Shown: positions 1-64,000 of the stretch, piece by piece
Position numbering within the stretch: the first letter of the stretch is position 1
Layout: each line of letters starts with the position of its first letter
Virus record (IMG/VR): IMGVR_UViG_3300043447_000028
Coordinates: 17,157-81,156 of that record
Length of the DNA: 64,000 nt
Reading direction: 5' to 3' (one strand)
Source of the DNA: a virus
Lineage: Duplodnaviria > Heunggongvirae > Uroviricota > Caudoviricetes
The notes under the pieces: model-generated
Told to the model about the DNA's origin: nothing
Seen by the model: only the letters and a program-made list of their open reading frames with translations
Databases searched by the model: none
Made by a program: the position numbers and the translations under genes

Positions 1-106
1 CCATGTACATCCAACCCATCATTGGACGCCACTTGGAATTCATCCAGTCTTCTTTTTTCTGTTCGCTTGCGCTTAGTTTGCTTTCTTCTGCCATAGTTAT
101 CACCCT

Positions 107-775
107 TTAGAATTTTAGTTTTGAGGTAAAGCCTGCTATTTTTGATTGCAGTGCAGGCAACTTGGTAACTGCATACGCACCAGCTGTACCAACTGCGAAA
201 TTCATTAGCTTGTCACGTAATGCATTTCTTGGTAGACCATCTGGTAATAATGTAGGTGGATTGTTTGAAGTCTCGAACCACTTATAAGCCATAGATACGG
301 ATAACTTCATAACATCTCTTGAAGCGTAATCTAGCTGAACAGCACCGATACTCTTAGGATAGCATTCGTGTAGATCAACCCAATATGTTGGTTGTCCTGC
401 TCCATCCTGTATTTCGATAGAAATGTCAGTCACATACTTATCATAGTAGTTAAAATTACGAGTTTTTGGATCGTAGATATGGTTTTGCCATTCATCGAAT
501 AGCTGCTTAACCTGCATATCTTTGTCTACGTAGAAAGACATATTGATGTGTTCGTATAATTTCTCGTATGGTGTTTCTCTGAACTCACCATATGTTCTAT
601 TCTGCGTTGTAGAGAAATTAGTACCTGGAAGTTGTACTTGATCGCAGAACATCAAAGCCTTTTTGGTAACATTATTATTGAATACCATTGGGACAGTCAT
701 TACGACTGCATAACGATTAGATCTCGCTAATCCGTTGCTCTTGACTGCTGCTGTGAATTCTTTGATAGTTGCCAT
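107..775 (-). CDS. tail-tube-fold paralog (T4 gp3/gp48/gp54 family); likely tail completion / sheath-stabilizer protein at the T4 gene 3 position
   Basis: 222 aa. Shares N-terminal (SNRYAVVMTVP vs NQFRAELTFP) and C-terminal (YPKSIGAVQLDYA vs FPTSIGAIGLDYE) motifs with the gp19 tube protein at 42213. The minus-strand order 148aa-200aa-222aa mirrors T4 genes 4-2-3. Confidence 0.5.
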   Translation of the reverse strand: MATIKEFTAAVKSNGLARSNRYAVVMTVPMVFNNNVTKKALMFCDQVQLPGTNFSTTQNRTYGEFRETPYEKLYEHINMSFYVDKDMQVKQLFDEWQNHIYDPKTRNFNYYDKYVTDISIEIQDGAGQPTYWVDLHECYPKSIGAVQLDYASRDVMKLSVSMAYKWFETSNNPPTLLPDGLPRNALRDKLMNFAVGTAGAYAVTKLPALQSKIAGFTSKLKF

Positions 776-1377
776 TATACTTTTCTAATTTTTCTTCTGG
801 ATTCTTCCCAAACTTTCTGCTTGCTAGCACCCACAAACTGTTCGACAGGTAGTAGCATAGCAGTAGCCCAGTCGTTGGAATCGACTCTTCTGAATTGGCT
901 TCTTACGTGTCCAGTTAAATACTGTTTGACACAAGGTTGGGCTGCTTTGAATTTAGAAACACCATCAATCATAGCCCACGAATACTTCAATCTAGTGGTA
1001 TCATCTAATCTAGCATTAGACTTAAACGCTAGAAGATTATCCAATAGCTGCATACGAAGGACATACGGCAAGTAGTGCATATTCAAACCATAGAACCCAT
1101 CAGCTGTTTTTCTGAATGGGAAAACTAGAGGGAATCTATCATAGTATGGAAGATCTTCTTTGGTCTTAGGGTCATAAGCGTACATATACAAATTCCCTGG
1201 AATTAGTGTAGTAGTGAGTTTTGTAACATCACCATTTAACACTTTCTTTGGGGTGTACTGCTGCTTGGTCATCTCTTGGACCTGTTTGTCGAACCAACTT
1301 CTAGATCTCTTAACTGCTGTTAGTAGATCGTATTGGTTACGTTCGAAGACGTCTTGCATTGGTGGTTTTTTAGCCAT
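775..1377 (-). CDS. hypothetical virion protein occupying the T4 gene 2 (DNA end protector) position
   Basis: 200-aa ORF, stop/start abutting its neighbours. Assignment is from position only, between the gp4-like and gp3-like genes; no motif recognised. Confidence 0.25.
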   Translation of the reverse strand: MAKKPPMQDVFERNQYDLLTAVKRSRSWFDKQVQEMTKQQYTPKKVLNGDVTKLTTTLIPGNLYMYAYDPKTKEDLPYYDRFPLVFPFRKTADGFYGLNMHYLPYVLRMQLLDNLLAFKSNARLDDTTRLKYSWAMIDGVSKFKAAQPCVKQYLTGHVRSQFRRVDSNDWATAMLLPVEQFVGASKQKVWEESRRKIRKV

Positions 1378-1381
1378 AATC

Positions 1382-1828
1382 TTATTTAGGCTTCTTCAGT
1401 CCAAGTTCATACTCAGTGATAATCTTGAATTCCCACTTACGATCGAGGCAATACTGTTTAGCAGCAGCCCACTTAGCTTGGTTTTTGATATAGGTATAGG
1501 ATTCTGTGAGATATTTCTTAGTATTTCGACCTGGAAATACTGGTGGCTCACATTGCTGGGCTGGCTTAACTTCAACCAGATATGTCTTCAACACATCTCC
1601 AGTAGTAGCCACTTGAATCTTAAAATCCACGAAATAACGATGTATCTTGTTATCTGTTGGACAACGATATGGGATAATTGTCTCTTCTGAACTCCACTTA
1701 ACCACTTTCGGGTTCTTATCACACCAATTTGCAAATTGAGTCTCCCATGAAGACCTCATAATGATGTTTGATGGGTCTCCTGTGTACTTTTCTGCAAAGA
1801 CTGGAACGAACTTTCTTTTATGGAACAT
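1382..1828 (-). CDS. gp4-like head completion protein (PD-(D/E)xK-like motif pattern)
   Basis: 148 aa (T4 gp4 is 150 aa) at the gene 4 position. Contains D..E.K-like motifs (YFVDFKIQV ... LVEVKP). Divergent from the baseplate cluster, as in T4. Confidence 0.4.
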   Translation of the reverse strand: MFHKRKFVPVFAEKYTGDPSNIIMRSSWETQFANWCDKNPKVVKWSSEETIIPYRCPTDNKIHRYFVDFKIQVATTGDVLKTYLVEVKPAQQCEPPVFPGRNTKKYLTESYTYIKNQAKWAAAKQYCLDRKWEFKIITEYELGLKKPK

Positions 1829-1876
1829 AAATAAGTAATTAGGGAATAAATAACACCACCTTTATTTAGAGAAAAT
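1829..1876. promoter_or_regulatory. divergent late-promoter region between gp4-like (-) and the baseplate cluster (+)
   Basis: Plus-strand AATAAATA at about 1845-1852, 25 nt before the 1877 start. The reverse complement of TATTTAG at about 1863-1869 gives CTAAATA on the minus strand, about 35 nt upstream of the 1828 start. Both resemble T4-type late promoters (TATAAATA) and the far-T4 variant CTAAATA. Confidence 0.3.
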
Positions 1877-3004
1877 ATGTCACTCTTTTCAGACGCCAAA
1901 GCTGCTTATAACACCGCCAAAGATGGTGTTAATAACTACGCTAAAACACTACAAAACCCAGCTAACCTTTACACTGCTAGAGGTAAGGCTTCTTCATTCC
2001 AAGATGGAAAGTATGACATAAAGAACCACTCGTACCCATCGGATCTGATGGCTGCGGATGGACGATATGGTGGTAACTACGCTATGTTCTATATCAACGT
2101 AGCCACAGATTCTAAGTTATTCAAAGATAAGAGTGTTCAAACAGTACAAGATTATGCTCCAAGAGATCGTGGTGATTTGATTGGTCAGAATATGTCTAAG
2201 GCTGGATTAGTTGGTTCTAATGCAGCTGTTATTGGCGTAGAAGCATATGCTGCTAAGAAGCTGGGTATTGGTTCTGGTGGATTAAACGCTAAGGTTGCTG
2301 CCACTGCTACAGTTGGTGTTGGTGTTGCTGCGACTATGGCTCCAGATGCCAAGCGTTCACAACGCAGATTAAAAACTGCTATCGCCCTTCACATTCCAAA
2401 CCAGCTATCTATTCGCTATGGCGTTCAGTGGTCTGAAGACGACACATCTATGTTAGCCATGGCCAACGCTGCTGGAACAGAAATTGCTAAGGCTGTTACT
2501 GGTAATGGTAAAATGAAAGAGACTGCTGGTGTGGCTCAAGCTGTTATCACCAACCTAACATTGGCACATGGTCCAAATGCTGCAGGTAATTCAGCTGCTC
2601 TTGGTCTAGCAGCAAACCCTAAAAAAGAGCAAGTGTTCAAAGGTGTTGATTTTAGAACATTCTCTTTCGACTACCAATTCTTCCCTCGCAACCCACAAGA
2701 GGCTAAGAATGTTATGAACATCATCCAAGAATTCAAGTATCATATGCATCCAGAATTCAAAGATACCAATAACTTCGTTTACATCTATCCATCAGAATTT
2801 GATATTATGTATTATGCTAACGGTAAGGAGAATAAGAATCTCCACCGCCACACATCTTGTGTACTTACTGAAGTGAATGTAAACTATACTCCAAATGGAT
2901 TGTTTACTACATTCCCAGATGGACAACCAACACAAATCAACTTAACACTATCATTCCGTGAGTTGGCTCTGTTGACAAAAGATAAGATTAAGGACGGTCT
3001 ATAA
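1877..3004 (+). CDS. baseplate/tail structural protein (possibly gp48/gp54-like baseplate-tube junction protein)
   Basis: 375 aa, first gene of the + strand baseplate cluster ahead of gp53/gp27/gp5. Gly/Ala-rich central region. Call is positional. Confidence 0.3.
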   Translation: MSLFSDAKAAYNTAKDGVNNYAKTLQNPANLYTARGKASSFQDGKYDIKNHSYPSDLMAADGRYGGNYAMFYINVATDSKLFKDKSVQTVQDYAPRDRGDLIGQNMSKAGLVGSNAAVIGVEAYAAKKLGIGSGGLNAKVAATATVGVGVAATMAPDAKRSQRRLKTAIALHIPNQLSIRYGVQWSEDDTSMLAMANAAGTEIAKAVTGNGKMKETAGVAQAVITNLTLAHGPNAAGNSAALGLAANPKKEQVFKGVDFRTFSFDYQFFPRNPQEAKNVMNIIQEFKYHMHPEFKDTNNFVYIYPSEFDIMYYANGKENKNLHRHTSCVLTEVNVNYTPNGLFTTFPDGQPTQINLTLSFRELALLTKDKIKDGL

Positions 3005-3005
3005 A

Positions 3006-3761
3006 ATGTACTTTAAGGATTTCCCAACAGTATTATATGACTTTGATATCAACTCTAAGAAGTCAGAAGGAACTCAGGCTGCTGCTATCGCAAACTTAAC
3101 AGCAGGTGGAGTTGGTTCTGTTACGATCACAAACCCTGGATCTGGTTATACTTCTGCTTCTGTTACATTCTCTGAACCAGAAAATGTTGGTGTTACTGCC
3201 TCTGCGAAAGCAGTTGTTACTAATGGTGTTATCACTAACATCATTATGCTATCTACTGGTACTGGATATGACTTAACCCCAACTGTGGTTATCACCCCAC
3301 CCTATGGTATCATCAAGAAAGAAACCAAAGCGTATGCTATGACCGATATCACAAGAAACATTCGTTTCCGCCGTGATATTCTTTCTCAGATTACTGTTTA
3401 TGATGAATACGATATCGTTGATGGAGAAACTCCAGAGATCATCGCTGAGAAGGTTTATGGTAATGCTCAATATCACTGGGTCGTTATGCTTGCCAATGAC
3501 ATCTATGATTACAAGGCTGACTTTCCACTAACGCAAATGGCTTTAGATAAATTCGTAGAAGACAAATATGGTGAAGATGCAGATGCTGTCCACCACTACG
3601 AAAACGCTGATGGATATATTGTCAATTCTGATGCTTCTGGTGCAGTTTCAGTGTCGAACAGACAGTATGAAGAATTAGTGAATGAATCCAAACGTAGAAT
3701 TAAGTTAATCTCCAAAGACCTAATTGCTACAGTATTGCAGAACTTCAAAGATCAATTATAA
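3006..3761 (+). CDS. gp53: baseplate wedge protein gp53 homolog with an N-terminal GSGYTS-repeat insertion
   Basis: 251 aa. C-terminal two-thirds align with T4 gp53 (AMTDITRNIRFRRD vs PMTDIFRNYKDYF; AEKVYGNAQYHWVVMLANDIYDY vs ANAIYGNPQLYWVLLMCNDNYDPY). The N-terminal ~100 aa carry an ITNPGSGYTSASVTF module. Confidence 0.6.
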   Translation: MYFKDFPTVLYDFDINSKKSEGTQAAAIANLTAGGVGSVTITNPGSGYTSASVTFSEPENVGVTASAKAVVTNGVITNIIMLSTGTGYDLTPTVVITPPYGIIKKETKAYAMTDITRNIRFRRDILSQITVYDEYDIVDGETPEIIAEKVYGNAQYHWVVMLANDIYDYKADFPLTQMALDKFVEDKYGEDADAVHHYENADGYIVNSDASGAVSVSNRQYEELVNESKRRIKLISKDLIATVLQNFKDQL

Positions 3762-5038
3762 TGCAATCTTCAGAACAAGCAGTCAGATTTGCTGGTGATG
3801 TAAATATTACCAAAGTTAAAATCGTGACCAGAAATGGGCTTGCTCAGGATATCACTGGGCAGGTCATTAACATTCAAATTTTCGAGGACTTGTTCTCTCC
3901 ATTTATCACTGGAAGTTTGATTCTAAAAGAATCTCTGGATCTTATTAACCTATTTCCATTCGCTGGTGAAGAAGAAGTTGAGATTGAAATCAATACACCA
4001 TCTCTAGTTACTGGTAATATTAGTGCCAAGTTTTACATCTATAAGATGACAGACAGAGAACTTCTTGGTGATAGAAATATGGTGTATCAGCTACACTTCA
4101 TCTCAAACGAAGCCATTGTTGACTTGAATAAGAAAATCAGTCGAGTGTATGGAGACAAACCTGAAGTTATCATCAAGAGTTTATTGGAAGACCAAGTCAA
4201 TGGTCTACAGTCTACTAAGAAATTGATCGCAGAACCTACTGCTAAGACTGCCAAGTTTATTTCTAATTTCTGGTCTCCAGTAGAAGCCATCAATTACGCA
4301 ACACAGCTAGCTGAGAATAAGAATGGATCACCTAGTTTTGTTTTCTATGAGAATCGTGATGGGTTTTATTTCACTAGTTTAGAATCTCTATACGACGCAC
4401 AGGTCTATCAAGAATTTGTGATGGACAAATACACACGTGATGATAAAAAGAATGGTGGTGATGCTAAGAACGTGTCTCAGGATTACAAACGCATTGGAAC
4501 TATTAGCATCCCTAAAGGTTTCGATTATATGGAACGAATCCGTAACGGTATGTTCTCTTCGAAGATGATTTCTTATGACCTAACTAAGAAAGCATACAAT
4601 GTTAAGAACTTCAATATGTTCGATGGATTTGATTCTCAGAAACATCTAAACAAATTTAATGTTGCAGGAAGTAAGGCTATTTTTAGAACTAACTCAAAAA
4701 TAGTAAACTACCCGAGAATGAATTCTAACTTTAGCGGTTTCAATGATGCCACTAACTACAGAAACTCACAGAAACGTGCCTCTCTTCTTCTTGCTGCAGA
4801 AGCGAACAAAATTCAGATCACTGTTCCAGGTCGTTGTGACTATACAGTTGGGCAAAAAGTTAAAGTTACATTGAATAAGATGGAACCTATATCCAAAGAC
4901 GATATGGACGTTACAGATAAGATGTTTTCAGGTTACTACCTGATTGCTGCAGTGAATCACTATATTACACGTGATATGCACGAATGTAATATGGAACTAA
5001 TTAAAGACTCATTAATGATGAGCGTTGACGGGAAATAA
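3761..5038 (+). CDS. baseplate hub protein, gp27-like
   Basis: 425 aa (T4 gp27 is 391 aa), immediately upstream of and translationally coupled to gp5 (stop 5038, start 5041). Confidence 0.4.
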   Translation: MQSSEQAVRFAGDVNITKVKIVTRNGLAQDITGQVINIQIFEDLFSPFITGSLILKESLDLINLFPFAGEEEVEIEINTPSLVTGNISAKFYIYKMTDRELLGDRNMVYQLHFISNEAIVDLNKKISRVYGDKPEVIIKSLLEDQVNGLQSTKKLIAEPTAKTAKFISNFWSPVEAINYATQLAENKNGSPSFVFYENRDGFYFTSLESLYDAQVYQEFVMDKYTRDDKKNGGDAKNVSQDYKRIGTISIPKGFDYMERIRNGMFSSKMISYDLTKKAYNVKNFNMFDGFDSQKHLNKFNVAGSKAIFRTNSKIVNYPRMNSNFSGFNDATNYRNSQKRASLLLAAEANKIQITVPGRCDYTVGQKVKVTLNKMEPISKDDMDVTDKMFSGYYLIAAVNHYITRDMHECNMELIKDSLMMSVDGK

Positions 5039-5040
5039 TA

Positions 5041-8000
5041 ATGTTTTATACAGGCGTAGTTGAAAATAGACAAGATCCATTACAGCTTGGTCGATGCCAA
5101 GTTCGTATCGTAGGACTTCATACCCACGATAAAGCCCAGTTACCGACTGAGCAATTACCATGGTCTACACCAGTCCAGCCAGTCACATCTGCTGCTATGA
5201 ACGGTATCGGTATGACTCCACTTGGTCCAGTGGAAGGTTCTACTGTTATTATTATGTTCGCTGATGGTGCACAACAGCAACCAATTATGCTTGGCACCAT
5301 CGGTGGTATCCCAACTGCACCTAAATCTATTGAAGATGACGACAGCGCAACTCCATTCGATGAACCCGCAAACCTAAAAGACATCGTATTACGCACAGTT
5401 GTTGGACCAACTACTGGTAAACAACTAACATTTGTGGATAACGAAACTGGCAGAAAAGATCTAACAAAGGGTCTAACTGCTAATATGAAGGTTGTTGGTT
5501 TTGGATTATCGGATAACTGTTATATCGTTACAGTAGATGGTCCAGATAAAATTACAATCAGCGAGATTGTTACTGGTTACGCTGAGAACATTATTACATT
5601 CAAACCAGCGCCAACAAACTTAGACGCTGTCAACACAAGTAAACTGGAAGGTGTTCTTACTACTGCTACTGGTATGCCAGTCACAACCAATGGTGGCACT
5701 CCAGTTCGTTCTGCTGAATCTCAGCAAGGTGCTCCAGCACAAACATCGACAAACGTCTCTATCCCAACCATTCCTCCACCAAAAGAATCTCCAGACGCAG
5801 CTAAGGCGTCTGCTGGTATCAAGGCTCTTATTGCTGCCTGTGATAAGGTTGGTCTCACTACTAAAGAACAGAAGTGTGCGCTATTGGGTATTGCTGGTGG
5901 TGAAACTCGATGGATCCCACAGTTAGAATCTTATAACTACTCTGCTTCTCGTATGAAGCAGATCTATTCATTCGCAACAGACGAAGATGTTGCCAAGTAT
6001 TCTGATGCCTCCAAGAAAGGTATCACACGTGAACAATTTTTCTCATGGGCATATGGTCCAACGAAACGTGGTAAGGGTTTCTTAGGAAATCAAACAGACG
6101 CTGATGGTGGTAAATATTTCGGACGTGGTTTTATCCAATTGACTGGTAAGGCTAACTATGCACGCTACCAGAAACTTGCTAATGAAGCTGGTCTAAATTT
6201 AGACATCGTAAATAATCCAGATTCTCTTGATAATGACATTAATGTATCTGCGATGGTAGCTGCTCTTTACATTAAAGATCGTGTACCAAAGAGTGTTAAA
6301 CCTTCTGAACATCCAGGCTACTTCTTAGCTGCAAAGAAAGCTGTTGGTGTAAACTCACCAGACATCGCTGCTAAGAAAACTTCTTACTACGAATATTTTT
6401 ATGGTGCTGCTGCAGGTAATGCAGTAGATAAAGATGCTGGTGCACCTGTGGCAGCACCACCTGCTAACTTCGATGGAACACCTGGACCTTCTGCTGATTC
6501 TATTAAACGTGGAACAGACAATACAGGTTTCCGTGATCCAAATAACAAGTATCCGTTAAAAGAATATTTGAATGAACCAGATACTAATCGTCTTGCACGT
6601 GGTATCATCGATGGCACTATTGTAGAGAAAAAAGACTCCAGAGTAGTTAAAGGTGTCCCAAAGGCTAATGCTATGGGTTCGTGGGATCAACCAATGCCAA
6701 CCTTTGGCGCTCAATATCCATATAATAAAGTGTTTGAGACTGAATCTGGTCACATCCAAGAGTTTGATGACACTCCAGGGCAAGAACGTATCCACACATA
6801 TCACAGAACAGGAACATATCAAGAGATTGATCCAAATGGCTCTGTGATTAACTATATCGTCGGAGACAAGTTCACTCTGATGGAACGCAATGGATGTATC
6901 CACGTTGGTGGCGAATGTAACATCACTGTAGATGGTAATCTAAACGTATTCGCTCGTACTGACGCTAACATTGAGGTTGCTCAGAATGCGACTATCCGTG
7001 TTGGAAATAATCTTGATGTCGGTGTTGCTAATGATATGTATCTCGCTGCTGGTGGAGATGTTCTTGTAAAAGCTGGTGGAACTTTTAAGGTTCAGGCTAG
7101 CGATGTATCCGTTCTAGCTGACGCTGATTTAACTATGCAGGGTACGGGTGCGGTGAGTATGAAAGGTGATACAGTTAATGTAGAATCTGCTGGTTCTATG
7201 GACTTGCTTGCTGGTGGTACTCTATCTGCAGACTACTCTCAGGGGCAGTTTGGTAATGGCGCAGCTGGCGCAACAGATGTTTCTCCAGTTGAGTTGACTC
7301 CACCACCTGTTGGCGATCCTCTAAATGCTGTTGTTCCATACCTAATTCCACCAGAGCGTAAGACAGAAGAACTTGCAGCCAACGAAACGCCAGAAGATTT
7401 TGATACTCCAGAAGGTCGTGCTGCTGTAAACGCTGCTATTATCGCTGGTGTTCCAAATGCTCCAGCACCAGTAGCCTCTGAAGAAGCAGGCAAACCATCA
7501 GGTGGATCTGGTAAACAAGTACCAGTAGATTGTAAGATTATCTACGGTACTAAGAACTTCACCAACGATTACACTCTATCCAAGAACTTTACTCTTGGTA
7601 TGTGTATGGATGGTGGTGTTAATGGTAAGCATAAGTTGGTCGATCAGATGTTGAAAGATGGTCCAAACTCTGCTGAGCGAGTTTACACTGTGCAAGAGAT
7701 TGTATGTAATCTGGCAATGACTGCTCAGAACGTGCTTGAGCCATATCTTGAGGCACTTCCAGGTGGTATTGGTGGTTACAATAAACAATGGAAGATCTCT
7801 TCTGGTTATCGTCTCAAGGGTGTTGTTCCTACTGAATCACCATTCTCTGATCACTGTAAGGGTCACTGTTTCGATATCGCTTTGATGTTACCAGATCGTA
7901 ACAACAAGACGTACGCATTAGTGCAACAACTAGAGAAGTTAATCACTTATGATCAAATTATTCTAGAGTATCGTGCCCCTGAATCTGTATGGATCCACAC

Positions 8001-8136
8001 TGGTTATAAACCACAAGGAAACCGTAAGATGGCATTCACTATGGTAAACGACTCTGTGTATAAACGAGACGCTAAGGGTGTTCCATCTGGATTCATTCTG
8101 TTGGATTCTATCCCACCGAAAGCTAAGAAGGTATGA
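5041..8136 (+). CDS. gp5: baseplate central spike / cell-puncturing protein gp5 homolog carrying a GH19 glycosidase domain and a C-terminal M15-type (VanY/L-Ala-D-Glu peptidase-like) domain
   Basis: 1031 aa. N-terminus GVVENRQDPLQLGRCQVRIVGLH matches the gp5 OB-fold domain. ALLGIAGGETRW ... GRGFIQLTGKANY is the GH19 signature. Residues ~610-760 are a beta-helix-like run of short repeats (NITVDGNLNVFARTD ... VSMKGDTVNVESAG). The C-terminus has SGYRLKG...SDHCKGHCFDIA...WIHTGY, matching the SxHxxGxAxD...H pattern of M15 zinc peptidases. Confidence 0.85.
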   Translation: MFYTGVVENRQDPLQLGRCQVRIVGLHTHDKAQLPTEQLPWSTPVQPVTSAAMNGIGMTPLGPVEGSTVIIMFADGAQQQPIMLGTIGGIPTAPKSIEDDDSATPFDEPANLKDIVLRTVVGPTTGKQLTFVDNETGRKDLTKGLTANMKVVGFGLSDNCYIVTVDGPDKITISEIVTGYAENIITFKPAPTNLDAVNTSKLEGVLTTATGMPVTTNGGTPVRSAESQQGAPAQTSTNVSIPTIPPPKESPDAAKASAGIKALIAACDKVGLTTKEQKCALLGIAGGETRWIPQLESYNYSASRMKQIYSFATDEDVAKYSDASKKGITREQFFSWAYGPTKRGKGFLGNQTDADGGKYFGRGFIQLTGKANYARYQKLANEAGLNLDIVNNPDSLDNDINVSAMVAALYIKDRVPKSVKPSEHPGYFLAAKKAVGVNSPDIAAKKTSYYEYFYGAAAGNAVDKDAGAPVAAPPANFDGTPGPSADSIKRGTDNTGFRDPNNKYPLKEYLNEPDTNRLARGIIDGTIVEKKDSRVVKGVPKANAMGSWDQPMPTFGAQYPYNKVFETESGHIQEFDDTPGQERIHTYHRTGTYQEIDPNGSVINYIVGDKFTLMERNGCIHVGGECNITVDGNLNVFARTDANIEVAQNATIRVGNNLDVGVANDMYLAAGGDVLVKAGGTFKVQASDVSVLADADLTMQGTGAVSMKGDTVNVESAGSMDLLAGGTLSADYSQGQFGNGAAGATDVSPVELTPPPVGDPLNAVVPYLIPPERKTEELAANETPEDFDTPEGRAAVNAAIIAGVPNAPAPVASEEAGKPSGGSGKQVPVDCKIIYGTKNFTNDYTLSKNFTLGMCMDGGVNGKHKLVDQMLKDGPNSAERVYTVQEIVCNLAMTAQNVLEPYLEALPGGIGGYNKQWKISSGYRLKGVVPTESPFSDHCKGHCFDIALMLPDRNNKTYALVQQLEKLITYDQIILEYRAPESVWIHTGYKPQGNRKMAFTMVNDSVYKRDAKGVPSGFILLDSIPPKAKKV

Positions 8137-8426
8137 CAGCCTTAACTTACAAGGGTGCTATGAGTAAAGGGCAGGATGGATATCCTCCATCGGCTCTTAC
8201 TATTATGCAGTGCTCTAAAAGTTATGTTGGTGGAAACATTATTGGTGTAGTTGGCGACCAATTCGCTGATCATGGACCATCGCCACACCATACTGGTATA
8301 AAAAGAAAGATTTCTTCTGGAGCGTCTAAAACCTTTTTTGAAGGTAAAGCAGCAGCTAGAGTCAATGACTCAATCGCAGATGGAGACGCTGTTGCTCAAG
8401 GAAATGCAAAGACTTTAGTAGAATAA
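8133..8426 (+). CDS. gp5.4: gp5.4-like PAAR-repeat spike tip protein
   Basis: 97 aa (same length as T4 gp5.4), ATGA overlap with the gp5 stop, Gly-rich beta-protein (GGNIIGVVGDQFADHGP...). Call rests on position and size. Confidence 0.55.
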   Translation: MTALTYKGAMSKGQDGYPPSALTIMQCSKSYVGGNIIGVVGDQFADHGPSPHHTGIKRKISSGASKTFFEGKAAARVNDSIADGDAVAQGNAKTLVE

Positions 8427-8427
8427 C

Positions 8428-8434
8428 CTAAATA
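8428..8434 (+). promoter_or_regulatory. late-promoter-like CTAAATA(AAC) motif immediately upstream of gp25
   Basis: CTAAATAAAC lies only about 6 nt before the ATG at 8441. Same 10-mer as at 30986. Spacing is very short, so function is uncertain. Confidence 0.2.
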
Positions 8435-8440
8435 AACAAT

Positions 8441-8833
8441 ATGGCAAGAAATACAAGAATCTTCTCGGACTTAGACTTTAACTTCACTGCACACCCAGTG
8501 ACAGGTGATGTTGCACGTCGATTCGATGAAAATGCAATCAAAACTAGTCTGAAGAACTTGATTCTCACTGCTAATTATGAGCGCCCATTCCATAGTGAAA
8601 TCGGCAGCCCAATCAAAAGATTATTATTCGAGCCAATCACCCCTATGCTCGAAGTTATGCTCCGTAGAGCGATTATGGATACTATAGACAACTTTGAACC
8701 AAGAGTTGAAGTATTGGATGTTATCGTCGTAGTTTCTGAAGACGAGCATGATGTTAGCGTGACGATAGAGTTCCAAATCGTAAACACAAACCAACCACTG
8801 ACTCTTGATTTAACGCTAGAGAGAACCCGATAA
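8441..8833 (+). CDS. gp25: baseplate wedge protein gp25 (GPW/gp25 lysozyme-like fold family)
   Basis: 130 aa (T4 gp25 is 132 aa). IKTSLKNLILTANYERPFHSEIGSPIKRLLFEP matches the conserved gp25/GPW motif. Confidence 0.8.
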   Translation: MARNTRIFSDLDFNFTAHPVTGDVARRFDENAIKTSLKNLILTANYERPFHSEIGSPIKRLLFEPITPMLEVMLRRAIMDTIDNFEPRVEVLDVIVVVSEDEHDVSVTIEFQIVNTNQPLTLDLTLERTR

Positions 8834-10665
8834 TGGCAAATAATAAGAAAATTAACGTAACAGAGTTAGACTTCGATAATATCAAGTCTAACCTTAAGAC
8901 ATTCCTGAGTGGTCAAACAGAATTTCAAGACTATGACTTCGAAGGTTCTGCCATGTCTGTCTTGTTGGATGTTCTAGCATATAATACTCACTACAATGCC
9001 CTATACAACAATATGGCGATCAATGAGATGTTCTTGGACTCTGCCCGTAAGCGTAACAGCATCGTGTCACTTTCTAAGATGTTAGGTTATACACCAAGAT
9101 CAGCCACATGTGCTAAGGCTATTGTCACAGTTAATGTTAGCACAGGATCTAGTTCTCCAGCTGCAGTTTCTATACCAGCATATCAAGAATTTACAACTAC
9201 GATTGATGGTAAACAATACACATTCTATAACACTGGTTCTATTACAACAACAATTTCTGAAAATGGATATGTGTTCTCAGATGTAGAGATTACAGAAGGT
9301 AAACCACTAAACTACAAATATACAGTTTCCGATGGTATGCGTTATATCATCCCAAATGCTAACGTAGATATCAAAACATTGAAGATCAGAGTTCAAGAAA
9401 ACGCATCTTCATCTGTTTATGAAACTTGGAATAATATGGACTCTGTTGTTAATGCAACTTCAGTCACTAAAGCATTCTGGGTTAAAGAGATCGATGATGG
9501 TCTTTATGAAGTTAACTTCGGTGATGGTAATATCGGACGTGCTTTAGAAACTGGTAATGTAGTTCATATGGATTATTTCGTTTCTAGCTTAGAAGCAGCT
9601 AATGGAGCACGCACATTCTCTTATAATGGCGCAACTATTCTTGGTGGTGCTCAAGTTAGCGTTACTACTACTGGTATTGCATCGAATGGCGCTGATAAAG
9701 AATCTAATGATTCTATTCGATTCAATGCTCCAAAATTTTATGCAGCACAAAATCGTGCTGTTACGCCAGACGACTATAAAGCTCTAATCTATGCTAATGT
9801 ACCAGAAGCGAAGTCTGTTTCTGTATGGGGTGGTGAAGACAATAATCCTCCAGTTTATGGTAAGACATTTATCTGTATTAAACCACGTGATGCTACTAAA
9901 CTCACTACTGTTCAGAAAGCTGCGATCACTTCTTCTATTTTAACAAACCGTAATGTGGTTTCAGTTATCCCAGAGATCGTTGATCCAGAATATATCAACA
10001 TCGCTCTAAACATTGCTGTTTATTATAACGAACAAGAGACTACTAAGACTGCAGCTGAGATCTCTACGTTAGTTCGCCAGACTGTTGTTGCTTACAATGA
10101 TTCTGAATTACAGACATTTGATGGAGTTTTCCGTCACTCTAAATTAAGTCGTTTGATTGATGAAACAGATCCATCTATTGTTAATAGTGTTATGACTGTT
10201 CTTCTTCGTCGTAAGTTGACTCCACGTTATAACGTGTCTGCGCAATATCTGTTAAATATGATTAACCCGATTCATTACACTGGTTTGGCTGAAGAATCAT
10301 TCAAATCAACAGGTTTTTATATCGCTGGTTCAGATCAAGTTCATTATCTTGATGACGATGGTGTTCGTTATGTTCGTTTGTATCGTCTAGGTACTAACGC
10401 CACTAAGATTATCGTCAACGATCAAATCGGCACTATTGATTACACTAAGGGTATCGTTGATATTAAGAACTTACACATCACTGCCTTGGCAGATGTAGAC
10501 TTTGAACTTTCTATCGCCCCACAATCATATGATGTAGTTTCTGCTCTAACTCAGGTAGCAGAAGTTGCTCTAGACCACATGTACATCACTGCTATTGCTG
10601 ATAAGACAGCTTCTGGCGACCTGCGTGGTGGATATAACTATCAGTTTACTTCTAGTCGCTCATAA
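8833..10665 (+). CDS. gp6: baseplate wedge protein gp6 (Baseplate_J family)
   Basis: 610 aa. QTEFQDYDFEGSAMSVLLDVLAYNTHYNALYNN...FLDSA aligns closely with T4 gp6 (QNEFLDYDFEGSRLNVLCDLLAYNTLY...). Confidence 0.85.
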   Translation: MANNKKINVTELDFDNIKSNLKTFLSGQTEFQDYDFEGSAMSVLLDVLAYNTHYNALYNNMAINEMFLDSARKRNSIVSLSKMLGYTPRSATCAKAIVTVNVSTGSSSPAAVSIPAYQEFTTTIDGKQYTFYNTGSITTTISENGYVFSDVEITEGKPLNYKYTVSDGMRYIIPNANVDIKTLKIRVQENASSSVYETWNNMDSVVNATSVTKAFWVKEIDDGLYEVNFGDGNIGRALETGNVVHMDYFVSSLEAANGARTFSYNGATILGGAQVSVTTTGIASNGADKESNDSIRFNAPKFYAAQNRAVTPDDYKALIYANVPEAKSVSVWGGEDNNPPVYGKTFICIKPRDATKLTTVQKAAITSSILTNRNVVSVIPEIVDPEYINIALNIAVYYNEQETTKTAAEISTLVRQTVVAYNDSELQTFDGVFRHSKLSRLIDETDPSIVNSVMTVLLRRKLTPRYNVSAQYLLNMINPIHYTGLAEESFKSTGFYIAGSDQVHYLDDDGVRYVRLYRLGTNATKIIVNDQIGTIDYTKGIVDIKNLHITALADVDFELSIAPQSYDVVSALTQVAEVALDHMYITAIADKTASGDLRGGYNYQFTSSRS

Positions 10666-12878
10666 TGTCTATAAAGCCAAAGTTATCATCTCTGGTAGCA
10701 TCACAGCTACCTGAATTCGTAAGGTCAGATTACCCTACGTTTGTATCATTCCTGCAAGCGTACTATGACTTTTTAGAATCAACACAACAAGACTTGACAG
10801 ATCTTAGAGATCTAGACAAGACTTTGGATTCTTTCATTCGTTATTTCAAAGATGAACTGGCTTCTAAGTTACCATATACTACAGTAGATCCTCGTTTCTT
10901 GATGGAACACATCAAGGAACATTATGGTGCTAAAGGTTCTGAGGCATCATTCAAGTTATTATTCCGTATTCTTTTTAACAAAGAAGTTACAGTTGACTAC
11001 CCAGCCAAACAGATGCTCCGTGCTTCTGATGGTAAGTGGAATCAGGACGTTTCTGTATTTGTTAAAATTCTAACTGGTCATCCAAACGACCCTATTGGTA
11101 AGCTAGTTGATGTTGTAACACCAAACCGAATCATCCGTGTTTTGGTTGATCGTCGCCAGTATGTTGAAATTGAAATTGATCGTGTAGTTAGAGTATCTGA
11201 TAATGTATATGAGTACTATATTGATCGTCGTTTCTTCGGAGATATCTCTATTGGAGATAGACTTCGCTACCGTGATGATGTCAATGGTATCTACTTTACT
11301 GGTGAAATTTTAGCCACTACTTCTAAGTTGGAAGTTCAGAAGCCTGGATCTGGCTTCAAGATTGGTGACTTATACAACATCAAGAACTTTGATGGATATG
11401 GATCCATCATGAAGATCGCTCGTGTAGATTCCAATGGTGGTATTCTACAGGGACAGTTTATTAAGTATGGTGTAGGTTATACAACAGACTTTACTACTAC
11501 AATTTCTGCTAAGTCTGGACAAGATGTTTCTGGAACTGCAGGTACTGTTATTCAACGTATTGATACAGTACAACCTGGAGGCGCAATTCTTTCTACGCTA
11601 AACATTAGCGAAAAGTTAGATGGTTTCGCTGAATCTGGCACTATCAACACAGCAGACTATAACATGGCTGGTGTTGGTGAAACTGGTGGACCAGCACTTG
11701 ATGGAACATTTGCTGGTTTGGTTATGCGTGAGTTTGGTATCTCTAGCGTAGATGCTACTATCACTGATAATGACCCAGCCATCATCAAATGTTCTCTTGG
11801 ACCACTTGCAAAATATCCAGGCTACTATGTAAACAATGATGGTTTCTTAGATGACGCTATCTTTATTCAAGACAGTCGCTATTACCAAGCCTACTCTTAT
11901 GTTATCAAGATCGACGAGGCTCTAGAATCATACAAGACTGCAGTTAAGAACTTGATTCACCCTGCTGGTATGGCTATCTTCGGTGAGTATGACATTCGTA
12001 ATGAATTCGACGTTGGTCAGACTCTAGAATCATTAGTTAAGATTTTGGCAGTTACTGTTCCAGATGAAGTCACTGCAAATGCTCTAACTGAAATTAAAGA
12101 TTTTGGTAAGTATTTTGATGACCAGACTGCTAACTTTGATGGCGCAGTTGAGGGGCAATATGTAACAATGAGAGAATTAGGATTGACTCTGGATGGAACC
12201 AGAACAATGCCTTATCTAACATTGTCTAAACCAATAGACGGCACCAACCTAAATTATGATGGAGACATTGAACCTCAGTCTATCTCTTTAGCTGATGGTG
12301 GAGATGTGACTGACGATACTAGAACGATGCCGTTCTTTGATACAGTCAAAACTCTATCTGTTAACCACTATATCAATGATGGAACAACGACAGATTCAGA
12401 ATCTGTCTATATGTTAGATGTAGATGGTGTTAATGGAGCTAGAACTAATCCAGCATTTGAACAGACAAAGTTATTAGATTCAACACATCTTAACTACGAT
12501 CTAGCCTATGATAGCGAAACAACTACTATGGTTGAACAGGCTATTGGTTATGCTGGTGGTGGAACTAGAATTGGTGCTGATATACTTGACTTCGCTAAGT
12601 TATTAGACACAAATCATTACCTAAACAATGGAAATGATCAGGATCCTGAGTTGGTTGTTATGTCAGATACTGACGCAGCCGATGATACAGACCTAAATAG
12701 AACGACACCAGCATTCGTTTACACAACCACTATCGACCCATCATACTATAGTGGAAACGATGATGCTGCAGCCACAGATTCTGGTGGTCTTATCGATATT
12801 AACCCGTATGGAGAAGCTGGTTTCTTCTTGAATGATGGTGGTTTATACGTAGGTAACGCTGTCGAATTCACTGGTTAA
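10665..12878 (+). CDS. gp7: baseplate wedge protein gp7 homolog (lacks the long T4 gp7 N-terminal region)
   Basis: 737 aa. N-terminal region (LPEFVRSDYPTFVSFLQAYYDFLES ... KGSEASFKLLFRILFNKEVTVD) matches the conserved block of T4 gp7 (LENSNFEAFCEAYIQYLSDGYG ... KGIEASYKFLFKVLYNEEVEIE). Sits directly after gp6 with start/stop overlap. Confidence 0.6.
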   Translation: MSIKPKLSSLVASQLPEFVRSDYPTFVSFLQAYYDFLESTQQDLTDLRDLDKTLDSFIRYFKDELASKLPYTTVDPRFLMEHIKEHYGAKGSEASFKLLFRILFNKEVTVDYPAKQMLRASDGKWNQDVSVFVKILTGHPNDPIGKLVDVVTPNRIIRVLVDRRQYVEIEIDRVVRVSDNVYEYYIDRRFFGDISIGDRLRYRDDVNGIYFTGEILATTSKLEVQKPGSGFKIGDLYNIKNFDGYGSIMKIARVDSNGGILQGQFIKYGVGYTTDFTTTISAKSGQDVSGTAGTVIQRIDTVQPGGAILSTLNISEKLDGFAESGTINTADYNMAGVGETGGPALDGTFAGLVMREFGISSVDATITDNDPAIIKCSLGPLAKYPGYYVNNDGFLDDAIFIQDSRYYQAYSYVIKIDEALESYKTAVKNLIHPAGMAIFGEYDIRNEFDVGQTLESLVKILAVTVPDEVTANALTEIKDFGKYFDDQTANFDGAVEGQYVTMRELGLTLDGTRTMPYLTLSKPIDGTNLNYDGDIEPQSISLADGGDVTDDTRTMPFFDTVKTLSVNHYINDGTTTDSESVYMLDVDGVNGARTNPAFEQTKLLDSTHLNYDLAYDSETTTMVEQAIGYAGGGTRIGADILDFAKLLDTNHYLNNGNDQDPELVVMSDTDAADDTDLNRTTPAFVYTTTIDPSYYSGNDDAAATDSGGLIDINPYGEAGFFLNDGGLYVGNAVEFTG

Positions 12879-12902
12879 CCCAATTACTCATAGGAGAATT
12901 TT

Positions 12903-13355
12903 ATGGAATTTCAACAAAACGAAGACTTACAAGCAACTGGACAAGTTCTTATCCAACTTTTGGACGCTGCTGGTAATGTTAAAGAAGAACACAAGGTTAA
13001 AAACCTAGTTGTTTCTGCAGGTAAGACTTATATCGCTGCACGTATGCAAGGTTCAGCTATCCCAACAGTTATGGGTTACATGGCTATCGGTACTGGTACT
13101 GCAACTCCAGCTGTAGGTAACACTACTCTAGGCGTTGAAGCTGGTCGTGTAGCATTGGCTTCTTTCTCATCTTCATCTAACCAAGTTACTGCTACTGCTA
13201 CTTTCCCAGCTGGTACAGGTACTGGTGCTATTACTGAAGCAGGCATTTTCAATGCTAACTCTGCTGGTACAATGCTATGCCGTACAACTTTCCCAGTTGT
13301 TAACAAGGCAGCAGGTGACTCTATCGCTATCACTTGGGTTGTTACAGTAAGCTAA
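12903..13355 (+). CDS. hypothetical small beta-rich structural protein
   Basis: 150-aa ORF with RBS TAGGAGAA; Ala/Gly/Thr-rich; no motif recognised. Confidence 0.3.
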   Translation: MEFQQNEDLQATGQVLIQLLDAAGNVKEEHKVKNLVVSAGKTYIAARMQGSAIPTVMGYMAIGTGTATPAVGNTTLGVEAGRVALASFSSSSNQVTATATFPAGTGTGAITEAGIFNANSAGTMLCRTTFPVVNKAAGDSIAITWVVTVS

Positions 13356-13372
13356 TTTTTTAGGTAAATTCA

Positions 13373-15949
13373 ATGAGCTCATCTTCTTTACTGAAGTCTC
13401 CTCTACACAACTCTATTGCAGAGGCACTGTTCGATGAGATCCAGAACCGAAATGCCCGCTACTATTATTTCTTAGGAAAGACTGTTAGTTGGGTGGACGA
13501 TACAACTCCTCCATATCCAATTGACAGTTTCGATTATGAGTTACAAACACGTAACGAAATGATCACTCTAAAAGAAATTAAGAGTACGGACGTTTCGTTC
13601 GTCATCCCACGTGTAGATTGGGTAACTGGTCAGATCTGGGATATGTACGATGATCAGTATAGTGATGAAGTTCAAGGTGTTAACCTAATCTCAGGTGGTT
13701 TTGGATATTCTGATCCACCTACAGTTACGATTACTGGAGGTGGTGGTACTGGAGCGATTGCTGTTCCAACGATCCAAGATGGTGTAGTTATCTCTATTGA
13801 TATGGTCTCACGTGGTAGAGGCTATACTTCTGTTCCCACAGTAGAAATCACTGGTGGTGGTGGTGAGGGTGCTACTGCAACTGCTTCTGTTGCTATAGCA
13901 TACTCTGGCGCTCAGCGTCTAGAAGACATCAACTGTGTTGTTATGACAGACGAATACAACGTATATAAGTGTCTAGACAATAACAACAATGCTCTTTCTA
14001 CATACAAACCAATCGGTACTGTTGTAGATCCAGTTATTATGCCAGACGGCTATATGTGGAAATACTTGTATAGTATTCCAATCGCTCTGCGTAACAAATT
14101 CTTGACAGATGTGTATATGCCTGTCGTTAACTCTATCCGCTCACAGTTCTATTCCAACGGAGAGATTCTCAATGTTGTCTTAGAAAATATGGGCAAAGAT
14201 TACACGTTTGCTTCTATTTCTGTAGCTGGTGATGGTTATCGTGAATCAGATCCTCTATTATTACAGAACGTGCAGATCTCTGCGCCTGGAACTGGTTATA
14301 CTTCTGGCGCTACTGTTACTATTGACCCTCCATTTGCTGGGGCAAACTCTTGGACTGCTGATGTCGGTATTCTACTTGGACAAAAAGTAGAACACGAAAA
14401 TAACATCTATGAAGCTACTGTATCTGGTACACTAGCATCTCCAGCACCAACACATAAGTCTGGCGTTGTTTCCAATGGTACGGCATCTTTGCGATATATC
14501 GGAACACGTGCTACTGGATCTGTTAATATAACAGCTGGAGCAGTAACTGGTATAACTCTAAATGGTTCTATCTTAGAAATCAATATCACAAACCCAGGAT
14601 CTGGTTATACATCTGCTCCTGCAATTACACTAACTGGTGGTGGTGGTTCTGGATTTGTTGGTTCTGCTGTAATGAATGGTACTGGCGTACAGAAAGTTTA
14701 TGTATCTGATGCTGGTGATGAATATACTTCTATCCCAACAGCAAAATTTGGCAATCAGTGGACAGCATCTACTGCTTATACAGTAGGAACACAAATTTTC
14801 TATTCTAGCCGTTTGTATACGGTTACTGTTGCAGGAACTACTGCTTCTGTTGCTCCAACTCATACATCTGGTTCAGCCACAGACGGTACTGCTACTTTAA
14901 CATATGTTGGTTCTCCAGCTACAGGTACTGTTGTTCTTAAATACGGTGCTGGTTACTCTGCGTTACCTAATGTGCAAATTTCTCCAGTATCAGGTGGTGC
15001 TGGTGCGACTGGTTATTTCGTTGGTGTTAAATCAGAAGCTAAGTTAATTCCTCTGATTGTGGATGGACAAATCACTGGCGTGCAAATTGACAATGGTGGC
15101 GTTGGATATACATACGCCAACTTGACAGTACAGGGCGATGGAACAGATGCTAAGGTTACTGCTGATCTAAGTCCAGGTGATATTAATACAATGCAGGCTA
15201 ATACTGAACTATTGACACCAGATGGTCGCATTATGGCTTATCCAGTTATCTCTGGTGGCTTTGGATATGGAACTAATCCAACTATTACTATTGATGGTGA
15301 CGGTACTGGTGCAACTGCTCATGCTATTGTTGAATCTGGTTCTATCAAGAAAATTGTAGTTGATGGATATGGTACTGGCTATCGTTGGACCAAAGTTACC
15401 ATTGAAGGTGGTGGATATGGAGCTAAGGCTCGTGGTGTGCGTGCACCATATGGCGGTCACGGTAAAGATCCTATCACTGGTATGTTTGCAAGAACGCTGA
15501 TGTTCTACACTAATATCTCTAAAGATACCAACCAAGGATTCAATGTAAACAACGACTTCCGTCAATTGGGTATTATTAAAAACCCACGCCAGTTTGGACA
15601 GTATGGTAACTTGAAGAGTGCTATTGCTTCTGCTTGTTATGTAGCTACTGGTTTCGTTGATACTGCTGTTATGAAGCAAGATATGTTGTTGACTGTTGGC
15701 GACGATGCACGCAGATTCCGCATCGTTTCTTTGACTACAACTGGTATGCTTCTCCAGTCTTTAGATAATTATGTACCAGTAGTTGGATCTGTTTTCGTTA
15801 ACCCAGATGGCGTGACATTCACTGCTTCTGGAATCACAGCACCAACTGCTGATAAGTATTCTGGTCATATCTTGTTTATTGATAACAAACAAGCGTTTAC
15901 GCCTACTGCTGACCAAACAGTTACACTAAGAACTGTTATCAAATTCTAA
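13373..15949 (+). CDS. baseplate wedge protein with gp8-like C-terminal domain and a long N-terminal array of GSGYTS/GGGG and APTHTSG modules
   Basis: 858 aa. Near the C-terminus, NNDFRQLGIIKNP matches T4 gp8 GNKGFRQISIITNP. The N-terminal 600 aa contain at least 5 copies of GxGY(T/S)xxPTVTIxGGGGxGA and two ASPAPTH(K/T)SG...L(R/T)Y(I/V)G modules. Confidence 0.45.
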   Translation: MSSSSLLKSPLHNSIAEALFDEIQNRNARYYYFLGKTVSWVDDTTPPYPIDSFDYELQTRNEMITLKEIKSTDVSFVIPRVDWVTGQIWDMYDDQYSDEVQGVNLISGGFGYSDPPTVTITGGGGTGAIAVPTIQDGVVISIDMVSRGRGYTSVPTVEITGGGGEGATATASVAIAYSGAQRLEDINCVVMTDEYNVYKCLDNNNNALSTYKPIGTVVDPVIMPDGYMWKYLYSIPIALRNKFLTDVYMPVVNSIRSQFYSNGEILNVVLENMGKDYTFASISVAGDGYRESDPLLLQNVQISAPGTGYTSGATVTIDPPFAGANSWTADVGILLGQKVEHENNIYEATVSGTLASPAPTHKSGVVSNGTASLRYIGTRATGSVNITAGAVTGITLNGSILEINITNPGSGYTSAPAITLTGGGGSGFVGSAVMNGTGVQKVYVSDAGDEYTSIPTAKFGNQWTASTAYTVGTQIFYSSRLYTVTVAGTTASVAPTHTSGSATDGTATLTYVGSPATGTVVLKYGAGYSALPNVQISPVSGGAGATGYFVGVKSEAKLIPLIVDGQITGVQIDNGGVGYTYANLTVQGDGTDAKVTADLSPGDINTMQANTELLTPDGRIMAYPVISGGFGYGTNPTITIDGDGTGATAHAIVESGSIKKIVVDGYGTGYRWTKVTIEGGGYGAKARGVRAPYGGHGKDPITGMFARTLMFYTNISKDTNQGFNVNNDFRQLGIIKNPRQFGQYGNLKSAIASACYVATGFVDTAVMKQDMLLTVGDDARRFRIVSLTTTGMLLQSLDNYVPVVGSVFVNPDGVTFTASGITAPTADKYSGHILFIDNKQAFTPTADQTVTLRTVIKF

Positions 15950-15955
15950 TAAATA
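15946..15955 (+). promoter_or_regulatory. late-promoter-like motif CTAATAAATA upstream of the giant structural gene
   Basis: AATAAATA (one mismatch to T4 TATAAATA) about 30 nt upstream of the ATG at 15985. Confidence 0.3.
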
Positions 15956-15984
15956 AAGAATAACATTTTAAGAAGAGTAAAAGA

Positions 15985-18900
15985 ATGATCGATTTCAATA
16001 CCGAACCGTATAATGATGATTACGACGAGAACAAGAAGTTCTATCGTATTTTGTATCGCCCATCGTTTGCTGTTCAGGCTCGTGAACTCACACAAATGCA
16101 GACTATTCTGCAGAATCAGATTTCTCGCCATGGTGATGCAATTTTCAAACAAGGTGCGATGGTAATCCCTGGACAAGCATCTGTTGAGACTGTTACTCAG
16201 CCTGGAAAGGGAGCAGATTACGTTAAACTACAATCAAGTTATAACGGTGTTGCTGTTCAAACATTCGTTTCTGCTCTAAAGGGTATGACGATTGTAGGTT
16301 CTTCTGGTGTTACTGCTCAAGTTATTGTAGCCCAAGACGCTGAAAATACTGATCCAACTACATTGTATGTTCGCTATACAACAACTGGTTCTAACAACAC
16401 AACTCAGACATTCTCTAACTCTGAAGTTATCACAACTCTAGATGGTACATACTCTTTCCAAGCAGCAGCAAGCGATGCTGTAGGTAAAGGTTCTATTGCT
16501 ACAATCCAACGTGGTGTTTACTATGTTAACAACCACTTCTGTTTAGTTGAAGAACAAGCTATCGTTCTTGAGAAATATACTAATGACCCATCTTATCGTG
16601 TTGGTCTAACTGTAACTGAATCTATCGTCACTCCAGAAGAAGACGAAACACTACTTGACAATGCACAGAACAGCTATAACTTTGCTGCTCCAGGCGCTCA
16701 CCGTTACTACATCGATTTAACTTTATCTAAGTTAGCTATTGATTCTACATCAGACGAAAACTTTATTGAGCTGATCCGTGTTGTAGAAGGACGAATCAAA
16801 ACCATCGTCGACACTACTGCATACTCTCTATTGGGTGATGAACTTGCTCGCCGCACATATGATGAATCAGGCGATTATGTTGTTCGTGATTTTGCAATTG
16901 ATATTCGTGAACACCGCAACAATGATCGTGGTGTGTGGGTTCAGAATACTGCATATCTAACAGGCGACATTGTAACGAATGATGGCAACACTTATGTTGC
17001 CAAGTTATCAGGAACATCTGTTACTACTGCCCCAACACATACATCTGGTACTGCATATGACGGTCCAGGTTCTACTGGTATCAAGTGGGAGTTTAACTCT
17101 AAACCAGCATATAATCGTGGTATCTATAAAGACGGCTCTGAGTCTAAACTCGCTGTTGGTTTAGAACCAGGAAAGGCTTATGTTCGTGGCTACGAGATTC
17201 AGAAAGATTCTACAACATATGTTGAAGTAGATAAAGCACGTGCTTACGACCAAGCATTGAATAGCATTATCCAACCTACTGTTGGTAACTATGTGCTGGT
17301 GACAAACGTAAATAACCTACCTCCAATTGATACTTGCGAGATTATCTCTTTGAGAGATCAGGTAACAGGTTCTTCTACTGGTACTGCAGCAGGTGCTCAA
17401 GTTGGTACTGCTCGTGTTCGTTTTATGGAATGGCATTCTGGTGCTTTGTATGGTGCTACTGCTGTTTACAAACTAGGTCTGTTTGACATCCAGATGAACT
17501 CTGGTAAAGATTTCAACCGTAATGTCAAGTCGTTCTTCTATAATGTATCAAGTGCAGATCCTAACCTAAGTTTCAGTTCTGATATTAACCCAATTACAAC
17601 TCAATTGGTTGGTTCTGTTAGCGCTTCTACTACTTCACTAACTGGTGTTGGTACATCATTCCAAACTGACTTAGTTTCTGGCGATTATATCGTCGTTGAT
17701 GGTACTATGATTCGTGTCACTGGCACTCCATCTTCACAGAACGTAGTAACAATTACTTCTAGTTCATTCTCTGGCAAGGCATATTCTCTTGCAACTACAC
17801 AGATCCTAGAAGCAAACAATTCTAGTTTGGTATTCTCTTTACCAAACTACGCTATTCGTTCTGTTCGTGGTGCTGGAACTTCTGGTGTTAATAACACAAC
17901 TTATATCTGCTACCAAAAATTCACACAGACTGCTTCTGGCGTTACTGTTAACTTGTCTACATCTGGTACATTTGCATCTGCCTCTGGAGCTACAAACTAT
18001 ATCGTAGTAGACAATGATGCTACTTCTGGTGGTGCGATTATTAACCCAGTTTCTATTGTTCCAGTTGGTTCTACTTGTACTATTACTGTTCCAGCTGGTC
18101 AGTCTGGTCACTCTATTACAGTTATTGCTGCTATTATCCGTAATGGCTCTGGTTACGAAAAGACTAAAACTCTTACAACTGTCACTGAAACATTCACTAC
18201 AGCTGATGCTGCTCAGGCAGAAACTCTATACCTAGACAAAGCAGACGTATTCCGTATCGTTTCTATTAAGATGGCAACTGATGCGTTTGGCACATCACCA
18301 TCTTCTTACACTCAAGACATCTCTGATCGTTATGAGTTTGATAATGGTCAGCGTAGCACTCACTATGATTGGGGTCGTTTGAAACTTCTCCCATCATTCA
18401 CTGCTCCATCTAATCCAGTGCAAGTTATATACGAGTATTTCGAGCATGGTGTTGGTGATTATTTCGATATTAACTCTTATAGCAACGTAGACTACAACCA
18501 AGTCCCAGCAGTTCTTCGTGACTCTTTGGATTTCCGTCCACGTGTTGCTAATAAGTCTGCAGGTTCTGCTAAGAACTTTATCTCTACTGGTGGTTCTATC
18601 ACTGGTATTCCAAAGCGTGGAGAAAGTGTAACATCTGATTACAGCTATTACCTAGCACGTAAAGATAAGATCGCCCTTGACTTCAATGGTAAGTTCTTTG
18701 ATATCACAGGTGTTGCTTCTACTAATCCAGGCGAACCTCAAGATCCAGCGCTAGGTATGGTTCTATACACTCTAGAAATGGAACCATACACATTCTCTAC
18801 TGAGTCTATCCGCACTACAAAGATTGAGAACAAGCGTTACACAATGCGTGACATTGGTAAGCTAGAAACTCGTATTAACAACTTAGAATACTACACTTCT

Positions 18901-21900
18901 CTTTCTCTTCTAGAACAAGAAACACAATCTATGAAGATCACTACTTCTGGTGGTCTAGATCGTATGAAGAACGGTTTCGTTGTTGATAACTTCAGTGGTA
19001 ACAATATCGGTAATAGCAAGTCTAAAGACTACTACTGTGCTATCGATATGGAAAAGAATCAACTTCGTCCATACTACACATCTTATAATGCAAACTTGAT
19101 TGAGAAGAACTCTAACGCTGGACAGCGTGCTGCTTCTAACTATCAGTTGAACGGTGATATTATCACTCTTCCAATTATCGATACTCCAGTATTGATCAAA
19201 CAAGATTATGCTTCTCGTTTGGAAAATATCAACCCGTTCGCTATCTACACATTCTTAGGTAATGTGGAAATTAACCCACCTTCTGATGATTGGTTTGAGA
19301 CTGCTCGTATGCCAGATATCGTTCAGCAGGTAGAAGGTAACTACAATACAATTAAAGACCTAGCAACTCGTGCGGGCGTTATCGGTGATGCTGGTTTCGG
19401 TACTGTATGGGGTGCGTGGGAAACTGAATGGATGGGTACACCTTATTCTACTGGCACACAGTCATTCTCTGCAGATCGCCGCTCTGGTGATGGTGGTGCT
19501 GCATTAGACGCACAATTTGGTCTTGGACCAGAAGCACCTGGATGGGCTATCCGAACAGTTAAAGTAGAAAACTTTGCTCAAGCAGTTGGACAATCTCGCT
19601 CTGGTGTTAAAACAACTCTAGCAGTTAAGACTGACTATGAGACTGTTGCAGACCGCACAGTTTCTACTGCTGTTATTCCTTATATGCGCTCTAGAAACAT
19701 TCTGGTGCAGACTAAAGGTCTGAAACCGTCTACTCGTTTCTATGCTTACTTCGATGACGTGGACGTGAACGATTATGTTGTACCTTCTGTTAAGTTGGTA
19801 TATACTGCTGGTTCTGGAACATTTGATATTAGCACTAACGTAGGTGGTTCTGCTTCTGAAACTAAGCGTCGTATTAATGGCGATTCTCAAGTTTGTTTGA
19901 ACCGTGGTGATGTTATCTCTAACTCGCTAAACACTGCTTCTGGTGTTGTTATCGGCAAGTATACTGATCCAGATACTGGTGCGTTGACACTTGAATTAGC
20001 CAACGTAATTGGCACTTTCTCTAACGGACAAACATTCTCTGGTTCTGTTTCTGGCGCTTCTGGTACTGTTGTTTCTATTACAACACCTACTACTCTAATC
20101 ACAAACAAGAATGGTGATTTGAACTTCTTATTCACAATTCCAAACACAGAAGCTATCCACTTTCGCACTGGCGCTCGTGAGTTGAAACTTATCGATGCAT
20201 CTACTTCTACAGGACAGTGGACATCTCGTGGTCGTGGTATTTACCGTGCAGAAGGTGTTCTAGAAACTAAACAATCTACAGTGAACGCTGTTCGTAACGC
20301 TGAATTGGTTAAAGAAGTTGTTGGTCCAAACGACGATCCTGCTGGTCGTCAGACAATCTACCAAGGCGCAGGAAGCCGTATCGTTTCTGATACTGGTTGG
20401 TACGATCCACTTGCTCAATCTTTCTTGGTTGAACAAAAGGGTGGGGCATTCTTGACTAGCGTGGATATCTTCTTTGCTACAAAAGACGATCGTATTCCTG
20501 TAACATTGGAAATTCGTGAGATGGTTAATGGAACACCTGGAAAGAACGTGCTTGCGTTCAGCCGTGTTTCTCTAAAACCAGAACAAGTGAACTTGTCTTC
20601 TACTGTAGTTTCATTGGATGGTACTGAGTATCCAACTTACGACACTCCAACTAAGTTTACATTCACTACTCCAGTATATGTCCAAGACAATACTGAATAC
20701 TGCTTTGTTCTTCAGTCTGATTCTAACAACTATAAGTGCTGGATTTCTAACGTAGGCGATCAAATTCCTGGAACTTCTGGAAGAACTATCTCCAAGCAAC
20801 CTTATGCTGGTGTATTGTTCAAGTCTCAGAACGCATCTACTTGGACTGCTGACCAAAACCAAGACATTAAGTTTACAATCTACCGTGCTAAGTTTGATAC
20901 TAGCGTTGTTGGTAACATCAGCTTCGTTAATGACGTAGTACCATTCGACAATATTGAGAATGATCCATTCCAAGTTGTATCTGGTTCTACAACAGTTCGT
21001 GTATGGCACAACGACCATGGTATGTACTCTGGCTCTCGTGTAACTATCAAGGGTGTTGGTTCTGCTGTTAAGGGAATTCCAGCTGCTGAGTTGAATGGTG
21101 ACCATGTAATCGCAAACTGCGACGCTAACTGCTACACTATTACAACTGGCACTGCTGCTACTTCTAGTGGTTATGGTGGTGGTTCTGCAGTATATGCAAC
21201 TCGTAACATTACATACGATTTGATCAACCCATCTATTCAGATGCAGACTTTCTCTGACACTAAGTCTAGCTTCTCTATCTTGACATCTTCTGGTAAGTCT
21301 ATTGATGGCTCTCAAACTCCATATGTTCAAGATACAAGTTATACACCTTGCTTGATCAAACAGAACAATACATTTGGAACACCACGTGTTATCGCTTCTG
21401 AGATCAACGAGAATGTATTAATGGGTGGTAATAAGTCTGTTACATTTGCTGCACAGATTTCTACTACTAACGACTCTGTATCTCCAGTTATCGATACTGC
21501 TCGCACTAGCTTGGTTGCTATCTCTAATAAGATCAACCAACCTACAGAATCAAACACTAACGTGGCTGCTCTAGACGTTAAGTCTATTATTACTGGTTCT
21601 ACTGCTTGGTCATTCACTACAACTGGATTTAGTTCTACAAATGCTACTATCCGTGGTGCTATGGCTGCAATCGGTATCGGGCGTTATGTGACTATCTCTG
21701 GAACTGCAACTACTGCAGGAAACTTAGGTACATTCCTAGTTACTGGATTCACTGATGATGGCACAACTGCTACTATCACTTTAGATTCTGGATACGCTGG
21801 AACAGCTGAAACTGCTCTTTCTACAGTAACAGTTTCTCTTCGTGAGATGTTCTTTGATGCTATCACCCCAGAAGGTAACTCTGCTCTAGCTTCATATGTA

Positions 21901-22224
21901 ACTGTTCCTACTAAGTTTGCGAACTCTTCAACTTATCTCCGTGTTCGTATTGCTGCTAACATCCCTTCTGAGTCTAGCGTAGAGGTATATTACAAGACTT
22001 GCGTTGGCGACACTAAGCAACTGGCGACGACTAAATATACAAAGATGAATCCAGATTCTGCCATTGTTAAGGTAGAAAATGGTAATACTGCATTCTCAGA
22101 CATCGACTTCACTCTGAGTGGATTGACTCCGTTCGATGGATTAGTCGTTAAAATCGTTATGCTCTCTTCAAACAGTTGCGCTGTTCCAATTGTCAAAGAC
22201 TTGAGAATTATTGCTTGCCCGTAA
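15985..22224 (+). CDS. giant virion structural protein (2079 aa), probable baseplate/fibre-network or host-recognition component
   Basis: Uninterrupted 6240-nt ORF with RBS AAGAGTAAAAGA. Contains the APTHTSG...DG module (VTTAPTHTSGTAYDG) shared with the 858-aa protein. Ser/Thr/Gly/Val-rich beta composition typical of fibre/Ig-like arrays. Confidence 0.5.
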   Translation: MIDFNTEPYNDDYDENKKFYRILYRPSFAVQARELTQMQTILQNQISRHGDAIFKQGAMVIPGQASVETVTQPGKGADYVKLQSSYNGVAVQTFVSALKGMTIVGSSGVTAQVIVAQDAENTDPTTLYVRYTTTGSNNTTQTFSNSEVITTLDGTYSFQAAASDAVGKGSIATIQRGVYYVNNHFCLVEEQAIVLEKYTNDPSYRVGLTVTESIVTPEEDETLLDNAQNSYNFAAPGAHRYYIDLTLSKLAIDSTSDENFIELIRVVEGRIKTIVDTTAYSLLGDELARRTYDESGDYVVRDFAIDIREHRNNDRGVWVQNTAYLTGDIVTNDGNTYVAKLSGTSVTTAPTHTSGTAYDGPGSTGIKWEFNSKPAYNRGIYKDGSESKLAVGLEPGKAYVRGYEIQKDSTTYVEVDKARAYDQALNSIIQPTVGNYVLVTNVNNLPPIDTCEIISLRDQVTGSSTGTAAGAQVGTARVRFMEWHSGALYGATAVYKLGLFDIQMNSGKDFNRNVKSFFYNVSSADPNLSFSSDINPITTQLVGSVSASTTSLTGVGTSFQTDLVSGDYIVVDGTMIRVTGTPSSQNVVTITSSSFSGKAYSLATTQILEANNSSLVFSLPNYAIRSVRGAGTSGVNNTTYICYQKFTQTASGVTVNLSTSGTFASASGATNYIVVDNDATSGGAIINPVSIVPVGSTCTITVPAGQSGHSITVIAAIIRNGSGYEKTKTLTTVTETFTTADAAQAETLYLDKADVFRIVSIKMATDAFGTSPSSYTQDISDRYEFDNGQRSTHYDWGRLKLLPSFTAPSNPVQVIYEYFEHGVGDYFDINSYSNVDYNQVPAVLRDSLDFRPRVANKSAGSAKNFISTGGSITGIPKRGESVTSDYSYYLARKDKIALDFNGKFFDITGVASTNPGEPQDPALGMVLYTLEMEPYTFSTESIRTTKIENKRYTMRDIGKLETRINNLEYYTSLSLLEQETQSMKITTSGGLDRMKNGFVVDNFSGNNIGNSKSKDYYCAIDMEKNQLRPYYTSYNANLIEKNSNAGQRAASNYQLNGDIITLPIIDTPVLIKQDYASRLENINPFAIYTFLGNVEINPPSDDWFETARMPDIVQQVEGNYNTIKDLATRAGVIGDAGFGTVWGAWETEWMGTPYSTGTQSFSADRRSGDGGAALDAQFGLGPEAPGWAIRTVKVENFAQAVGQSRSGVKTTLAVKTDYETVADRTVSTAVIPYMRSRNILVQTKGLKPSTRFYAYFDDVDVNDYVVPSVKLVYTAGSGTFDISTNVGGSASETKRRINGDSQVCLNRGDVISNSLNTASGVVIGKYTDPDTGALTLELANVIGTFSNGQTFSGSVSGASGTVVSITTPTTLITNKNGDLNFLFTIPNTEAIHFRTGARELKLIDASTSTGQWTSRGRGIYRAEGVLETKQSTVNAVRNAELVKEVVGPNDDPAGRQTIYQGAGSRIVSDTGWYDPLAQSFLVEQKGGAFLTSVDIFFATKDDRIPVTLEIREMVNGTPGKNVLAFSRVSLKPEQVNLSSTVVSLDGTEYPTYDTPTKFTFTTPVYVQDNTEYCFVLQSDSNNYKCWISNVGDQIPGTSGRTISKQPYAGVLFKSQNASTWTADQNQDIKFTIYRAKFDTSVVGNISFVNDVVPFDNIENDPFQVVSGSTTVRVWHNDHGMYSGSRVTIKGVGSAVKGIPAAELNGDHVIANCDANCYTITTGTAATSSGYGGGSAVYATRNITYDLINPSIQMQTFSDTKSSFSILTSSGKSIDGSQTPYVQDTSYTPCLIKQNNTFGTPRVIASEINENVLMGGNKSVTFAAQISTTNDSVSPVIDTARTSLVAISNKINQPTESNTNVAALDVKSIITGSTAWSFTTTGFSSTNATIRGAMAAIGIGRYVTISGTATTAGNLGTFLVTGFTDDGTTATITLDSGYAGTAETALSTVTVSLREMFFDAITPEGNSALASYVTVPTKFANSSTYLRVRIAANIPSESSVEVYYKTCVGDTKQLATTKYTKMNPDSAIVKVENGNTAFSDIDFTLSGLTPFDGLVVKIVMLSSNSCAVPIVKDLRIIACP

Positions 22225-22451
22225 TGACTGATTTTTTGAAGGTTTTAGGACATAATGGCTTAGTTAGAGATACCTCTAGCGGAGCCATTATAAATACAAA
22301 CAGAACTGAGTATGATGAATATATGGCTCGTGTAAGGGAAGCTGAAGAGCGTGAAAACGCTATTTCTCAACATACGATTGAGATAAATAATATAAAGAAC
22401 GAATTGCAAGACATAAAATCGTTAATTCTTCAACTCTTGAACAAAGATTGA
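22224..22451 (+). CDS. small coiled-coil protein (possible fibre assembly/chaperone-like); start re-set to ATG overlapping the upstream stop
   Basis: The ORF track shows a 91-aa ORF from 22176; the in-frame ATG at 22224 overlaps the TAA of the giant gene (TAATG). C-terminal heptad-like region NNIKNELQDIKSLILQLL. Confidence 0.35.
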   Translation: MTDFLKVLGHNGLVRDTSSGAIINTNRTEYDEYMARVREAEERENAISQHTIEINNIKNELQDIKSLILQLLNKD

Positions 22452-22468
22452 ACTAAAGGAAATCAACA

Positions 22469-23623
22469 ATGGCATCAGTTAGCGCTGCAACAATCACGAC
22501 TCGTGCTGGTAAGGGTAGTCCCCTAACCAACGCTGAAGTCGATGCAAACTTTAATAACTTAAATACACAACTCCAATTAGCCCAAACCGCTGCTAGCTAC
22601 ACTGCTGCAGACGTTCTAGCTAAGTTGGTTACTGTCGACGGATCTGGCTCTGGATTAGATGCCGACTTACTAGACGGTATGAATTCTGCCACAGCGAATA
22701 CGGTAAGCACAATTGTTGCTCGTGACGCTTCTGGTAACTTCTCTGCTGGTACTATTACCGCTACAGCTTTCTCTGGTACATTTAATGGTGTAGCAGGCAT
22801 TACTTCTGGTACTATTACTGGTATTACTGATTTGGCTATCGCTGATGGTGGTACTGGTTCTTCTACTGCAGCTGGGGCACGTACTGCTCTTGGTCTAGCG
22901 ATCGGTACTGATGTACAAGCCTATGACGCTGAACTTGCTGCGTTGGCTGGTGTAACATCTGCTGCAGATGCTCTTCCATACTTTACTGGTTCTGGTACTG
23001 CTTCTACTACTACTCTATCTTCATACGGTCGTACATTGATCGACGACGCTGATGCTGCTACTGCTCGTGGTACATTAGGTGTTCGTATCGGTACAGACGT
23101 TCAAGCGTACTCTGCTGAATTGACTGGTACTGCTGGTCTTTCTACTACTGGTATTATCATCCGTACTGGCGCTGGCACTAAGACAACTAGATCCCTAGCA
23201 GCTGGTGGTGGTATTTCTATCTCTAACGCTGATGGTACTGCGGGCAACCCAACTATTTCTGCTAACGTAACATCTGTTCAAGGTAACACTGGTGCTGTTA
23301 CAGTTTCTGTTCCAGTCACATCTGTTCAGGGTAGTACTGGTGCTGTTTCTGTTACCAACGTAACATATGCTGGTTTCGCTGGTTCTGCAGGTTATGCATC
23401 TTCTGCTGGTGGTGGTTGGCCAGGACACTTATCGCAGTTCGCTAACAACTTAGGTAACTACGGTTTCTTCGTTGATGGTGGTGGTGGTCGTGTTACTGGT
23501 AACTGTTACGGTAATGCATCACGTGGTGTTTACGGACAAGATACATCTTGGTATGATAACATCCGTCAAGGCACGAACATGGTAATGCGTCAACATAACT
23601 GCAATTGCGTTTGCAATTGCTAA
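22469..23623 (+). CDS. tail fibre protein with Phage_fiber-type repeats and a Cys-rich C-terminal tail
   Basis: 384 aa. Repeated [19 protein letters not shown] / [21 protein letters not shown] units. Tandem VTSVQG(N/S)TGAV repeats. The extreme C-terminus is HNCNCVCNC. Confidence 0.55.
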
Positions 23624-23636
23624 TTAGGGAACTATA

Positions 23637-24425
23637 ATGAAAATAGTAAAAACTATTATTAATAACCCATATTGGGGTTATGGGATTCACCACGAGGAAC
23701 CTTACATCCAACCTCATCTGTATATCGATATTCAATCAGAAAATCTGGAGATTAAGCTATATACACCTGCGACTGAAAATGTGCCAATGATTGTGCATTT
23801 GTGGCAAAAGCTGGCGTTGAGTACACTAAAGTCAATTCCAGGTTTTGTAGATCAAACTCTTTGGACTTCTTTAGAAAAAACTCCAATACCAGAAATAGAT
23901 GGTGAACAATCTTTCTACGAATTAAAGAATTCTGATTTAGTCGACATTTTGGGCAGAACCCTTGTTACTAAAAATGTAGGAAACGGGAATAATTCTGGAT
24001 TCAACAGAACACCATATGTATTGTATGTCGGTGATAGTTCTGGTGATTTTAATGACTTTACTATGGTTCTAAAGTTAAATGACCCAGAAGAATTTATTTT
24101 TGAAGGTCCATCAGCTTCTTCTATCACATCAGAAACTGTTGCATTTGCGAGCGATTTACTACCTAGCATTTCACTAACATCATCTCAAAATAGTGTCGGC
24201 GTAGATTCTAGTATAACAGTAGATGTTACTAGTGACCCTTCTGTTAAAGAAGTTTATCTAGAACAGGTATATGGAGTTTTGAATAAAACTCGTGTTCCTT
24301 TGACTAATGGTGTTGGTTCTTTCGTTATTTTAACTACTGGTCTTTCTGTTGGAGATATGGTTAGAGTTAAAGCTGGTCATAGAAAATATACTGGTATCAC
24401 AGATTTTAACATCACAGTATCTTAA
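23637..24425 (+). CDS. hypothetical protein, C-terminal beta-sandwich-like region
   Basis: 262-aa ORF immediately after the fibre gene. No motif recognised. Followed by a hairpin terminator. Confidence 0.35.
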   Translation: MKIVKTIINNPYWGYGIHHEEPYIQPHLYIDIQSENLEIKLYTPATENVPMIVHLWQKLALSTLKSIPGFVDQTLWTSLEKTPIPEIDGEQSFYELKNSDLVDILGRTLVTKNVGNGNNSGFNRTPYVLYVGDSSGDFNDFTMVLKLNDPEEFIFEGPSASSITSETVAFASDLLPSISLTSSQNSVGVDSSITVDVTSDPSVKEVYLEQVYGVLNKTRVPLTNGVGSFVILTTGLSVGDMVRVKAGHRKYTGITDFNITVS

Positions 24426-24446
24426 TTTTAATATGGATAAGTATGT

Positions 24447-24477
24447 TCTGGGGTCTAAGACCCCAGACTTCATTTTG
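24447..24477 (+). terminator. rho-independent terminator-like hairpin
   Basis: TCTGGGGTC-TAA-GACCCCAGA is a perfect 9-bp stem followed by CTTCATTTTG. It shares the CTGGGGT/ACCCCAG core with the hairpin at 31003. Confidence 0.45.
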
Positions 24478-24488
24478 AAAGGTATATA

Positions 24489-25865
24489 ATGGCAAACTTC
24501 ACACTAACTGTTTTACATCCAATAACACAAGATCGTAAAAAAGTTTTATACAATTCTTCTAATAGTACATTGGTGTGGGAAGATGGAACTCCAATAGTAA
24601 ACACTAAAGTAGATACATCGGAAAAACCACAATCAAAAATCCAACGTGGTAAAAAACCAAAGGTTGTTAAAATTCAGCTAGGGTTATCTTGTAATTTTGA
24701 GTGTGATTACTGTAACCAAAGATTCGTACCACACGCTGATTCTACTAATCCAGATGACATAGATCCATTTGTAAATAACATGTCACAGTGGTTTGATGGA
24801 GGTGATGATGGGTTGGGATCTAATAGATCTTTTGAGTTCTGGGGTGGAGAGCCTCTAGTGTATTGGAAAACTCTAAAACCACTAGCAGAAAAAATTCACA
24901 CTAAGTATCCACACGCTGAACTATCTGTGATTACAAACGGAAGCCTACTTGATAAAGAAAAGGTTGATTGGTTTGATTTATTAAATTTCAGCGTATCAGT
25001 TTCACATGATGGACCAGGACAATATGTTCGTGGACCAGATCCACTACAAGATGAAGTTTCCAAAGAAGGTATAATCTATGCTTATAGGAAGCTAGCAACT
25101 CGTGGTAAGATGTCATTCAACTCTATGGTGAATAATAAAAATACCAGTAGAGGTGCTATTGAACAGTTCTTCGTGGATTTTGTTGAAAAGAATATCGGTT
25201 CTCAATATCTACAATATTTGTATATCGGTGAGGGCACTTTTATCGATGCATATGATGAGGGTGGTCTAGGTAATTCTTTAATGGAAGATGATGCTCACAT
25301 AAAATTTAGAGCTGATACGTTCACTGAGTTGCGTAGTTCTAAAGTTAGTAGATTCATAACCATTCACGATAAAGTCGCTAACTTTATCAATGCGTTAGAA
25401 AATGGCAAGAGATCTGAGACTATCTCCCAGAAATGTGGGATGGATTTACAAGAAAACATGGCTATTGATTTAATGGGTAATGTTCTAACTTGCCAGAATG
25501 TTTCTACAGTATCCACTAACCCTTCTGGCATCTCTCACCATATCGGGCATGTGTCAGATTTAGAAAATGTGGAAGTTGCAACTGGAACTCACTGGAGTGA
25601 TCGTAAAGAATGCCCGAACTGTCCAGTATTACATATTTGCAAGGGAGCATGCTTTTTCCTAACTGGTCCACTATGGGAAGCCACTTGCGACAATTCATAT
25701 AGCGATAACATCGTTATGTTCTCTGCAGCCATCGAGATGCTAACAGGGCATATCCCGATTTATATCGATGGACCTCTAAGGGAAGATCGAAAGGATATTT
25801 TCTGGGCTATTAATGGTAAGCCAGAAAAGTCTAGTAAAAAGATTATACCGATCGTTTCCGTATGA
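24489..25865 (+). CDS. radical SAM enzyme with C-terminal SPASM domain (anSME/PqqE/sactisynthase-like maturase)
   Basis: 458 aa. CNFECDYC (Cx3Cx2C) at aa 68-75. FWGGEPL glycine-rich SAM motif. ITNGSLL. C-terminal ECPNCPVLHICKGAC is Cx2Cx5Cx3C, the SPASM hallmark, with further upstream Cys at CGMDL / LTCQN. Confidence 0.8.
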   Translation: MANFTLTVLHPITQDRKKVLYNSSNSTLVWEDGTPIVNTKVDTSEKPQSKIQRGKKPKVVKIQLGLSCNFECDYCNQRFVPHADSTNPDDIDPFVNNMSQWFDGGDDGLGSNRSFEFWGGEPLVYWKTLKPLAEKIHTKYPHAELSVITNGSLLDKEKVDWFDLLNFSVSVSHDGPGQYVRGPDPLQDEVSKEGIIYAYRKLATRGKMSFNSMVNNKNTSRGAIEQFFVDFVEKNIGSQYLQYLYIGEGTFIDAYDEGGLGNSLMEDDAHIKFRADTFTELRSSKVSRFITIHDKVANFINALENGKRSETISQKCGMDLQENMAIDLMGNVLTCQNVSTVSTNPSGISHHIGHVSDLENVEVATGTHWSDRKECPNCPVLHICKGACFFLTGPLWEATCDNSYSDNIVMFSAAIEMLTGHIPIYIDGPLREDRKDIFWAINGKPEKSSKKIIPIVSV

Positions 25866-26161
25866 GTTCATTTATTAAAGACTGGTTGATAGAGATCAAC
25901 CAATACCCTAGATCTGAGAGTGGGGATACTTTTTCTATTAAAGACTATTTTTACTATGATTCTAATGTCCAAGAATATGGATACAGAGACATAGTAATAC
26001 CCTTATCTACTGTCCTAAATAAAGAAGAAGTCCCAGATAAAGAGACCATACAGATTCTTATAAATAGTAAAATACCTATCATCAGAAGAGTGATAGACCT
26101 AAATAAACAAGAGGAAAGTTGGATTTTCGACACCAACGTATTAAAGGAAATTAAGAAATGA
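25862..26161 (+). CDS. small Tyr/acid-rich protein, translationally coupled to the rSAM-SPASM gene (candidate substrate or RRE-like partner)
   Basis: 99 aa with ATGA overlap at both ends (25862-25865 and 26158-26161). Contains no Cys. Aromatic/acidic cluster DYFYYDSNVQEYGYRD. Confidence 0.45.
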   Translation: MSSFIKDWLIEINQYPRSESGDTFSIKDYFYYDSNVQEYGYRDIVIPLSTVLNKEEVPDKETIQILINSKIPIIRRVIDLNKQEESWIFDTNVLKEIKK

Positions 26162-27102
26162 CTAAACATGTAAAATGGGTTATCGCCCACGAGCCAATCG
26201 GTTTGTTTTTGAAAGTCGCAGAACGATTCGCTAAAGAAGTGAATGAGAAAACTGATGGTGCGTTTGACATCGAGGTTCTTTCTCTTTCTGATTACTCTAC
26301 AAAGTATAATGGCGGTAAAGCTATCACCAAGCACGATCTATTGAACTTGATCGATACTGGCGTTATTGAGATGAGCCACATCTACTCTAACTGGTTGGGC
26401 GATTACAATAAAGACTTGCACGCATTAGACCTACCATTCTTGTTCTCTGACCACGACCACGTTGATCGTGTTCTAGAAGGTGAAATTGGTAAAGAACTAT
26501 TGGCTGGTGTTGCTGCTAAGAGCAACGTACAGGGTCTAGCATTTACATACTCTGGTGGTTACAAGATCGTTCCAGCTAAGAAGGCTATTACTAAAGTTGA
26601 AGACTTCCAAGGTTTGGATATCCGTACTAGCAAGAGCCCAGTATGTATGGAGATTTTCTCTACATTAGGTGCAACTCCAAATCAATCTATTGATATCGAA
26701 CACTTGACTGAAGCTGGTAAAGCTGGTCTAGTTGATGGTGGTGAATCTACATACGTTCGTGTGTTCCCATTGAATCAGACTGAAGCGTTTGGTTACATCA
26801 ATGAAACTAACCACAACCTATTGTTGACAAGCATTATCGTTAACAAAGAATGGATGTCTCAGTTTGATGAAGAAACTCAACAAATTCTATCTGATGCAGC
26901 ATTCGTTGCAGCACGTCAAGAACGTCGTGAGTCTGTTGCTGATGTTCCAGGGATCATCGCTGAGTTCCAATCAAAGGGTGTTGAATTGGTAACTATGTCT
27001 GCTGAAGAAAAAGCTAAATTTGTTGATGCTACTTCTAAGGTATACGATAAGTTTGCCGACTACTTCACTCCAGGTCTAGTTCAGAAAATTCAACTACACT
27101 AA
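26158..27102 (+). CDS. TRAP-transporter solute-binding protein (DctP/SiaP family) homolog lacking a signal peptide
   Basis: 314 aa. AERFAKEVNEKTDGAFDIEVLSLSDYS, LDLPFLFSDHDHVDRVLEGEIGKELL, GLDIRTSKSPVCMEIFSTLGATP and LVDGGESTY align block-by-block with DctP/SiaP motifs (AEMFAKEVKEKSQGKIEI.., FALPYV.., GLKLRVPN.., AVDGQENP). N-terminus MTKHVKWVIAHEP has no hydrophobic leader. Confidence 0.7.
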   Translation: MTKHVKWVIAHEPIGLFLKVAERFAKEVNEKTDGAFDIEVLSLSDYSTKYNGGKAITKHDLLNLIDTGVIEMSHIYSNWLGDYNKDLHALDLPFLFSDHDHVDRVLEGEIGKELLAGVAAKSNVQGLAFTYSGGYKIVPAKKAITKVEDFQGLDIRTSKSPVCMEIFSTLGATPNQSIDIEHLTEAGKAGLVDGGESTYVRVFPLNQTEAFGYINETNHNLLLTSIIVNKEWMSQFDEETQQILSDAAFVAARQERRESVADVPGIIAEFQSKGVELVTMSAEEKAKFVDATSKVYDKFADYFTPGLVQKIQLH

Positions 27103-27120
27103 TTTGAAGTGATAAATACA

Positions 27121-27147
27121 AGGGAGCTTCGGCTCCCTTTTCATTTA
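27121..27147 (+). terminator. rho-independent terminator
   Basis: AGGGAGC-UUCG-GCUCCCU, a 7-bp GC-rich stem with UUCG tetraloop, followed by UUUUCAUUU. Confidence 0.6.
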
Positions 27148-27157
27148 TAAGGATATT

Positions 27158-28189
27158 ATGTCAATTTTATATTATAACCCGCATGCAGTTTCTAAAATAC
27201 TGAACAACGATAGACAAGTGTTAGAGAACACTCCATTTATAGTCGGCAGAAGAGAAACTTTCGAACAATATGAAAAATTTGGTCTAAACAAATACAATGC
27301 TGTTTATGATAGGACTGGGAATCTACCCCACTTTCTAGATATGAAACACGGCGAACATCCAATACCACTGTATGACGCTGATTACAATAGATCTTTTTAT
27401 GATATATCTGTAGAGAGAGCCAAACAACTACTATCTTTAGATCAGCCGATTAATGTTTTGTGGTCTGGTGGTATTGATAGCACTTATATTTTATTCATGT
27501 TACATGAGTTAGCCAATGATAAAGATCAGATAAGAGTCCTTGGTACATACAACTCTGTTATAGAATCTGGTGATGTATTCGACACTAAGATTAAAAATAC
27601 ATTTAGACACAATATAAGAGTCTCTTCTAGAAACGACAACAGTTTTGTCGGAGAAGGGATCTTTGTTAGTGGTATGTGTGGTAATCAGCTATTCGGTCCA
27701 ACTGATGATATGTTCGCAACTGGTGGTACTGCGATGTTTCACCACACTCTTGGAACTCCAGAAACAATATACGAACCATATCAGGGTAATGTTAGAGAAG
27801 ATTTATTAGAATTTTTACACCCAATCATTAGCACTAGCTCTAAGAAAATTGAAACCATTGCTGATCTTAGATGGTATTGTATCTTTAACCTAGACTGGTA
27901 CACTGCAATCTACGAACACAAGATAATGCAACCACCAGAAATAATGAGCAGAATCCATGGGTTCTTCGATCATGTAGATTTTCAAACTTGGGCAGTTAAC
28001 ACCAAGGAGCCATTCACTAAGATTAGAGGGAATTCTAATACACATAGATGGCAGATGAGACAGGTTCTTTCAGAGTCTTTCGGGCTAAATCACTACGCTG
28101 AAAATAAACCTAAAAAGATCTCCACTTTCTGTGTACATAACCCAGAGTGGATCTTCCTGCTGGATAATTACCAGAACATCTACTTGTAA
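27158..28189 (+). CDS. PP-loop (N-type) ATP pyrophosphatase superfamily protein
   Basis: 343 aa. VLWSGGIDSTYILFML is the SGGxDS PP-loop, located about 100 aa from the N-terminus. No glutaminase domain. Family membership beyond PP-loop not resolved. Confidence 0.55.
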   Translation: MSILYYNPHAVSKILNNDRQVLENTPFIVGRRETFEQYEKFGLNKYNAVYDRTGNLPHFLDMKHGEHPIPLYDADYNRSFYDISVERAKQLLSLDQPINVLWSGGIDSTYILFMLHELANDKDQIRVLGTYNSVIESGDVFDTKIKNTFRHNIRVSSRNDNSFVGEGIFVSGMCGNQLFGPTDDMFATGGTAMFHHTLGTPETIYEPYQGNVREDLLEFLHPIISTSSKKIETIADLRWYCIFNLDWYTAIYEHKIMQPPEIMSRIHGFFDHVDFQTWAVNTKEPFTKIRGNSNTHRWQMRQVLSESFGLNHYAENKPKKISTFCVHNPEWIFLLDNYQNIYL

Positions 28190-28244
28190 TTACAAATCTC
28201 CTCGTTTATAAATAAGATGATAAGAATCATTTTAGGATTGAACG

Positions 28245-28580
28245 ATGGCGACAATTAGTAATCTTTTCGTAGATGCAGGGGCAAATTATAGCAATATCAT
28301 CACCGTTGCGGCTACAAACGGACAAGCACTAAATCTAACAGGTTATACGGTTAAATCTCAGATGAGAAAATCGTATAGCTCTTCTGTAGCCTACAACTTT
28401 ACCGCATCCGTCTACGACGCAGCTGGTGGTAAAGTTCGTCTCCAACTCGATTCCGACCAGTCTTCAGCAATTCCTGCTGGACGCTGGCTATACGACGTAG
28501 AAATCACATCGCAATCTGGTACAAAAACTAGAGTTGTCGAGGGTATCGTAACAGTTAACCCACAAATAACGCAGATTTAA
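28245..28580 (+). CDS. hypothetical small beta-sandwich (Ig-like) protein
   Basis: 111-aa ORF. Composition and pattern (..RLQLDSDQSSAIPAGRWLYDVEI..) resemble small phage Ig-like structural proteins. Weak. Confidence 0.3.
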   Translation: MATISNLFVDAGANYSNIITVAATNGQALNLTGYTVKSQMRKSYSSSVAYNFTASVYDAAGGKVRLQLDSDQSSAIPAGRWLYDVEITSQSGTKTRVVEGIVTVNPQITQI

Positions 28581-28581
28581 T

Positions 28582-28827
28582 ATGGCAGATACAATCGCTA
28601 TTGTACAACCCGATGAAGCACTTCAGGTAGCAGTCTCTGAGGGTGTTCTTACACTTTCTTCATCAAATGTGGCTAACCCTTCTGTAGTTGAATCAATGTC
28701 TAATATTGCAGACGTTGATACCACAGTTAAGGCTAATGGGTCTATTTTGGTATACAAAACAATAACAAACAAGTGGACATCCACAACCACCTTAGATGCA
28801 CAGAACATGGAAGGTGGAGAATTTTAA
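28582..28827 (+). CDS. hypothetical protein
   Basis: 81-aa ORF, start 2 nt after the upstream stop. Confidence 0.3.
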   Translation: MADTIAIVQPDEALQVAVSEGVLTLSSSNVANPSVVESMSNIADVDTTVKANGSILVYKTITNKWTSTTTLDAQNMEGGEF

Positions 28828-28841
28828 TGGAGAAATAAAAG

Positions 28842-30983
28842 ATGGCATCTATTATTAGAATTAAGCGTTCTAGCACATCTGGTAACCCAAGTACACTGGG
28901 TGCTGGTGAGTTAGCGTATTCAGCCTTAACAGACAATGGTTCGAACGGCGGTGATCGTTTATACATTGGTATGGGCACAGAGACTAGCGGCAACGCAGTC
29001 AATCACGTTGTTATCGGTGGTAAGTTTTTCACCGATATGTTGGACCACAACAAAGGTACATTAACAGCAAACTCTGCTATCATCACGGATTCTGATAGCA
29101 AGATCGATAACCTATTAGTTGATAACCTACAATTAAACGGTAGCACACTAAGCACTACAAATACTAATGGTGATTTGAACATCACCCCAAATGGTACTGG
29201 TAAGTTAGTCCTTACAAACACTTATATCGGTGATACAAGCACAACTCTTGCTGAGTACATCCAAGACGTTTCTGGTGGTGCTATTGCAGATAGCACAGAA
29301 ATTGATGCTACTTACGATGACGGTGCTGGCACTACATCATTAGCTCTTAAGACTACTGGCGTTATTGCTGGTTCTTATGGTTCTTCTACTAGTATCCCAA
29401 CATTCACAGTAGATAGCAAAGGTCGTTTGACTGCTGCTGGAACAGCTTCTCTAGCTACAAGTCTAGGGCTAGCTGCAGATACTGGTACCGATTCTATTGC
29501 CCTTCTAACTGATACATTATCTGTTATTGGTGGTGAGGGTATCGATACATCAGTTAGCAATAACACTATCACTATCGCAGCTGAAATTGCTACTGACACT
29601 AATCGTGGTGTTGCAACTTTCAATACTGCTAGCTTCACTGTTACTGGCGGTGATGTTACAATCAAATCTGGTGGTGTTACAAACAGCCAATTAGTTAACT
29701 CTAGCGTAACATTAGGTACTACTACTGTTGCTCTTGGTGGAACTTCTACATCTCTAGCTGGCATCACAGAACTTACTGTTGATAATATTAATATCAATGG
29801 TAACACTATTAGTTCTACCGATACAGATGGTGACATCGTTATCAGCCCTAATGGTGATGGTAATATCAATGCTTCTTCTTCTAGAATCACTAACGTCGCA
29901 GAACCTGTCGCTGACTCTGATGCAGCTACAAAATACTATGTTGATGCTGCTCGTTCTGGTTTGGATGTTAAACAATCTGTTAAAGTTGCCACTACTACTA
30001 ACATCACACTAAGCAACACACAAACTATCGATAACGTCGCAGTTTCTGTTGGTGATCGTGTTCTTGTTAAAGACCAAAACGCTGCCTCACAGAACGGTAT
30101 TTACGTTGTTGCTTCTGGTTCATGGACTCGTGCTGCAGATTTCGATGCACCTTCTGAGGTGACATCTGGAGTATTCACTTTCGTTGAACAAGGTGATGTT
30201 AATAGCGATTGTGGTTTCGTATTAACTACAGATGGTACAGTGACAGTAGGAACTACTGCTCTTGTATTCACATTATTCTCTGCTTCTGGTACTCTAATTG
30301 CAGGTAATGGTCTTTCTAAGAATGGTTACACTCTAGAAGTTAACGTAGCACCTCTTGGTGGTATTGAGATTTCTGCTGATAACTTACAGCTGAAGTCTAC
30401 TGTTGCTGGTAATGGTTTGACTATTACTGATGGTGTTCTAAATGTTGGTGGCACATCAAACCGTATCACTATCACTAGCGATGGTGTTGATATCGCTAGT
30501 ACTTATGCTGGTCAATCTTCTATCACTGTTTTGGGTACTGTTGTAACTGGTACTTGGAACTCTGATATTATTAGCCCTACATACGGTGGTACTGGAGTTA
30601 ATAACGGATCTAAGACTATCACTCTTGGTGGTAATCTAACAACAGCTGGTAACTACGCTACTACACTGACAATGACAGGCGCTACAAGCGTTACATTGCC
30701 AACTACTGGTACACTGGCTACTCTTGCTGGCGCTGAATCTTTAAGCAACAAGACAATCACATCTTCTTCATTCGCTGGTTCTGTTGCTGCTACAACTCTA
30801 TCTGCTTCTGGATTAGTAACATTCACCAATACAACTGACGCTGGTCCTCTTGGAACTGCAGCTGTTGTTCTATCTGGTGGTTTGTCTGTAGCTAAGAAAG
30901 TATATGTTGGAACTGACCTTATCGGTTCTGGCGCTGCAGACTCTAACATCGATGGATTTAACATAGATGGCGGTACATACTAA
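28842..30983 (+). CDS. tail fibre protein (713 aa) with conserved fibre N-terminal motif
   Basis: N-terminus IKRSSTSGNPSTLGAGELAYSALTDNGSNGGDRLYIG has the HylP/tail-fibre-type N-terminal pattern shared with the ORFs at 31045 and 34578. Internal repeats INGNTISSTDTDGDIVISPNGDGNIN / NGSTLSTTNTNGDLNITPNGTG. Confidence 0.55.
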   Translation: MASIIRIKRSSTSGNPSTLGAGELAYSALTDNGSNGGDRLYIGMGTETSGNAVNHVVIGGKFFTDMLDHNKGTLTANSAIITDSDSKIDNLLVDNLQLNGSTLSTTNTNGDLNITPNGTGKLVLTNTYIGDTSTTLAEYIQDVSGGAIADSTEIDATYDDGAGTTSLALKTTGVIAGSYGSSTSIPTFTVDSKGRLTAAGTASLATSLGLAADTGTDSIALLTDTLSVIGGEGIDTSVSNNTITIAAEIATDTNRGVATFNTASFTVTGGDVTIKSGGVTNSQLVNSSVTLGTTTVALGGTSTSLAGITELTVDNININGNTISSTDTDGDIVISPNGDGNINASSSRITNVAEPVADSDAATKYYVDAARSGLDVKQSVKVATTTNITLSNTQTIDNVAVSVGDRVLVKDQNAASQNGIYVVASGSWTRAADFDAPSEVTSGVFTFVEQGDVNSDCGFVLTTDGTVTVGTTALVFTLFSASGTLIAGNGLSKNGYTLEVNVAPLGGIEISADNLQLKSTVAGNGLTITDGVLNVGGTSNRITITSDGVDIASTYAGQSSITVLGTVVTGTWNSDIISPTYGGTGVNNGSKTITLGGNLTTAGNYATTLTMTGATSVTLPTTGTLATLAGAESLSNKTITSSSFAGSVAATTLSASGLVTFTNTTDAGPLGTAAVVLSGGLSVAKKVYVGTDLIGSGAADSNIDGFNIDGGTY

Positions 30984-30985
30984 GA

Positions 30986-30992
30986 CTAAATA
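30986..30992 (+). promoter_or_regulatory. late-promoter-like CTAAATAAAC motif
   Basis: Located right after the fibre-gene stop and before the hairpin at 31003. Identical 10-mer to the one at 8428. Confidence 0.25.
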
Positions 30993-31002
30993 AACTTAGT
31001 TC

Positions 31003-31035
31003 GCTGGGGTTTTTACCCCAGCTTTAACCTTTTTA
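31003..31035 (+). terminator. terminator-like hairpin
   Basis: GCTGGGGT-TTTT-ACCCCAGC (8-bp stem) followed by TTTAACCTTTTT. Confidence 0.5.
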
Positions 31036-31044
31036 GGAAGATGA

Positions 31045-31680
31045 ATGAGTAATCAAATCATACTCAAAAAGTCATCAGTTGGCGCAAAAGTCCCAACTAC
31101 AAGTGACTTAGTATACGGTGAATTGGCATTAAACTATGCTGATGGTAAACTGTATTTCAAAGATTCTTCCAACACAATTCAACATCTCGGTTCTTCTACT
31201 GCAACCGAGACTCTGTCGAACAAAACTCTCACATCCCCTACTCTAAATTCTGCAACAGCATATAACTTATCGCTGACAGGAACAGTTACAGCAAATTCAT
31301 CTGCTGGTACTGCAGGACAACACCTAATCTCTACTGGTACTGGTGTTCAGTGGGAAGATAATAAATTAGTGAACCTAGAAGATATTAACTTATCTTCTCC
31401 ACAAACGCAACAGGTTCTAACCTTCAACGGCACGCAGTGGGTCAACGCTGACTCTAATGCCGTTGTTGCATCAGCAGTTTTCGCTTCTTCACAGTATGAT
31501 ATGGGGCAGGTGTCTGATCCAGTTATTACTGTTATGGAAGACGAAGGTCTTGTCACAGAACAGACCAACAACATCTATGACTTAGGTGTATTGAGCTTTA
31601 CGGGTATTATCTCGTTAAACAACATTGACCAATCAGTCAAATCAGACTATCTTGGTTACTCTATTATTTTCGGATTCTAA
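31045..31680 (+). CDS. short tail-fibre-like protein sharing the fibre N-terminal motif
   Basis: 211 aa. N-terminus ILKKSSVGAKVPTTSDLVYGELALNYADGKLYFKD is paralogous to the N-termini of the 28842 and 34578 ORFs. Confidence 0.45.
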   Translation: MSNQIILKKSSVGAKVPTTSDLVYGELALNYADGKLYFKDSSNTIQHLGSSTATETLSNKTLTSPTLNSATAYNLSLTGTVTANSSAGTAGQHLISTGTGVQWEDNKLVNLEDINLSSPQTQQVLTFNGTQWVNADSNAVVASAVFASSQYDMGQVSDPVITVMEDEGLVTEQTNNIYDLGVLSFTGIISLNNIDQSVKSDYLGYSIIFGF

Positions 31681-31689
31681 GGATATACA

Positions 31690-34554
31690 ATGGCACGTCA
31701 GTTAGTTGAAAAATACATATTTGAACCAAACCAAGCTGGGGCTGGTATCGTTAAATTTCCAGGAAAAGTTGATCTGACTCAACTCCTGATTATTGCGAAC
31801 AAGACTCAGCAAACAAACATCTATGCGATCGGTGACCCTACAAAGAATGGTTCTATCGTATACGATCCGAGTGACACTACTACATTCTACTCAGAACAGC
31901 CTGGAGTTTCAACTGTAACTATTGCAGCTGATACTTCTTCAATGTTGTCTACAGATAAGTTGGCGATCTACACTGATGCCCCAAAACAAATCGGTAACAT
32001 TGTTCGTCCATATGCCTTTGGTGTTGACGCTATTGAGCGCATGCGTGTCGCTCAACCACAGTCATTGATTGACGCTGACTTTGAATATGGATTACAACCC
32101 ACTAAGTGGCAGAACTATTCTGACATCCGTGGAATTCCAGGTATTTACGAAAAACCAGGTCTTGACTTATTCATGACTGGCATCACTTCAGATGGTGGTA
32201 ACCCATCTGTTATGACTGTTACTTGTTCTCAACCACATGGTCTTACAGTAGCCCAGCCAGTTATTATCTTCGGTTGTGCTGGCGTTTCGAATGCTGCTCG
32301 TGCAGAAGGTGCGTTCGTCGTTGCAACTATTCCAGATAGTACATCATTCACCTTCTTCGCTAAAGGTATTGTTGGTGTGAATGGAACATCTATTTACAAT
32401 CAATCAACTTATGCTCGTCGTGGTGGTTTCTATGCTGGTGCAGATCTTCCAATTACTGGATATGTTTCTGATGCCAACTCTCCATCTAAGATTACAGTAA
32501 CTTGTTCTGCACCTCACGGCTTAGTTCCAGGTGCTCCTATTGTTAACACAGTTACTTCTACTGGAACAAACCATACATTGATGAATGGTAACTTCTTTAT
32601 TGAAACTGTTCCAACTTCAACTACATTTACATTCACTGCACGAGTTGGCGGTGCTGTGCAGAACTCTGCTATCGTAGCTAAAACATATACTCGTTCAGAT
32701 GCTTATGTTCAACACAGACCATTTGATGGTGGTGTTAACATTGGTACTTTCTTGCCATCTCACGGAGCCTCTGTCTCTCGTCAGACTAAGAAATACATGC
32801 GTTACCAGTCAGGTAAAGGTATTCTTTGGACTTCTGGTGTTCTGTTCAACCCAGTTCTAAACTTAGACCAGATCTCTGCCAGCGCAACTACAGTCGGTTC
32901 TGTTATCACAGTTTCCACTGAGATTGACCATGGTCTGCAAATCGGCGCTACTGTTCAGATTTCTGGAGTTGTTACATCTGGATACAATGGCACATATGGC
33001 GTCACTGGTGTAGTTAATGAATCTACTTTCACTGTGGCTGCTGTTAATGAACTTGGTGGAACAGCTGCTGTTATTACAAACCTACCACGTGTAACAGTAA
33101 AGAACTGGATTGGTGCTTGTACACGTTGCGGTCCATTCGATGATCAAAACGGATTATTCTGGGAATTTGATGGTCAAGAATTAGCAGTTGTTAAGCGTTC
33201 TGCAACTTACCAGTTGTCTGGTTTCGTTTCTGTGACTGCAGGTTCTCAGCTGCTAACTGGTTCATCTTGCCGTTTCACTCAACAATTAAAGGTTGGTGAT
33301 ACTATCGTGATCCGTGGTATGACTTATCGTGTGGGTTCTATCACTGACGACAACACTATGTCTATCAACCCAGAATATCGTGGTGTAAATAATGCCTCTG
33401 GTATTAAGATTGCCCAAGTTATCGACCAACGCATTCCACAATCACAGTTCAACATCGATAAGATTGACGGTACTGGTATCTCTGGTTACAATATTAACCT
33501 AAACAAGATGCAGATGCTTGGTATCTCTTTCTCTTGGTACGGTGCTGGTTTCATCGACTTTATGTGTCGTGGTGGTGACGGTAATATGATTCTTGTTCAC
33601 CGCATGAAGCAAAATAACGTGAACGATGAAGCGTATATGCGCACAGGTAACTCTGCTGTTCGTTATCAAGCTATCAATGAATCTGCTCGAGATCGCTTAG
33701 CAGATGATGTTGATAATACACAAACTACTATTCCATTAGTAGATGCTTCTCGTTTCCCAGCTACTGGTGGTGTTGTTTTAATCGGTACAGAATGTATCTC
33801 ATATACAGGTAAGTCTGGTAACACTTTAACTGGATGCACTCGTGGAGCAACATTTACTATGTTCGTCGGTGGGTCTAATAAGAACTTCACTGGGGCTTCT
33901 GCAAGCGTACACTCAGTCGGTAACGGTTATACAGCGGTAACATTGATTAGTTGTACATGTTCTCCAATCGTTAACCACTGGGGTTCATCTTACATTATCG
34001 ACGGTAACTTCGACTCAGATCGTGGTTACTACTTTAACTACGCTGGTATCGCCAACCAGATTGCAGCTAACTCTAGTGAGACACAGTTCTTCTTGCGTTT
34101 AGCTCCATCCGTGTCAAACTCAATCGCTGGTGCGTTCGGTGATCGTGACTTGATTAATCGTTCTCAGTTGTTACTACAAAAACTTCAAGTACAATCAGAC
34201 CAGTCTGTACAGGTTTATGGTATCTTGAATCCAGGTAACATTGACGCATCATCACTAACTTGGACTGCTGTTAACACTTCTGGTCTAGGTTCTCAACCTT
34301 CTTTTGCTCAGATTTCTACAAGTACTACTACTGCAGCAACTCCAGGTGAACAAAACTTCTCAACTCTTGGTCAGCCAAATGGTTTCGCTGAGATTGACTT
34401 ATCACAATTGAAAGAATTGACAAACTCTGCTATTGGTGGTTACTCTAACTATCCAGATGGTCCAGACGTTTTGGCAGTTGTTGTTAAAAATCTTTCTACT
34501 ACAAATTCAGCAACTGTTTCAGTCAACTTATTCTGGTCTGAAGCACAAGCCTAA
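31690..34554 (+). CDS. large virion structural protein (954 aa), function unresolved (baseplate/fibre region)
   Basis: Long ORF in the fibre cluster. Cys-containing segments (GACTRCGPFDD). No catalytic motif recognised. Confidence 0.35.
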   Translation: MARQLVEKYIFEPNQAGAGIVKFPGKVDLTQLLIIANKTQQTNIYAIGDPTKNGSIVYDPSDTTTFYSEQPGVSTVTIAADTSSMLSTDKLAIYTDAPKQIGNIVRPYAFGVDAIERMRVAQPQSLIDADFEYGLQPTKWQNYSDIRGIPGIYEKPGLDLFMTGITSDGGNPSVMTVTCSQPHGLTVAQPVIIFGCAGVSNAARAEGAFVVATIPDSTSFTFFAKGIVGVNGTSIYNQSTYARRGGFYAGADLPITGYVSDANSPSKITVTCSAPHGLVPGAPIVNTVTSTGTNHTLMNGNFFIETVPTSTTFTFTARVGGAVQNSAIVAKTYTRSDAYVQHRPFDGGVNIGTFLPSHGASVSRQTKKYMRYQSGKGILWTSGVLFNPVLNLDQISASATTVGSVITVSTEIDHGLQIGATVQISGVVTSGYNGTYGVTGVVNESTFTVAAVNELGGTAAVITNLPRVTVKNWIGACTRCGPFDDQNGLFWEFDGQELAVVKRSATYQLSGFVSVTAGSQLLTGSSCRFTQQLKVGDTIVIRGMTYRVGSITDDNTMSINPEYRGVNNASGIKIAQVIDQRIPQSQFNIDKIDGTGISGYNINLNKMQMLGISFSWYGAGFIDFMCRGGDGNMILVHRMKQNNVNDEAYMRTGNSAVRYQAINESARDRLADDVDNTQTTIPLVDASRFPATGGVVLIGTECISYTGKSGNTLTGCTRGATFTMFVGGSNKNFTGASASVHSVGNGYTAVTLISCTCSPIVNHWGSSYIIDGNFDSDRGYYFNYAGIANQIAANSSETQFFLRLAPSVSNSIAGAFGDRDLINRSQLLLQKLQVQSDQSVQVYGILNPGNIDASSLTWTAVNTSGLGSQPSFAQISTSTTTAATPGEQNFSTLGQPNGFAEIDLSQLKELTNSAIGGYSNYPDGPDVLAVVVKNLSTTNSATVSVNLFWSEAQA

Positions 34555-34557
34555 ATA
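34551..34557 (+). promoter_or_regulatory. late-promoter-like CTAAATA motif overlapping the upstream stop codon
   Basis: CTAAATATAT about 20 nt before the ATG at 34578. Confidence 0.3.
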
Positions 34558-34577
34558 TATCGAATTAGAGGAAAACT

Positions 34578-35747
34578 ATGTCAACACAAGTACAATTTAG
34601 ACGAGGTACAACAACGCAGAACAATGCGTTCACTGGCGCAGCTGGTGAGATTTCCGTTGACACCGATCTTAAAACGATTCGTCTACACGATGGCACTACC
34701 GCTGGTGGTGGTGCTACCATGCTTAACAACATCTCTAGTCAGACCGCTCTAAACAAAACATTTAGTACTGGTTCTTCATGGCAGGGTAACGCTGTTGGTC
34801 TTGGATACGGTGGTACTGGTTCTTCTTTAACAGCAGCAGCTGGCGCTGTCCCATATTCTACTTCTAATGGTTTAGCACTAAACTCACCAGGAACATCTGG
34901 TCAGATTTTAGTTTCTGGTGGTACTGGCGCACCTACTTGGGTTGCTGCTTCTAGTATTTCTGCTGGTACTTCTACTTTAGCTACTACTGCTACTAACATT
35001 GCTGGTGGTTCTGCTGGTCAGTTGATTATTCAGGCTGATACTGGTTTATCTACTTTCATTACAGCTGGTGCGTCTGGCACGTTCTTGCGTTCTGCTGGTG
35101 CTGGTTATGCTCCTACTTGGGCGACAGCCGACGTTACAATTGGTACTACAGTTATTTCTTTGGGTAGTTCTTCTACTACTCTTGCTGGATTATCAGCGAT
35201 CACAACAGTAGATCTTACTGTCAATGGTAACTTAACTGTTAATGGTACAACCACAAACATCAATACTGTAAACTTAGTTGTTGAGGACAAGAACGTAATT
35301 ATTGGTGATGTAGCTTCACCGACTGATACTACTGCTGAGGGTGGTGGTATTACTCTAAAGGGAGCTACTGATAAAACGATCACGTGGGGTGCAGCAACTG
35401 GTTGGCAACACGACGATCATATTTCAACTACAAAAGGTATAACTAGTTCTACTTCTGGTACATCCCCTACTGCAATTTTATCCATCGCTTCTGCTACATA
35501 TCGCTCTGGTAAAATTATCCTTTCTGTGACTAATGGTAGCACATACAGAATTATGGAAATGTTGTTTATGCATGATGGTACTGACGTTTCATTCAACGAA
35601 AACTACACAGTAGCCACTGAAATGCAAACAGCAGATACAAATACTACTTTCTCTGGTTCTATTTCCGCTGGCACTTTGACGATCTATGCGACTTGTTCTT
35701 CTGGAACTTCTGCGATCAAAGGGCAGGCAACTCTATTCAAGGTATAA
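34578..35747 (+). CDS. fibre protein at the wac (neck whisker) position, HylP-like N-terminus
   Basis: 389 aa. N-terminus VQFRRGTTTQNNAFTGAAGEISVDTDLKTIRLHDGTTAGG matches the conserved phage tail-fibre/HylP N-terminal motif. Located immediately upstream of gp13, as wac is in T4. Confidence 0.45.
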   Translation: MSTQVQFRRGTTTQNNAFTGAAGEISVDTDLKTIRLHDGTTAGGGATMLNNISSQTALNKTFSTGSSWQGNAVGLGYGGTGSSLTAAAGAVPYSTSNGLALNSPGTSGQILVSGGTGAPTWVAASSISAGTSTLATTATNIAGGSAGQLIIQADTGLSTFITAGASGTFLRSAGAGYAPTWATADVTIGTTVISLGSSSTTLAGLSAITTVDLTVNGNLTVNGTTTNINTVNLVVEDKNVIIGDVASPTDTTAEGGGITLKGATDKTITWGAATGWQHDDHISTTKGITSSTSGTSPTAILSIASATYRSGKIILSVTNGSTYRIMEMLFMHDGTDVSFNENYTVATEMQTADTNTTFSGSISAGTLTIYATCSSGTSAIKGQATLFKV

Positions 35748-35750
35748 TAA

Positions 35751-36707
35751 ATGGCTATTCCAACATCTAGAGAAAGTCTAAAACAATACTGCCTAAGAGC
35801 ACTTGGTGCTCCAGTGTTGGAAATTAACGTGGATGACGATCAACTAGAAGATCGTATTGACGAATGCCTAGACTACTGGCGTCTATACCACTACGATGGT
35901 ATAGAAGAAGTCTATCTAAAACAACAGATCCGTGCTTCTGAGATCGTTCTGACTACTGCGGTTGCTGGTCAATTCGCTCTAGAAGAACGAATCACTGGAG
36001 CGACTTCTGGTGCCACTGCCACAGTCACTCGTGAGTCACAACGCACTTCTACTGGCACTCTTTTGTTGGTTAAAAATATCGTTGGCACATTCCAAGCTGG
36101 TGAAGCTATTCAAGGGACTGCTGTTACAGCGACTACTGTGTCTATCACACCACGTGAATATGATAACAGATACATCAATATCCCAGATTATGTCTACGGT
36201 ATCACTGATGTTCTTTCTATTGGACAAGCGTCTTCTTCTAAGAACATTTTCGACTTACAGTACCAATTACGTTTGAATGATTTGTATGATTTAACATCTA
36301 CATCTATCATTTACTACACAACAGTTATGCAACACTTAGACTTGCTAGACTGGACATTAAACGGTAAGAATAACTTCCGTTTCAATCGCTTACAAGATCG
36401 TATGTATCTTGATATCAATTGGCAATCTGATGTAGCATTCGGTGATTATGTTATCATCAAGTGCTATCGTGCAATGGATCCAACGCAATGGTCTAAGATT
36501 TGGAATGACCAATGGCTGAAACGATATGTCACCGCACAGTTTAAGAAACAGTGGGCTATTAACATTAAGAAATTCTCTGGCATTCAACTTCCAGGTGGTG
36601 TTACATTAGATGGCGACAAATTATACCTAGAAGCCATTACTGAGATCGCTCAGTTAGAAGACGATTTGCAAAACAAGTCTGCTCCACTCAACTTTATGAT
36701 GGGTTAA
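35751..36707 (+). CDS. gp13: neck protein gp13
   Basis: 318 aa (T4 gp13 is 309 aa). LKQYCLRALGAPVLEINVDDDQLEDRIDECLDYW resembles T4 gp13 ([34 protein letters not shown]). Confidence 0.7.
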   Translation: MAIPTSRESLKQYCLRALGAPVLEINVDDDQLEDRIDECLDYWRLYHYDGIEEVYLKQQIRASEIVLTTAVAGQFALEERITGATSGATATVTRESQRTSTGTLLLVKNIVGTFQAGEAIQGTAVTATTVSITPREYDNRYINIPDYVYGITDVLSIGQASSSKNIFDLQYQLRLNDLYDLTSTSIIYYTTVMQHLDLLDWTLNGKNNFRFNRLQDRMYLDINWQSDVAFGDYVIIKCYRAMDPTQWSKIWNDQWLKRYVTAQFKKQWAINIKKFSGIQLPGGVTLDGDKLYLEAITEIAQLEDDLQNKSAPLNFMMG

Positions 36708-36708
36708 G

Positions 36709-37608
36709 ATGACAACAACTAATGTTTACTTCACACATGGTACTCGTAATGAGCAGTACCTTGTAGAAGACCTAATCATTGAATCGTTGCGTATGTACGG
36801 CAATGAGGTCATGTACATTCCAAGAACATTAGTGTCAAAGGATAACATCCTCGGAGAAGATCGTCTAAGCGAATTTAAGTCTGCATTCCCTATCGAAATG
36901 TATTTCGAGAATGTTGATTCATTCGGTGGGCAGGGTGCATTCATTCAGAAGTTCGGTCTTATGGTCGAACAGTCTGCAACTCTAGTGGTTGCTCGTCGTC
37001 GTTGGGAACAATTCATTGGTCGTTATGGCGTAACTCAGTTGCCGAATCGTCCGAATGAAGGTGACTTAATCTATTTCCCACTATCAAAGGGTTTGTTCGA
37101 AATTAAGTTCGTACAACACCAAGATCCATTCTATCAACTCGGTAAGCTATACGTTTATAAGCTACAAGTTGAATTGTTCCAGTATGCTTCTGAGGCTATA
37201 GATACTGGTATCCCAGCTATTGACACGTTTGAATCTCTTAAGACATTCAATACAAACACAACTAGAAACCCTAATGGTGAAGTCACAAAGGTAAATATTA
37301 CATCTGCTGGTTCTGGATATACCACAGCTACGGTAAATGTCACAAGTGGCACTGGAAGAGGCGCTGTTCTAACGCCAGTAATTACAGATGGTGAAATTAC
37401 TAGCATCACAATCGATAACGCAGGCACAGGATACCAGACACCACCACTGATCGAAATCATCGGTGATGGAGAAGGCGCAGCAGCTACTACTGAGATCCAA
37501 GCTAATGTAGATAAACCAAATTCTTTCGGTGATAACAATAAGTTCAAAGAAGAAGCTGCAACAGTTATCAACTTCGATGAAGCCAACCCATTCGGTGAGA
37601 TTCAATAA
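36709..37608 (+). CDS. gp14: neck protein gp14 homolog with GSGYTT/GTGYQT module insertion
   Basis: 299 aa, between gp13 and gp15. EDRLSEFKSAFPIEMYFENVDSFGGQ resembles T4 gp14 (EDLLSEFKNGKPFTVYFAHVTNFEGQ). C-terminal ITSAGSGYTTATVNVTSGTG and DNAGTGYQTPPLIEIIGDGEG modules. Confidence 0.5.
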   Translation: MTTTNVYFTHGTRNEQYLVEDLIIESLRMYGNEVMYIPRTLVSKDNILGEDRLSEFKSAFPIEMYFENVDSFGGQGAFIQKFGLMVEQSATLVVARRRWEQFIGRYGVTQLPNRPNEGDLIYFPLSKGLFEIKFVQHQDPFYQLGKLYVYKLQVELFQYASEAIDTGIPAIDTFESLKTFNTNTTRNPNGEVTKVNITSAGSGYTTATVNVTSGTGRGAVLTPVITDGEITSITIDNAGTGYQTPPLIEIIGDGEGAAATTEIQANVDKPNSFGDNNKFKEEAATVINFDEANPFGEIQ

Positions 37609-38351
37609 TGCTTAACGGAAATGTATACTACCACGGAATCATCCGCAAGAGCATAGTTGCTTTTGGTCGTTTGTTCAGCGACGTCTATATCGATCGTAAG
37701 GTTGGTGACTCTGTTAACGGAACAACTGCACAACGTGTGCAGGTGCCACTTGCATATGCTCCAAAAGAAAAGTGGATTGTTCGTCTAGAGCAAGACCCTA
37801 ATCTAGAGAACAATACATATACAACTCTACCAAGAATGTCTTTCGAGATTACTGGTTATCGTTATGATGCTGCTCGCAAGACTAATCGCATGCAACAGAT
37901 TAAGTCTGGTACTGGTACGAACCAACCGACTGTTTATACTCCAGTTCCATATACATTAGACATTTCTTTGTATATCTTAACTAAGACTCAAGAAGATGGG
38001 CTACAGGTTATTGAACAGATCCTGCCTACATTCACCCCAGAATACACTCTAACTATTAACACTATTCCAGATATGGGAATTCAGAACGATGTACCTATTG
38101 TTCTTACTAGTGTTCAAGTAGAAGACGAATACGATGGAGCATTCCAAGATCGTCGTTTCGTAACACATACATTGAACTTTGAAATGAAGTTGAATTTATT
38201 TGGTCCAGTTTCCGATAGAAATGTTATCACTCAGGTTAACGCTAACATCGGACAGAATGAGAACTTTGATAACCCGAATAGATCTTATGTCGCAACTGGT
38301 GATACAACTACAGCAACAGTTTCCAGTGAAGACTGGTTAAACAACTTTTAA
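37608..38351 (+). CDS. gp15: tail sheath stabilizer / tail completion protein gp15
   Basis: 247 aa. FGRLFSDVYIDRK..RVQVPLAYAPKEKWIVRL and LQVIEQILPTFTPEYT match T4 gp15 (MGDLFSNIQIKRQ..RVPITYASKEHFMMKL; FQIVEQILPYFQPHFN). Confidence 0.65.
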   Translation: MLNGNVYYHGIIRKSIVAFGRLFSDVYIDRKVGDSVNGTTAQRVQVPLAYAPKEKWIVRLEQDPNLENNTYTTLPRMSFEITGYRYDAARKTNRMQQIKSGTGTNQPTVYTPVPYTLDISLYILTKTQEDGLQVIEQILPTFTPEYTLTINTIPDMGIQNDVPIVLTSVQVEDEYDGAFQDRRFVTHTLNFEMKLNLFGPVSDRNVITQVNANIGQNENFDNPNRSYVATGDTTTATVSSEDWLNNF

Positions 38352-39928
38352 TGGCAGAAAATTATAATTCGAATGCAAACTTAAAGGCAGCTGGGGTTCA
38401 GGTACAGTTTACACCTGAACAGGTTCAAGAGTATATTAAATGCTCTCAAGACCCTATCTACTTTATTGAAAATTATTGCTATATCGTTTCTCTTGACCAT
38501 GGCTTGATTAAGTTCGCCTTATATGATTGTCAAAAGAACAAGATCAATGTCATCCATAATAATCGTCGTGTTATTCTTATGGAAGGACGTCAACAGGGTA
38601 AGACGACTACGTCTGCTGCTTATATTCTTTGGTACACCCTATTCCAATCAAATAAGAACGTGGCTATCTTGGCTAACAAAGCCACTGCTGCTCGTGAAGT
38701 TTTGGATCGTTACCAGACTATGTACGAGGCTCTTCCAATGTGGCTCCAGCAAGGTGTTACGACTTGGAACAAAGGTGACATCGAATTAGAGAACGGGTCT
38801 AAGGTATTCACTGCAGCGACATCTGCCTCTGGTATTCGTGGTAAGTCTGTAAACTTATTGTACGTTGACGAAGCTGCGATTATTCCAAACACTGTTGCTG
38901 AACAGTTCTTCACGTCTGTTTACCCTACTATTTCTGCGGGTCAAACAACAAAGATTCTTTTATCTTCTACACCACTCGGTTACAATCACTTCTGGAAGTT
39001 CTGGAATGATGCTGAGAATGGTCGTAACGGATTCGTACCACTATTCATTCCTTATTGGGAAATTCCAGGTCGTGATGAGAAGTGGGCTGCTGAACAGAAA
39101 GCTATGCTCGGTGAACTCAAGTACAATCAAGAGGTTGTATGTAAGTTCTTGGGTTCTAGCTTAACATTGGTTAATGCCGATGTTATCGCTAAGATGTCTG
39201 TAGACCCAATCATCTATCAGAAAGATGGTCTAGACATTTATACTCGCCCTTCTGCTGGGCATACATATTGTATTATTGCTGACGTCGCTAAGGGTGTTGG
39301 TGGAGACCACTCTGCCTTCCAAATTATCGATATCACAGAAGTGCCTTACCGTATTGTCGGTAAGTATAGAAATAATGAGATTAGTCCTCTGCTGTATCCT
39401 AACGTGTTATACAAAGTTGGTAAGGAATACAACGAGGCTTATATCTTAATTGAAACTAACATTAGTGAACAGGTTGCTCACATCCTTTATAGTGAACTCG
39501 AATATGAGAACATTTTAATGGTTAACCGTCATACTAATGGACAGTATATCGGTGGTGGCTTCGGTGGAGGTAAGACTCAGCTGGGTGTTAATACTGATAA
39601 GAAGGTCAAACGCATTGGATGTCACAACTTCAAGGCGATGGTCGAAGAAAATAAGCTGATTGTCAACGATGCTGATACGATCTCCGAGATCTCTACTTTC
39701 ATTGAGGTTAAAGGTTCATATGCAGCAGACGAAGGTTATCACGATGATTTGGTAATGCCGTTGGTTCTCTTTGGTTGGGTTACAACTCAGCCTTATTTCA
39801 AAGAGCTAAATAATGTAAACCTCCGAGAGATTATGTATAAGAAACAGATGCAAGCTATCGAAGAGGAACTGACGCCATTCGGATTCTATGATAATGGAAA
39901 CGGCGATGCCGAGCCTTTGAATTTCTGA
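38351..39928 (+). CDS. gp17: terminase large subunit gp17
   Basis: 525 aa. GRQQGKTTTSAAYILWY (Walker A), LLYVDEAAIIP (Walker B), and LDRYQTMYEALPMWLQQGVTTWNKGDIELENGS aligning with T4 gp17 [33 protein letters not shown]. Starts at the gp15 stop (TAATG). Confidence 0.85.
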   Translation: MAENYNSNANLKAAGVQVQFTPEQVQEYIKCSQDPIYFIENYCYIVSLDHGLIKFALYDCQKNKINVIHNNRRVILMEGRQQGKTTTSAAYILWYTLFQSNKNVAILANKATAAREVLDRYQTMYEALPMWLQQGVTTWNKGDIELENGSKVFTAATSASGIRGKSVNLLYVDEAAIIPNTVAEQFFTSVYPTISAGQTTKILLSSTPLGYNHFWKFWNDAENGRNGFVPLFIPYWEIPGRDEKWAAEQKAMLGELKYNQEVVCKFLGSSLTLVNADVIAKMSVDPIIYQKDGLDIYTRPSAGHTYCIIADVAKGVGGDHSAFQIIDITEVPYRIVGKYRNNEISPLLYPNVLYKVGKEYNEAYILIETNISEQVAHILYSELEYENILMVNRHTNGQYIGGGFGGGKTQLGVNTDKKVKRIGCHNFKAMVEENKLIVNDADTISEISTFIEVKGSYAADEGYHDDLVMPLVLFGWVTTQPYFKELNNVNLREIMYKKQMQAIEEELTPFGFYDNGNGDAEPLNF

Positions 39929-39946
39929 GTTGAAAACTTGTAAAAA

Positions 39947-39953
39947 CTAAATA
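39947..39953 (+). promoter_or_regulatory. late promoter candidate (CTAAATAAAA) for the sheath gene
   Basis: CTAAATA about 55 nt upstream of the gp18 ATG, in an 80-nt intergenic gap. Confidence 0.4.
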
Positions 39954-40008
39954 AAATGTAGACACGATTTTCTGTCTAAAGTAAAACTTATTAACAAGGA
40001 GAATTACA

Positions 40009-42177
40009 ATGCCTTTCCAATTATCTCCAGGCGTTGCAGTCGTAGAAAAAGATTTTTCATCAATCGTTCCAGCCGTGTCTAGCTCACGTGGAGCTTTTGC
40101 TGGTGCGTTTGCTTGGGGTCCAGTTTTGGCTCCTACATCTGTTACTTCCGAGAACGAATTAGTTCGTCTATTCGGTAAGCCACAAGACGCTAATGCCCAA
40201 GCCTTTTTTACTGCAGCGAACTTCCTGTCTTATACTAATAGCCTTTTGATCAGCCGTGCTGACACTGGCACTCAACGCAACGCTGTTGCTATCCAAACTG
40301 GTACTGTTACTGGTATCACTATGGGCAATAATGGTTCTGGATACACTTCTGTTCCAGCAGTTTCTATTGGTGCACCTAATGACGCTAACGGTATCCAAGC
40401 TACTGCTACTGCTCGTTTGTCAGGTGGTGGTGTTACTGGTGTAACAGTTTCTGCTGGTGGATCTGGTTATTCTTCTGGTTCTACTGTAACATTCTCTGCG
40501 CCTCAAGTTGCAGGTGGTGTTGCTGCTACTGCTGAAGTCACAGTTAGTGGTGGTGCTATTACTGCTGTGGTTATTCTAACTGCTGGTTCTGGTTATACAT
40601 CTGCTCCAACTGTTACAATTTCTGGTGGAACAGGTTTTGTTGCTGGTACAGTAACAATTTCTTCTTCTACTGTAACAGGTATCACTATCACTCAAGCTGG
40701 TACTGGTTATTCTTCTGCTCCAGCAATCACTATCGCTGCTCCAGTTTCTGGTGTAACTGCTACTGCTACATCTGCAGTAACTGTTGGTGGTGTTAAAATT
40801 AATAACAGTGATGTTTACTTGCAATCTTTCTCTAGCGGAGAAGGTGTTAACGGTGAATGGGCTGCTCGTTTCCCAGGTGCTTTGGGTAACTCTTTAACTG
40901 TTTCTATGGCTGACAGTGCATCATTTGCTGCTTGGACATATAAAGCAAACTTTGATTCTGCTCCATCTACTTCTTCTTACACTGATCAGTTAAATGGATC
41001 TGGTGATGAACTACATGTAGTTGTTATTGATGACAATGGATTGTGGACTGGTGTACCAGGAACTGTTCTAGAAAAGTTCGCTTTCCTTTCTAAAGCATCT
41101 GATGCTAAGAAATCTGATGGTACAAATAACTACTACAAAGATGCTATCAATGCTGGTTCTGAATACATCTATTGGATGGATCACACTAGCTCAGCAACTA
41201 ACTGGGGTACTACTGCTGCTGGTAAAACATTCGATCCATTAAATACTGCCGTTACTCGTGCATTGTCTGGTGGTGTTGATAATTTAACAGCTACTGATGG
41301 ACAATTACAAACTGCATACTCTTTGTTTGCTGACGATGCTCAATATGACATCTCTCTAATCCCAATGGGTAAGGCTTCTTCTACTGTTGTTAACTATGTT
41401 ATCAGCAACGTGGCTGAAGTTCGTTTAGACTGCGTAGTATTCGCTTCTGCCCAAGATACTTCTACTGGTGATCCAATTATCGGTACTGGTTCTAATGCTA
41501 CAGACGCAATCGTCGAATACCGTAATGCATTGCCATCTACATCTTACGCTGTTCTTGACTCTGGCTACAAGTATCAATACGATCGTTACAACGACAAATA
41601 TCGTTGGATCCCATTGAACGGCGATACTGCTGGTATGTGTGCTCGTACTGACTACACAAATGACCCATGGTTCTCTCCATCTGGTCTAAATCGTGGACAA
41701 GTTAAGAACGTAGTTAAGTTGGCTCACAACCCAACTAAAGCAGATCGTGATATTCTTTACAAAGCTGGTGTTAACCCAGTTGTTACATTCCCAGGCGAAG
41801 GTACTGTTCTATTCGGTGACAAGACATTGTTGGCTAAGCCATCTGCGTTCGATCGTATCAACGTGCGTCGTTTGTTCATCGTTATGGAAAAAGCTATCGC
41901 TACTGCTGCTAAGTATCAATTGTTCGAATTCAACGATCCGTTCACTCGTGCTCAGTTCAAGAACTTGATCGAGCCATTCCTACGTGATATTCAAGGTCGT
42001 CGTGGTATTACTGATTTCGCTGTTAAGTGCGATGAGTCTAACAACACTGGTCAAGTAATTGACTCTAACAACTTTGTTGCTGACATCTTCGTTAAGCCAA
42101 ACCGTTCTATCAACTTTATTACTCTAAACTTCGTAGCTGCTCGTTCTAGCATCAGCTTCACTGAGTTGGGTGCGTAA
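40009..42177 (+). CDS. gp18: tail sheath protein gp18 with internal array of GSGY(T/S)S...GG modules
   Basis: 722 aa. N-terminus MPFQLSPGVAVVEKDFSS...FAWGPV...LVRLFGKP...FFTAANFLSYTNSLLISRA aligns with T4 gp18. Residues ~100-260 contain 4 copies of xGSGYTSxPxVxIxxP/GG inserted relative to T4. Confidence 0.9.
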   Translation: MPFQLSPGVAVVEKDFSSIVPAVSSSRGAFAGAFAWGPVLAPTSVTSENELVRLFGKPQDANAQAFFTAANFLSYTNSLLISRADTGTQRNAVAIQTGTVTGITMGNNGSGYTSVPAVSIGAPNDANGIQATATARLSGGGVTGVTVSAGGSGYSSGSTVTFSAPQVAGGVAATAEVTVSGGAITAVVILTAGSGYTSAPTVTISGGTGFVAGTVTISSSTVTGITITQAGTGYSSAPAITIAAPVSGVTATATSAVTVGGVKINNSDVYLQSFSSGEGVNGEWAARFPGALGNSLTVSMADSASFAAWTYKANFDSAPSTSSYTDQLNGSGDELHVVVIDDNGLWTGVPGTVLEKFAFLSKASDAKKSDGTNNYYKDAINAGSEYIYWMDHTSSATNWGTTAAGKTFDPLNTAVTRALSGGVDNLTATDGQLQTAYSLFADDAQYDISLIPMGKASSTVVNYVISNVAEVRLDCVVFASAQDTSTGDPIIGTGSNATDAIVEYRNALPSTSYAVLDSGYKYQYDRYNDKYRWIPLNGDTAGMCARTDYTNDPWFSPSGLNRGQVKNVVKLAHNPTKADRDILYKAGVNPVVTFPGEGTVLFGDKTLLAKPSAFDRINVRRLFIVMEKAIATAAKYQLFEFNDPFTRAQFKNLIEPFLRDIQGRRGITDFAVKCDESNNTGQVIDSNNFVADIFVKPNRSINFITLNFVAARSSISFTELGA

Positions 42178-42183
42178 TTAGAG

Positions 42184-42191
42184 AATAAATA
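42184..42191 (+). promoter_or_regulatory. late promoter candidate (AATAAATA) for the tube gene
   Basis: One mismatch to TATAAATA, about 22 nt upstream of the gp19 ATG, followed by RBS AAGGAGAA. Confidence 0.4.
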
Positions 42192-42212
42192 AGAAAGAAT
42201 AAGGAGAATTAA

Positions 42213-42800
42213 ATGGCAAATATTGCTGATTTTAAGTCACAAATGATTGGTGGGGGCGCTCGCCCTAACCAATTCCGTGCTGAACTAACATTCCCATCCT
42301 TCGTTACATTGGGTGCGGTAGCTGGACAACGTGCACAGTTCTTGTGTAAAGCTGCTCAACTACCAGCGTCAACTATCGAGACTATTCCAGTCTTGTTTAA
42401 GGGACGCCCAGTTAACTTCGCTGGTGAACGTACATTCCAACCATGGACTGTAACAATTTACAACGATACTACTTTCGGTATCCGTAATGCTTTGGAACAA
42501 TGGCAATCTGGTATCCAGAACTATGACACTACTAATGGTCGTGTTAATCCTTCTGACTATCAAGTTGACTTGTCTATCCACCAACTAGATCGTAATGGTG
42601 CAATCATCAAGACTTATAAGTTCGTTGATGCTTTCCCAACATCTATCGGTGCTATCGGTTTAGACTACGAACAACAGAACGCAATTGAACAGTTTGATGT
42701 AGAGTTTACATACAACTTCTTCACTTCTGCTACTGGTGCTTCTTCTGGCTTCGGCGTTAATGTTAGCGTTGATACTCCAGTTGGTTCTATCCCTCTCTAA
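42213..42800 (+). CDS. gp19: tail tube protein gp19
   Basis: 195 aa, directly after the sheath gene; tube-family motifs; strong RBS. Confidence 0.85.
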   Translation: MANIADFKSQMIGGGARPNQFRAELTFPSFVTLGAVAGQRAQFLCKAAQLPASTIETIPVLFKGRPVNFAGERTFQPWTVTIYNDTTFGIRNALEQWQSGIQNYDTTNGRVNPSDYQVDLSIHQLDRNGAIIKTYKFVDAFPTSIGAIGLDYEQQNAIEQFDVEFTYNFFTSATGASSGFGVNVSVDTPVGSIPL

Positions 42801-42818
42801 TAAACTGAAGGTTATATA

Positions 42819-44417
42819 ATGCAATTATTTGGGTTTGAAATAAGCCGTAAAAAAGAAGTGCCTATTGGGAGCGTTGTCTCCCCTACGGCACAGGACGGTG
42901 CCACCGTAGTAAACACTGGTATTAATGCTGGTGGGTACTACGGTATGGTTATGGATTTGGATGGGGTCATTAAGAATGAGAATGACCTCCTTCGTCGTTA
43001 TCGTGAAGTCGCTCAATATAGCGACTGTGATTCAGCTATCGAAGACATTGTAAATGAAGCGATCATTGTTGATGAGAAGGGCAAATCAGTAAACATCAAT
43101 CTAGATGATGTTCAGATTTCAGAATCCATCAAGAAAAAGATGCGTGATGAGTTCAATAATGTATTGAAACTTATCAAACTAGATGATCGTGGTCACGACA
43201 TTTTCCGTACATGGTATGTCGATGGTCGTTTGTACTACCAGATCCTTTTGGACGAAAAGAATCCTAAGAATGGTATTGCAGAATTGCGTTACATTGATCC
43301 ACGCAAGATTCGTCGTATCAAGAACGTAATCAAAGAAAGAACACCAAAAGGTGTTGAAGTTATTAAACAGATCGAAGAATACTATCTGTTCAATGACAAA
43401 GGAATTACGGAGCAAACAACACAGGGCGTTAAACTCTCCCTAGACTCAGTTGTTTATGTTCCATCTGGTTATCTAGACGCTAACACAAGTATGATGTTGT
43501 CTTACTTGCACAAAGCAATTAAACCAGTAAACCAACTAAAGATGATCGAAGACTCAATGGTCATCTATCGTATTAGTCGTGCCCCTGAGCGTAGAATTTT
43601 CTACATTGATGTTGGTAACTTACCTAAGGTTAAAGCCGAACAGTATGTTACAGACATTATGAACAAGTTCCGTAATAAGATCGTTTACGATGCTACTACT
43701 GGTGAAGTTCGTGATGATCGTAAACATATGTCAATGATGGAAGACTTCTGGATGCCACGCCGTGAGGGTGGTAAGGGTACTGAGATTACTACACTTCCAG
43801 GTGGTCAGAATCTCGGCGACATTCAAGATATCGAATACTTCCAGAACAAATTGTTCCACGCATTGAACGTACCTGTTGGTCGTATGCAAGAACAACAAGG
43901 GTTCTCAATTGGACGTGCCACTGAAATCTCTCGTGATGAGATAAAGTTCCATAAGTTTATTGCACGTCTACGTAAGCGTTTCGCTAACTTTTTTACTGAT
44001 GCATTGCGTGTTCAGCTTATTGCCAAGAACATTATCCGTGCTGATGAGTGGGAAGATCTAAAGCAAGATATCCGTTATGACTTTGTTGAAGATAACCACT
44101 ATGCTGAACTAAAGGATAATGAAATCCTTATGGCTCGTCTTGGTGCTCTACAACAAATCGAACCATACATTGGTAAGTTCTACTCTATGCAGTGGATCAA
44201 GAAGAATGTTCTGTTCCAAGATGAAGAAGTCATCGAAGAAATGCAGAAACAAATGGATGATGAGGAAGAGTATCATATGGCAAATGCGCAGTTTGATGGC
44301 ACACTGGCTGCTGTTGGACAAGCTGCGACAGATAACTATATGGCTTACAATGCTCCACAGATGGATGATAATCAACCACCTGAACCTGAGCAAGAAGATA
44401 AACCGAAAGGAAAATGA
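42819..44417 (+). CDS. gp20: portal vertex protein gp20
   Basis: 532 aa; T4 gp20-like throughout (e.g. DDRGHDIFRTWYVDGRLYYQ, ISRAPERRIFYIDVGNLP); position after gp19. Confidence 0.85.
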   Translation: MQLFGFEISRKKEVPIGSVVSPTAQDGATVVNTGINAGGYYGMVMDLDGVIKNENDLLRRYREVAQYSDCDSAIEDIVNEAIIVDEKGKSVNINLDDVQISESIKKKMRDEFNNVLKLIKLDDRGHDIFRTWYVDGRLYYQILLDEKNPKNGIAELRYIDPRKIRRIKNVIKERTPKGVEVIKQIEEYYLFNDKGITEQTTQGVKLSLDSVVYVPSGYLDANTSMMLSYLHKAIKPVNQLKMIEDSMVIYRISRAPERRIFYIDVGNLPKVKAEQYVTDIMNKFRNKIVYDATTGEVRDDRKHMSMMEDFWMPRREGGKGTEITTLPGGQNLGDIQDIEYFQNKLFHALNVPVGRMQEQQGFSIGRATEISRDEIKFHKFIARLRKRFANFFTDALRVQLIAKNIIRADEWEDLKQDIRYDFVEDNHYAELKDNEILMARLGALQQIEPYIGKFYSMQWIKKNVLFQDEEVIEEMQKQMDDEEEYHMANAQFDGTLAAVGQAATDNYMAYNAPQMDDNQPPEPEQEDKPKGK

Positions 44418-44418
44418 A

Positions 44419-44634
44419 ATGAGTGAAACAGTTAAACAATTAGTAACAGCAATGTTGCAAAAAGACGCAATGGCTACTGAGACTGCATTCCAGTCTGCAA
44501 TGGCAGAAAAGATCTCTGCTAAACTAGACGATATGCGCTCTAGCGTCGCACAGTCTATGTTCAAGACTCCAGAAGCTGCTGTTGAAACTGCAGTAGAAGA
44601 ACCAGCTGCGTCTGTAGAAGTGGCTGCAGAATAA
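44419..44634 (+). CDS. small acidic prohead core protein (gp67-like)
   Basis: 71-aa ORF starting at ATG 44419 (2 nt after the portal stop, RBS AAAGGAAAA). Acidic, Ala/Glu-rich. T4 has gp67 at this position. Confidence 0.35.
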   Translation: MSETVKQLVTAMLQKDAMATETAFQSAMAEKISAKLDDMRSSVAQSMFKTPEAAVETAVEEPAASVEVAAE

Positions 44635-44635
44635 T

Positions 44636-45175
44636 ATGCGTTACTACGACTTAGCCAAACAACTAAGAACAGAAGGTGCTTCTAGCATCCGTTCATATGG
44701 GCATCTAATCGAAATGATTGAAGACCAAGTATTGGTTGACGGCGAGTCCACAGAATTTAAGTCTTTGGAAGAAGCAAGACAATACATCAAACAAGAATAC
44801 ACTGCGCAAAAGATAGAAGAACAAGTCTCTAAAGAACTATACGAGGAAATATCAGACGCTAAAGTCGCCAGTATTATCAAAGAATACCACGATGTTAAAG
44901 TCACAGATACGCTAATCGAAACATATATCCAACTTGCTTCTTCCAATATGTTCAGTGTTGACCCAGTTGTTCAAGACATTCGTGCTCTGAATAAACTTGA
45001 TAGAATTGTTGAAGGTAAACTGCATTATGTGCTTGCTGATGACAGCATTGTAGCAATTAGCGAGCAAACGCAACAACGCCTAAATAACTTATTAGGTAAT
45101 CAAACAGAGATTATTGAGTACATGAGAGAGTCAAAAGAGAACTTTCTATCTGTGCTTGAACAAATAGAGGAATAA
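44636..45175 (+). CDS. acidic prohead core/scaffold-associated protein (gp68-position)
   Basis: 179 aa, Glu-rich with coiled-coil-like segments, between the portal and the protease gene. Confidence 0.3.
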   Translation: MRYYDLAKQLRTEGASSIRSYGHLIEMIEDQVLVDGESTEFKSLEEARQYIKQEYTAQKIEEQVSKELYEEISDAKVASIIKEYHDVKVTDTLIETYIQLASSNMFSVDPVVQDIRALNKLDRIVEGKLHYVLADDSIVAISEQTQQRLNNLLGNQTEIIEYMRESKENFLSVLEQIEE

Positions 45176-45177
45176 AA

Positions 45178-45642
45178 ATGGCTGTCTTATTTACAACAGT
45201 TAAAAATACTAACCAAGAAGTTATCGTACACTTCGACACAGTTGCTGCAGAGAATGGTACATTAGCTCTTAACACACTAGGTGCTTCTACTCAAGCATTG
45301 ACATCTGGTGGCACACCAACAGTTAACATCGTTAAGTTTGTTTGTAACGGTGCGTTAGGTTCTGGTACTCGTATCGTTCGTAGCGGCAAGAACATTATTT
45401 CTTGCGCACCAGAAAACGGTATGCATATGGATCTAAACTCCATCGGTATTAGCGACAACACCAACAACACAGCAGATATCGTTGTATATAACGATGTAGC
45501 AAAACCAGTTACTGGTTATTTGGTTCTGCGTAAAGTTGCTGGTTGGGATACTAAGGTTGAAGAAACTACATACGGTGCATACGATGATCGTACTCGTGTT
45601 GGTGCTTCTACTACACTAGACGGTTCTCCAGATAAGGTCTAA
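45178..45642 (+). CDS. hypothetical head-module protein
   Basis: 154-aa ORF tightly packed between the prohead core genes and gp21. Confidence 0.3.
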   Translation: MAVLFTTVKNTNQEVIVHFDTVAAENGTLALNTLGASTQALTSGGTPTVNIVKFVCNGALGSGTRIVRSGKNIISCAPENGMHMDLNSIGISDNTNNTADIVVYNDVAKPVTGYLVLRKVAGWDTKVEETTYGAYDDRTRVGASTTLDGSPDKV

Positions 45643-45643
45643 T

Positions 45644-46297
45644 ATGAAACTTATTAAAGAAGTCTTCGAAACAACAAACCTAATCGTCGAAGAGAAATTA
45701 GGTAAAGGTAAGACATACTTTATTGAAGGTGTGTTCCTTCAATCAAACATTGTTAACCGCAACAAGCGCATGTACCAAGAAGGTATTATGGATCGTGAAG
45801 TTGGTCGTTACCTTAAAGAATCTGTTCAATCCAACCGTGCTTACGGTGAACTTGGACACCCAGATACTCCATCCATCAATTTGGATCGTGTGTCTCACTT
45901 GATCGTTGACCTTCGTAAAGAAGGTACTAACTGGATCGGTAAAGCAAAGATTTTAGAAACTCCAATGGGTCAAATTGCTAGAGGTCTTCTAGATGGTGGC
46001 GCAAACCTTGGCGTTTCTTCAAGAGCCATGGGTTCTCTCAAGATGAATAATGAGGGAATCAATATTGTTCAGGACGACTTTATGTTGTCTACTGCTGCTG
46101 ATATCGTAGCAGACCCATCTGCCCCAGATGCGTTTGTTCGTGGTATCATGGAGAACAAAGAGTGGATTTTTGTTGATGGAAAGTTTGTGGAACAAAATAT
46201 CGAAGAGGTAAGATCTTTCGTAAAGAAAACTTCTTCTAGAAATCTAGAGGAAGCAAAGATTCAGGCTTTCCAACACTTTCTGAGTAAAATCAGATAA
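45644..46297 (+). CDS. gp21: prohead protease gp21 (U9 peptidase family)
   Basis: 217 aa (T4 gp21 is 212 aa). YFIEGVFLQSNIVNRNKRMY...GELGHPDTPSINLDRVSHLI aligns with T4 gp21 YYIEGIFSKSGIKNRNGRVY...GEMNHPDSPKVNLDNVAVRI. Confidence 0.8.
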   Translation: MKLIKEVFETTNLIVEEKLGKGKTYFIEGVFLQSNIVNRNKRMYQEGIMDREVGRYLKESVQSNRAYGELGHPDTPSINLDRVSHLIVDLRKEGTNWIGKAKILETPMGQIARGLLDGGANLGVSSRAMGSLKMNNEGINIVQDDFMLSTAADIVADPSAPDAFVRGIMENKEWIFVDGKFVEQNIEEVRSFVKKTSSRNLEEAKIQAFQHFLSKIR

Positions 46298-46307
46298 ATA
46301 ATAAATA
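46294..46307 (+). promoter_or_regulatory. tandem late-promoter-like ATAAATA repeats upstream of the scaffold gene
   Basis: GATAAATAATAAATAAATAAC, 35-45 nt upstream of the gp22 ATG. Confidence 0.35.
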
Positions 46308-46340
46308 AATAACAGAACTATCCAGTTACAGGAGAAAACG

Positions 46341-47345
46341 ATGTCAATCGAACAAAAAATCGCCGAAATTTTGGCAGAATCTAAAAAGTTAAATGAAGCT
46401 AAGTTTGCTGGCGCAGAAGGTGGTAGCGATTCTACTACTGGCAATGCCGCTGCTGGCGATCAATCAGTTATTCGTCAAGGTGACGCTGTTCCAGCTCAAT
46501 CGCCAGAAGCTAATCCAGATAGCGCACGTAATAACAAAGACGAAGAAAAAGACGCTGAGAAAGCACCAGTTGGTACATCCAACCCAAAGAATGGTGACCA
46601 GTCTCCAGTACGCAAAGGCGCTACTAGCGTTAAAGAAGATATCGACGCACTTATGAATGGTGAAGAGCTTTCTGAAGACTTCAGAACTAAAGCTACTACT
46701 ATTTTCGAAGCTGCTGTCACTACACGTGTTGCTGAAGAAGTTGCACGTATCGAAGAAGAATTCGCAGCTAAACTTGCTGAGCAAGTTGAGCAGAATACAC
46801 AGGGAATTGTTGAACAAGTTGATGGATACCTTGGCTATATTGCCGAGCAGTGGATTGCACAGAATGAAATCGCCCTTGAGCGTGGTATGAAGTCTGAAAT
46901 CATGGAGAGTTTTATCCTTGGTATGAAAGACCTATTCGAAGAGCACTATGTTGAAATTCCAGAAGAGCGTTACGACGTTCTTGGTGAAATGGAAAACACT
47001 GTTGCTGAACTCGAAGCAAAACTAAACGAGCAAGTTGAAGCTAATGTAGCTCTTACTAAGAGCCTATCTGAAGCCAAACAAGCTGAGTTAGTAAAGTCTA
47101 TCTCTGAAGGCTTGACTGATACTGAACAAGAGAAATTCTTAGGTTTGGTTGAAGAATTGTCTTACGAAGACGCAGCGTCTTTCGAACAAAAACTAAAGAC
47201 TATCCGTGAAAACTACTTCACTACTAAAACAATTGCAGAGCAATCTGTAGTTACTGATGCACCAGTAGAAATGTTGGCGGAAACAGTTGCTGTTAAAGCA
47301 CTAGATCCAAAAATGTCTGCTTATCTATCAGTTCTCAACAAATAA
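46341..47345 (+). CDS. gp22: prohead core scaffold protein gp22
   Basis: 334 aa, very acidic, extended coiled-coil composition; position between gp21 and gp23. Confidence 0.65.
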   Translation: MSIEQKIAEILAESKKLNEAKFAGAEGGSDSTTGNAAAGDQSVIRQGDAVPAQSPEANPDSARNNKDEEKDAEKAPVGTSNPKNGDQSPVRKGATSVKEDIDALMNGEELSEDFRTKATTIFEAAVTTRVAEEVARIEEEFAAKLAEQVEQNTQGIVEQVDGYLGYIAEQWIAQNEIALERGMKSEIMESFILGMKDLFEEHYVEIPEERYDVLGEMENTVAELEAKLNEQVEANVALTKSLSEAKQAELVKSISEGLTDTEQEKFLGLVEELSYEDAASFEQKLKTIRENYFTTKTIAEQSVVTDAPVEMLAETVAVKALDPKMSAYLSVLNK

Positions 47346-47367
47346 TCAATCCTAAAGGAAAATAAAA

Positions 47368-48687
47368 ATGACAACACGTCAACAATTAATGGAGAAGTGG
47401 GCTCCAGTATTGAACCACGAAGGTTCTGCCCCAATTCAAGACAACTACCGTAAGGAAGTTACTGCTGTTCTATTGGAAAACCAAGAACGTGAAATGCAAA
47501 AGCAAGCTGAAGCATTGTTCGAAGGCTCTCCAACTAACGGCACTGGTGGTCAAATCGGTACTGTTGGTGGTGGTAACACTGGTGGTGTTGCTGGTTTCGA
47601 CCCAGTATTGATCTCTTTGGTTCGCCGTGCGATGCCACAATTGATCGCTTATGATGTTGCTGGTGTTCAGCCAATGACTCAACCAACTGGCTTGATCTTC
47701 GCTATGAAGTCTCGCTACACTTCTCAAGGCGGTACTGAAGCCTTGTTCAACGAAGCTGATTCTGGCTTCTCTGGTAATGGTACTGACGCTTCTGGCGGTT
47801 CTGTTCTAGGCGGTTCTGATGCAGTTGGTCGTGGTATCTCTACTGTTGCTGCTGAGCGTTTAGGTCAAGGCGGTTCTGGTGACGGTTCTTTCGCACAAAT
47901 GGCATTCTCTATCGAGAAGGCATCTGTTGTTGCTAAGACTCGTGCTTTGAAGGCTGAGTACTCTATCGAATTGGCTCAAGACTTGAAATCTGTTCACGGT
48001 CTTGACGCTGAAGGCGAATTGAGCAACATCCTGTCTACTGAGATCCTTGCTGAAATCAACCGTGAAGTTATCCGTACAATCTACAACACTTCTAAAGTTG
48101 GTGCTGCAGTTGGTACTGCTACTGCTGGTACTTTCGACTTGGACGTTGACTCTAATGGTCGTTGGTCTGTTGAAAAATTCAAAGGCTTGATGTTCCAAAT
48201 CGAACGTGAAGCTAATGCTATCGGTCAACAAACACGTCGTGGTCGTGGTAACATCATCATCACTTCTGCAGACGTTGCTTCTGCATTGGCGATGGCTGGT
48301 GTTCTTGACTACAACTCTGGTATCACTGGTAAGAACGCATTGACTGTAGATGACACTTCTACTACTTTCGCTGGTGTTCTAAACGGTAAGTACAAAGTTT
48401 ATGTTGACCCATATACTTCTAACGTATCTAACAGCCAATTCTTCGTTGTTGGTTACAAAGGCGCTTCTGCTTTTGACGCTGGTTTGTTCTACTGCCCATA
48501 CGTTCCATTGCAAATGGTTCGTGCTGTTGATCCAAACAGCTTCCAACCAAAGATTGGTTTCAAGACTCGTTACGGTCTAGTTGCTAACCCATTCGTTAAC
48601 TTGGATGACGGCACTTCTGGTCAAGACAACTTGACTGCGAACGCAAACTACTACTACCGCAAAGTTAAAGTTACTAACTTGCTGTAA
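47368..48687 (+). CDS. gp23: major capsid protein gp23
   Basis: 439 aa. N-terminus TTRQQLMEKWAPVLNHEGSAPIQDNYRKEVTAVLLENQEREMQ aligns with T4 gp23 TIKTKAELLNKWKPLLEGEGLPEIANSKQAIIAKIFENQEKDFQ. Shorter than T4 gp23 (521 aa). Confidence 0.9.
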   Translation: MTTRQQLMEKWAPVLNHEGSAPIQDNYRKEVTAVLLENQEREMQKQAEALFEGSPTNGTGGQIGTVGGGNTGGVAGFDPVLISLVRRAMPQLIAYDVAGVQPMTQPTGLIFAMKSRYTSQGGTEALFNEADSGFSGNGTDASGGSVLGGSDAVGRGISTVAAERLGQGGSGDGSFAQMAFSIEKASVVAKTRALKAEYSIELAQDLKSVHGLDAEGELSNILSTEILAEINREVIRTIYNTSKVGAAVGTATAGTFDLDVDSNGRWSVEKFKGLMFQIEREANAIGQQTRRGRGNIIITSADVASALAMAGVLDYNSGITGKNALTVDDTSTTFAGVLNGKYKVYVDPYTSNVSNSQFFVVGYKGASAFDAGLFYCPYVPLQMVRAVDPNSFQPKIGFKTRYGLVANPFVNLDDGTSGQDNLTANANYYYRKVKVTNLL

Positions 48688-48722
48688 TCAGTTAGAAACC
48701 TACTCTAAGATAGGTATTTCAA

Positions 48723-48747
48723 AGGGGGACTTCGGTCTCCCTTTTTT
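48723..48747 (+). terminator. rho-independent terminator after the capsid gene
   Basis: AGGGGGAC-UUCG-GUCUCCCU (8-bp stem with one G-U pair, UUCG tetraloop) followed by UUUUU. Confidence 0.65.
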
Positions 48748-48753
48748 CATTTC

Positions 48754-48760
48754 CTAAATA
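48754..48760 (+). promoter_or_regulatory. late promoter candidate CTAAATA immediately after the terminator
   Basis: CTAAATAATAATG about 30 nt upstream of the ATG at 48792 (RBS AAGAGGA). Confidence 0.4.
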
Positions 48761-48791
48761 ATAATGATTGGTAAACCAAAGAGGACAAAAT

Positions 48792-49097
48792 ATGGCTACA
48801 AAATTCACATGGAAGATCGCTTCTACTGAAGTTACAGATCGTGTTGAAACATTAGACGCAGACAATAACCCAAACCCAGCAACAGGCACTATCTCTGTCA
48901 TTCACTGGGAATTGGTTGGTACAAATAAAGATAAAACTTCTTCTACATTTGGTGGTACTAAGGTTGAAATTAAAAACCAAGTGCTAAGCGAAGTTAAAGA
49001 TAAAGATTTAATCACTGCTCTAGAAACAGCACTTGGTGATGAAGTTCAATCACTAAAAGCTGCTATTGAAGAACATCTAAACCCAACATATAAGTAA
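48792..49097 (+). CDS. hypothetical late protein (start re-set to ATG with RBS; the track ORF uses an upstream TTG)
   Basis: 101 aa from ATG 48792 preceded by AAGAGGACAAAAT. No motif recognised. Confidence 0.35.
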   Translation: MATKFTWKIASTEVTDRVETLDADNNPNPATGTISVIHWELVGTNKDKTSSTFGGTKVEIKNQVLSEVKDKDLITALETALGDEVQSLKAAIEEHLNPTYK

Positions 49098-49615
49098 TGG
49101 CAACATCCATTCCATCTAACTTGAATCCGTTATCACCTAACGGGTTTAAGTTTAGTATCACCAAATTACCTGACGTGTCATTTCACTGTCAAGAAGTAAA
49201 CCTTCCAGGGATTAATCTTGGGGAGCCAGCGTTTTCTACGCCATTCTCTACACAACCAGTTCCAGGTGATACATTACAGTATGATCCATTGACAGTGCAG
49301 TTCTTGGTGGATGAGAATATGTCTAACTACAGAACATTGTATAACTGGATTGTTGCTCTAGGATTCCCAGAAAGTTACGATCAGTATATTGCTGGTAATG
49401 CCATAGACAATGTTGGGTATGCTGAATTGGCTAAGAACTATTCTGATGCTACGCTACAGATCCTAGATAGTAACAACCAAGCTATTCAGACAATGCAGTT
49501 CTATGATGTGTTTCCGACTACCATAGATTCAATGCGCTTTGCTTCTACAAACGATGATGTCAACTATGTTGTTGCCTCTGTAACATTTAAGTTTGGATGG
49601 TATAAATTATTGTAA
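49097..49615 (+). CDS. tail-tube-fold paralog, gp3-like tail completion/tube terminator (g23-g3 arrangement of distant T4-like phages)
   Basis: 172 aa. NGFKFSITKLPDVSFHCQEVNLPGINLGE and MQFYDVFPTTIDSMRFAS...VTFKFGWY parallel the gp19 motifs NQFRAELTFPSF..LCKAAQLPAST and YKFVDAFPTSIGAIGLDY...VEFTYNFF. Confidence 0.5.
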   Translation: MATSIPSNLNPLSPNGFKFSITKLPDVSFHCQEVNLPGINLGEPAFSTPFSTQPVPGDTLQYDPLTVQFLVDENMSNYRTLYNWIVALGFPESYDQYIAGNAIDNVGYAELAKNYSDATLQILDSNNQAIQTMQFYDVFPTTIDSMRFASTNDDVNYVVASVTFKFGWYKLL

Positions 49616-49655
49616 TTGATGTTTAGCTGAGAGGCTAATATAAAATGGAGTTATT

Positions 49656-50093
49656 ATGAATATTGAACAGATTCAAGAAATGTGGGATGTCGATTGTCAA
49701 ATCGACGACAACTACCTCGGTGAGACTACCACCGCTACACCAAAGCTACACGCTAAGTACGTCAAACTTCTAGTCAATGTGAAACTGAAACACACAAAGT
49801 TCAGTTCTGACTATAATATCTTACGTAAAAACAAATTCAGATACTATCGTGGTGAACTCTCACGTGAAGAGTTGACTGCACTTGATTGGCCACAATGGCA
49901 GGGTGTTAAGCCACTGAAGAATGAGATGGATGAATTCCTATCTGGCGATAGCGATCTAAACACAATGAAAGTAAAGATCGACTATCTTGAAACAATGATA
50001 TACTTTTTGGAATCAATCCTCGGACAGATTAAAGCCAGAGACTGGCAAATCAAAACTGCCGTTGAATGGAAGAAGTTCCTAGCAGGGATGTAA
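49656..50093 (+). CDS. uvsY: recombination mediator UvsY-like protein
   Basis: 145 aa (T4 UvsY is 137 aa). Shares its overall pattern (KLHAKYVKLL vs VMLYSKWLNKH; KFRYYRGEL vs RLDYYSGR; C-terminal YLETMIYFLESILGQIKARDWQIK vs YWGILLDFCSGALDAIKSRGFAIK). Immediately upstream of uvsW. Confidence 0.5.
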   Translation: MNIEQIQEMWDVDCQIDDNYLGETTTATPKLHAKYVKLLVNVKLKHTKFSSDYNILRKNKFRYYRGELSREELTALDWPQWQGVKPLKNEMDEFLSGDSDLNTMKVKIDYLETMIYFLESILGQIKARDWQIKTAVEWKKFLAGM

Positions 50094-51574
50094 TGATTAA
50101 GATTGAGAAACTCGATGAGGTTTATGTAAGAGTCTTTTCTGATGCCAGCATCGAACAAGAACTAGCAGACTTCTTCACCTACGAATATCCAGGTGCCAAG
50201 TTCACCCCACAATACAGAGCACGTTTGTGGGATGGTAAGGTGCGCTTGTATGATCAAATCAGAAAGACATTGTATGTCGGTTTGGTTTCATACGTTGAGG
50301 AATTCGCTGTTCGTAATGGCTACCAAGTAGAGTATGTAACTCCAGTTCTAACACGTAACGGTATTACAGCAGAACAAGTAGAAGCATACGCTAAATCACT
50401 AAACCCTATGGGTCGTGGTCAACCAATCGAGATTCGAGACTACCAAGTAGAAGCAGTAAAGACTGCTCTCGATCAGGAGCGGACACTCCTATTATCTCCG
50501 ACTGCTTCTGGAAAGTCATTTATAATTTACACGACAATGAGATATCACGTTGCGAACAAACGTAAGTGTATCATCATAGTTCCAACAACATCTCTTGTTG
50601 AACAGCTACATGCTGACTTCAAAGACTATTCATCTGCTAATGGATGGGATGTTGATGGTAAGTGTCAGAAACTTTATGCTGGTTTTACTAAAGAGTTCAC
50701 ATCAAGCGTATTGATTACTACTTGGCAGTCAGTATATCTACAACCAAAGTCTTGGTTCGCTCAGTTTGATGTTATCTTCGGCGACGAGGCTCACCAGTTC
50801 AAAGCAAAATCCCTAACAACAGTTATGGAAAAGATGGACAAGATCCGTTATCGTATTGGCACAACTGGTACGCTAGATAACAAGAAGGTTCATCGTTTGG
50901 TTCTTGAGGGTATGTTTGGACCAGTGCATAGAGTTACGACTACTAAAGCATTGATGGACTCAAACAAACTTGCTACATTAAAGATTACTTGTGTGTTACT
51001 AAAGTATAACGAAGAAGTTCGCAAGGCAAGAAAGAACAACACATATCAAGATGAGATGGATTTTATTGTTGGCAACGAAGCCAGAAATAAATTCATTCGT
51101 AACCTTGCTATCAAGTCTGAAGGTAACACACTTGTGTTATTCCAGTATGTTGAGAAACATGGTAAGATTCTTTTAGATCTAATCAAAGACAAAGCCCACG
51201 ATACAAGAAAAGTATTCTTCGTTTACGGTGGCACTGATACTGCAGATCGTGAAGCGATCCGTCATATCTGTGAAGGTGAAGAAGACGCTATCATCATTGC
51301 ATCATACGGCACATTCTCTACTGGTATTAACATTCCTTCGATTGAGAATGTAATCTTTGCGTCACCGTCCAAGTCTAAGATCCGTAACCTACAATCTATT
51401 GGTCGTGGTTTGCGATTGAAAAATGGTAAGACGCATTGTAATCTCTATGACCTTGCCGATGACTTGCATTGGAAGTCTTGGAAGAATCATACACTGAACC
51501 ACGCAGCAGAGCGTTACAAGACCTATGCTGAAGAAGAATTCAAATTAAAGGTTGTGGAGGTAGAACTGTGTTAA
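50093..51574 (+). CDS. uvsW: SF2 DNA helicase UvsW-like
   Basis: 493 aa from the ATG overlapping the uvsY stop (TAATG). Motif I SPTASGKS, motif II GDEAHQ, motif III TGT, motif VI QSIGRGLR. Confidence 0.7.
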   Translation: MIKIEKLDEVYVRVFSDASIEQELADFFTYEYPGAKFTPQYRARLWDGKVRLYDQIRKTLYVGLVSYVEEFAVRNGYQVEYVTPVLTRNGITAEQVEAYAKSLNPMGRGQPIEIRDYQVEAVKTALDQERTLLLSPTASGKSFIIYTTMRYHVANKRKCIIIVPTTSLVEQLHADFKDYSSANGWDVDGKCQKLYAGFTKEFTSSVLITTWQSVYLQPKSWFAQFDVIFGDEAHQFKAKSLTTVMEKMDKIRYRIGTTGTLDNKKVHRLVLEGMFGPVHRVTTTKALMDSNKLATLKITCVLLKYNEEVRKARKNNTYQDEMDFIVGNEARNKFIRNLAIKSEGNTLVLFQYVEKHGKILLDLIKDKAHDTRKVFFVYGGTDTADREAIRHICEGEEDAIIIASYGTFSTGINIPSIENVIFASPSKSKIRNLQSIGRGLRLKNGKTHCNLYDLADDLHWKSWKNHTLNHAAERYKTYAEEEFKLKVVEVELC

Positions 51575-52005
51575 CAGGAAAAGAAGTTTTCGTTGTTGTT
51601 AAGTTCACGAGTGGAGAACAGGTGTTGTCTGCTCTGCAAGAAGAAGATGAAATTTACGTGGAGTTGTTGCATCCAATGGTAGTGAAAACTACACCAAACT
51701 TTGCGACTGGGAGAGAACACGTGACAGCTACTCCACTCTGTCAGTTCTCGAGAGACGATTCTTACTTAATTGAAAAGAAGAATGTGATGTTTATTAAAGC
51801 AATGCATTCTGCGTTCGTTCCTCATTATATGAGAATTGTGGAAGAACACAATGATGTCTCGCTGGCGCAAGAACCAGATGAGGAGACAAAGAAAAAGATC
51901 CAACAGCTTGTTGAGGTCTTCGGGGATGCTCTGGAAGAAGAGACTCAACCAGAAGAGGGAGATGGAGAAGGTATCTATGTCGAAGGAAACGATACAGTAC
52001 ATTGA
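51568..52005 (+). CDS. hypothetical acidic protein (GTG start overlapping the uvsW stop)
   Basis: 145-aa ORF with GGAGGT 8 nt upstream of GTG. Very acidic C-terminus. Confidence 0.3.
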   Translation: MLTGKEVFVVVKFTSGEQVLSALQEEDEIYVELLHPMVVKTTPNFATGREHVTATPLCQFSRDDSYLIEKKNVMFIKAMHSAFVPHYMRIVEEHNDVSLAQEPDEETKKKIQQLVEVFGDALEEETQPEEGDGEGIYVEGNDTVH

Positions 52006-52087
52006 TCTATTCAGCATCAACCCTAACACAGTGAATTATGCCCTAAGTCAACTAAATAAGCAAATCTAAATTGCAAGGTAGATAAAG

Positions 52088-52116
52088 TTGTCTTTACAAC
52101 TTGTTTGATGTATACT
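52088..52116 (+). promoter_or_regulatory. sigma70-like promoter upstream of gene 55 (TTGTCT-17-TATACT)
   Basis: -35 TTGTCT at about 52088-52093 and -10 TATACT at about 52111-52116 with a 17-nt spacer. About 38 nt before the gp55 ATG, whose RBS is AAAGGAAAA. A CTAAATAAG motif also lies at about 52053. Confidence 0.45.
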
Positions 52117-52153
52117 TCTCGTTAGCTTTGTTAATCAAAGGAAAATATCATGT

Positions 52154-52741
52154 ATGGCACATTACGTAAATAACGCTGACTTTTTGGTAGCGATCTCGGA
52201 GTATCGAAATAAAGTTCTCGACGCTAAGGAGAAGGGGTTGCCGCCTCCACAAGTAAGTAATTACATAGGCGAATGTATCTTAAAAATTGCAAACCATCTT
52301 TCTTATAAACCGAACTTTATCAACTACTCTTATCGTGAGGAGATGATATCTGATGGCATTGAAAACTGTCTTCAGTACATCAACAACTTCGATCCAACGA
52401 AATCAAATAATCCGTTTGCATACTTCACGCAGATTATTTACTATGCGTTTTTACGTAGGATCGCCAAGGAAAAGAAACAATCTTACATTAAGGGTAAGTT
52501 GATTCAGGACATGCCGTTCGAAGCATTCGAGTTGCAGGAACAAGATGAGACTGGTGAGTTTCATAATGCTTACCTCGACTTTATGCAGAACAACCATACA
52601 TTCGATGATTCTTTTATTACAAAGAAAGCAGCGAAAGCTAAAAAGAAACAAACCTCTCTAGATGATTTTATAGGTGAAGTGGATGATTACCAAGGCGATA
52701 CAAGCACCAGCGATAGCGACGGAAGCGAGAACGATCTTTGA
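52154..52741 (+). CDS. gp55: late-transcription sigma factor gp55
   Basis: 195 aa. YVNNADFLVAI..., SYREEMISDGIENCLQYINNFDPTKSNNPFAYFTQIIYYAFLRRIAKEKK aligns with T4 gp55 ([50 protein letters not shown]). Confidence 0.85.
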   Translation: MAHYVNNADFLVAISEYRNKVLDAKEKGLPPPQVSNYIGECILKIANHLSYKPNFINYSYREEMISDGIENCLQYINNFDPTKSNNPFAYFTQIIYYAFLRRIAKEKKQSYIKGKLIQDMPFEAFELQEQDETGEFHNAYLDFMQNNHTFDDSFITKKAAKAKKKQTSLDDFIGEVDDYQGDTSTSDSDGSENDL

Positions 52742-52838
52742 TCGCATCAGATCGAGTGGAGCAAGACGTAACCGTAGGCGTGCAGCAAAAGGTTCTACCC
52801 GAACATTAAAGGGGTATTGTTTTGACCATTATGATGAT

Positions 52839-53879
52839 ATGACAAATTTGAAAGAGTATATGAGTAGCAGTGACAACAACAAAATCTTTATGGGCGTTTC
52901 TGATTTCGGTGATATGATCACCACCGAGATTCTACAGAAACGTGTAGATGCTGGCAAACAAACTCTTCATCGTGAAACTACTGTTCTTGCCAATCGCCAG
53001 AAATGGGCTGAGTGGTCTGAAGAGGAATTTGAAGGTTGTTTGTTAGTGCAAGGATCCAATTCTTCTGGTTTTATCGTTGAAGAAGAAGATCTGAACTATG
53101 TCACATACACTGTGAACAGTAACTCAACAACTGTTCGTGCCTTCGGTGACGAAGTCTTCTGTGAATATATCATGGACTTGGTCACTGGTAAGTTTGATGT
53201 TGTAACTTCTTATATCGAATGGATCTATTCTGGCGACGGCAACTCTGTTAACGTCCCATTGAATCGTGATCGTCTTCCAGTTGATGAGATGTACCCATTC
53301 CTTAATGGCGAAAAGTTGACTGATTACTACGAACGATTCATGGAATCATCTGCCAACATTCTCCTTCTCATTGGACCACCTGGAACTGGTAAGACTACAT
53401 TCATTCGTGGTCTGTTGTCTCACACTGAGTCTTCTGCGATGGTTACATACGATGCAGCTATCCTCGAAAAAGATTATCTCTTTGCTCGATTTATCGAAGA
53501 CGACACAAGCGTTATGGTGTTGGAAGACTCTGATGCATTCTTGAAGTCTCGTAGCGATGGCAATACAATGATGCACCGATTCCTTAACGTGGGTGATGGT
53601 CTTGTGACTACCAAAGGTAAGAAGATGATCTTCTCCACTAATCTGCCATCTATCCGTGACATTGATTCTGCTTTGGTTCGTCCAGGTCGTTGTTTTGATA
53701 TCGTCACCTTCGATACACTGACTCTCCCACAAGCACAAACACTGGCTGATCGGTTGAATGTTAATCTGCCAGTCAAACCACGTGGCAAAGAAACTGAGAA
53801 GTATTCAATCGCTGAAGTATTCCACGTTCAGCAAAATCAACCAACTGCAACAGCAAACCGAAAGGTAGGTTTCATTTGA
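52839..53879 (+). CDS. classic AAA-family ATPase (start uncertain; the track ORF extends back to 52674 across the gp55 3' end)
   Basis: Walker A LLLIGPPGTGKTTF, Walker B VMVLEDSDAF, second-region-of-homology-like ALVRPGRCFDIV. N-terminal ~170 aa of unknown function. The first in-frame ATG downstream of the gp55 stop is at 52839; the region translated by the track upstream of it is Arg-rich and low-complexity. Confidence 0.6.
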   Translation: MTNLKEYMSSSDNNKIFMGVSDFGDMITTEILQKRVDAGKQTLHRETTVLANRQKWAEWSEEEFEGCLLVQGSNSSGFIVEEEDLNYVTYTVNSNSTTVRAFGDEVFCEYIMDLVTGKFDVVTSYIEWIYSGDGNSVNVPLNRDRLPVDEMYPFLNGEKLTDYYERFMESSANILLLIGPPGTGKTTFIRGLLSHTESSAMVTYDAAILEKDYLFARFIEDDTSVMVLEDSDAFLKSRSDGNTMMHRFLNVGDGLVTTKGKKMIFSTNLPSIRDIDSALVRPGRCFDIVTFDTLTLPQAQTLADRLNVNLPVKPRGKETEKYSIAEVFHVQQNQPTATANRKVGFI

Positions 53880-54017
53880 TAGATAAAAACTGGTTAGATA
53901 AAGTTGCTCTTGGCGCAAAGATCTACAACGAAGATCGTATGCATCGAGACTTCCAAGCTGATGAAGTTAATAAATTCGTTGACTGGTTACATCAACAGTA
54001 TGGTGTAGTTCCCCCAA

Positions 54018-54200
54018 ATGTTAGAGAGGACAATCGTGTATAAAGTAACTTACTACGCTAACTTTAGTAATAAGGTTGTAGATAAAAACTTCAAAGATCT
54101 CCATGAGGCTACTGAGTTCTGTAACTCATTACCAATCAATAGTGTTCTTGAAGTTAAACTATATCCAGACAATGTAGTTAAGAAGGAAGATCGCACATGA
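54018..54200 (+). CDS. hypothetical small protein
   Basis: 60-aa ORF whose stop overlaps the gp47 start (ATGA). Confidence 0.25.
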   Translation: MLERTIVYKVTYYANFSNKVVDKNFKDLHEATEFCNSLPINSVLEVKLYPDNVVKKEDRT

Positions 54201-55252
54201 AGGTAGCAATTATTACAGACCAACACTTTGGTGCACGTAATGATAGTATTGCCTTCTTAGACTTCTTTGAAAAGTTCTATGCTAATACATTCTTTCCTAC
54301 TATTGACGATAATGGTATTGATACCGTTCTTATTCTCGGTGATACTTTTGATCGACGCAAGTATGTCAACTTCTATGCCCTCGACAGAGCAAAGAAAATG
54401 TTTTTCGATGAACTTGAGAGTCGTGGCATTACTGTTCACATGTTGGCTGGTAACCATGACACTTATTTCAAAAACACTAATGAGATAAATTCACCAGACT
54501 TACTTCTACAAGAATACAGTAATGTTATCGTTATCGATAAACCAGAAACTATCGTTATTGATGGCACTTCAATCTGTATGATGCCTTGGATCTGTCCTGA
54601 GAATTATCAAGAGTCGCTTGATATGATGCAGAATACAAAAGCAGAAATTTGTATGGGTCATTTTGAGATCGCTGGCTTTGCAATGTATAGAGGAATGGAA
54701 TCGCATGATGGACTGGATAAAAGTATTTTTGAAAAATTTGATCTTGTATTCAGTGGTCATTATCACCATCGCTCTTCTGACAAGCACATTCATTATCTCG
54801 GAAATCCATACGAACTTACTTGGCAGGACTATAACGATCCCCGAGGATTCCACCTGTTCGATACAGACACAAGAGGACTCCAGTTCATACCTAATCCTTA
54901 TCGAATGTTCGAAAGACTCGAATACAACGATAAAGATGCCGAACCGATTGACCTCGACACTATCGATCTAAAAGATATGTATGTGAAGTTAATTGTTGTT
55001 AACAAAACAGACTTCTATAAATTTGACAAGTTCATTGCTAAGTTGTATAATAAGGGATGTGCTGATATCAAGATCGTTGAGGATATGTCTGAATTCAACG
55101 AAGGTGAGATCGGCGATGAAATTTCTCTAGAAGATACTGTGTCTGTTCTTACTCACTACATCGACTCTATTACAACTGATGTAGACAAAGACCATATCAA
55201 ATCATTTATGCAAGGTCTTTATACCGAAGCAGTTAACATTGAGGTTGTTTAA
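54197..55252 (+). CDS. gp47: recombination nuclease subunit gp47 (Mre11/SbcD family)
   Basis: 351 aa. Phosphoesterase motifs ITDQHFG, GDTFDR, GNHD, GHFE. Confidence 0.8.
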   Translation: MKVAIITDQHFGARNDSIAFLDFFEKFYANTFFPTIDDNGIDTVLILGDTFDRRKYVNFYALDRAKKMFFDELESRGITVHMLAGNHDTYFKNTNEINSPDLLLQEYSNVIVIDKPETIVIDGTSICMMPWICPENYQESLDMMQNTKAEICMGHFEIAGFAMYRGMESHDGLDKSIFEKFDLVFSGHYHHRSSDKHIHYLGNPYELTWQDYNDPRGFHLFDTDTRGLQFIPNPYRMFERLEYNDKDAEPIDLDTIDLKDMYVKLIVVNKTDFYKFDKFIAKLYNKGCADIKIVEDMSEFNEGEIGDEISLEDTVSVLTHYIDSITTDVDKDHIKSFMQGLYTEAVNIEVV

Positions 55253-56970
55253 TGATTCTATTTAAGTCTGTTCAGTGGAAAAACTTCTTATCCACTGGCA
55301 ACTCGTTCAACAAAGTATTACTGAACAAATCAAGCACGACTCTTATCATCGGTAAGAATGGTGAAGGTAAAAGCACAATCTTAGATGCATTGTGCTTCGG
55401 TCTATTTGGCAAACCTTTCCGTAACATCAATAAGGGTCAACTTGTCAACTCTATCAACGGTAAGGGTTGTGTTGTTGAAATTGAATTCTCTATCGGTAAG
55501 AAAGAGTATAAGATCGTTCGTGGTATCAAACCAAACGTATTTGAAATCTGGTGTGGTGACGAGATGGTTAATCAAGATGCTGCAAGCCGTGATTACCAGA
55601 AGGTTCTAGAGCAACAGATTTTACGATTAAACTATAAGACATTCACTCAAGTAGTTATCTTGGGTTCTGCTTCTTTCGTTCCATTCATGCAGTTGACTCC
55701 ATTACAACGACGTGAAGTTATCGAAGACATTCTTGATATTCGTATCTTCTCTACGATGAATACGATCCTGAAAGAAAAAGCCAATGAAACAAAAGACACC
55801 ATCAAGCGTATTGAATCGGAGATTGCTACTGCGAAGACTAAGGTCGATGGACAGACACTACTCATCAAAACTCTTACAGATGCCAAGTCAGAAGCTATTG
55901 GATCTTTACTATCTAAAATCGAAAGTAATAACCAAGAAATTCTCGCCAGCGAAAGTTCGGTGGCATCGTTGGTTGCTGAGATTACCGCACTGCAATCACG
56001 CACTACGGAAAAGAGTAAAGTTGATAGTGACTTTGAAAAAGCGAAGTCATTTAGATCTACACTTACTGCCAGAGTCGAGCACTTCACCAGTGAATCAGAG
56101 TTCTTTACTGAGAATGATGTTTGCCCATCTTGCTCGCAAGACATTCCAGATGCCCATAAGGAAAAGATCCTAAAAGACATCAATGCTAAGATTGATGCTG
56201 AGAACACTCGACTTGAAGATATGGAAAAGGTCTTCACTCGTCTCAATGAACAACTTGCTGAGATCAATGCAGCATTGAATGAGATTACCGATAAGAACAT
56301 CGCTGTCTCTACAAACAATGCTCAGATTACTATGTTGAACAAACTCAATGCTTCTCTCCAAGCTGAGATTGATTCACACAAGTCTGACACAACCAATGTT
56401 GATGAAGAAAAACGTAAGCTGAAAGAACTGGCTCAAGAAGCCATGAACAAAATCAACGAGAAGACTCAGCTACAAGAACAACGTAACATCGAAGAAGTTG
56501 CTGCTGTTCTTTTGAAAGATACTGGTATTAAGACTGCAATCATTCGGGAGTATCTACCTGCAATGAATAAGTTGATTAATAAGTACCTGACTGCGATGGA
56601 TGCGTACATCCACTTCGAGCTAGATGAAGCATTTAATGAGATCGTTAAGTCACGCCATCGTGATGATTTCACTTATGCCTCGTTCTCTGAAGGTGAGAAG
56701 ATGCGTATTGACTTAGCAATTCTGTTCACATGGCGTCAGATTGCTAAGATGAAAAACTCAGTAAACACCAACCTGTTGTTGCTTGATGAGATTTTCGACT
56801 CTTCCCTCGACACAGCTGGTACTGATTACTTCTTAAACCTTATGAATGGTTTCGGTGAAAACACTAACATCTTTGTAATCTCTCACAAAGGTGACCAACT
56901 GTTCGATAAGTTCAGATCCGTTATCAAGTTCGAGAAACGCAATGACTTCAGTGTGATTGCTGCTCCGTAA
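55252..56970 (+). CDS. gp46: recombination ATPase subunit gp46 (Rad50/SbcC family)
   Basis: 572 aa. N-terminal Walker A IGKNGEGKSTILDALCFGLFG, long central coiled coil, C-terminal D-loop/Walker B LLLLDEIFD. Start overlaps the gp47 stop. Confidence 0.85.
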   Translation: MILFKSVQWKNFLSTGNSFNKVLLNKSSTTLIIGKNGEGKSTILDALCFGLFGKPFRNINKGQLVNSINGKGCVVEIEFSIGKKEYKIVRGIKPNVFEIWCGDEMVNQDAASRDYQKVLEQQILRLNYKTFTQVVILGSASFVPFMQLTPLQRREVIEDILDIRIFSTMNTILKEKANETKDTIKRIESEIATAKTKVDGQTLLIKTLTDAKSEAIGSLLSKIESNNQEILASESSVASLVAEITALQSRTTEKSKVDSDFEKAKSFRSTLTARVEHFTSESEFFTENDVCPSCSQDIPDAHKEKILKDINAKIDAENTRLEDMEKVFTRLNEQLAEINAALNEITDKNIAVSTNNAQITMLNKLNASLQAEIDSHKSDTTNVDEEKRKLKELAQEAMNKINEKTQLQEQRNIEEVAAVLLKDTGIKTAIIREYLPAMNKLINKYLTAMDAYIHFELDEAFNEIVKSRHRDDFTYASFSEGEKMRIDLAILFTWRQIAKMKNSVNTNLLLLDEIFDSSLDTAGTDYFLNLMNGFGENTNIFVISHKGDQLFDKFRSVIKFEKRNDFSVIAAP

Positions 56971-57000
56971 AAGTAATACTTTTGGTTTCTAGAATAAAGA

Positions 57001-57024
57001 CCCCACCGAGTGTGGGGTTTTTCG
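57001..57024 (+). terminator. rho-independent terminator after gene 46
   Basis: CCCCAC-cgagt-GTGGGG hairpin followed by TTTTTCGTTTTCG. Confidence 0.55.
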
Positions 57025-57105
57025 TTTTCGTAACCTGTTGATTTTACAGGGGTTTTCAGAAGTGTTAAATAGTTGTTGTCTTTTATCACTAGCTGGAGCA
57101 TAATA

Positions 57106-57255
57106 ATGTCTATGAATTCGAGATACCTAATCGTCAAAGACGGTAAAATAATGATGTTTTGGATTAAGGCATGTGCTGAGATCTATGCGGATGGTGGTGA
57201 AATAAAGGAATTGATATATGATGCAGACAGTCGAAACTATGTGGAAAGAGTTTAA
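57106..57255 (+). CDS. hypothetical small early protein
   Basis: 49 aa from the ATG at 57106 (GGAG 9 nt upstream). The track ORF begins at an upstream in-frame M. Confidence 0.25.
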   Translation: MSMNSRYLIVKDGKIMMFWIKACAEIYADGGEIKELIYDADSRNYVERV

Positions 57256-57406
57256 TGATTTTGAACTTGCAAGTCTAGCATTTGACTACGGATTCAAAGA
57301 TGAGGTAGAATTCGATCTACTGAACGACGGATTTAGGTTGGTCGATCGTGGATCCCTCGAAAAGATTCTAACTGATTATGAGATGGCGCAAGCCTTTGAG
57401 GTTTAA
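57218..57406 (+). CDS. hypothetical small acidic protein
   Basis: 62-aa ORF overlapping the previous one out of frame; stop overlaps the vWA gene start (TAATTATGG). Confidence 0.2.
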   Translation: MMQTVETMWKEFNDFELASLAFDYGFKDEVEFDLLNDGFRLVDRGSLEKILTDYEMAQAFEV

Positions 57407-57408
57407 TT

Positions 57409-59562
57409 ATGGAAATTCAAGCAAGTGACTTGTCGGCACGTTTGCTGGCTACAGAAAACCTGAACGTGGTTCGTGCTCGTGCACGCACTGCATCGTTCGA
57501 CATTAAGAATCGTGTGTTGACGATCCCTGTCTGGAAAGATATGACTCCAGAGATTGAGGATATGCTCATCGGTCACGAAGTGGGTCACGCCTTGTACACA
57601 GGCGAAGAGTACCTGAAACCCATCCAAGAAAATCGTTCAATGATGTCTTATCTCAACGTGCTGGAAGACGTGCGTATCGAGAAGATGATCAAGCGTAAGT
57701 ATCCAGGTCTGCGCAAGCGTATGAACGAAGGCTACAAACAGCTGAACGATCGTGACTTCTTTGGTGTCAAACAAGTACAGAATTTTGATGAGATGTTGCT
57801 CATCGACAAAATCAACTTGTACTTTAAGGCTGGTTTCCAATGTGGTGTTACATTCGATCCAGACGAAAAACAATTCGTGAATCGTGCAGAGAAGACTGAG
57901 ACCATCGATGAAATTATCGAGTTGGCCAATGACATCTACGCCTATTCAAAAGCTAAGGCTGAAGAAGAAGCTAAAGAAGCAGCCAAGAATCGTGCTGAAG
58001 AAGGTGACACTGATGATGACACCGATGTTGATCCAGACGAAGACTGGGATCCAGATGCTGACGACGACATGGAAGATGAAGATCGTGGTGCTGGTAAAGA
58101 GCAAAAGAAGGGTACTGCACCTAAACAGAAAGAAGTGACTGACGAAGATCTTGAGTCTAAGACAGAGCGTTCTTTCCAAGACAAGCTGCAAGACTTGGCA
58201 GACACAGACACCCAATACTTCTATCACAAGATTGATGATGTGTATATCAACAATCCTGTTGTTGGCTACAAACAGATTCTGAAAGAGACTTCTGAGAAGG
58301 TTGGTCTTGGCTGGTTCGATAAAGACACGTTGGTTCAACGCCCAGACTATGTCGAACAACAGAAGAAGATTGATGCTGGTTTCGAGAAATTCAAGACTGA
58401 CTCACAACGTGCAGTCAACTACTTGGTTAAAGAATTTGAGATGCGTAAGTCTGCACAGATTTACAAACGTGCTCAAATTTCCAAGTCTGGTTCTCTGGAC
58501 ATGAAGAAAATCTACGCCTACAAATTGCAAGACGATTTGTTCAAGCGTGTGACTGTTCTGCCACAAGGTAAAAACCACGGTATGGTTTTCTTGCTGGACT
58601 GGTCAGGTTCTATGAGTGGTGTTATTGAAGACACATTGAAACAGGTTATCAACTTGGCGATGTTCTGTAACCGCACTCAGGTTCCATATCGTGTCTTGGC
58701 ATTCACTTCTCAGTATAATGAGCGTGACTACAATCAGGCATACTATGAGAAACAGCGTGAGCATGCTCGTGCTCGTGCGTCTTCACCAGATTCTTATTTG
58801 TCTAACTCTAGCAACACTATGCATATGTTGGAGTTGTTCACAAACAGAATGTCTACATCTGAATTCAATACGATGGCAAAGCGTGTGCTTGACTATAAGT
58901 TTTTCTGGAACAAAGGCTACTCCATGGGTGGCACTCCATTGAATGAAGCACTTGGTTGGGTTTACCACAATCTTGGTTCTTACATCAAGAACAATAACAT
59001 CGAGAAAATGACTTTGATCACTTTGACTGATGGTGAGGGTGGTTCTTTGACTTCTTCTCAGTTGGGTACATTGCACGAACAGCGTAATGAGTATGTTGGT
59101 TCCACTTACAAACGAATCAAACAGAAACATTACATCCGTGATGATCGCACACAGAAGACATACGAAATCAGCCGACTGTCTAGTAAACAAACAGAAGTGC
59201 TCTTGCGTATGATCAAAGATCGTTATGATATTAAGGTTGTTGGATTCTATGTCACTCGCAACACTCGTCGTGATTTGGCTTGGGTTATGGACTCTAACTT
59301 ACCTGAATTCTCAGGCAGCAAGGAATTGTTGATTGAGAACTGGCGCAAGGAATTCCGTGCCAATGGTTTTGCATCTGTCAAGAACACTGGTCGTGATGAA
59401 CTCTTTGTCATCCCACAAGAATCTACCAAGATCGAAGAGGGTGAATTAACAGTCAATAGCGACGCAAACGCTAAAGCTATTGCAAGAAACTTCAGCAAAT
59501 TCCTGAACGTGAAGAAGACTAGTCGGGTTCTCCTGAACCGATTCATCGGTTACGTTGCGTAA
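57409..59562 (+). CDS. von Willebrand factor A domain protein (CobT-like partner of the CobS/MoxR ATPase) with N-terminal HExxH motif and central poly-acidic linker
   Basis: 717 aa. MIDAS motif VFLLDWSGSMSG (DxSGS) at about aa 395. N-terminal MLIGHEVGHALYTGEEY (HEVGH). Acidic tract EGDTDDDTDVDPDEDWDPDADDDMEDEDRG at about aa 200-230. Confidence 0.65.
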   Translation: MEIQASDLSARLLATENLNVVRARARTASFDIKNRVLTIPVWKDMTPEIEDMLIGHEVGHALYTGEEYLKPIQENRSMMSYLNVLEDVRIEKMIKRKYPGLRKRMNEGYKQLNDRDFFGVKQVQNFDEMLLIDKINLYFKAGFQCGVTFDPDEKQFVNRAEKTETIDEIIELANDIYAYSKAKAEEEAKEAAKNRAEEGDTDDDTDVDPDEDWDPDADDDMEDEDRGAGKEQKKGTAPKQKEVTDEDLESKTERSFQDKLQDLADTDTQYFYHKIDDVYINNPVVGYKQILKETSEKVGLGWFDKDTLVQRPDYVEQQKKIDAGFEKFKTDSQRAVNYLVKEFEMRKSAQIYKRAQISKSGSLDMKKIYAYKLQDDLFKRVTVLPQGKNHGMVFLLDWSGSMSGVIEDTLKQVINLAMFCNRTQVPYRVLAFTSQYNERDYNQAYYEKQREHARARASSPDSYLSNSSNTMHMLELFTNRMSTSEFNTMAKRVLDYKFFWNKGYSMGGTPLNEALGWVYHNLGSYIKNNNIEKMTLITLTDGEGGSLTSSQLGTLHEQRNEYVGSTYKRIKQKHYIRDDRTQKTYEISRLSSKQTEVLLRMIKDRYDIKVVGFYVTRNTRRDLAWVMDSNLPEFSGSKELLIENWRKEFRANGFASVKNTGRDELFVIPQESTKIEEGELTVNSDANAKAIARNFSKFLNVKKTSRVLLNRFIGYVA

Positions 59563-59589
59563 GTTGTTGATTTATAAGGGAAAAATAAA

Positions 59590-59612
59590 CCCCTACAAAG
59601 TGTAGGGTTTTC
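59590..59612 (+). terminator. rho-independent terminator after the vWA gene
   Basis: CCCTACA-aag-TGTAGGG hairpin followed by TTTTCC. Architecture (CCCyAC...TGTrGGG) resembles the hairpin at 57001. Confidence 0.55.
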
Positions 59613-59623
59613 CAAGAAAGTTG

Positions 59624-59654
59624 TTGACATTTATTCCCGTTTATGGAATAATAC
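59624..59654 (+). promoter_or_regulatory. sigma70-like early promoter candidate upstream of cobS-like gene
   Basis: -35 TTGACA at about 59624-59629. A-T-rich -10 candidates AATAAT/TAATAC lie 17-19 nt downstream. The ATG at 59691 has GGAG 6 nt upstream. Confidence 0.35.
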
Positions 59655-59690
59655 TCTTTATTGATTGGTTGTTTTATTATGGAGAATGTG

Positions 59691-60833
59691 ATGGCGAAAA
59701 CCGATGTGGCGTTCCGTGAGGCTTTTGAGGCTAAGATGAATGCGATGTATCCTGACGTGCAAACGAAGGGTACAGTGAGTCGTCCCCAGCTAATGGAAGT
59801 GATGGCTAAGATGAAAACAGAGAAGTTCCCTCTCTGGCTTATGAAAAACAAAGTTGGTCGTGGTTTGTATGCCATTTCAGGCAATGCAGCATTAGCCGAG
59901 CAACCTGAAGTGAAGGAATCATTCCAAGTGGACTTGACCAATACAGAATCGCTCATCCCGAAAAAAGATGCAAACTTTGTGCCATTCGGCAACTACACTG
60001 ACTTGGAAAACATCATCAAGTCGAAAATCTTCTATCCTGCCTACATCAGTGGTCCAACTGGTAACGGTAAGTCAACGATGATTGAACAAATTTGTGCCAA
60101 GCACAAACGTCCTCTCATCCGTGTTAACTTGAACATGATGACTGATGAAGAACAACTCATTGGCACTAAAACTCTGGAAGACGGCAACGTGAACATTGTC
60201 GAAGGTCCAGTGCTCATTGCTATGCGTAATGGTACGACTCTCCTGTTGGATGAGATTGACGCTGGTTCTGCTAACACTCTGTTGTGCTTGCAACCAATTC
60301 TCGAGGGTAAACCATACTACTTCAAACTGAAGAATGAGATGATCGTACCCAAAGAAGGTTTCAATGTGTTTGCCACTGCGAACACTAAGGGTAAAGGCTC
60401 CGACGATGGTCGATACATCGGCACCAACGTGCTGAACGAAGCATTCTTGGAGCGTTTCGCTGTAACATTTGAACAGGATTATCCTTCTGCAAAAATCGAG
60501 CAGAAGATTATCGAGAATCTGATGGTTTCCTATGGCTGTGAAGACAAGGAATTCGCAGAGACATTGGTGAAGTGGGCTGACGCTATCCGTCGCACCTTTG
60601 CCGATGGTGGTGTTGATGAAACAATCACAACTCGTCGTATGATTCACATCGTCCGAGCCTTCGCTATCTTTAAGAAGCGTGAGAAGGCTGTAGAACTGTG
60701 TTGCAATCGTTTCGATTCGGCGACTAAGACTGCTTTCATCGACTTGTACGATAAGGTTGCAAGCCCTGCTCCAGAGCCTGAAGTGGTAATTGCACCTACA
60801 GCTACAAACCCAACGGACGAGATTCCCTTCTAA
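59691..60833 (+). CDS. cobS: MoxR/CobS-like AAA+ ATPase (family often annotated cobaltochelatase CobS in distant T4-like phages)
   Basis: Walker A YISGPTGNGKST, Walker B GTTLLLDEIDAGS, sensor region FATANTKG. Start re-set to the ATG with GGAG spacing; the track ORF starts at 59661. Confidence 0.65.
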   Translation: MAKTDVAFREAFEAKMNAMYPDVQTKGTVSRPQLMEVMAKMKTEKFPLWLMKNKVGRGLYAISGNAALAEQPEVKESFQVDLTNTESLIPKKDANFVPFGNYTDLENIIKSKIFYPAYISGPTGNGKSTMIEQICAKHKRPLIRVNLNMMTDEEQLIGTKTLEDGNVNIVEGPVLIAMRNGTTLLLDEIDAGSANTLLCLQPILEGKPYYFKLKNEMIVPKEGFNVFATANTKGKGSDDGRYIGTNVLNEAFLERFAVTFEQDYPSAKIEQKIIENLMVSYGCEDKEFAETLVKWADAIRRTFADGGVDETITTRRMIHIVRAFAIFKKREKAVELCCNRFDSATKTAFIDLYDKVASPAPEPEVVIAPTATNPTDEIPF

Positions 60834-60839
60834 TCCGTA

Positions 60840-60886
60840 GGGGATTACAAATACTTGTTGACTTGTAATCCCCTTTGTAGTATACT
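60840..60886 (+). promoter_or_regulatory. hairpin plus sigma70-like promoter (TTGACT-17-TATACT); the -35 lies in the hairpin loop
   Basis: GGGGATTACAA/TTGTAATCCCC is a perfect 11-bp inverted repeat (about 60840-60873) around a loop containing TTGACT (about 60858-60863). TATACT is at about 60881-60886. Downstream gene ATG at 60928 with RBS AAGGAAA. Confidence 0.5.
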
Positions 60887-60927
60887 AATGTCTTATCTTG
60901 AAAACTCTTTGTAAAAGGAAATTTATT

Positions 60928-61416
60928 ATGTTGAAATTCGCTGCTTTGTCCCTCGCCCAAAAGCGTTTCGTTATGGCTGTTCTGGAGTCTAATCCCCAGT
61001 ACAAGAAAGACCCTAACATCACATTGAAAGAATGTGCCTCCATCTATTACGTCCTGCGTGACCAACGCACTGGTGCTAAGGGTGAGAAAATCGGTTATCC
61101 TAACTGGTTGTTTGCTGCTAACAAAGTTGAGCGTGGTTTGTACCAACTGCCTGTCCCAACTGTTGCAGAAGTATCTGCCTTCAATAAGGAAGTGGCTGAC
61201 AAAGCTGCGCCTGTTGCTAAGGCTAAAGCCAAAGTTGCTAAACTTGCTAAGGCTAAGACTGTCAAGGTCAAGTCCACTCCAGCTGCAAAAGTTGTAGAGA
61301 AAGAGACTAAGTCTGATCTGAATCGTCTGCAGAAAGTTATCGATGAGTCTATGGCTTACGACGACGAGACTGAAGACTTCAACCAGATCCTGCGTGAGAA
61401 TGGCATCGAAGTCTAA
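60928..61416 (+). CDS. hypothetical protein with Lys/Ala-rich histone-H1-like C-terminal segment
   Basis: 162 aa from ATG 60928. Tract AAPVAKAKAKVAKLAKAKTVKVKSTPAAKVVEKE. Confidence 0.4.
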   Translation: MLKFAALSLAQKRFVMAVLESNPQYKKDPNITLKECASIYYVLRDQRTGAKGEKIGYPNWLFAANKVERGLYQLPVPTVAEVSAFNKEVADKAAPVAKAKAKVAKLAKAKTVKVKSTPAAKVVEKETKSDLNRLQKVIDESMAYDDETEDFNQILRENGIEV

Positions 61417-61436
61417 TTAAATTAGAATTATTATTC

Positions 61437-61472
61437 GCTGACAAGAGACGCCATCCTCTTGTCGGCTTTTTT
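61437..61472 (+). terminator. rho-independent terminator
   Basis: GCTGACAAGAG-acgccatc-CTCTTGTCGGC is an 11-bp stem with one G-U, followed by TTTTTTCG. Confidence 0.5.
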
Positions 61473-61500
61473 CGTTGATGGTTTATTATGGAGTTATTAT

Positions 61501-61764
61501 ATGTCAAAACAAGCTAAGTTGTTGAATTACTTGTCTACTGGTGCTGAAGTTACTGCTAAGCAGATCTCTGGTTCATTTGGTTTGAAGAACCCACACGATG
61601 CAATTCATCAGTTGCGTAGTCAAGGTCATTGCATCTATAGCAATCGTGCTAAGTTGCATGACGGCACAGAAACTACTAAGTATCGCATTGGCAAGCCAAG
61701 CAAGCGTATCATCGCTGCTGCTAATGCACTCTTGGGTGCTTCTGCTTTCACAGCACAACGCTAA
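61501..61764 (+). CDS. small putative winged-helix/HTH DNA-binding protein
   Basis: 87 aa from ATG 61501 (GGAG 7 nt upstream). LNYLSTGAEVTAKQISGSFGLKNPHDAIHQLRSQGHCI has a helix-turn-helix-like pattern. Tentative. Confidence 0.35.
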   Translation: MSKQAKLLNYLSTGAEVTAKQISGSFGLKNPHDAIHQLRSQGHCIYSNRAKLHDGTETTKYRIGKPSKRIIAAANALLGASAFTAQR

Positions 61765-61803
61765 TTGGAATGGGGGATTCGTCCCCCACTTCTTGGAGAC
61801 ATA

Positions 61804-62136
61804 ATGGCAACTATCGACGAAGTTAAAGCATCCCAGTTAGCTACAACTGGTGGTCGCAAATTTGATGGTGGTAAACTTCAGTATGGTTTACTGCCCCCTC
61901 TCGCTTTGGCTGAGACTGTTAAAGTTCTCACATTCGGAGCAGAGAAGTATGAACCCGACAACTGGAAGCAAGTTCCAGATTCTAAGCGTCGTTATTTTGA
62001 CGCTATGCAGCGTCATCTATGGGCGTACAAAAGTGGAGAACAGATGGATCCCGAATCAGGTATCCACCACTTGGCACACGCAATGTGTTGTTTGATGTTC
62101 TTGTACGAACACGATGTGAAATATTCAAAGGATTGA
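61804..62136 (+). CDS. conserved phage protein, DUF5664-like (dATP/dGTP diphosphohydrolase N-terminal-type domain)
   Basis: 110 aa from ATG 61804 (RBS TGGAGA). KFDGGKLQYGLLPPLALAETVKVLTFGAEKY...NW...RYFDAMQRHL...ESGIHHLAHAMCCLMFLYEH matches the remembered signature of that family (kfD.GK..lsLlP..al..va.vl.fGa.KY..NW...HLaHa.cnl.fL). Confidence 0.4.
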   Translation: MATIDEVKASQLATTGGRKFDGGKLQYGLLPPLALAETVKVLTFGAEKYEPDNWKQVPDSKRRYFDAMQRHLWAYKSGEQMDPESGIHHLAHAMCCLMFLYEHDVKYSKD

Positions 62137-62138
62137 TT

Positions 62139-62498
62139 ATGTGGTGGCAAAGGAAAGAAGATACCTCTTACAAGACTGCTTGTGAAAATATTAAACTTCA
62201 GCAGAAGGTTAATGAGTTACAATTCAAAGTAGAGAAGTATGAGAAGCGCATAGATGCTGATGTATGTAATGCGTCCTTTTCTGTTGATTGGGATGCCATG
62301 AAAGTATTTTCAATCGAACGAAACTGGAATAATGGTTTTCCTACTACTATTCTTGGATACATGTTGTCTGAACCAGCAATTCATACAGAAGAGCAAATAA
62401 CATATAAAGATGTCGTTCGTGAGTGGACGTTCCATTGTTCTGCTGAGAAACATGAACAACTCGTTAAAGAGTTTAATGTTTGGAAAGATAAGAAATGA
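62139..62498 (+). CDS. hypothetical protein
   Basis: 119 aa from ATG 62139 (AAGGATTGATT upstream). The track ORF extends further upstream in the same frame, overlapping the previous gene. Confidence 0.3.
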   Translation: MWWQRKEDTSYKTACENIKLQQKVNELQFKVEKYEKRIDADVCNASFSVDWDAMKVFSIERNWNNGFPTTILGYMLSEPAIHTEEQITYKDVVREWTFHCSAEKHEQLVKEFNVWKDKK

Positions 62499-62680
62499 TT
62501 AAATCAATTTTAGCATTCTTTGTATTGTGGATTATCATATTCTGTGGTATTAGTATTTTCTGGCATACACCAATGACGAAAAAGATTGATATGATGAAGA
62601 TTGGTCTTTATAGTTTCATGACTGCGTTTATTACGTTTGTGTTGTTGATTTTTATTGTTGTTTTATTTTAAGGGTTGATT

Positions 62681-63496
62681 ATGAAAAGTATTTTGAAAAT
62701 TTCCGCCATTGTTGCAGCTTTGTCTTTGGCTACTGGATGTACTCGTATCGAGACTGGTGAAGTTGGTCTGCGTGTCGGCTTCGACAAGCAGGTGAAGAAT
62801 GAGGAATTGCTCCCTGGATCTTTCAACCAAACATTGGTTGGTGATGTGTTGACATTCCCAGTGAAAGAAGTTGCCGTGAAGGTTGACGACCTGAACCCAC
62901 AGGCTGCTGATAACAGCACCATGAAAGACTTTGACTTGACTGTTATCTACAACATCAACCCAAGTCAGATCGCTGAGATTTACAACACAAAGAACAAGTC
63001 GTTCCACGCTGTTCATAATGGCGACACCTACCTGATGTACAACTACATCTTCAACGCAACTCGTAACGCTGTTTACAAAGCTGCACGAAAGCATGAAGCG
63101 TTGAACATGGGTGACAATCGTTCTGTCATGGAAGCTGAAATTCGTGACACCGTGACTTCTACTCTAGCTTCTGAAAACCTTGGTGGTGTTATTAACATTA
63201 CACAGGTTCTGATTCGTAACGTGATCCCTGCTGACACTGTTGTTGAATCGGCAAATGCATTGGTTCGTGCTAAGAACGAAACCAAACAGAAGGAAGCTGA
63301 AGTTCGTACTGCTGAACTTGAAGCTAAGCGTATTCAAGCCTTGGCGCAAAACACTGGCGCTATCCAATACATGGATGCTCAGACTCGTATGATGAACGCT
63401 GAGGCTGCTAAGATTCAAGCCCAAGCTATCGCCCAGTTCAAAGGTGGTACACTGGTGTTGGGTGGTCAGTCTCCAGTGTTGAACGTAGGCAAATAA
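62681..63496 (+). CDS. SPFH/band-7 (HflK/C-prohibitin-like) lipoprotein
   Basis: N-terminus MKSILKISAIVAALSLATGC is a lipoprotein signal peptide with lipobox LATGC. IETGEVGLRVGFDKQV...DFDLTVIYNIN is the SPFH core. C-terminal coiled-coil/Ala-Gln-rich tail. Start re-set to the ATG; the local coordinate may be off by 1. Confidence 0.6.
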   Translation: MKSILKISAIVAALSLATGCTRIETGEVGLRVGFDKQVKNEELLPGSFNQTLVGDVLTFPVKEVAVKVDDLNPQAADNSTMKDFDLTVIYNINPSQIAEIYNTKNKSFHAVHNGDTYLMYNYIFNATRNAVYKAARKHEALNMGDNRSVMEAEIRDTVTSTLASENLGGVINITQVLIRNVIPADTVVESANALVRAKNETKQKEAEVRTAELEAKRIQALAQNTGAIQYMDAQTRMMNAEAAKIQAQAIAQFKGGTLVLGGQSPVLNVGK

Positions 63497-63551
63497 ATTT
63501 GAAGTTTATCTCTCTTTGAGATAAACTAATTATATTAACTTAAAAAGGAAA

Positions 63552-64000
63552 ATGAAAATGTTGACAGTTGGAGATAAAATTGGCAAGTTTGTTGTCACTG
63601 GTGTGAAACCTGGACAGCCAGAAGACGCATTCTTTGATATTACAGAAGAATCATTTGAAGGTAAGTGGAAGATTATTGTTTACTACCCAAAGGACTTTAC
63701 ATTCGTATGTCCTACAGAAATCGTAGCGTATGATAAGTTGTTCCAAGACTTCGCAGATCGTGATGCAGTTCTATTGACTGGTAGCACTGACAATGAGTTC
63801 TGTAAGGTAGCATGGCAGAAAGCACATAGCGATCTACAAAAAGTTAAGCACATCCAGTTTGCTGACACACAGCGTGATTGGGACAAGTCTTTGATCGAGC
63901 AACTCGGTGTATTCTATGCACCTGCTGGTGCTGCACTCCGTGCTACTTTCATTGTTGACCCAGAGAACGTGATTCAGCACGTGACTGTGAACAACTTGAA
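63552..64000 (+). CDS. 2-Cys peroxiredoxin (AhpC/TSA family), 3'-truncated by the window end
   Basis: ATG at about 63552 with RBS AAAAGGAAA. KIIVYYPKDFTFVCPTEI contains the peroxidatic-Cys FTFVCPTE hallmark. The ORF runs to the window edge without a stop. Confidence 0.75.
   Translation, partial: MKMLTVGDKIGKFVVTGVKPGQPEDAFFDITEESFEGKWKIIVYYPKDFTFVCPTEIVAYDKLFQDFADRDAVLLTGSTDNEFCKVAWQKAHSDLQKVKHIQFADTQRDWDKSLIEQLGVFYAPAGAALRATFIVDPENVIQHVTVNNL

Follow-up and report, generated by a model that had tools for sequence, protein, structure and literature searches.

A radical-SAM/SPASM gene of a T4-like phage is genomically coupled to Cys-Asn protein C-termini and may encode a maturase of the tail-fibre tip

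The SPASM radical-SAM enzymes QhpD, PapB and NxxcB form thioethers between the Cys sulfur and a side-chain carbon of Asp, Glu or Asn. Thioethers of Cys sulfur to a side-chain carbon occur in ranthipeptides, NxxC peptides and QhpC, and Asn and Asp are acceptor residues in the known radical-SAM systems forming them. The QhpD/QhpC pair serves the maturation of the quinohemoprotein amine dehydrogenase gamma-subunit, QhpC being a subunit of a protein and not an exported peptide. Cys is also modified within a full-length protein by anSME/AtsB (4K36-4K39), a seven-Cys SPASM enzyme, and the sulfatase target motif is C/S-x-P/A-x-R. Phage fibres rely on folding aids such as Peptidase_S74-type domains or the T4 gp37/gp38/gp57 set, in which the gp37 needle holds HxH iron sites and gp38 and gp57 are chaperones; we know of no such system that includes a radical-SAM enzyme. 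Lasso-peptide cyclases belong to the asparagine synthetase B class. NxxcB is listed among the cross-link-forming RiPP radical-SAM families. 8VPO is an RS-SPASM enzyme to which a paper about radical SAM cyclopropyl synthases (PMC10878394) refers; citations of it are found in two papers dealing with RS-SPASM RiPP maturation and RiPP recognition elements.

The locus described here was found in an uncultivated T4-like phage. The window, that is the whole stretch of DNA that was analysed, is 64,000 nucleotides long, and all positions refer to it. The relevant features are listed below.

22469-23623, + strand: tail-fibre gene, 384 aa, PHROG tail-fibre families; proposed substrate
23597-23620, + strand: Cys-Asn tail N-C-N-C-V-C-N-C, followed by the stop; putative core peptide, from sequence
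23637-24425, + strand: p262 gene, 262 aa, encoded between fibre and rSAM
24447-24467, + strand: hairpin 1, 9 bp including 6 GC, -15.9 kcal/mol, followed by a T-rich run
24489-25865, + strand: rSAM gene, 458 aa, radical-SAM/SPASM enzyme, proposed fibre-tail maturase
about 25434-25688, + strand: SPASM domain of rSAM, seven-Cys signature
25862-26161, + strand: p99 gene, 99 aa, first gene of the p99-SBP-PP trio
26158-27102, + strand: SBP gene, 314 aa, signal-less DctP/TRAP-type solute-binding protein homologue
27120-27139, either strand: hairpin 2, 8 bp, -15.3 kcal/mol, symmetric and terminator-like in both directions
27158-28189, + strand: PP-loop gene, 343 aa, stand-alone asparagine-synthetase-B-type synthetase domain

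The initial annotation had described the four genes from rSAM to PP-loop, two hairpins and two ATGA stop/start overlaps (rSAM/p99 at 25862, GTATGAGT; p99/SBP at 26158, AAATGACT), all of which were recovered in place. It had further proposed that rSAM, p99 and SBP form a terminator-bounded operon and, together with the PP-loop gene, a single system. This unit was not supported, the trio being separable. The constant partners of rSAM are the fibre tail and p262, both encoded upstream of hairpin 1 and outside the interval originally delimited. The region contains 8 terminator-like sites, against 3.5 +/- 1.9 in shuffled sequences; hairpin 2 is located between the SBP and PP-loop genes. Hairpin 1 is terminator-like and is read as a terminator or attenuator separating the structural genes from the enzyme genes. 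Among the 29 distinct p262-rSAM intergenic regions that were testable, 27 have a stable hairpin after p262, with differing stem sequences, which makes hairpin 1 a conserved feature. As it lies between fibre/p262 and rSAM, the two sides are not necessarily co-transcribed, a point against their pairing.

The assignment of the rSAM product to the radical-SAM/SPASM enzymes was borne out. The cluster motif C68x3C72x2C75 (nt 24690-24713) is accompanied by WGGEP (118-122) and TNG (149-151), the seven-Cys SPASM signature is complete (C316...G330x4C335, C375x2C378x5C384x3C388, C400) and the SPASM model TIGR04085 is matched above its cutoff (30.5 bits, cutoff 27). Possible degeneracy of these motifs had been raised as a concern; the cysteines, GGEP and TNG are in fact invariant in an alignment of 10 sequences with identities down to 41%. 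The protein matches PHROG 1802 at 1e-60 and its homologues form 2,806 clusters. A housekeeping identity had also been considered: the protein is not QueE, and the anSME model TIGR03942 is matched at 3.7e-15 with 55.9 bits, under its cutoff of 349. The best score against any characterised SPASM family is 57 bits, where the cutoffs range from 340 to 450 (PapB, 53 against 340; QhpD, 43 against 453), so the chemistry is not assignable by homology. The nearest solved structures in a profile search are 8VPO (4e-17) and anSME (4k36-4k39, 1e-10). The alignment with 8VPO spans chiefly the radical-SAM core, and the substrate motif differs. The match starts at residue 82 of 8VPO and at position 30 of the rSAM-family profile, whose N-terminal region is therefore much shorter; only about 60 residues precede the cluster motif, and no recognisable RiPP recognition element was found with the enzyme. 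In the GenBank record of phage JWF, the homologue bears the name 'anaerobic sulfatase-maturating enzyme'.

The upstream fibre has a Cys-rich C-terminus, which the initial annotation mentioned in passing and which proved to be the key to the locus. This tail is a near-constant companion of rSAM. The fibre consists of a conserved shaft (residues 1-300; column conservation 0.65-0.86 over 32 homologues), a hypervariable tip (about 300-376; 0.37-0.40) and a near-invariant C-terminal tail (0.93 for the last 4 residues) ending in NCNCVCNC at the stop. Loci of rSAM relatives, 55 viral and 80 from bacterial genomes, were compared. Where upstream DNA is available, nearly every locus encodes on the same strand a protein with an (N/D-C)n end. 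On the viral contigs, 40/40 fibre homologues adjoining rSAM relatives end in (N)CxCNC at the stop. Of the 55 bacterial-genome loci that extend 3 kb or more upstream, 49 display a same-strand tail ORF, and 4 of the 6 tail-negative loci have motif variants; at L080 and L087, no tail-type partner was found within the available sequence. The chance level of such tails is given by antisense ORFs (3/1,929, against 100/2,351 sense ORFs). Conversely, rSAM lies at most 7 kb downstream of 30 of 35 true NCNCNC-stop ORF ends, the other five having no rSAM within the available sequence, and near none of 55 out-of-frame matches to the same pattern. Fibres with homologous shafts carry both tail and rSAM (7) or neither (32), with no discordant case (Fisher p = 6.5e-8, the loci being phylogenetically non-independent).

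The bodies carrying the tail fall into at least 5 groups that are mutually unrelated by BLAST and include a 752-aa protein, a 317-aa protein and small carriers in L121 and L051, the latter with three tandem 87-aa proteins. The phages differ as well: T4-like, RSP15 (filed under Ackermannviridae), and JWF and 2-1 with lambda-J-type tail genes. With at least five unrelated carriers and no discordant case, inheritance as a cassette is insufficient by itself, and the coupling between the rSAM family and (N/D-C)n C-termini is shown to be reciprocal and lineage-independent. The RSP15 tail is degenerate (NCQCGN at the stop). The motif has an internal position in JWF, 2-1 and Burkholderia paludis, with a Hint-type sequence (CFPAGT...) immediately after it, and the JWF carrier is annotated in its record as 'Hom_end-associated Hint family protein'; autocleavage at this sequence would leave the motif as C-terminus. 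No prior account of rSAM paired with a Cys-Asn fibre tail was found in the literature searched. The initial annotation had considered the module novel, and none like it was found in the sources searched; however, RSP15, JWF and 2-1, all deposited phages, already show rSAM next to a fibre gene, a fact that had not been remarked upon.

The tail DNA itself contains an inverted repeat, GCAATTGC...GCAATTGC at 23601-23620, and the conserved feature could be conceived as a DNA or RNA element in which palindromic AATTGC repeats form a hairpin, terminator or recombination site. The probability of this is negligible. Asn is encoded by AAC as well as AAT, and Cys by TGC as well as TGT, in proportions that track genome GC between about 0.3 and 0.7, which places selection on the peptide; frame and stop-codon position are conserved, and the 0/55 out-of-frame result agrees. 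The codon and frame tests thus refute the nucleic-acid reading.

The best overall reading, to which a probability of roughly 0.62 is attached, is that rSAM (24489-25865) would be a dedicated RiPP-like maturase of the tip of the fibre encoded two genes upstream, with p262 as a co-inherited third component and the trio as an accessory. Enzyme and fibre would resemble the precursor-maturase pair of a RiPP system, with the difference that a structural protein of the virion supplies the core peptide as its last 6-12 residues. The idea of virion-protein maturation, already put forward in the initial annotation, fits the comparative data very well, and gene neighbourhood indicates that the enzyme very probably acts on the C-terminal Cys-Asn repeat (nt 23597-23620). 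The NCNC sequence holds overlapping N-x-x-C units, a point of resemblance to the systems of QhpD, the PapB ranthipeptide maturases and NxxcB. Those systems differ from the present one, where the proposed substrate is a virion fibre and neither leader peptide nor RRE was detected. Cross-links between Cys sulfur and an Asn/Asp carbon appear to be the most likely option for the chemistry, a thioether product being proposed tentatively. Such links could act as braces or staples of the trimeric tip of the fibre. As in the fibre folding aids, a device at the extreme C-terminus of a trimeric fibre lies by a hypervariable, receptor-binding tip, and a small helper gene comes directly downstream; here, unlike there, an Fe-S radical enzyme is one of the helpers. 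Two shaft relatives, L362 and L363, end in ...LLIEAIKE...LEKLEN in place of the tail, which by reading of the sequence, not by family scan, looks like a chaperone-type (Peptidase_S74-like) ending. The modified tail might replace the apparent role of this C-terminal intramolecular chaperone domain. In other lineages, 2OG-Fe(II) oxygenases (PF13759, above cutoff) and cupin-like proteins (motif reading only) are inserted in the same cassette, reminiscent of the varied tailoring enzymes of RiPP clusters.

The tail could also be subject to a different reaction, which is considered unlikely: an anSME-like conversion of Cys to formylglycine leaving a reactive aldehyde tip, an MftC-like oxidative decarboxylation at the C-terminal Cys, epimerisation or C-C cross-linking. 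The position of anSME among the best family and structure matches (TIGR03942, 3.7e-15; 4k36-4k39, 1e-10) and the label of the JWF homologue speak for it, and the terminal C-N-C with its strict placement (the last Cys is the final residue in 70/107 tails) would suit a reaction needing a free C-terminus. The anSME score nevertheless stays at 55.9 bits for a cutoff of 349, the C/S-x-P/A-x-R motif is absent from the tails, and the proposed target, unlike that of anSME/AtsB, is the extreme C-terminal repeat of a phage fibre. In addition, Asn or Asp occupies 84% of the 395 positions between cysteines, which is better explained if these residues join the reaction.

The N-terminal half of the p262 product is variable, and its C-terminal domain (...VKAGxK.Y.G) is conserved and shared with RSP15 ORF047. 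This domain is possibly Ig-like; the Big_1/Invasin_D3 matches are weak and limited to 3/21 members, and a PDB sequence search gave no match. Homologues of p262 follow the tail-bearing gene in 78 loci. For p262, co-variation is stronger with the fibre tip (rho 0.48) and rSAM (0.44) than with the shaft (0.22); the three elements tip, p262 and rSAM vary together (rho 0.44-0.48), above shaft or upstream gene. Perhaps p262 serves the hypervariable tip as chaperone or adaptor, or else belongs to the tip as a subunit. The behaviour of tip, p262 and rSAM as one recombination unit, and the near-constancy of p262 as a neighbour, would also fit a tail serving purely structurally as a metal-binding or disulfide zipper at the three-fold axis of the fibre, much like the HxH iron sites in the needle of T4 gp37. 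The target of the enzyme would then be p262, a different virion protein or a small molecule, and linkage would reflect a co-inherited fibre-tip cassette. Alternating residues of a beta-strand set all cysteines on one face, and HHHH runs immediately precede the tail in several relatives. Such a zipper is judged improbable. It is the tail, not p262, that survives changes of carrier or intervening gene (JWF gp29, unrelated to p262; L121, L051), and p262 is devoid of invariant Cys, Tyr or Trp. Moreover, at least 5 unrelated bodies carry the tail, the phages themselves are of unrelated types, and no homologous shaft is discordant.

The p99 protein, initially called Tyr-rich, is only modestly so (6 Tyr in 99 residues, clustered at 29-41); it is conserved over its whole length and predicted to form a confidently folded alpha/beta domain (pLDDT 86.5) that matches no known fold. 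The SBP product is a TRAP-type homologue as first described: Pfam DctP is matched end to end (3.8e-51), NF037995 scores 128.8 for a cutoff of 50, PDB relatives are 4xfe and 4p47, and the conserved Arg of the G-x-x-I/V-R strand (R156, nt 26623-26625) is kept in 36/38 sequences. As it begins 4 residues ahead of the first conserved strand, it has no signal peptide, nor do the other phage SBP homologues examined. No DctQ/DctM membrane genes lie nearby, and unlike TRAP DctP proteins it is presumably a cytoplasmic ligand-binding protein and not a transporter subunit. Among deposited records, SBP was matched only by mis-filed contigs of bacteria and by very short entries, most of them unannotated. 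The PP-loop call was likewise upheld, the motif S103-G-G-x-D-S108 (SGGIDS, nt 27464-27481) being invariant in 27 homologues. The protein scores 15.7 bits against Pfam Asn_synthase (cutoff 21), its family comprises 150 clusters only, and the deposited phage collection gave no match to the gene. In contrast to AsnB, beta-lactam synthetase, carbapenam synthetase and TsnB9, it has no N-terminal glutaminase domain, and it is predicted to be an ATP-dependent carboxylate-adenylating, amide-forming enzyme.

The trio is a separable accessory module, optional for the core rSAM-tail system. It is present in 11 of 20 close relatives, wholly missing in 7 whose interval is fully covered, and reduced to PP in 2 more. 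It is also missing at 80/80 bacterial-genome loci, save for one distant PP homologue. About 15 loci from roughly 3 lineages carry the trio without rSAM, p262 or tail inside 8 kb, adjoining nrdAB and iscU/iscA genes, and it may have an independent role. Action in the same pathway as rSAM is given slightly less than an even chance; the trio may then add an ATP-dependent amide-forming step on the terminal carboxylate or Asp. That all four proteins form one pathway to a small molecule or free modified peptide, loosely tied to adsorption, is very improbable. One such scheme casts p99 as a Tyr-rich precursor, with SBP binding a carboxylate substrate for ligation by the PP-loop enzyme. The ATGA couplings joining rSAM, p99 and SBP, the occurrence of PP/p99 beside rSAM in at least 5 gene orders and in a distant prophage, and an enzyme class including beta-lactam and carbapenam synthetases are in its favour. 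Such a pathway is however at odds with the lack of p99 and SBP at over 100 rSAM loci, the 80 bacterial-genome ones among them, with the close relatives devoid of the trio, with the rSAM-free trios, and with the folded, end-to-end conserved p99, which is unlike a leader-core precursor.

The coupling of rSAM with the Cys-Asn tail thus suggests an undescribed enzymatic maturation of a phage host-recognition fibre.

The window derives from an uncultivated aquatic T4-like myovirus whose capsid protein is about 62% identical to those of P-TIM40, S-CREM1 and Melnitz (cyanophage/Melnitz-type T4-like phages); no near-identical DNA was found among deposited phages. All four ORFs described in the initial annotation were recovered at the positions claimed there, as were the two ATGA overlaps and the two hairpins. 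Together with the neighbouring fibre and p262 genes, they are arranged as follows.

Features of the window
22469-23623, plus strand: 384-aa tail-fibre protein (fibre)
23597-23620: Cys-Asn repeat, (N/D-C)n, forming the fibre C-terminus (tail)
23637-24425: 262-aa protein (p262)
24447-24467: hairpin
24489-25865, plus strand: 458-aa radical-SAM/SPASM protein (rSAM)
25862-26161: p99
26158-27102: DctP homologue (SBP)
27120-27139: hairpin
27158-28189: PP-loop protein (PP)

A hairpin of differing sequence is present 3' of p262 in 27 of 29 distinct relatives and probably sets expression of the enzyme genes below the level of the structural genes. Motifs resembling T4 late promoters (TATAAATA or ATAAATA) overlap or directly precede this conserved hairpin in several relatives (window 24430-24470 and the p262-rSAM intergenic regions of loci L005, L016, L019, L022, L029, L039 and L052). 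Exact TATAAATA sites are located in the window at 22289, at 26059 (within p99) and at 28207 (upstream of a 111-aa gene).

The attribution of the first gene of the operon to the radical-SAM/SPASM proteins was confirmed. In a 10-sequence alignment reaching 41% identity, C68x3C72x2C75, the GGEP of WGGEP and TNG are invariant, as in the radical SAM superfamily. The same holds for C316, G330, C335, C375, C378, C384, C388 and C400, which provide the seven cysteines of the SPASM motif tested (C-x9-15-G-x4-C ... C-x2-C-x5-C-x3-C ... C, two auxiliary 4Fe-4S clusters). The score obtained with TIGR04085 (SPASM) is 30.5 bits against a cutoff of 27 and that of Pfam Fer4_12 is 23.2 against 22, while Pfam Radical_SAM, at 28.1, lies slightly below its cutoff of 29.5. 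The nearest solved structures are anSME and 8vpo (4e-17), an entry cited in papers on RS-SPASM RiPP maturases. The best scores against characterised families (DynA 57, anSME 56 and PapB 53 bits) are far under cutoffs of 340-450, so that homology cannot settle the chemistry. The family comprises 2,806 sequence clusters, and no informative name was found among the best 120 of these.

Known functions were weighed against family scores and gene context. An anSME identity is not supported by the TIGR03942 score of 55.9 bits against a cutoff of 349.45; no sulfatase-like ORF was found in the cassette and the C/S-x-P/A-x-R motif is missing from the tails, which rules out an anSME acting with a sulfatase. 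The 7-deazaguanine reading, where a QueE-type (non-SPASM) enzyme is paired with a QueC PP-loop protein, is ruled out by family scores and context as well. Neither of the housekeeping families named in the initial annotation as examples of a case against its proposal accounts for this protein. A viperin-like defence role was likewise discarded: PADLOC detected in rSAM only generic core similarity to the pVip models (48.7 bits over residues 60-219), and none of its defence-system models matched the other four proteins. A canonical rSAM-SPASM RiPP cluster, to which the present system was compared, comprises a short precursor peptide with a leader that is recognised by a PqqD-like RRE, fused or separate.

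Homologues of rSAM with 42-48% identity were retrieved by tblastn from Ralstonia phage RSP15 and from Achromobacter phages JWF and 2-1, and in each of these cultured phages the gene is located just downstream of a tail-fibre gene. Comparison of the fibre C-termini led to the Cys-Asn tail. The window fibre ends in ...HNCNCVCNC-stop and that of RSP15 in ...NTNCQCGN-stop; in JWF and 2-1, NCNCDCNC(NC)SC is directly followed by a Hint-type sequence (CFPAGT...), and the JWF record labels the motif-bearing protein as Hint family. Judging from these sequences, Hint self-cleavage would place the Cys-Asn motif at the C-terminus of the JWF and 2-1 proteins. Three such fusions were identified. They would imply that the motif becomes exposed by autoproteolysis or that the junction undergoes thioester chemistry.

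Internal Cys-Asn motifs fused to Hint-type sequence (...NCSC/FPAGT...)
L002:4847-6298: JWF
L003:4808-6250: 2-1
L118:5733-7262: Burkholderia paludis MSh1

The 2,079-aa structural protein encoded upstream of the window fibre (15985-22224) has a homologue in the giant ORF044 of RSP15 (L001:8388-13235; 31% identity over 683 aa), which sits just downstream of the RSP15 rSAM. The synteny shared by these unrelated phages is therefore not restricted to fibre and rSAM.

The association was then evaluated in both directions on larger sets. In 55 IMG/VR loci carrying rSAM relatives at 54-74% identity, 40 of 40 nearby fibre homologues end in (N)CxCNC-stop, and the tail is kept on unrelated upstream proteins of 752 and 317 aa and on three tandem 87-aa proteins (L051). 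A further 80 loci were collected from bacterial genomes, mostly from prophage-like regions of freshwater Burkholderiales (Limnohabitans, Polynucleobacter) with some Alphaproteobacteria. Where at least 3 kb of upstream sequence was available, 49 of 55 loci contain an ORF on the same strand whose (N/D-C)n run lies at most 4 residues from its end; of the six loci that do not, four have longer variants of the motif. The chance level of the tail is 3 in 1,929 antisense ORFs, compared to 100 in 2,351 sense ORFs. For the reverse test, viral contigs were scanned for the DNA pattern encoding NCNCNC-stop: the rSAM family was encountered within 7 kb downstream of 30 of 35 true ORF ends (ORFs of 60 codons or more, followed by 3 kb of sequence or more) and of none of 55 out-of-frame matches. 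Fibres with common shaft repeats come with tail and rSAM together in 7 cases and lack both in 32; no discordant case was seen (Fisher p = 6.5e-8, shared ancestry being ignored). Compared by BLAST without their last 25 residues, the carrier proteins form at least five mutually unrelated groups. These results show a reciprocal coupling, whatever the phage lineage, between this SPASM enzyme family and (N/D-C)n C-termini.

A palindrome (AATTGC) maintained at the DNA level could in principle produce such a repeat. The Asn and Cys codons of the tail vary, however, following genome GC from about 0.3 to 0.7, which indicates a constraint on the peptide rather than on the DNA; together with the frame test, this rules out the palindrome as the cause of the tail. 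Over 107 unique tails, the position between cysteines is occupied by Asn 293 times, by Asp 40, by Ala 33 and by another residue 29 times (84% Asn/Asp), and the last Cys is the exact end of the tail in 70. The rSAM-tail cassette was also observed in three or four separate copies in several Burkholderiales genomes and MAGs (for instance L070, L071, L087 and L116 in one MAG; L061, L072, L098 and L115 in another), which suggests that multiple prophages, or tailocin-like elements, use the system.

Along the fibre itself, the shaft is conserved, residues ~300-376 form a hypervariable tip and the tail is near-invariant. Homologues of p262 lie 3' of the tail-bearing gene in 78 loci; their N-terminal half is variable and their C-terminal domain conserved, with weak Ig-like Pfam matches in 3 of 21 members only and no match of the p262 profile in the PDB. 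Similarities of tip, p262 and rSAM correlate with each other (rho 0.44-0.48), compared to 0.22-0.26 with the shaft and 0.08-0.09 with the upstream gene, a covariation that fits a cassette swapped as one unit. Two close shaft relatives devoid of the tail (L362, L363) end in ...LLIEAIKE...LEKLEN, which by our reading of the sequence resembles the fibre type with a C-terminal intramolecular chaperone; this ending suggests that the tail/rSAM cassette may be an alternative solution for the fibre C-terminus. In many relatives, including L013, L017, L025, L028, L030 and L031, His-rich runs (e.g. HLDTNHHFDPHHHHNNCTNCNCNC) directly precede the tail and are reminiscent of the HxH metal sites of the T4 gp37 needle.

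The initial annotation treated rSAM, p99 and SBP as a unit completed by PP. This grouping did not hold, since p99, SBP and PP (hereafter the trio) are separable from the core. Examination of the p262-to-p111 interval in 20 distinct, fully covered close relatives revealed the trio in 11, PP only in 2 and nothing in 7, and p99 and SBP were found in none of the 80 bacterial-genome loci. Within the rSAM cassette, PP and p99 recur in five or more gene orders, in some cases as duplicates, beside 2OG oxygenases and cupin-like proteins (profile scan); in a Polynucleobacter prophage, a distant PP homologue adjoins rSAM and a 131-aa Cys/Asn-rich protein. No link between the trio and the type of tail was found: near-identical ...CQVGAxCNCNCNC tails are present both in trio-bearing loci (L016, L035) and in loci that lack the trio (L022, L029). 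In about 15 loci from three lineages, the trio stands without rSAM, p262 or tail within 8 kb.

Trio away from rSAM
L178:6768-9732 (also L174-L177, L180, L193): no rSAM or fibre within 8 kb

As read from translations, the ORFs upstream of the trio in L178-type loci are NrdA, NrdB and glutaredoxin, those directly downstream are IscU and IscA, and an Hsp70 (DnaK/HscA-like) gene follows further downstream. A small predicted membrane protein (...VVTWRI.V..TNFFGGW.ASGNPWVGLGV.SFALVVNS...) is encoded directly 5' of p99 or PP in two contexts that differ in other respects (L178:6527-6790; L202:7769-8020).

The third and fourth genes proved to be what had been announced. SBP is a full-length DctP homologue (3.8e-51) lacking a signal peptide, with 174.5 bits in Pfam, 128.8 against a cutoff of 50 for NF037995 and 135 against 175 for TIGR00787. 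As no DctQ/DctM membrane-subunit ORFs were seen in its neighbourhood, and given the missing signal peptide, a working TRAP subunit is ruled out. Its Arg156 is retained in 36 of 38 homologues; in TRAP SBPs, this Arg binds the ligand carboxylate. PP is a PP-loop protein with an invariant SGGxDS; a glutamine-dependent AsnB, characterised by an N-terminal Ntn glutaminase and a C-terminal PP-loop synthetase domain, was rejected as this domain pair was not found. p99 is a folded protein for which no known structural relative was found. The trio thus resembles a carboxylate-binding protein combined with a carboxylate-adenylating amide synthetase and a small partner; its substrate may be the fibre tail (terminal carboxylate or Asp) or a small molecule.

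Other accessory genes recur in the cassette.

Accessory genes
L088:6155-7993, L109, L172:11254-11901, L202:4464-5201: 2OG-Fe(II) oxygenase genes (PF13759), between p262 and rSAM or beside rSAM, in several lineages
L121:11657-12298, L202:7036-7689: ~215-aa cupin-like protein, judged from its His-rich motif
L051:3799-7998 (tail carriers beside accessory genes): three tandem ~87-aa proteins with a common N-terminus (MSVILGNGIVTFGDGTVQTT...) and variable C-terminal halves, each ending NCNCNC-stop

The PF13759 family is common in aquatic phages, where its role is enigmatic; here the oxygenases may act as Asn/Asp hydroxylases on the same Cys-Asn tail. The cupin-like protein is encoded 3' of the distant PP homologue in the Polynucleobacter prophage and in an AT-rich phage contig. 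In L051, two p262-like paralogues and then three 2OG-Fe(II) oxygenase genes lie between the three small proteins and the rSAM downstream, an order that looks like a multi-precursor RiPP cluster assembled from fibre-tip modules.

We infer that rSAM modifies the fibre tail. The chemistry would most likely be a thioether between Cys sulfur and an Asn/Asp carbon: Asn and Asp are acceptors in NxxC peptides, ranthipeptides and QhpC, and in NCNC the N-x-x-C units overlap. The 84% share of Asn/Asp between the cysteines lends this chemistry indirect support. Such links could serve as staples between the chains of a parallel trimer. A more far-reaching reading, to which we assign a probability of roughly 0.4, is that of widespread, unrecognised phage and prophage receptor-binding fibres whose tips would be covalently matured by a dedicated radical-SAM/SPASM enzyme at a terminal (N/D-C)n tag, amounting to RiPP chemistry on a virion protein. 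Thioether staples between the chains could be what this maturation yields, locking the trimer in place of a C-terminal intramolecular chaperone domain. The tag would be decorated by lineage-specific enzymes, namely 2OG-Fe(II) oxygenases, AsnB-type ligases partnered by a cytoplasmic DctP-like protein, and perhaps cupin-like proteins. anSME, QhpD and the RiPP maturases are likewise SPASM maturases modifying proteins or peptides; rSAM scores under all their membership cutoffs, and the present system differs from them in context, in core motif and in its proposed substrate, which is a virion fibre.

To our knowledge, radical-SAM modification or cross-linking of a phage tail fibre has not been described. 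Full-text literature searches on the Cys-Asn motif, rSAM with fibre and SPASM, RiPP with fibre, and rSAM with prophage and thioether returned nothing relevant, in agreement with the earlier statement that no such module had been described; the rSAM maturase mentioned in one cyanophage paper is an unrelated gene classed under 'antibiotic synthesis'. The maturase proposal is directly testable because the cultured phages RSP15, JWF and 2-1 carry the rSAM-tail pair. If true, it would represent a new way to build or stabilise the virion part on which host range depends, and it would extend the SPASM enzymes by a core motif and a class of protein-level substrates, both new. The C-terminal tag and its enzyme would form a portable pair, possibly useful in protein engineering. 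Accessory genes found in aquatic phages (2OG oxygenases, the signal-less TRAP-SBP homologue and the orphan AsnB-like enzyme) would also be placed in a functional context, and, should the more far-reaching reading be true, some of the enigmatic 2OG oxygenase genes of these phages would gain a first function.
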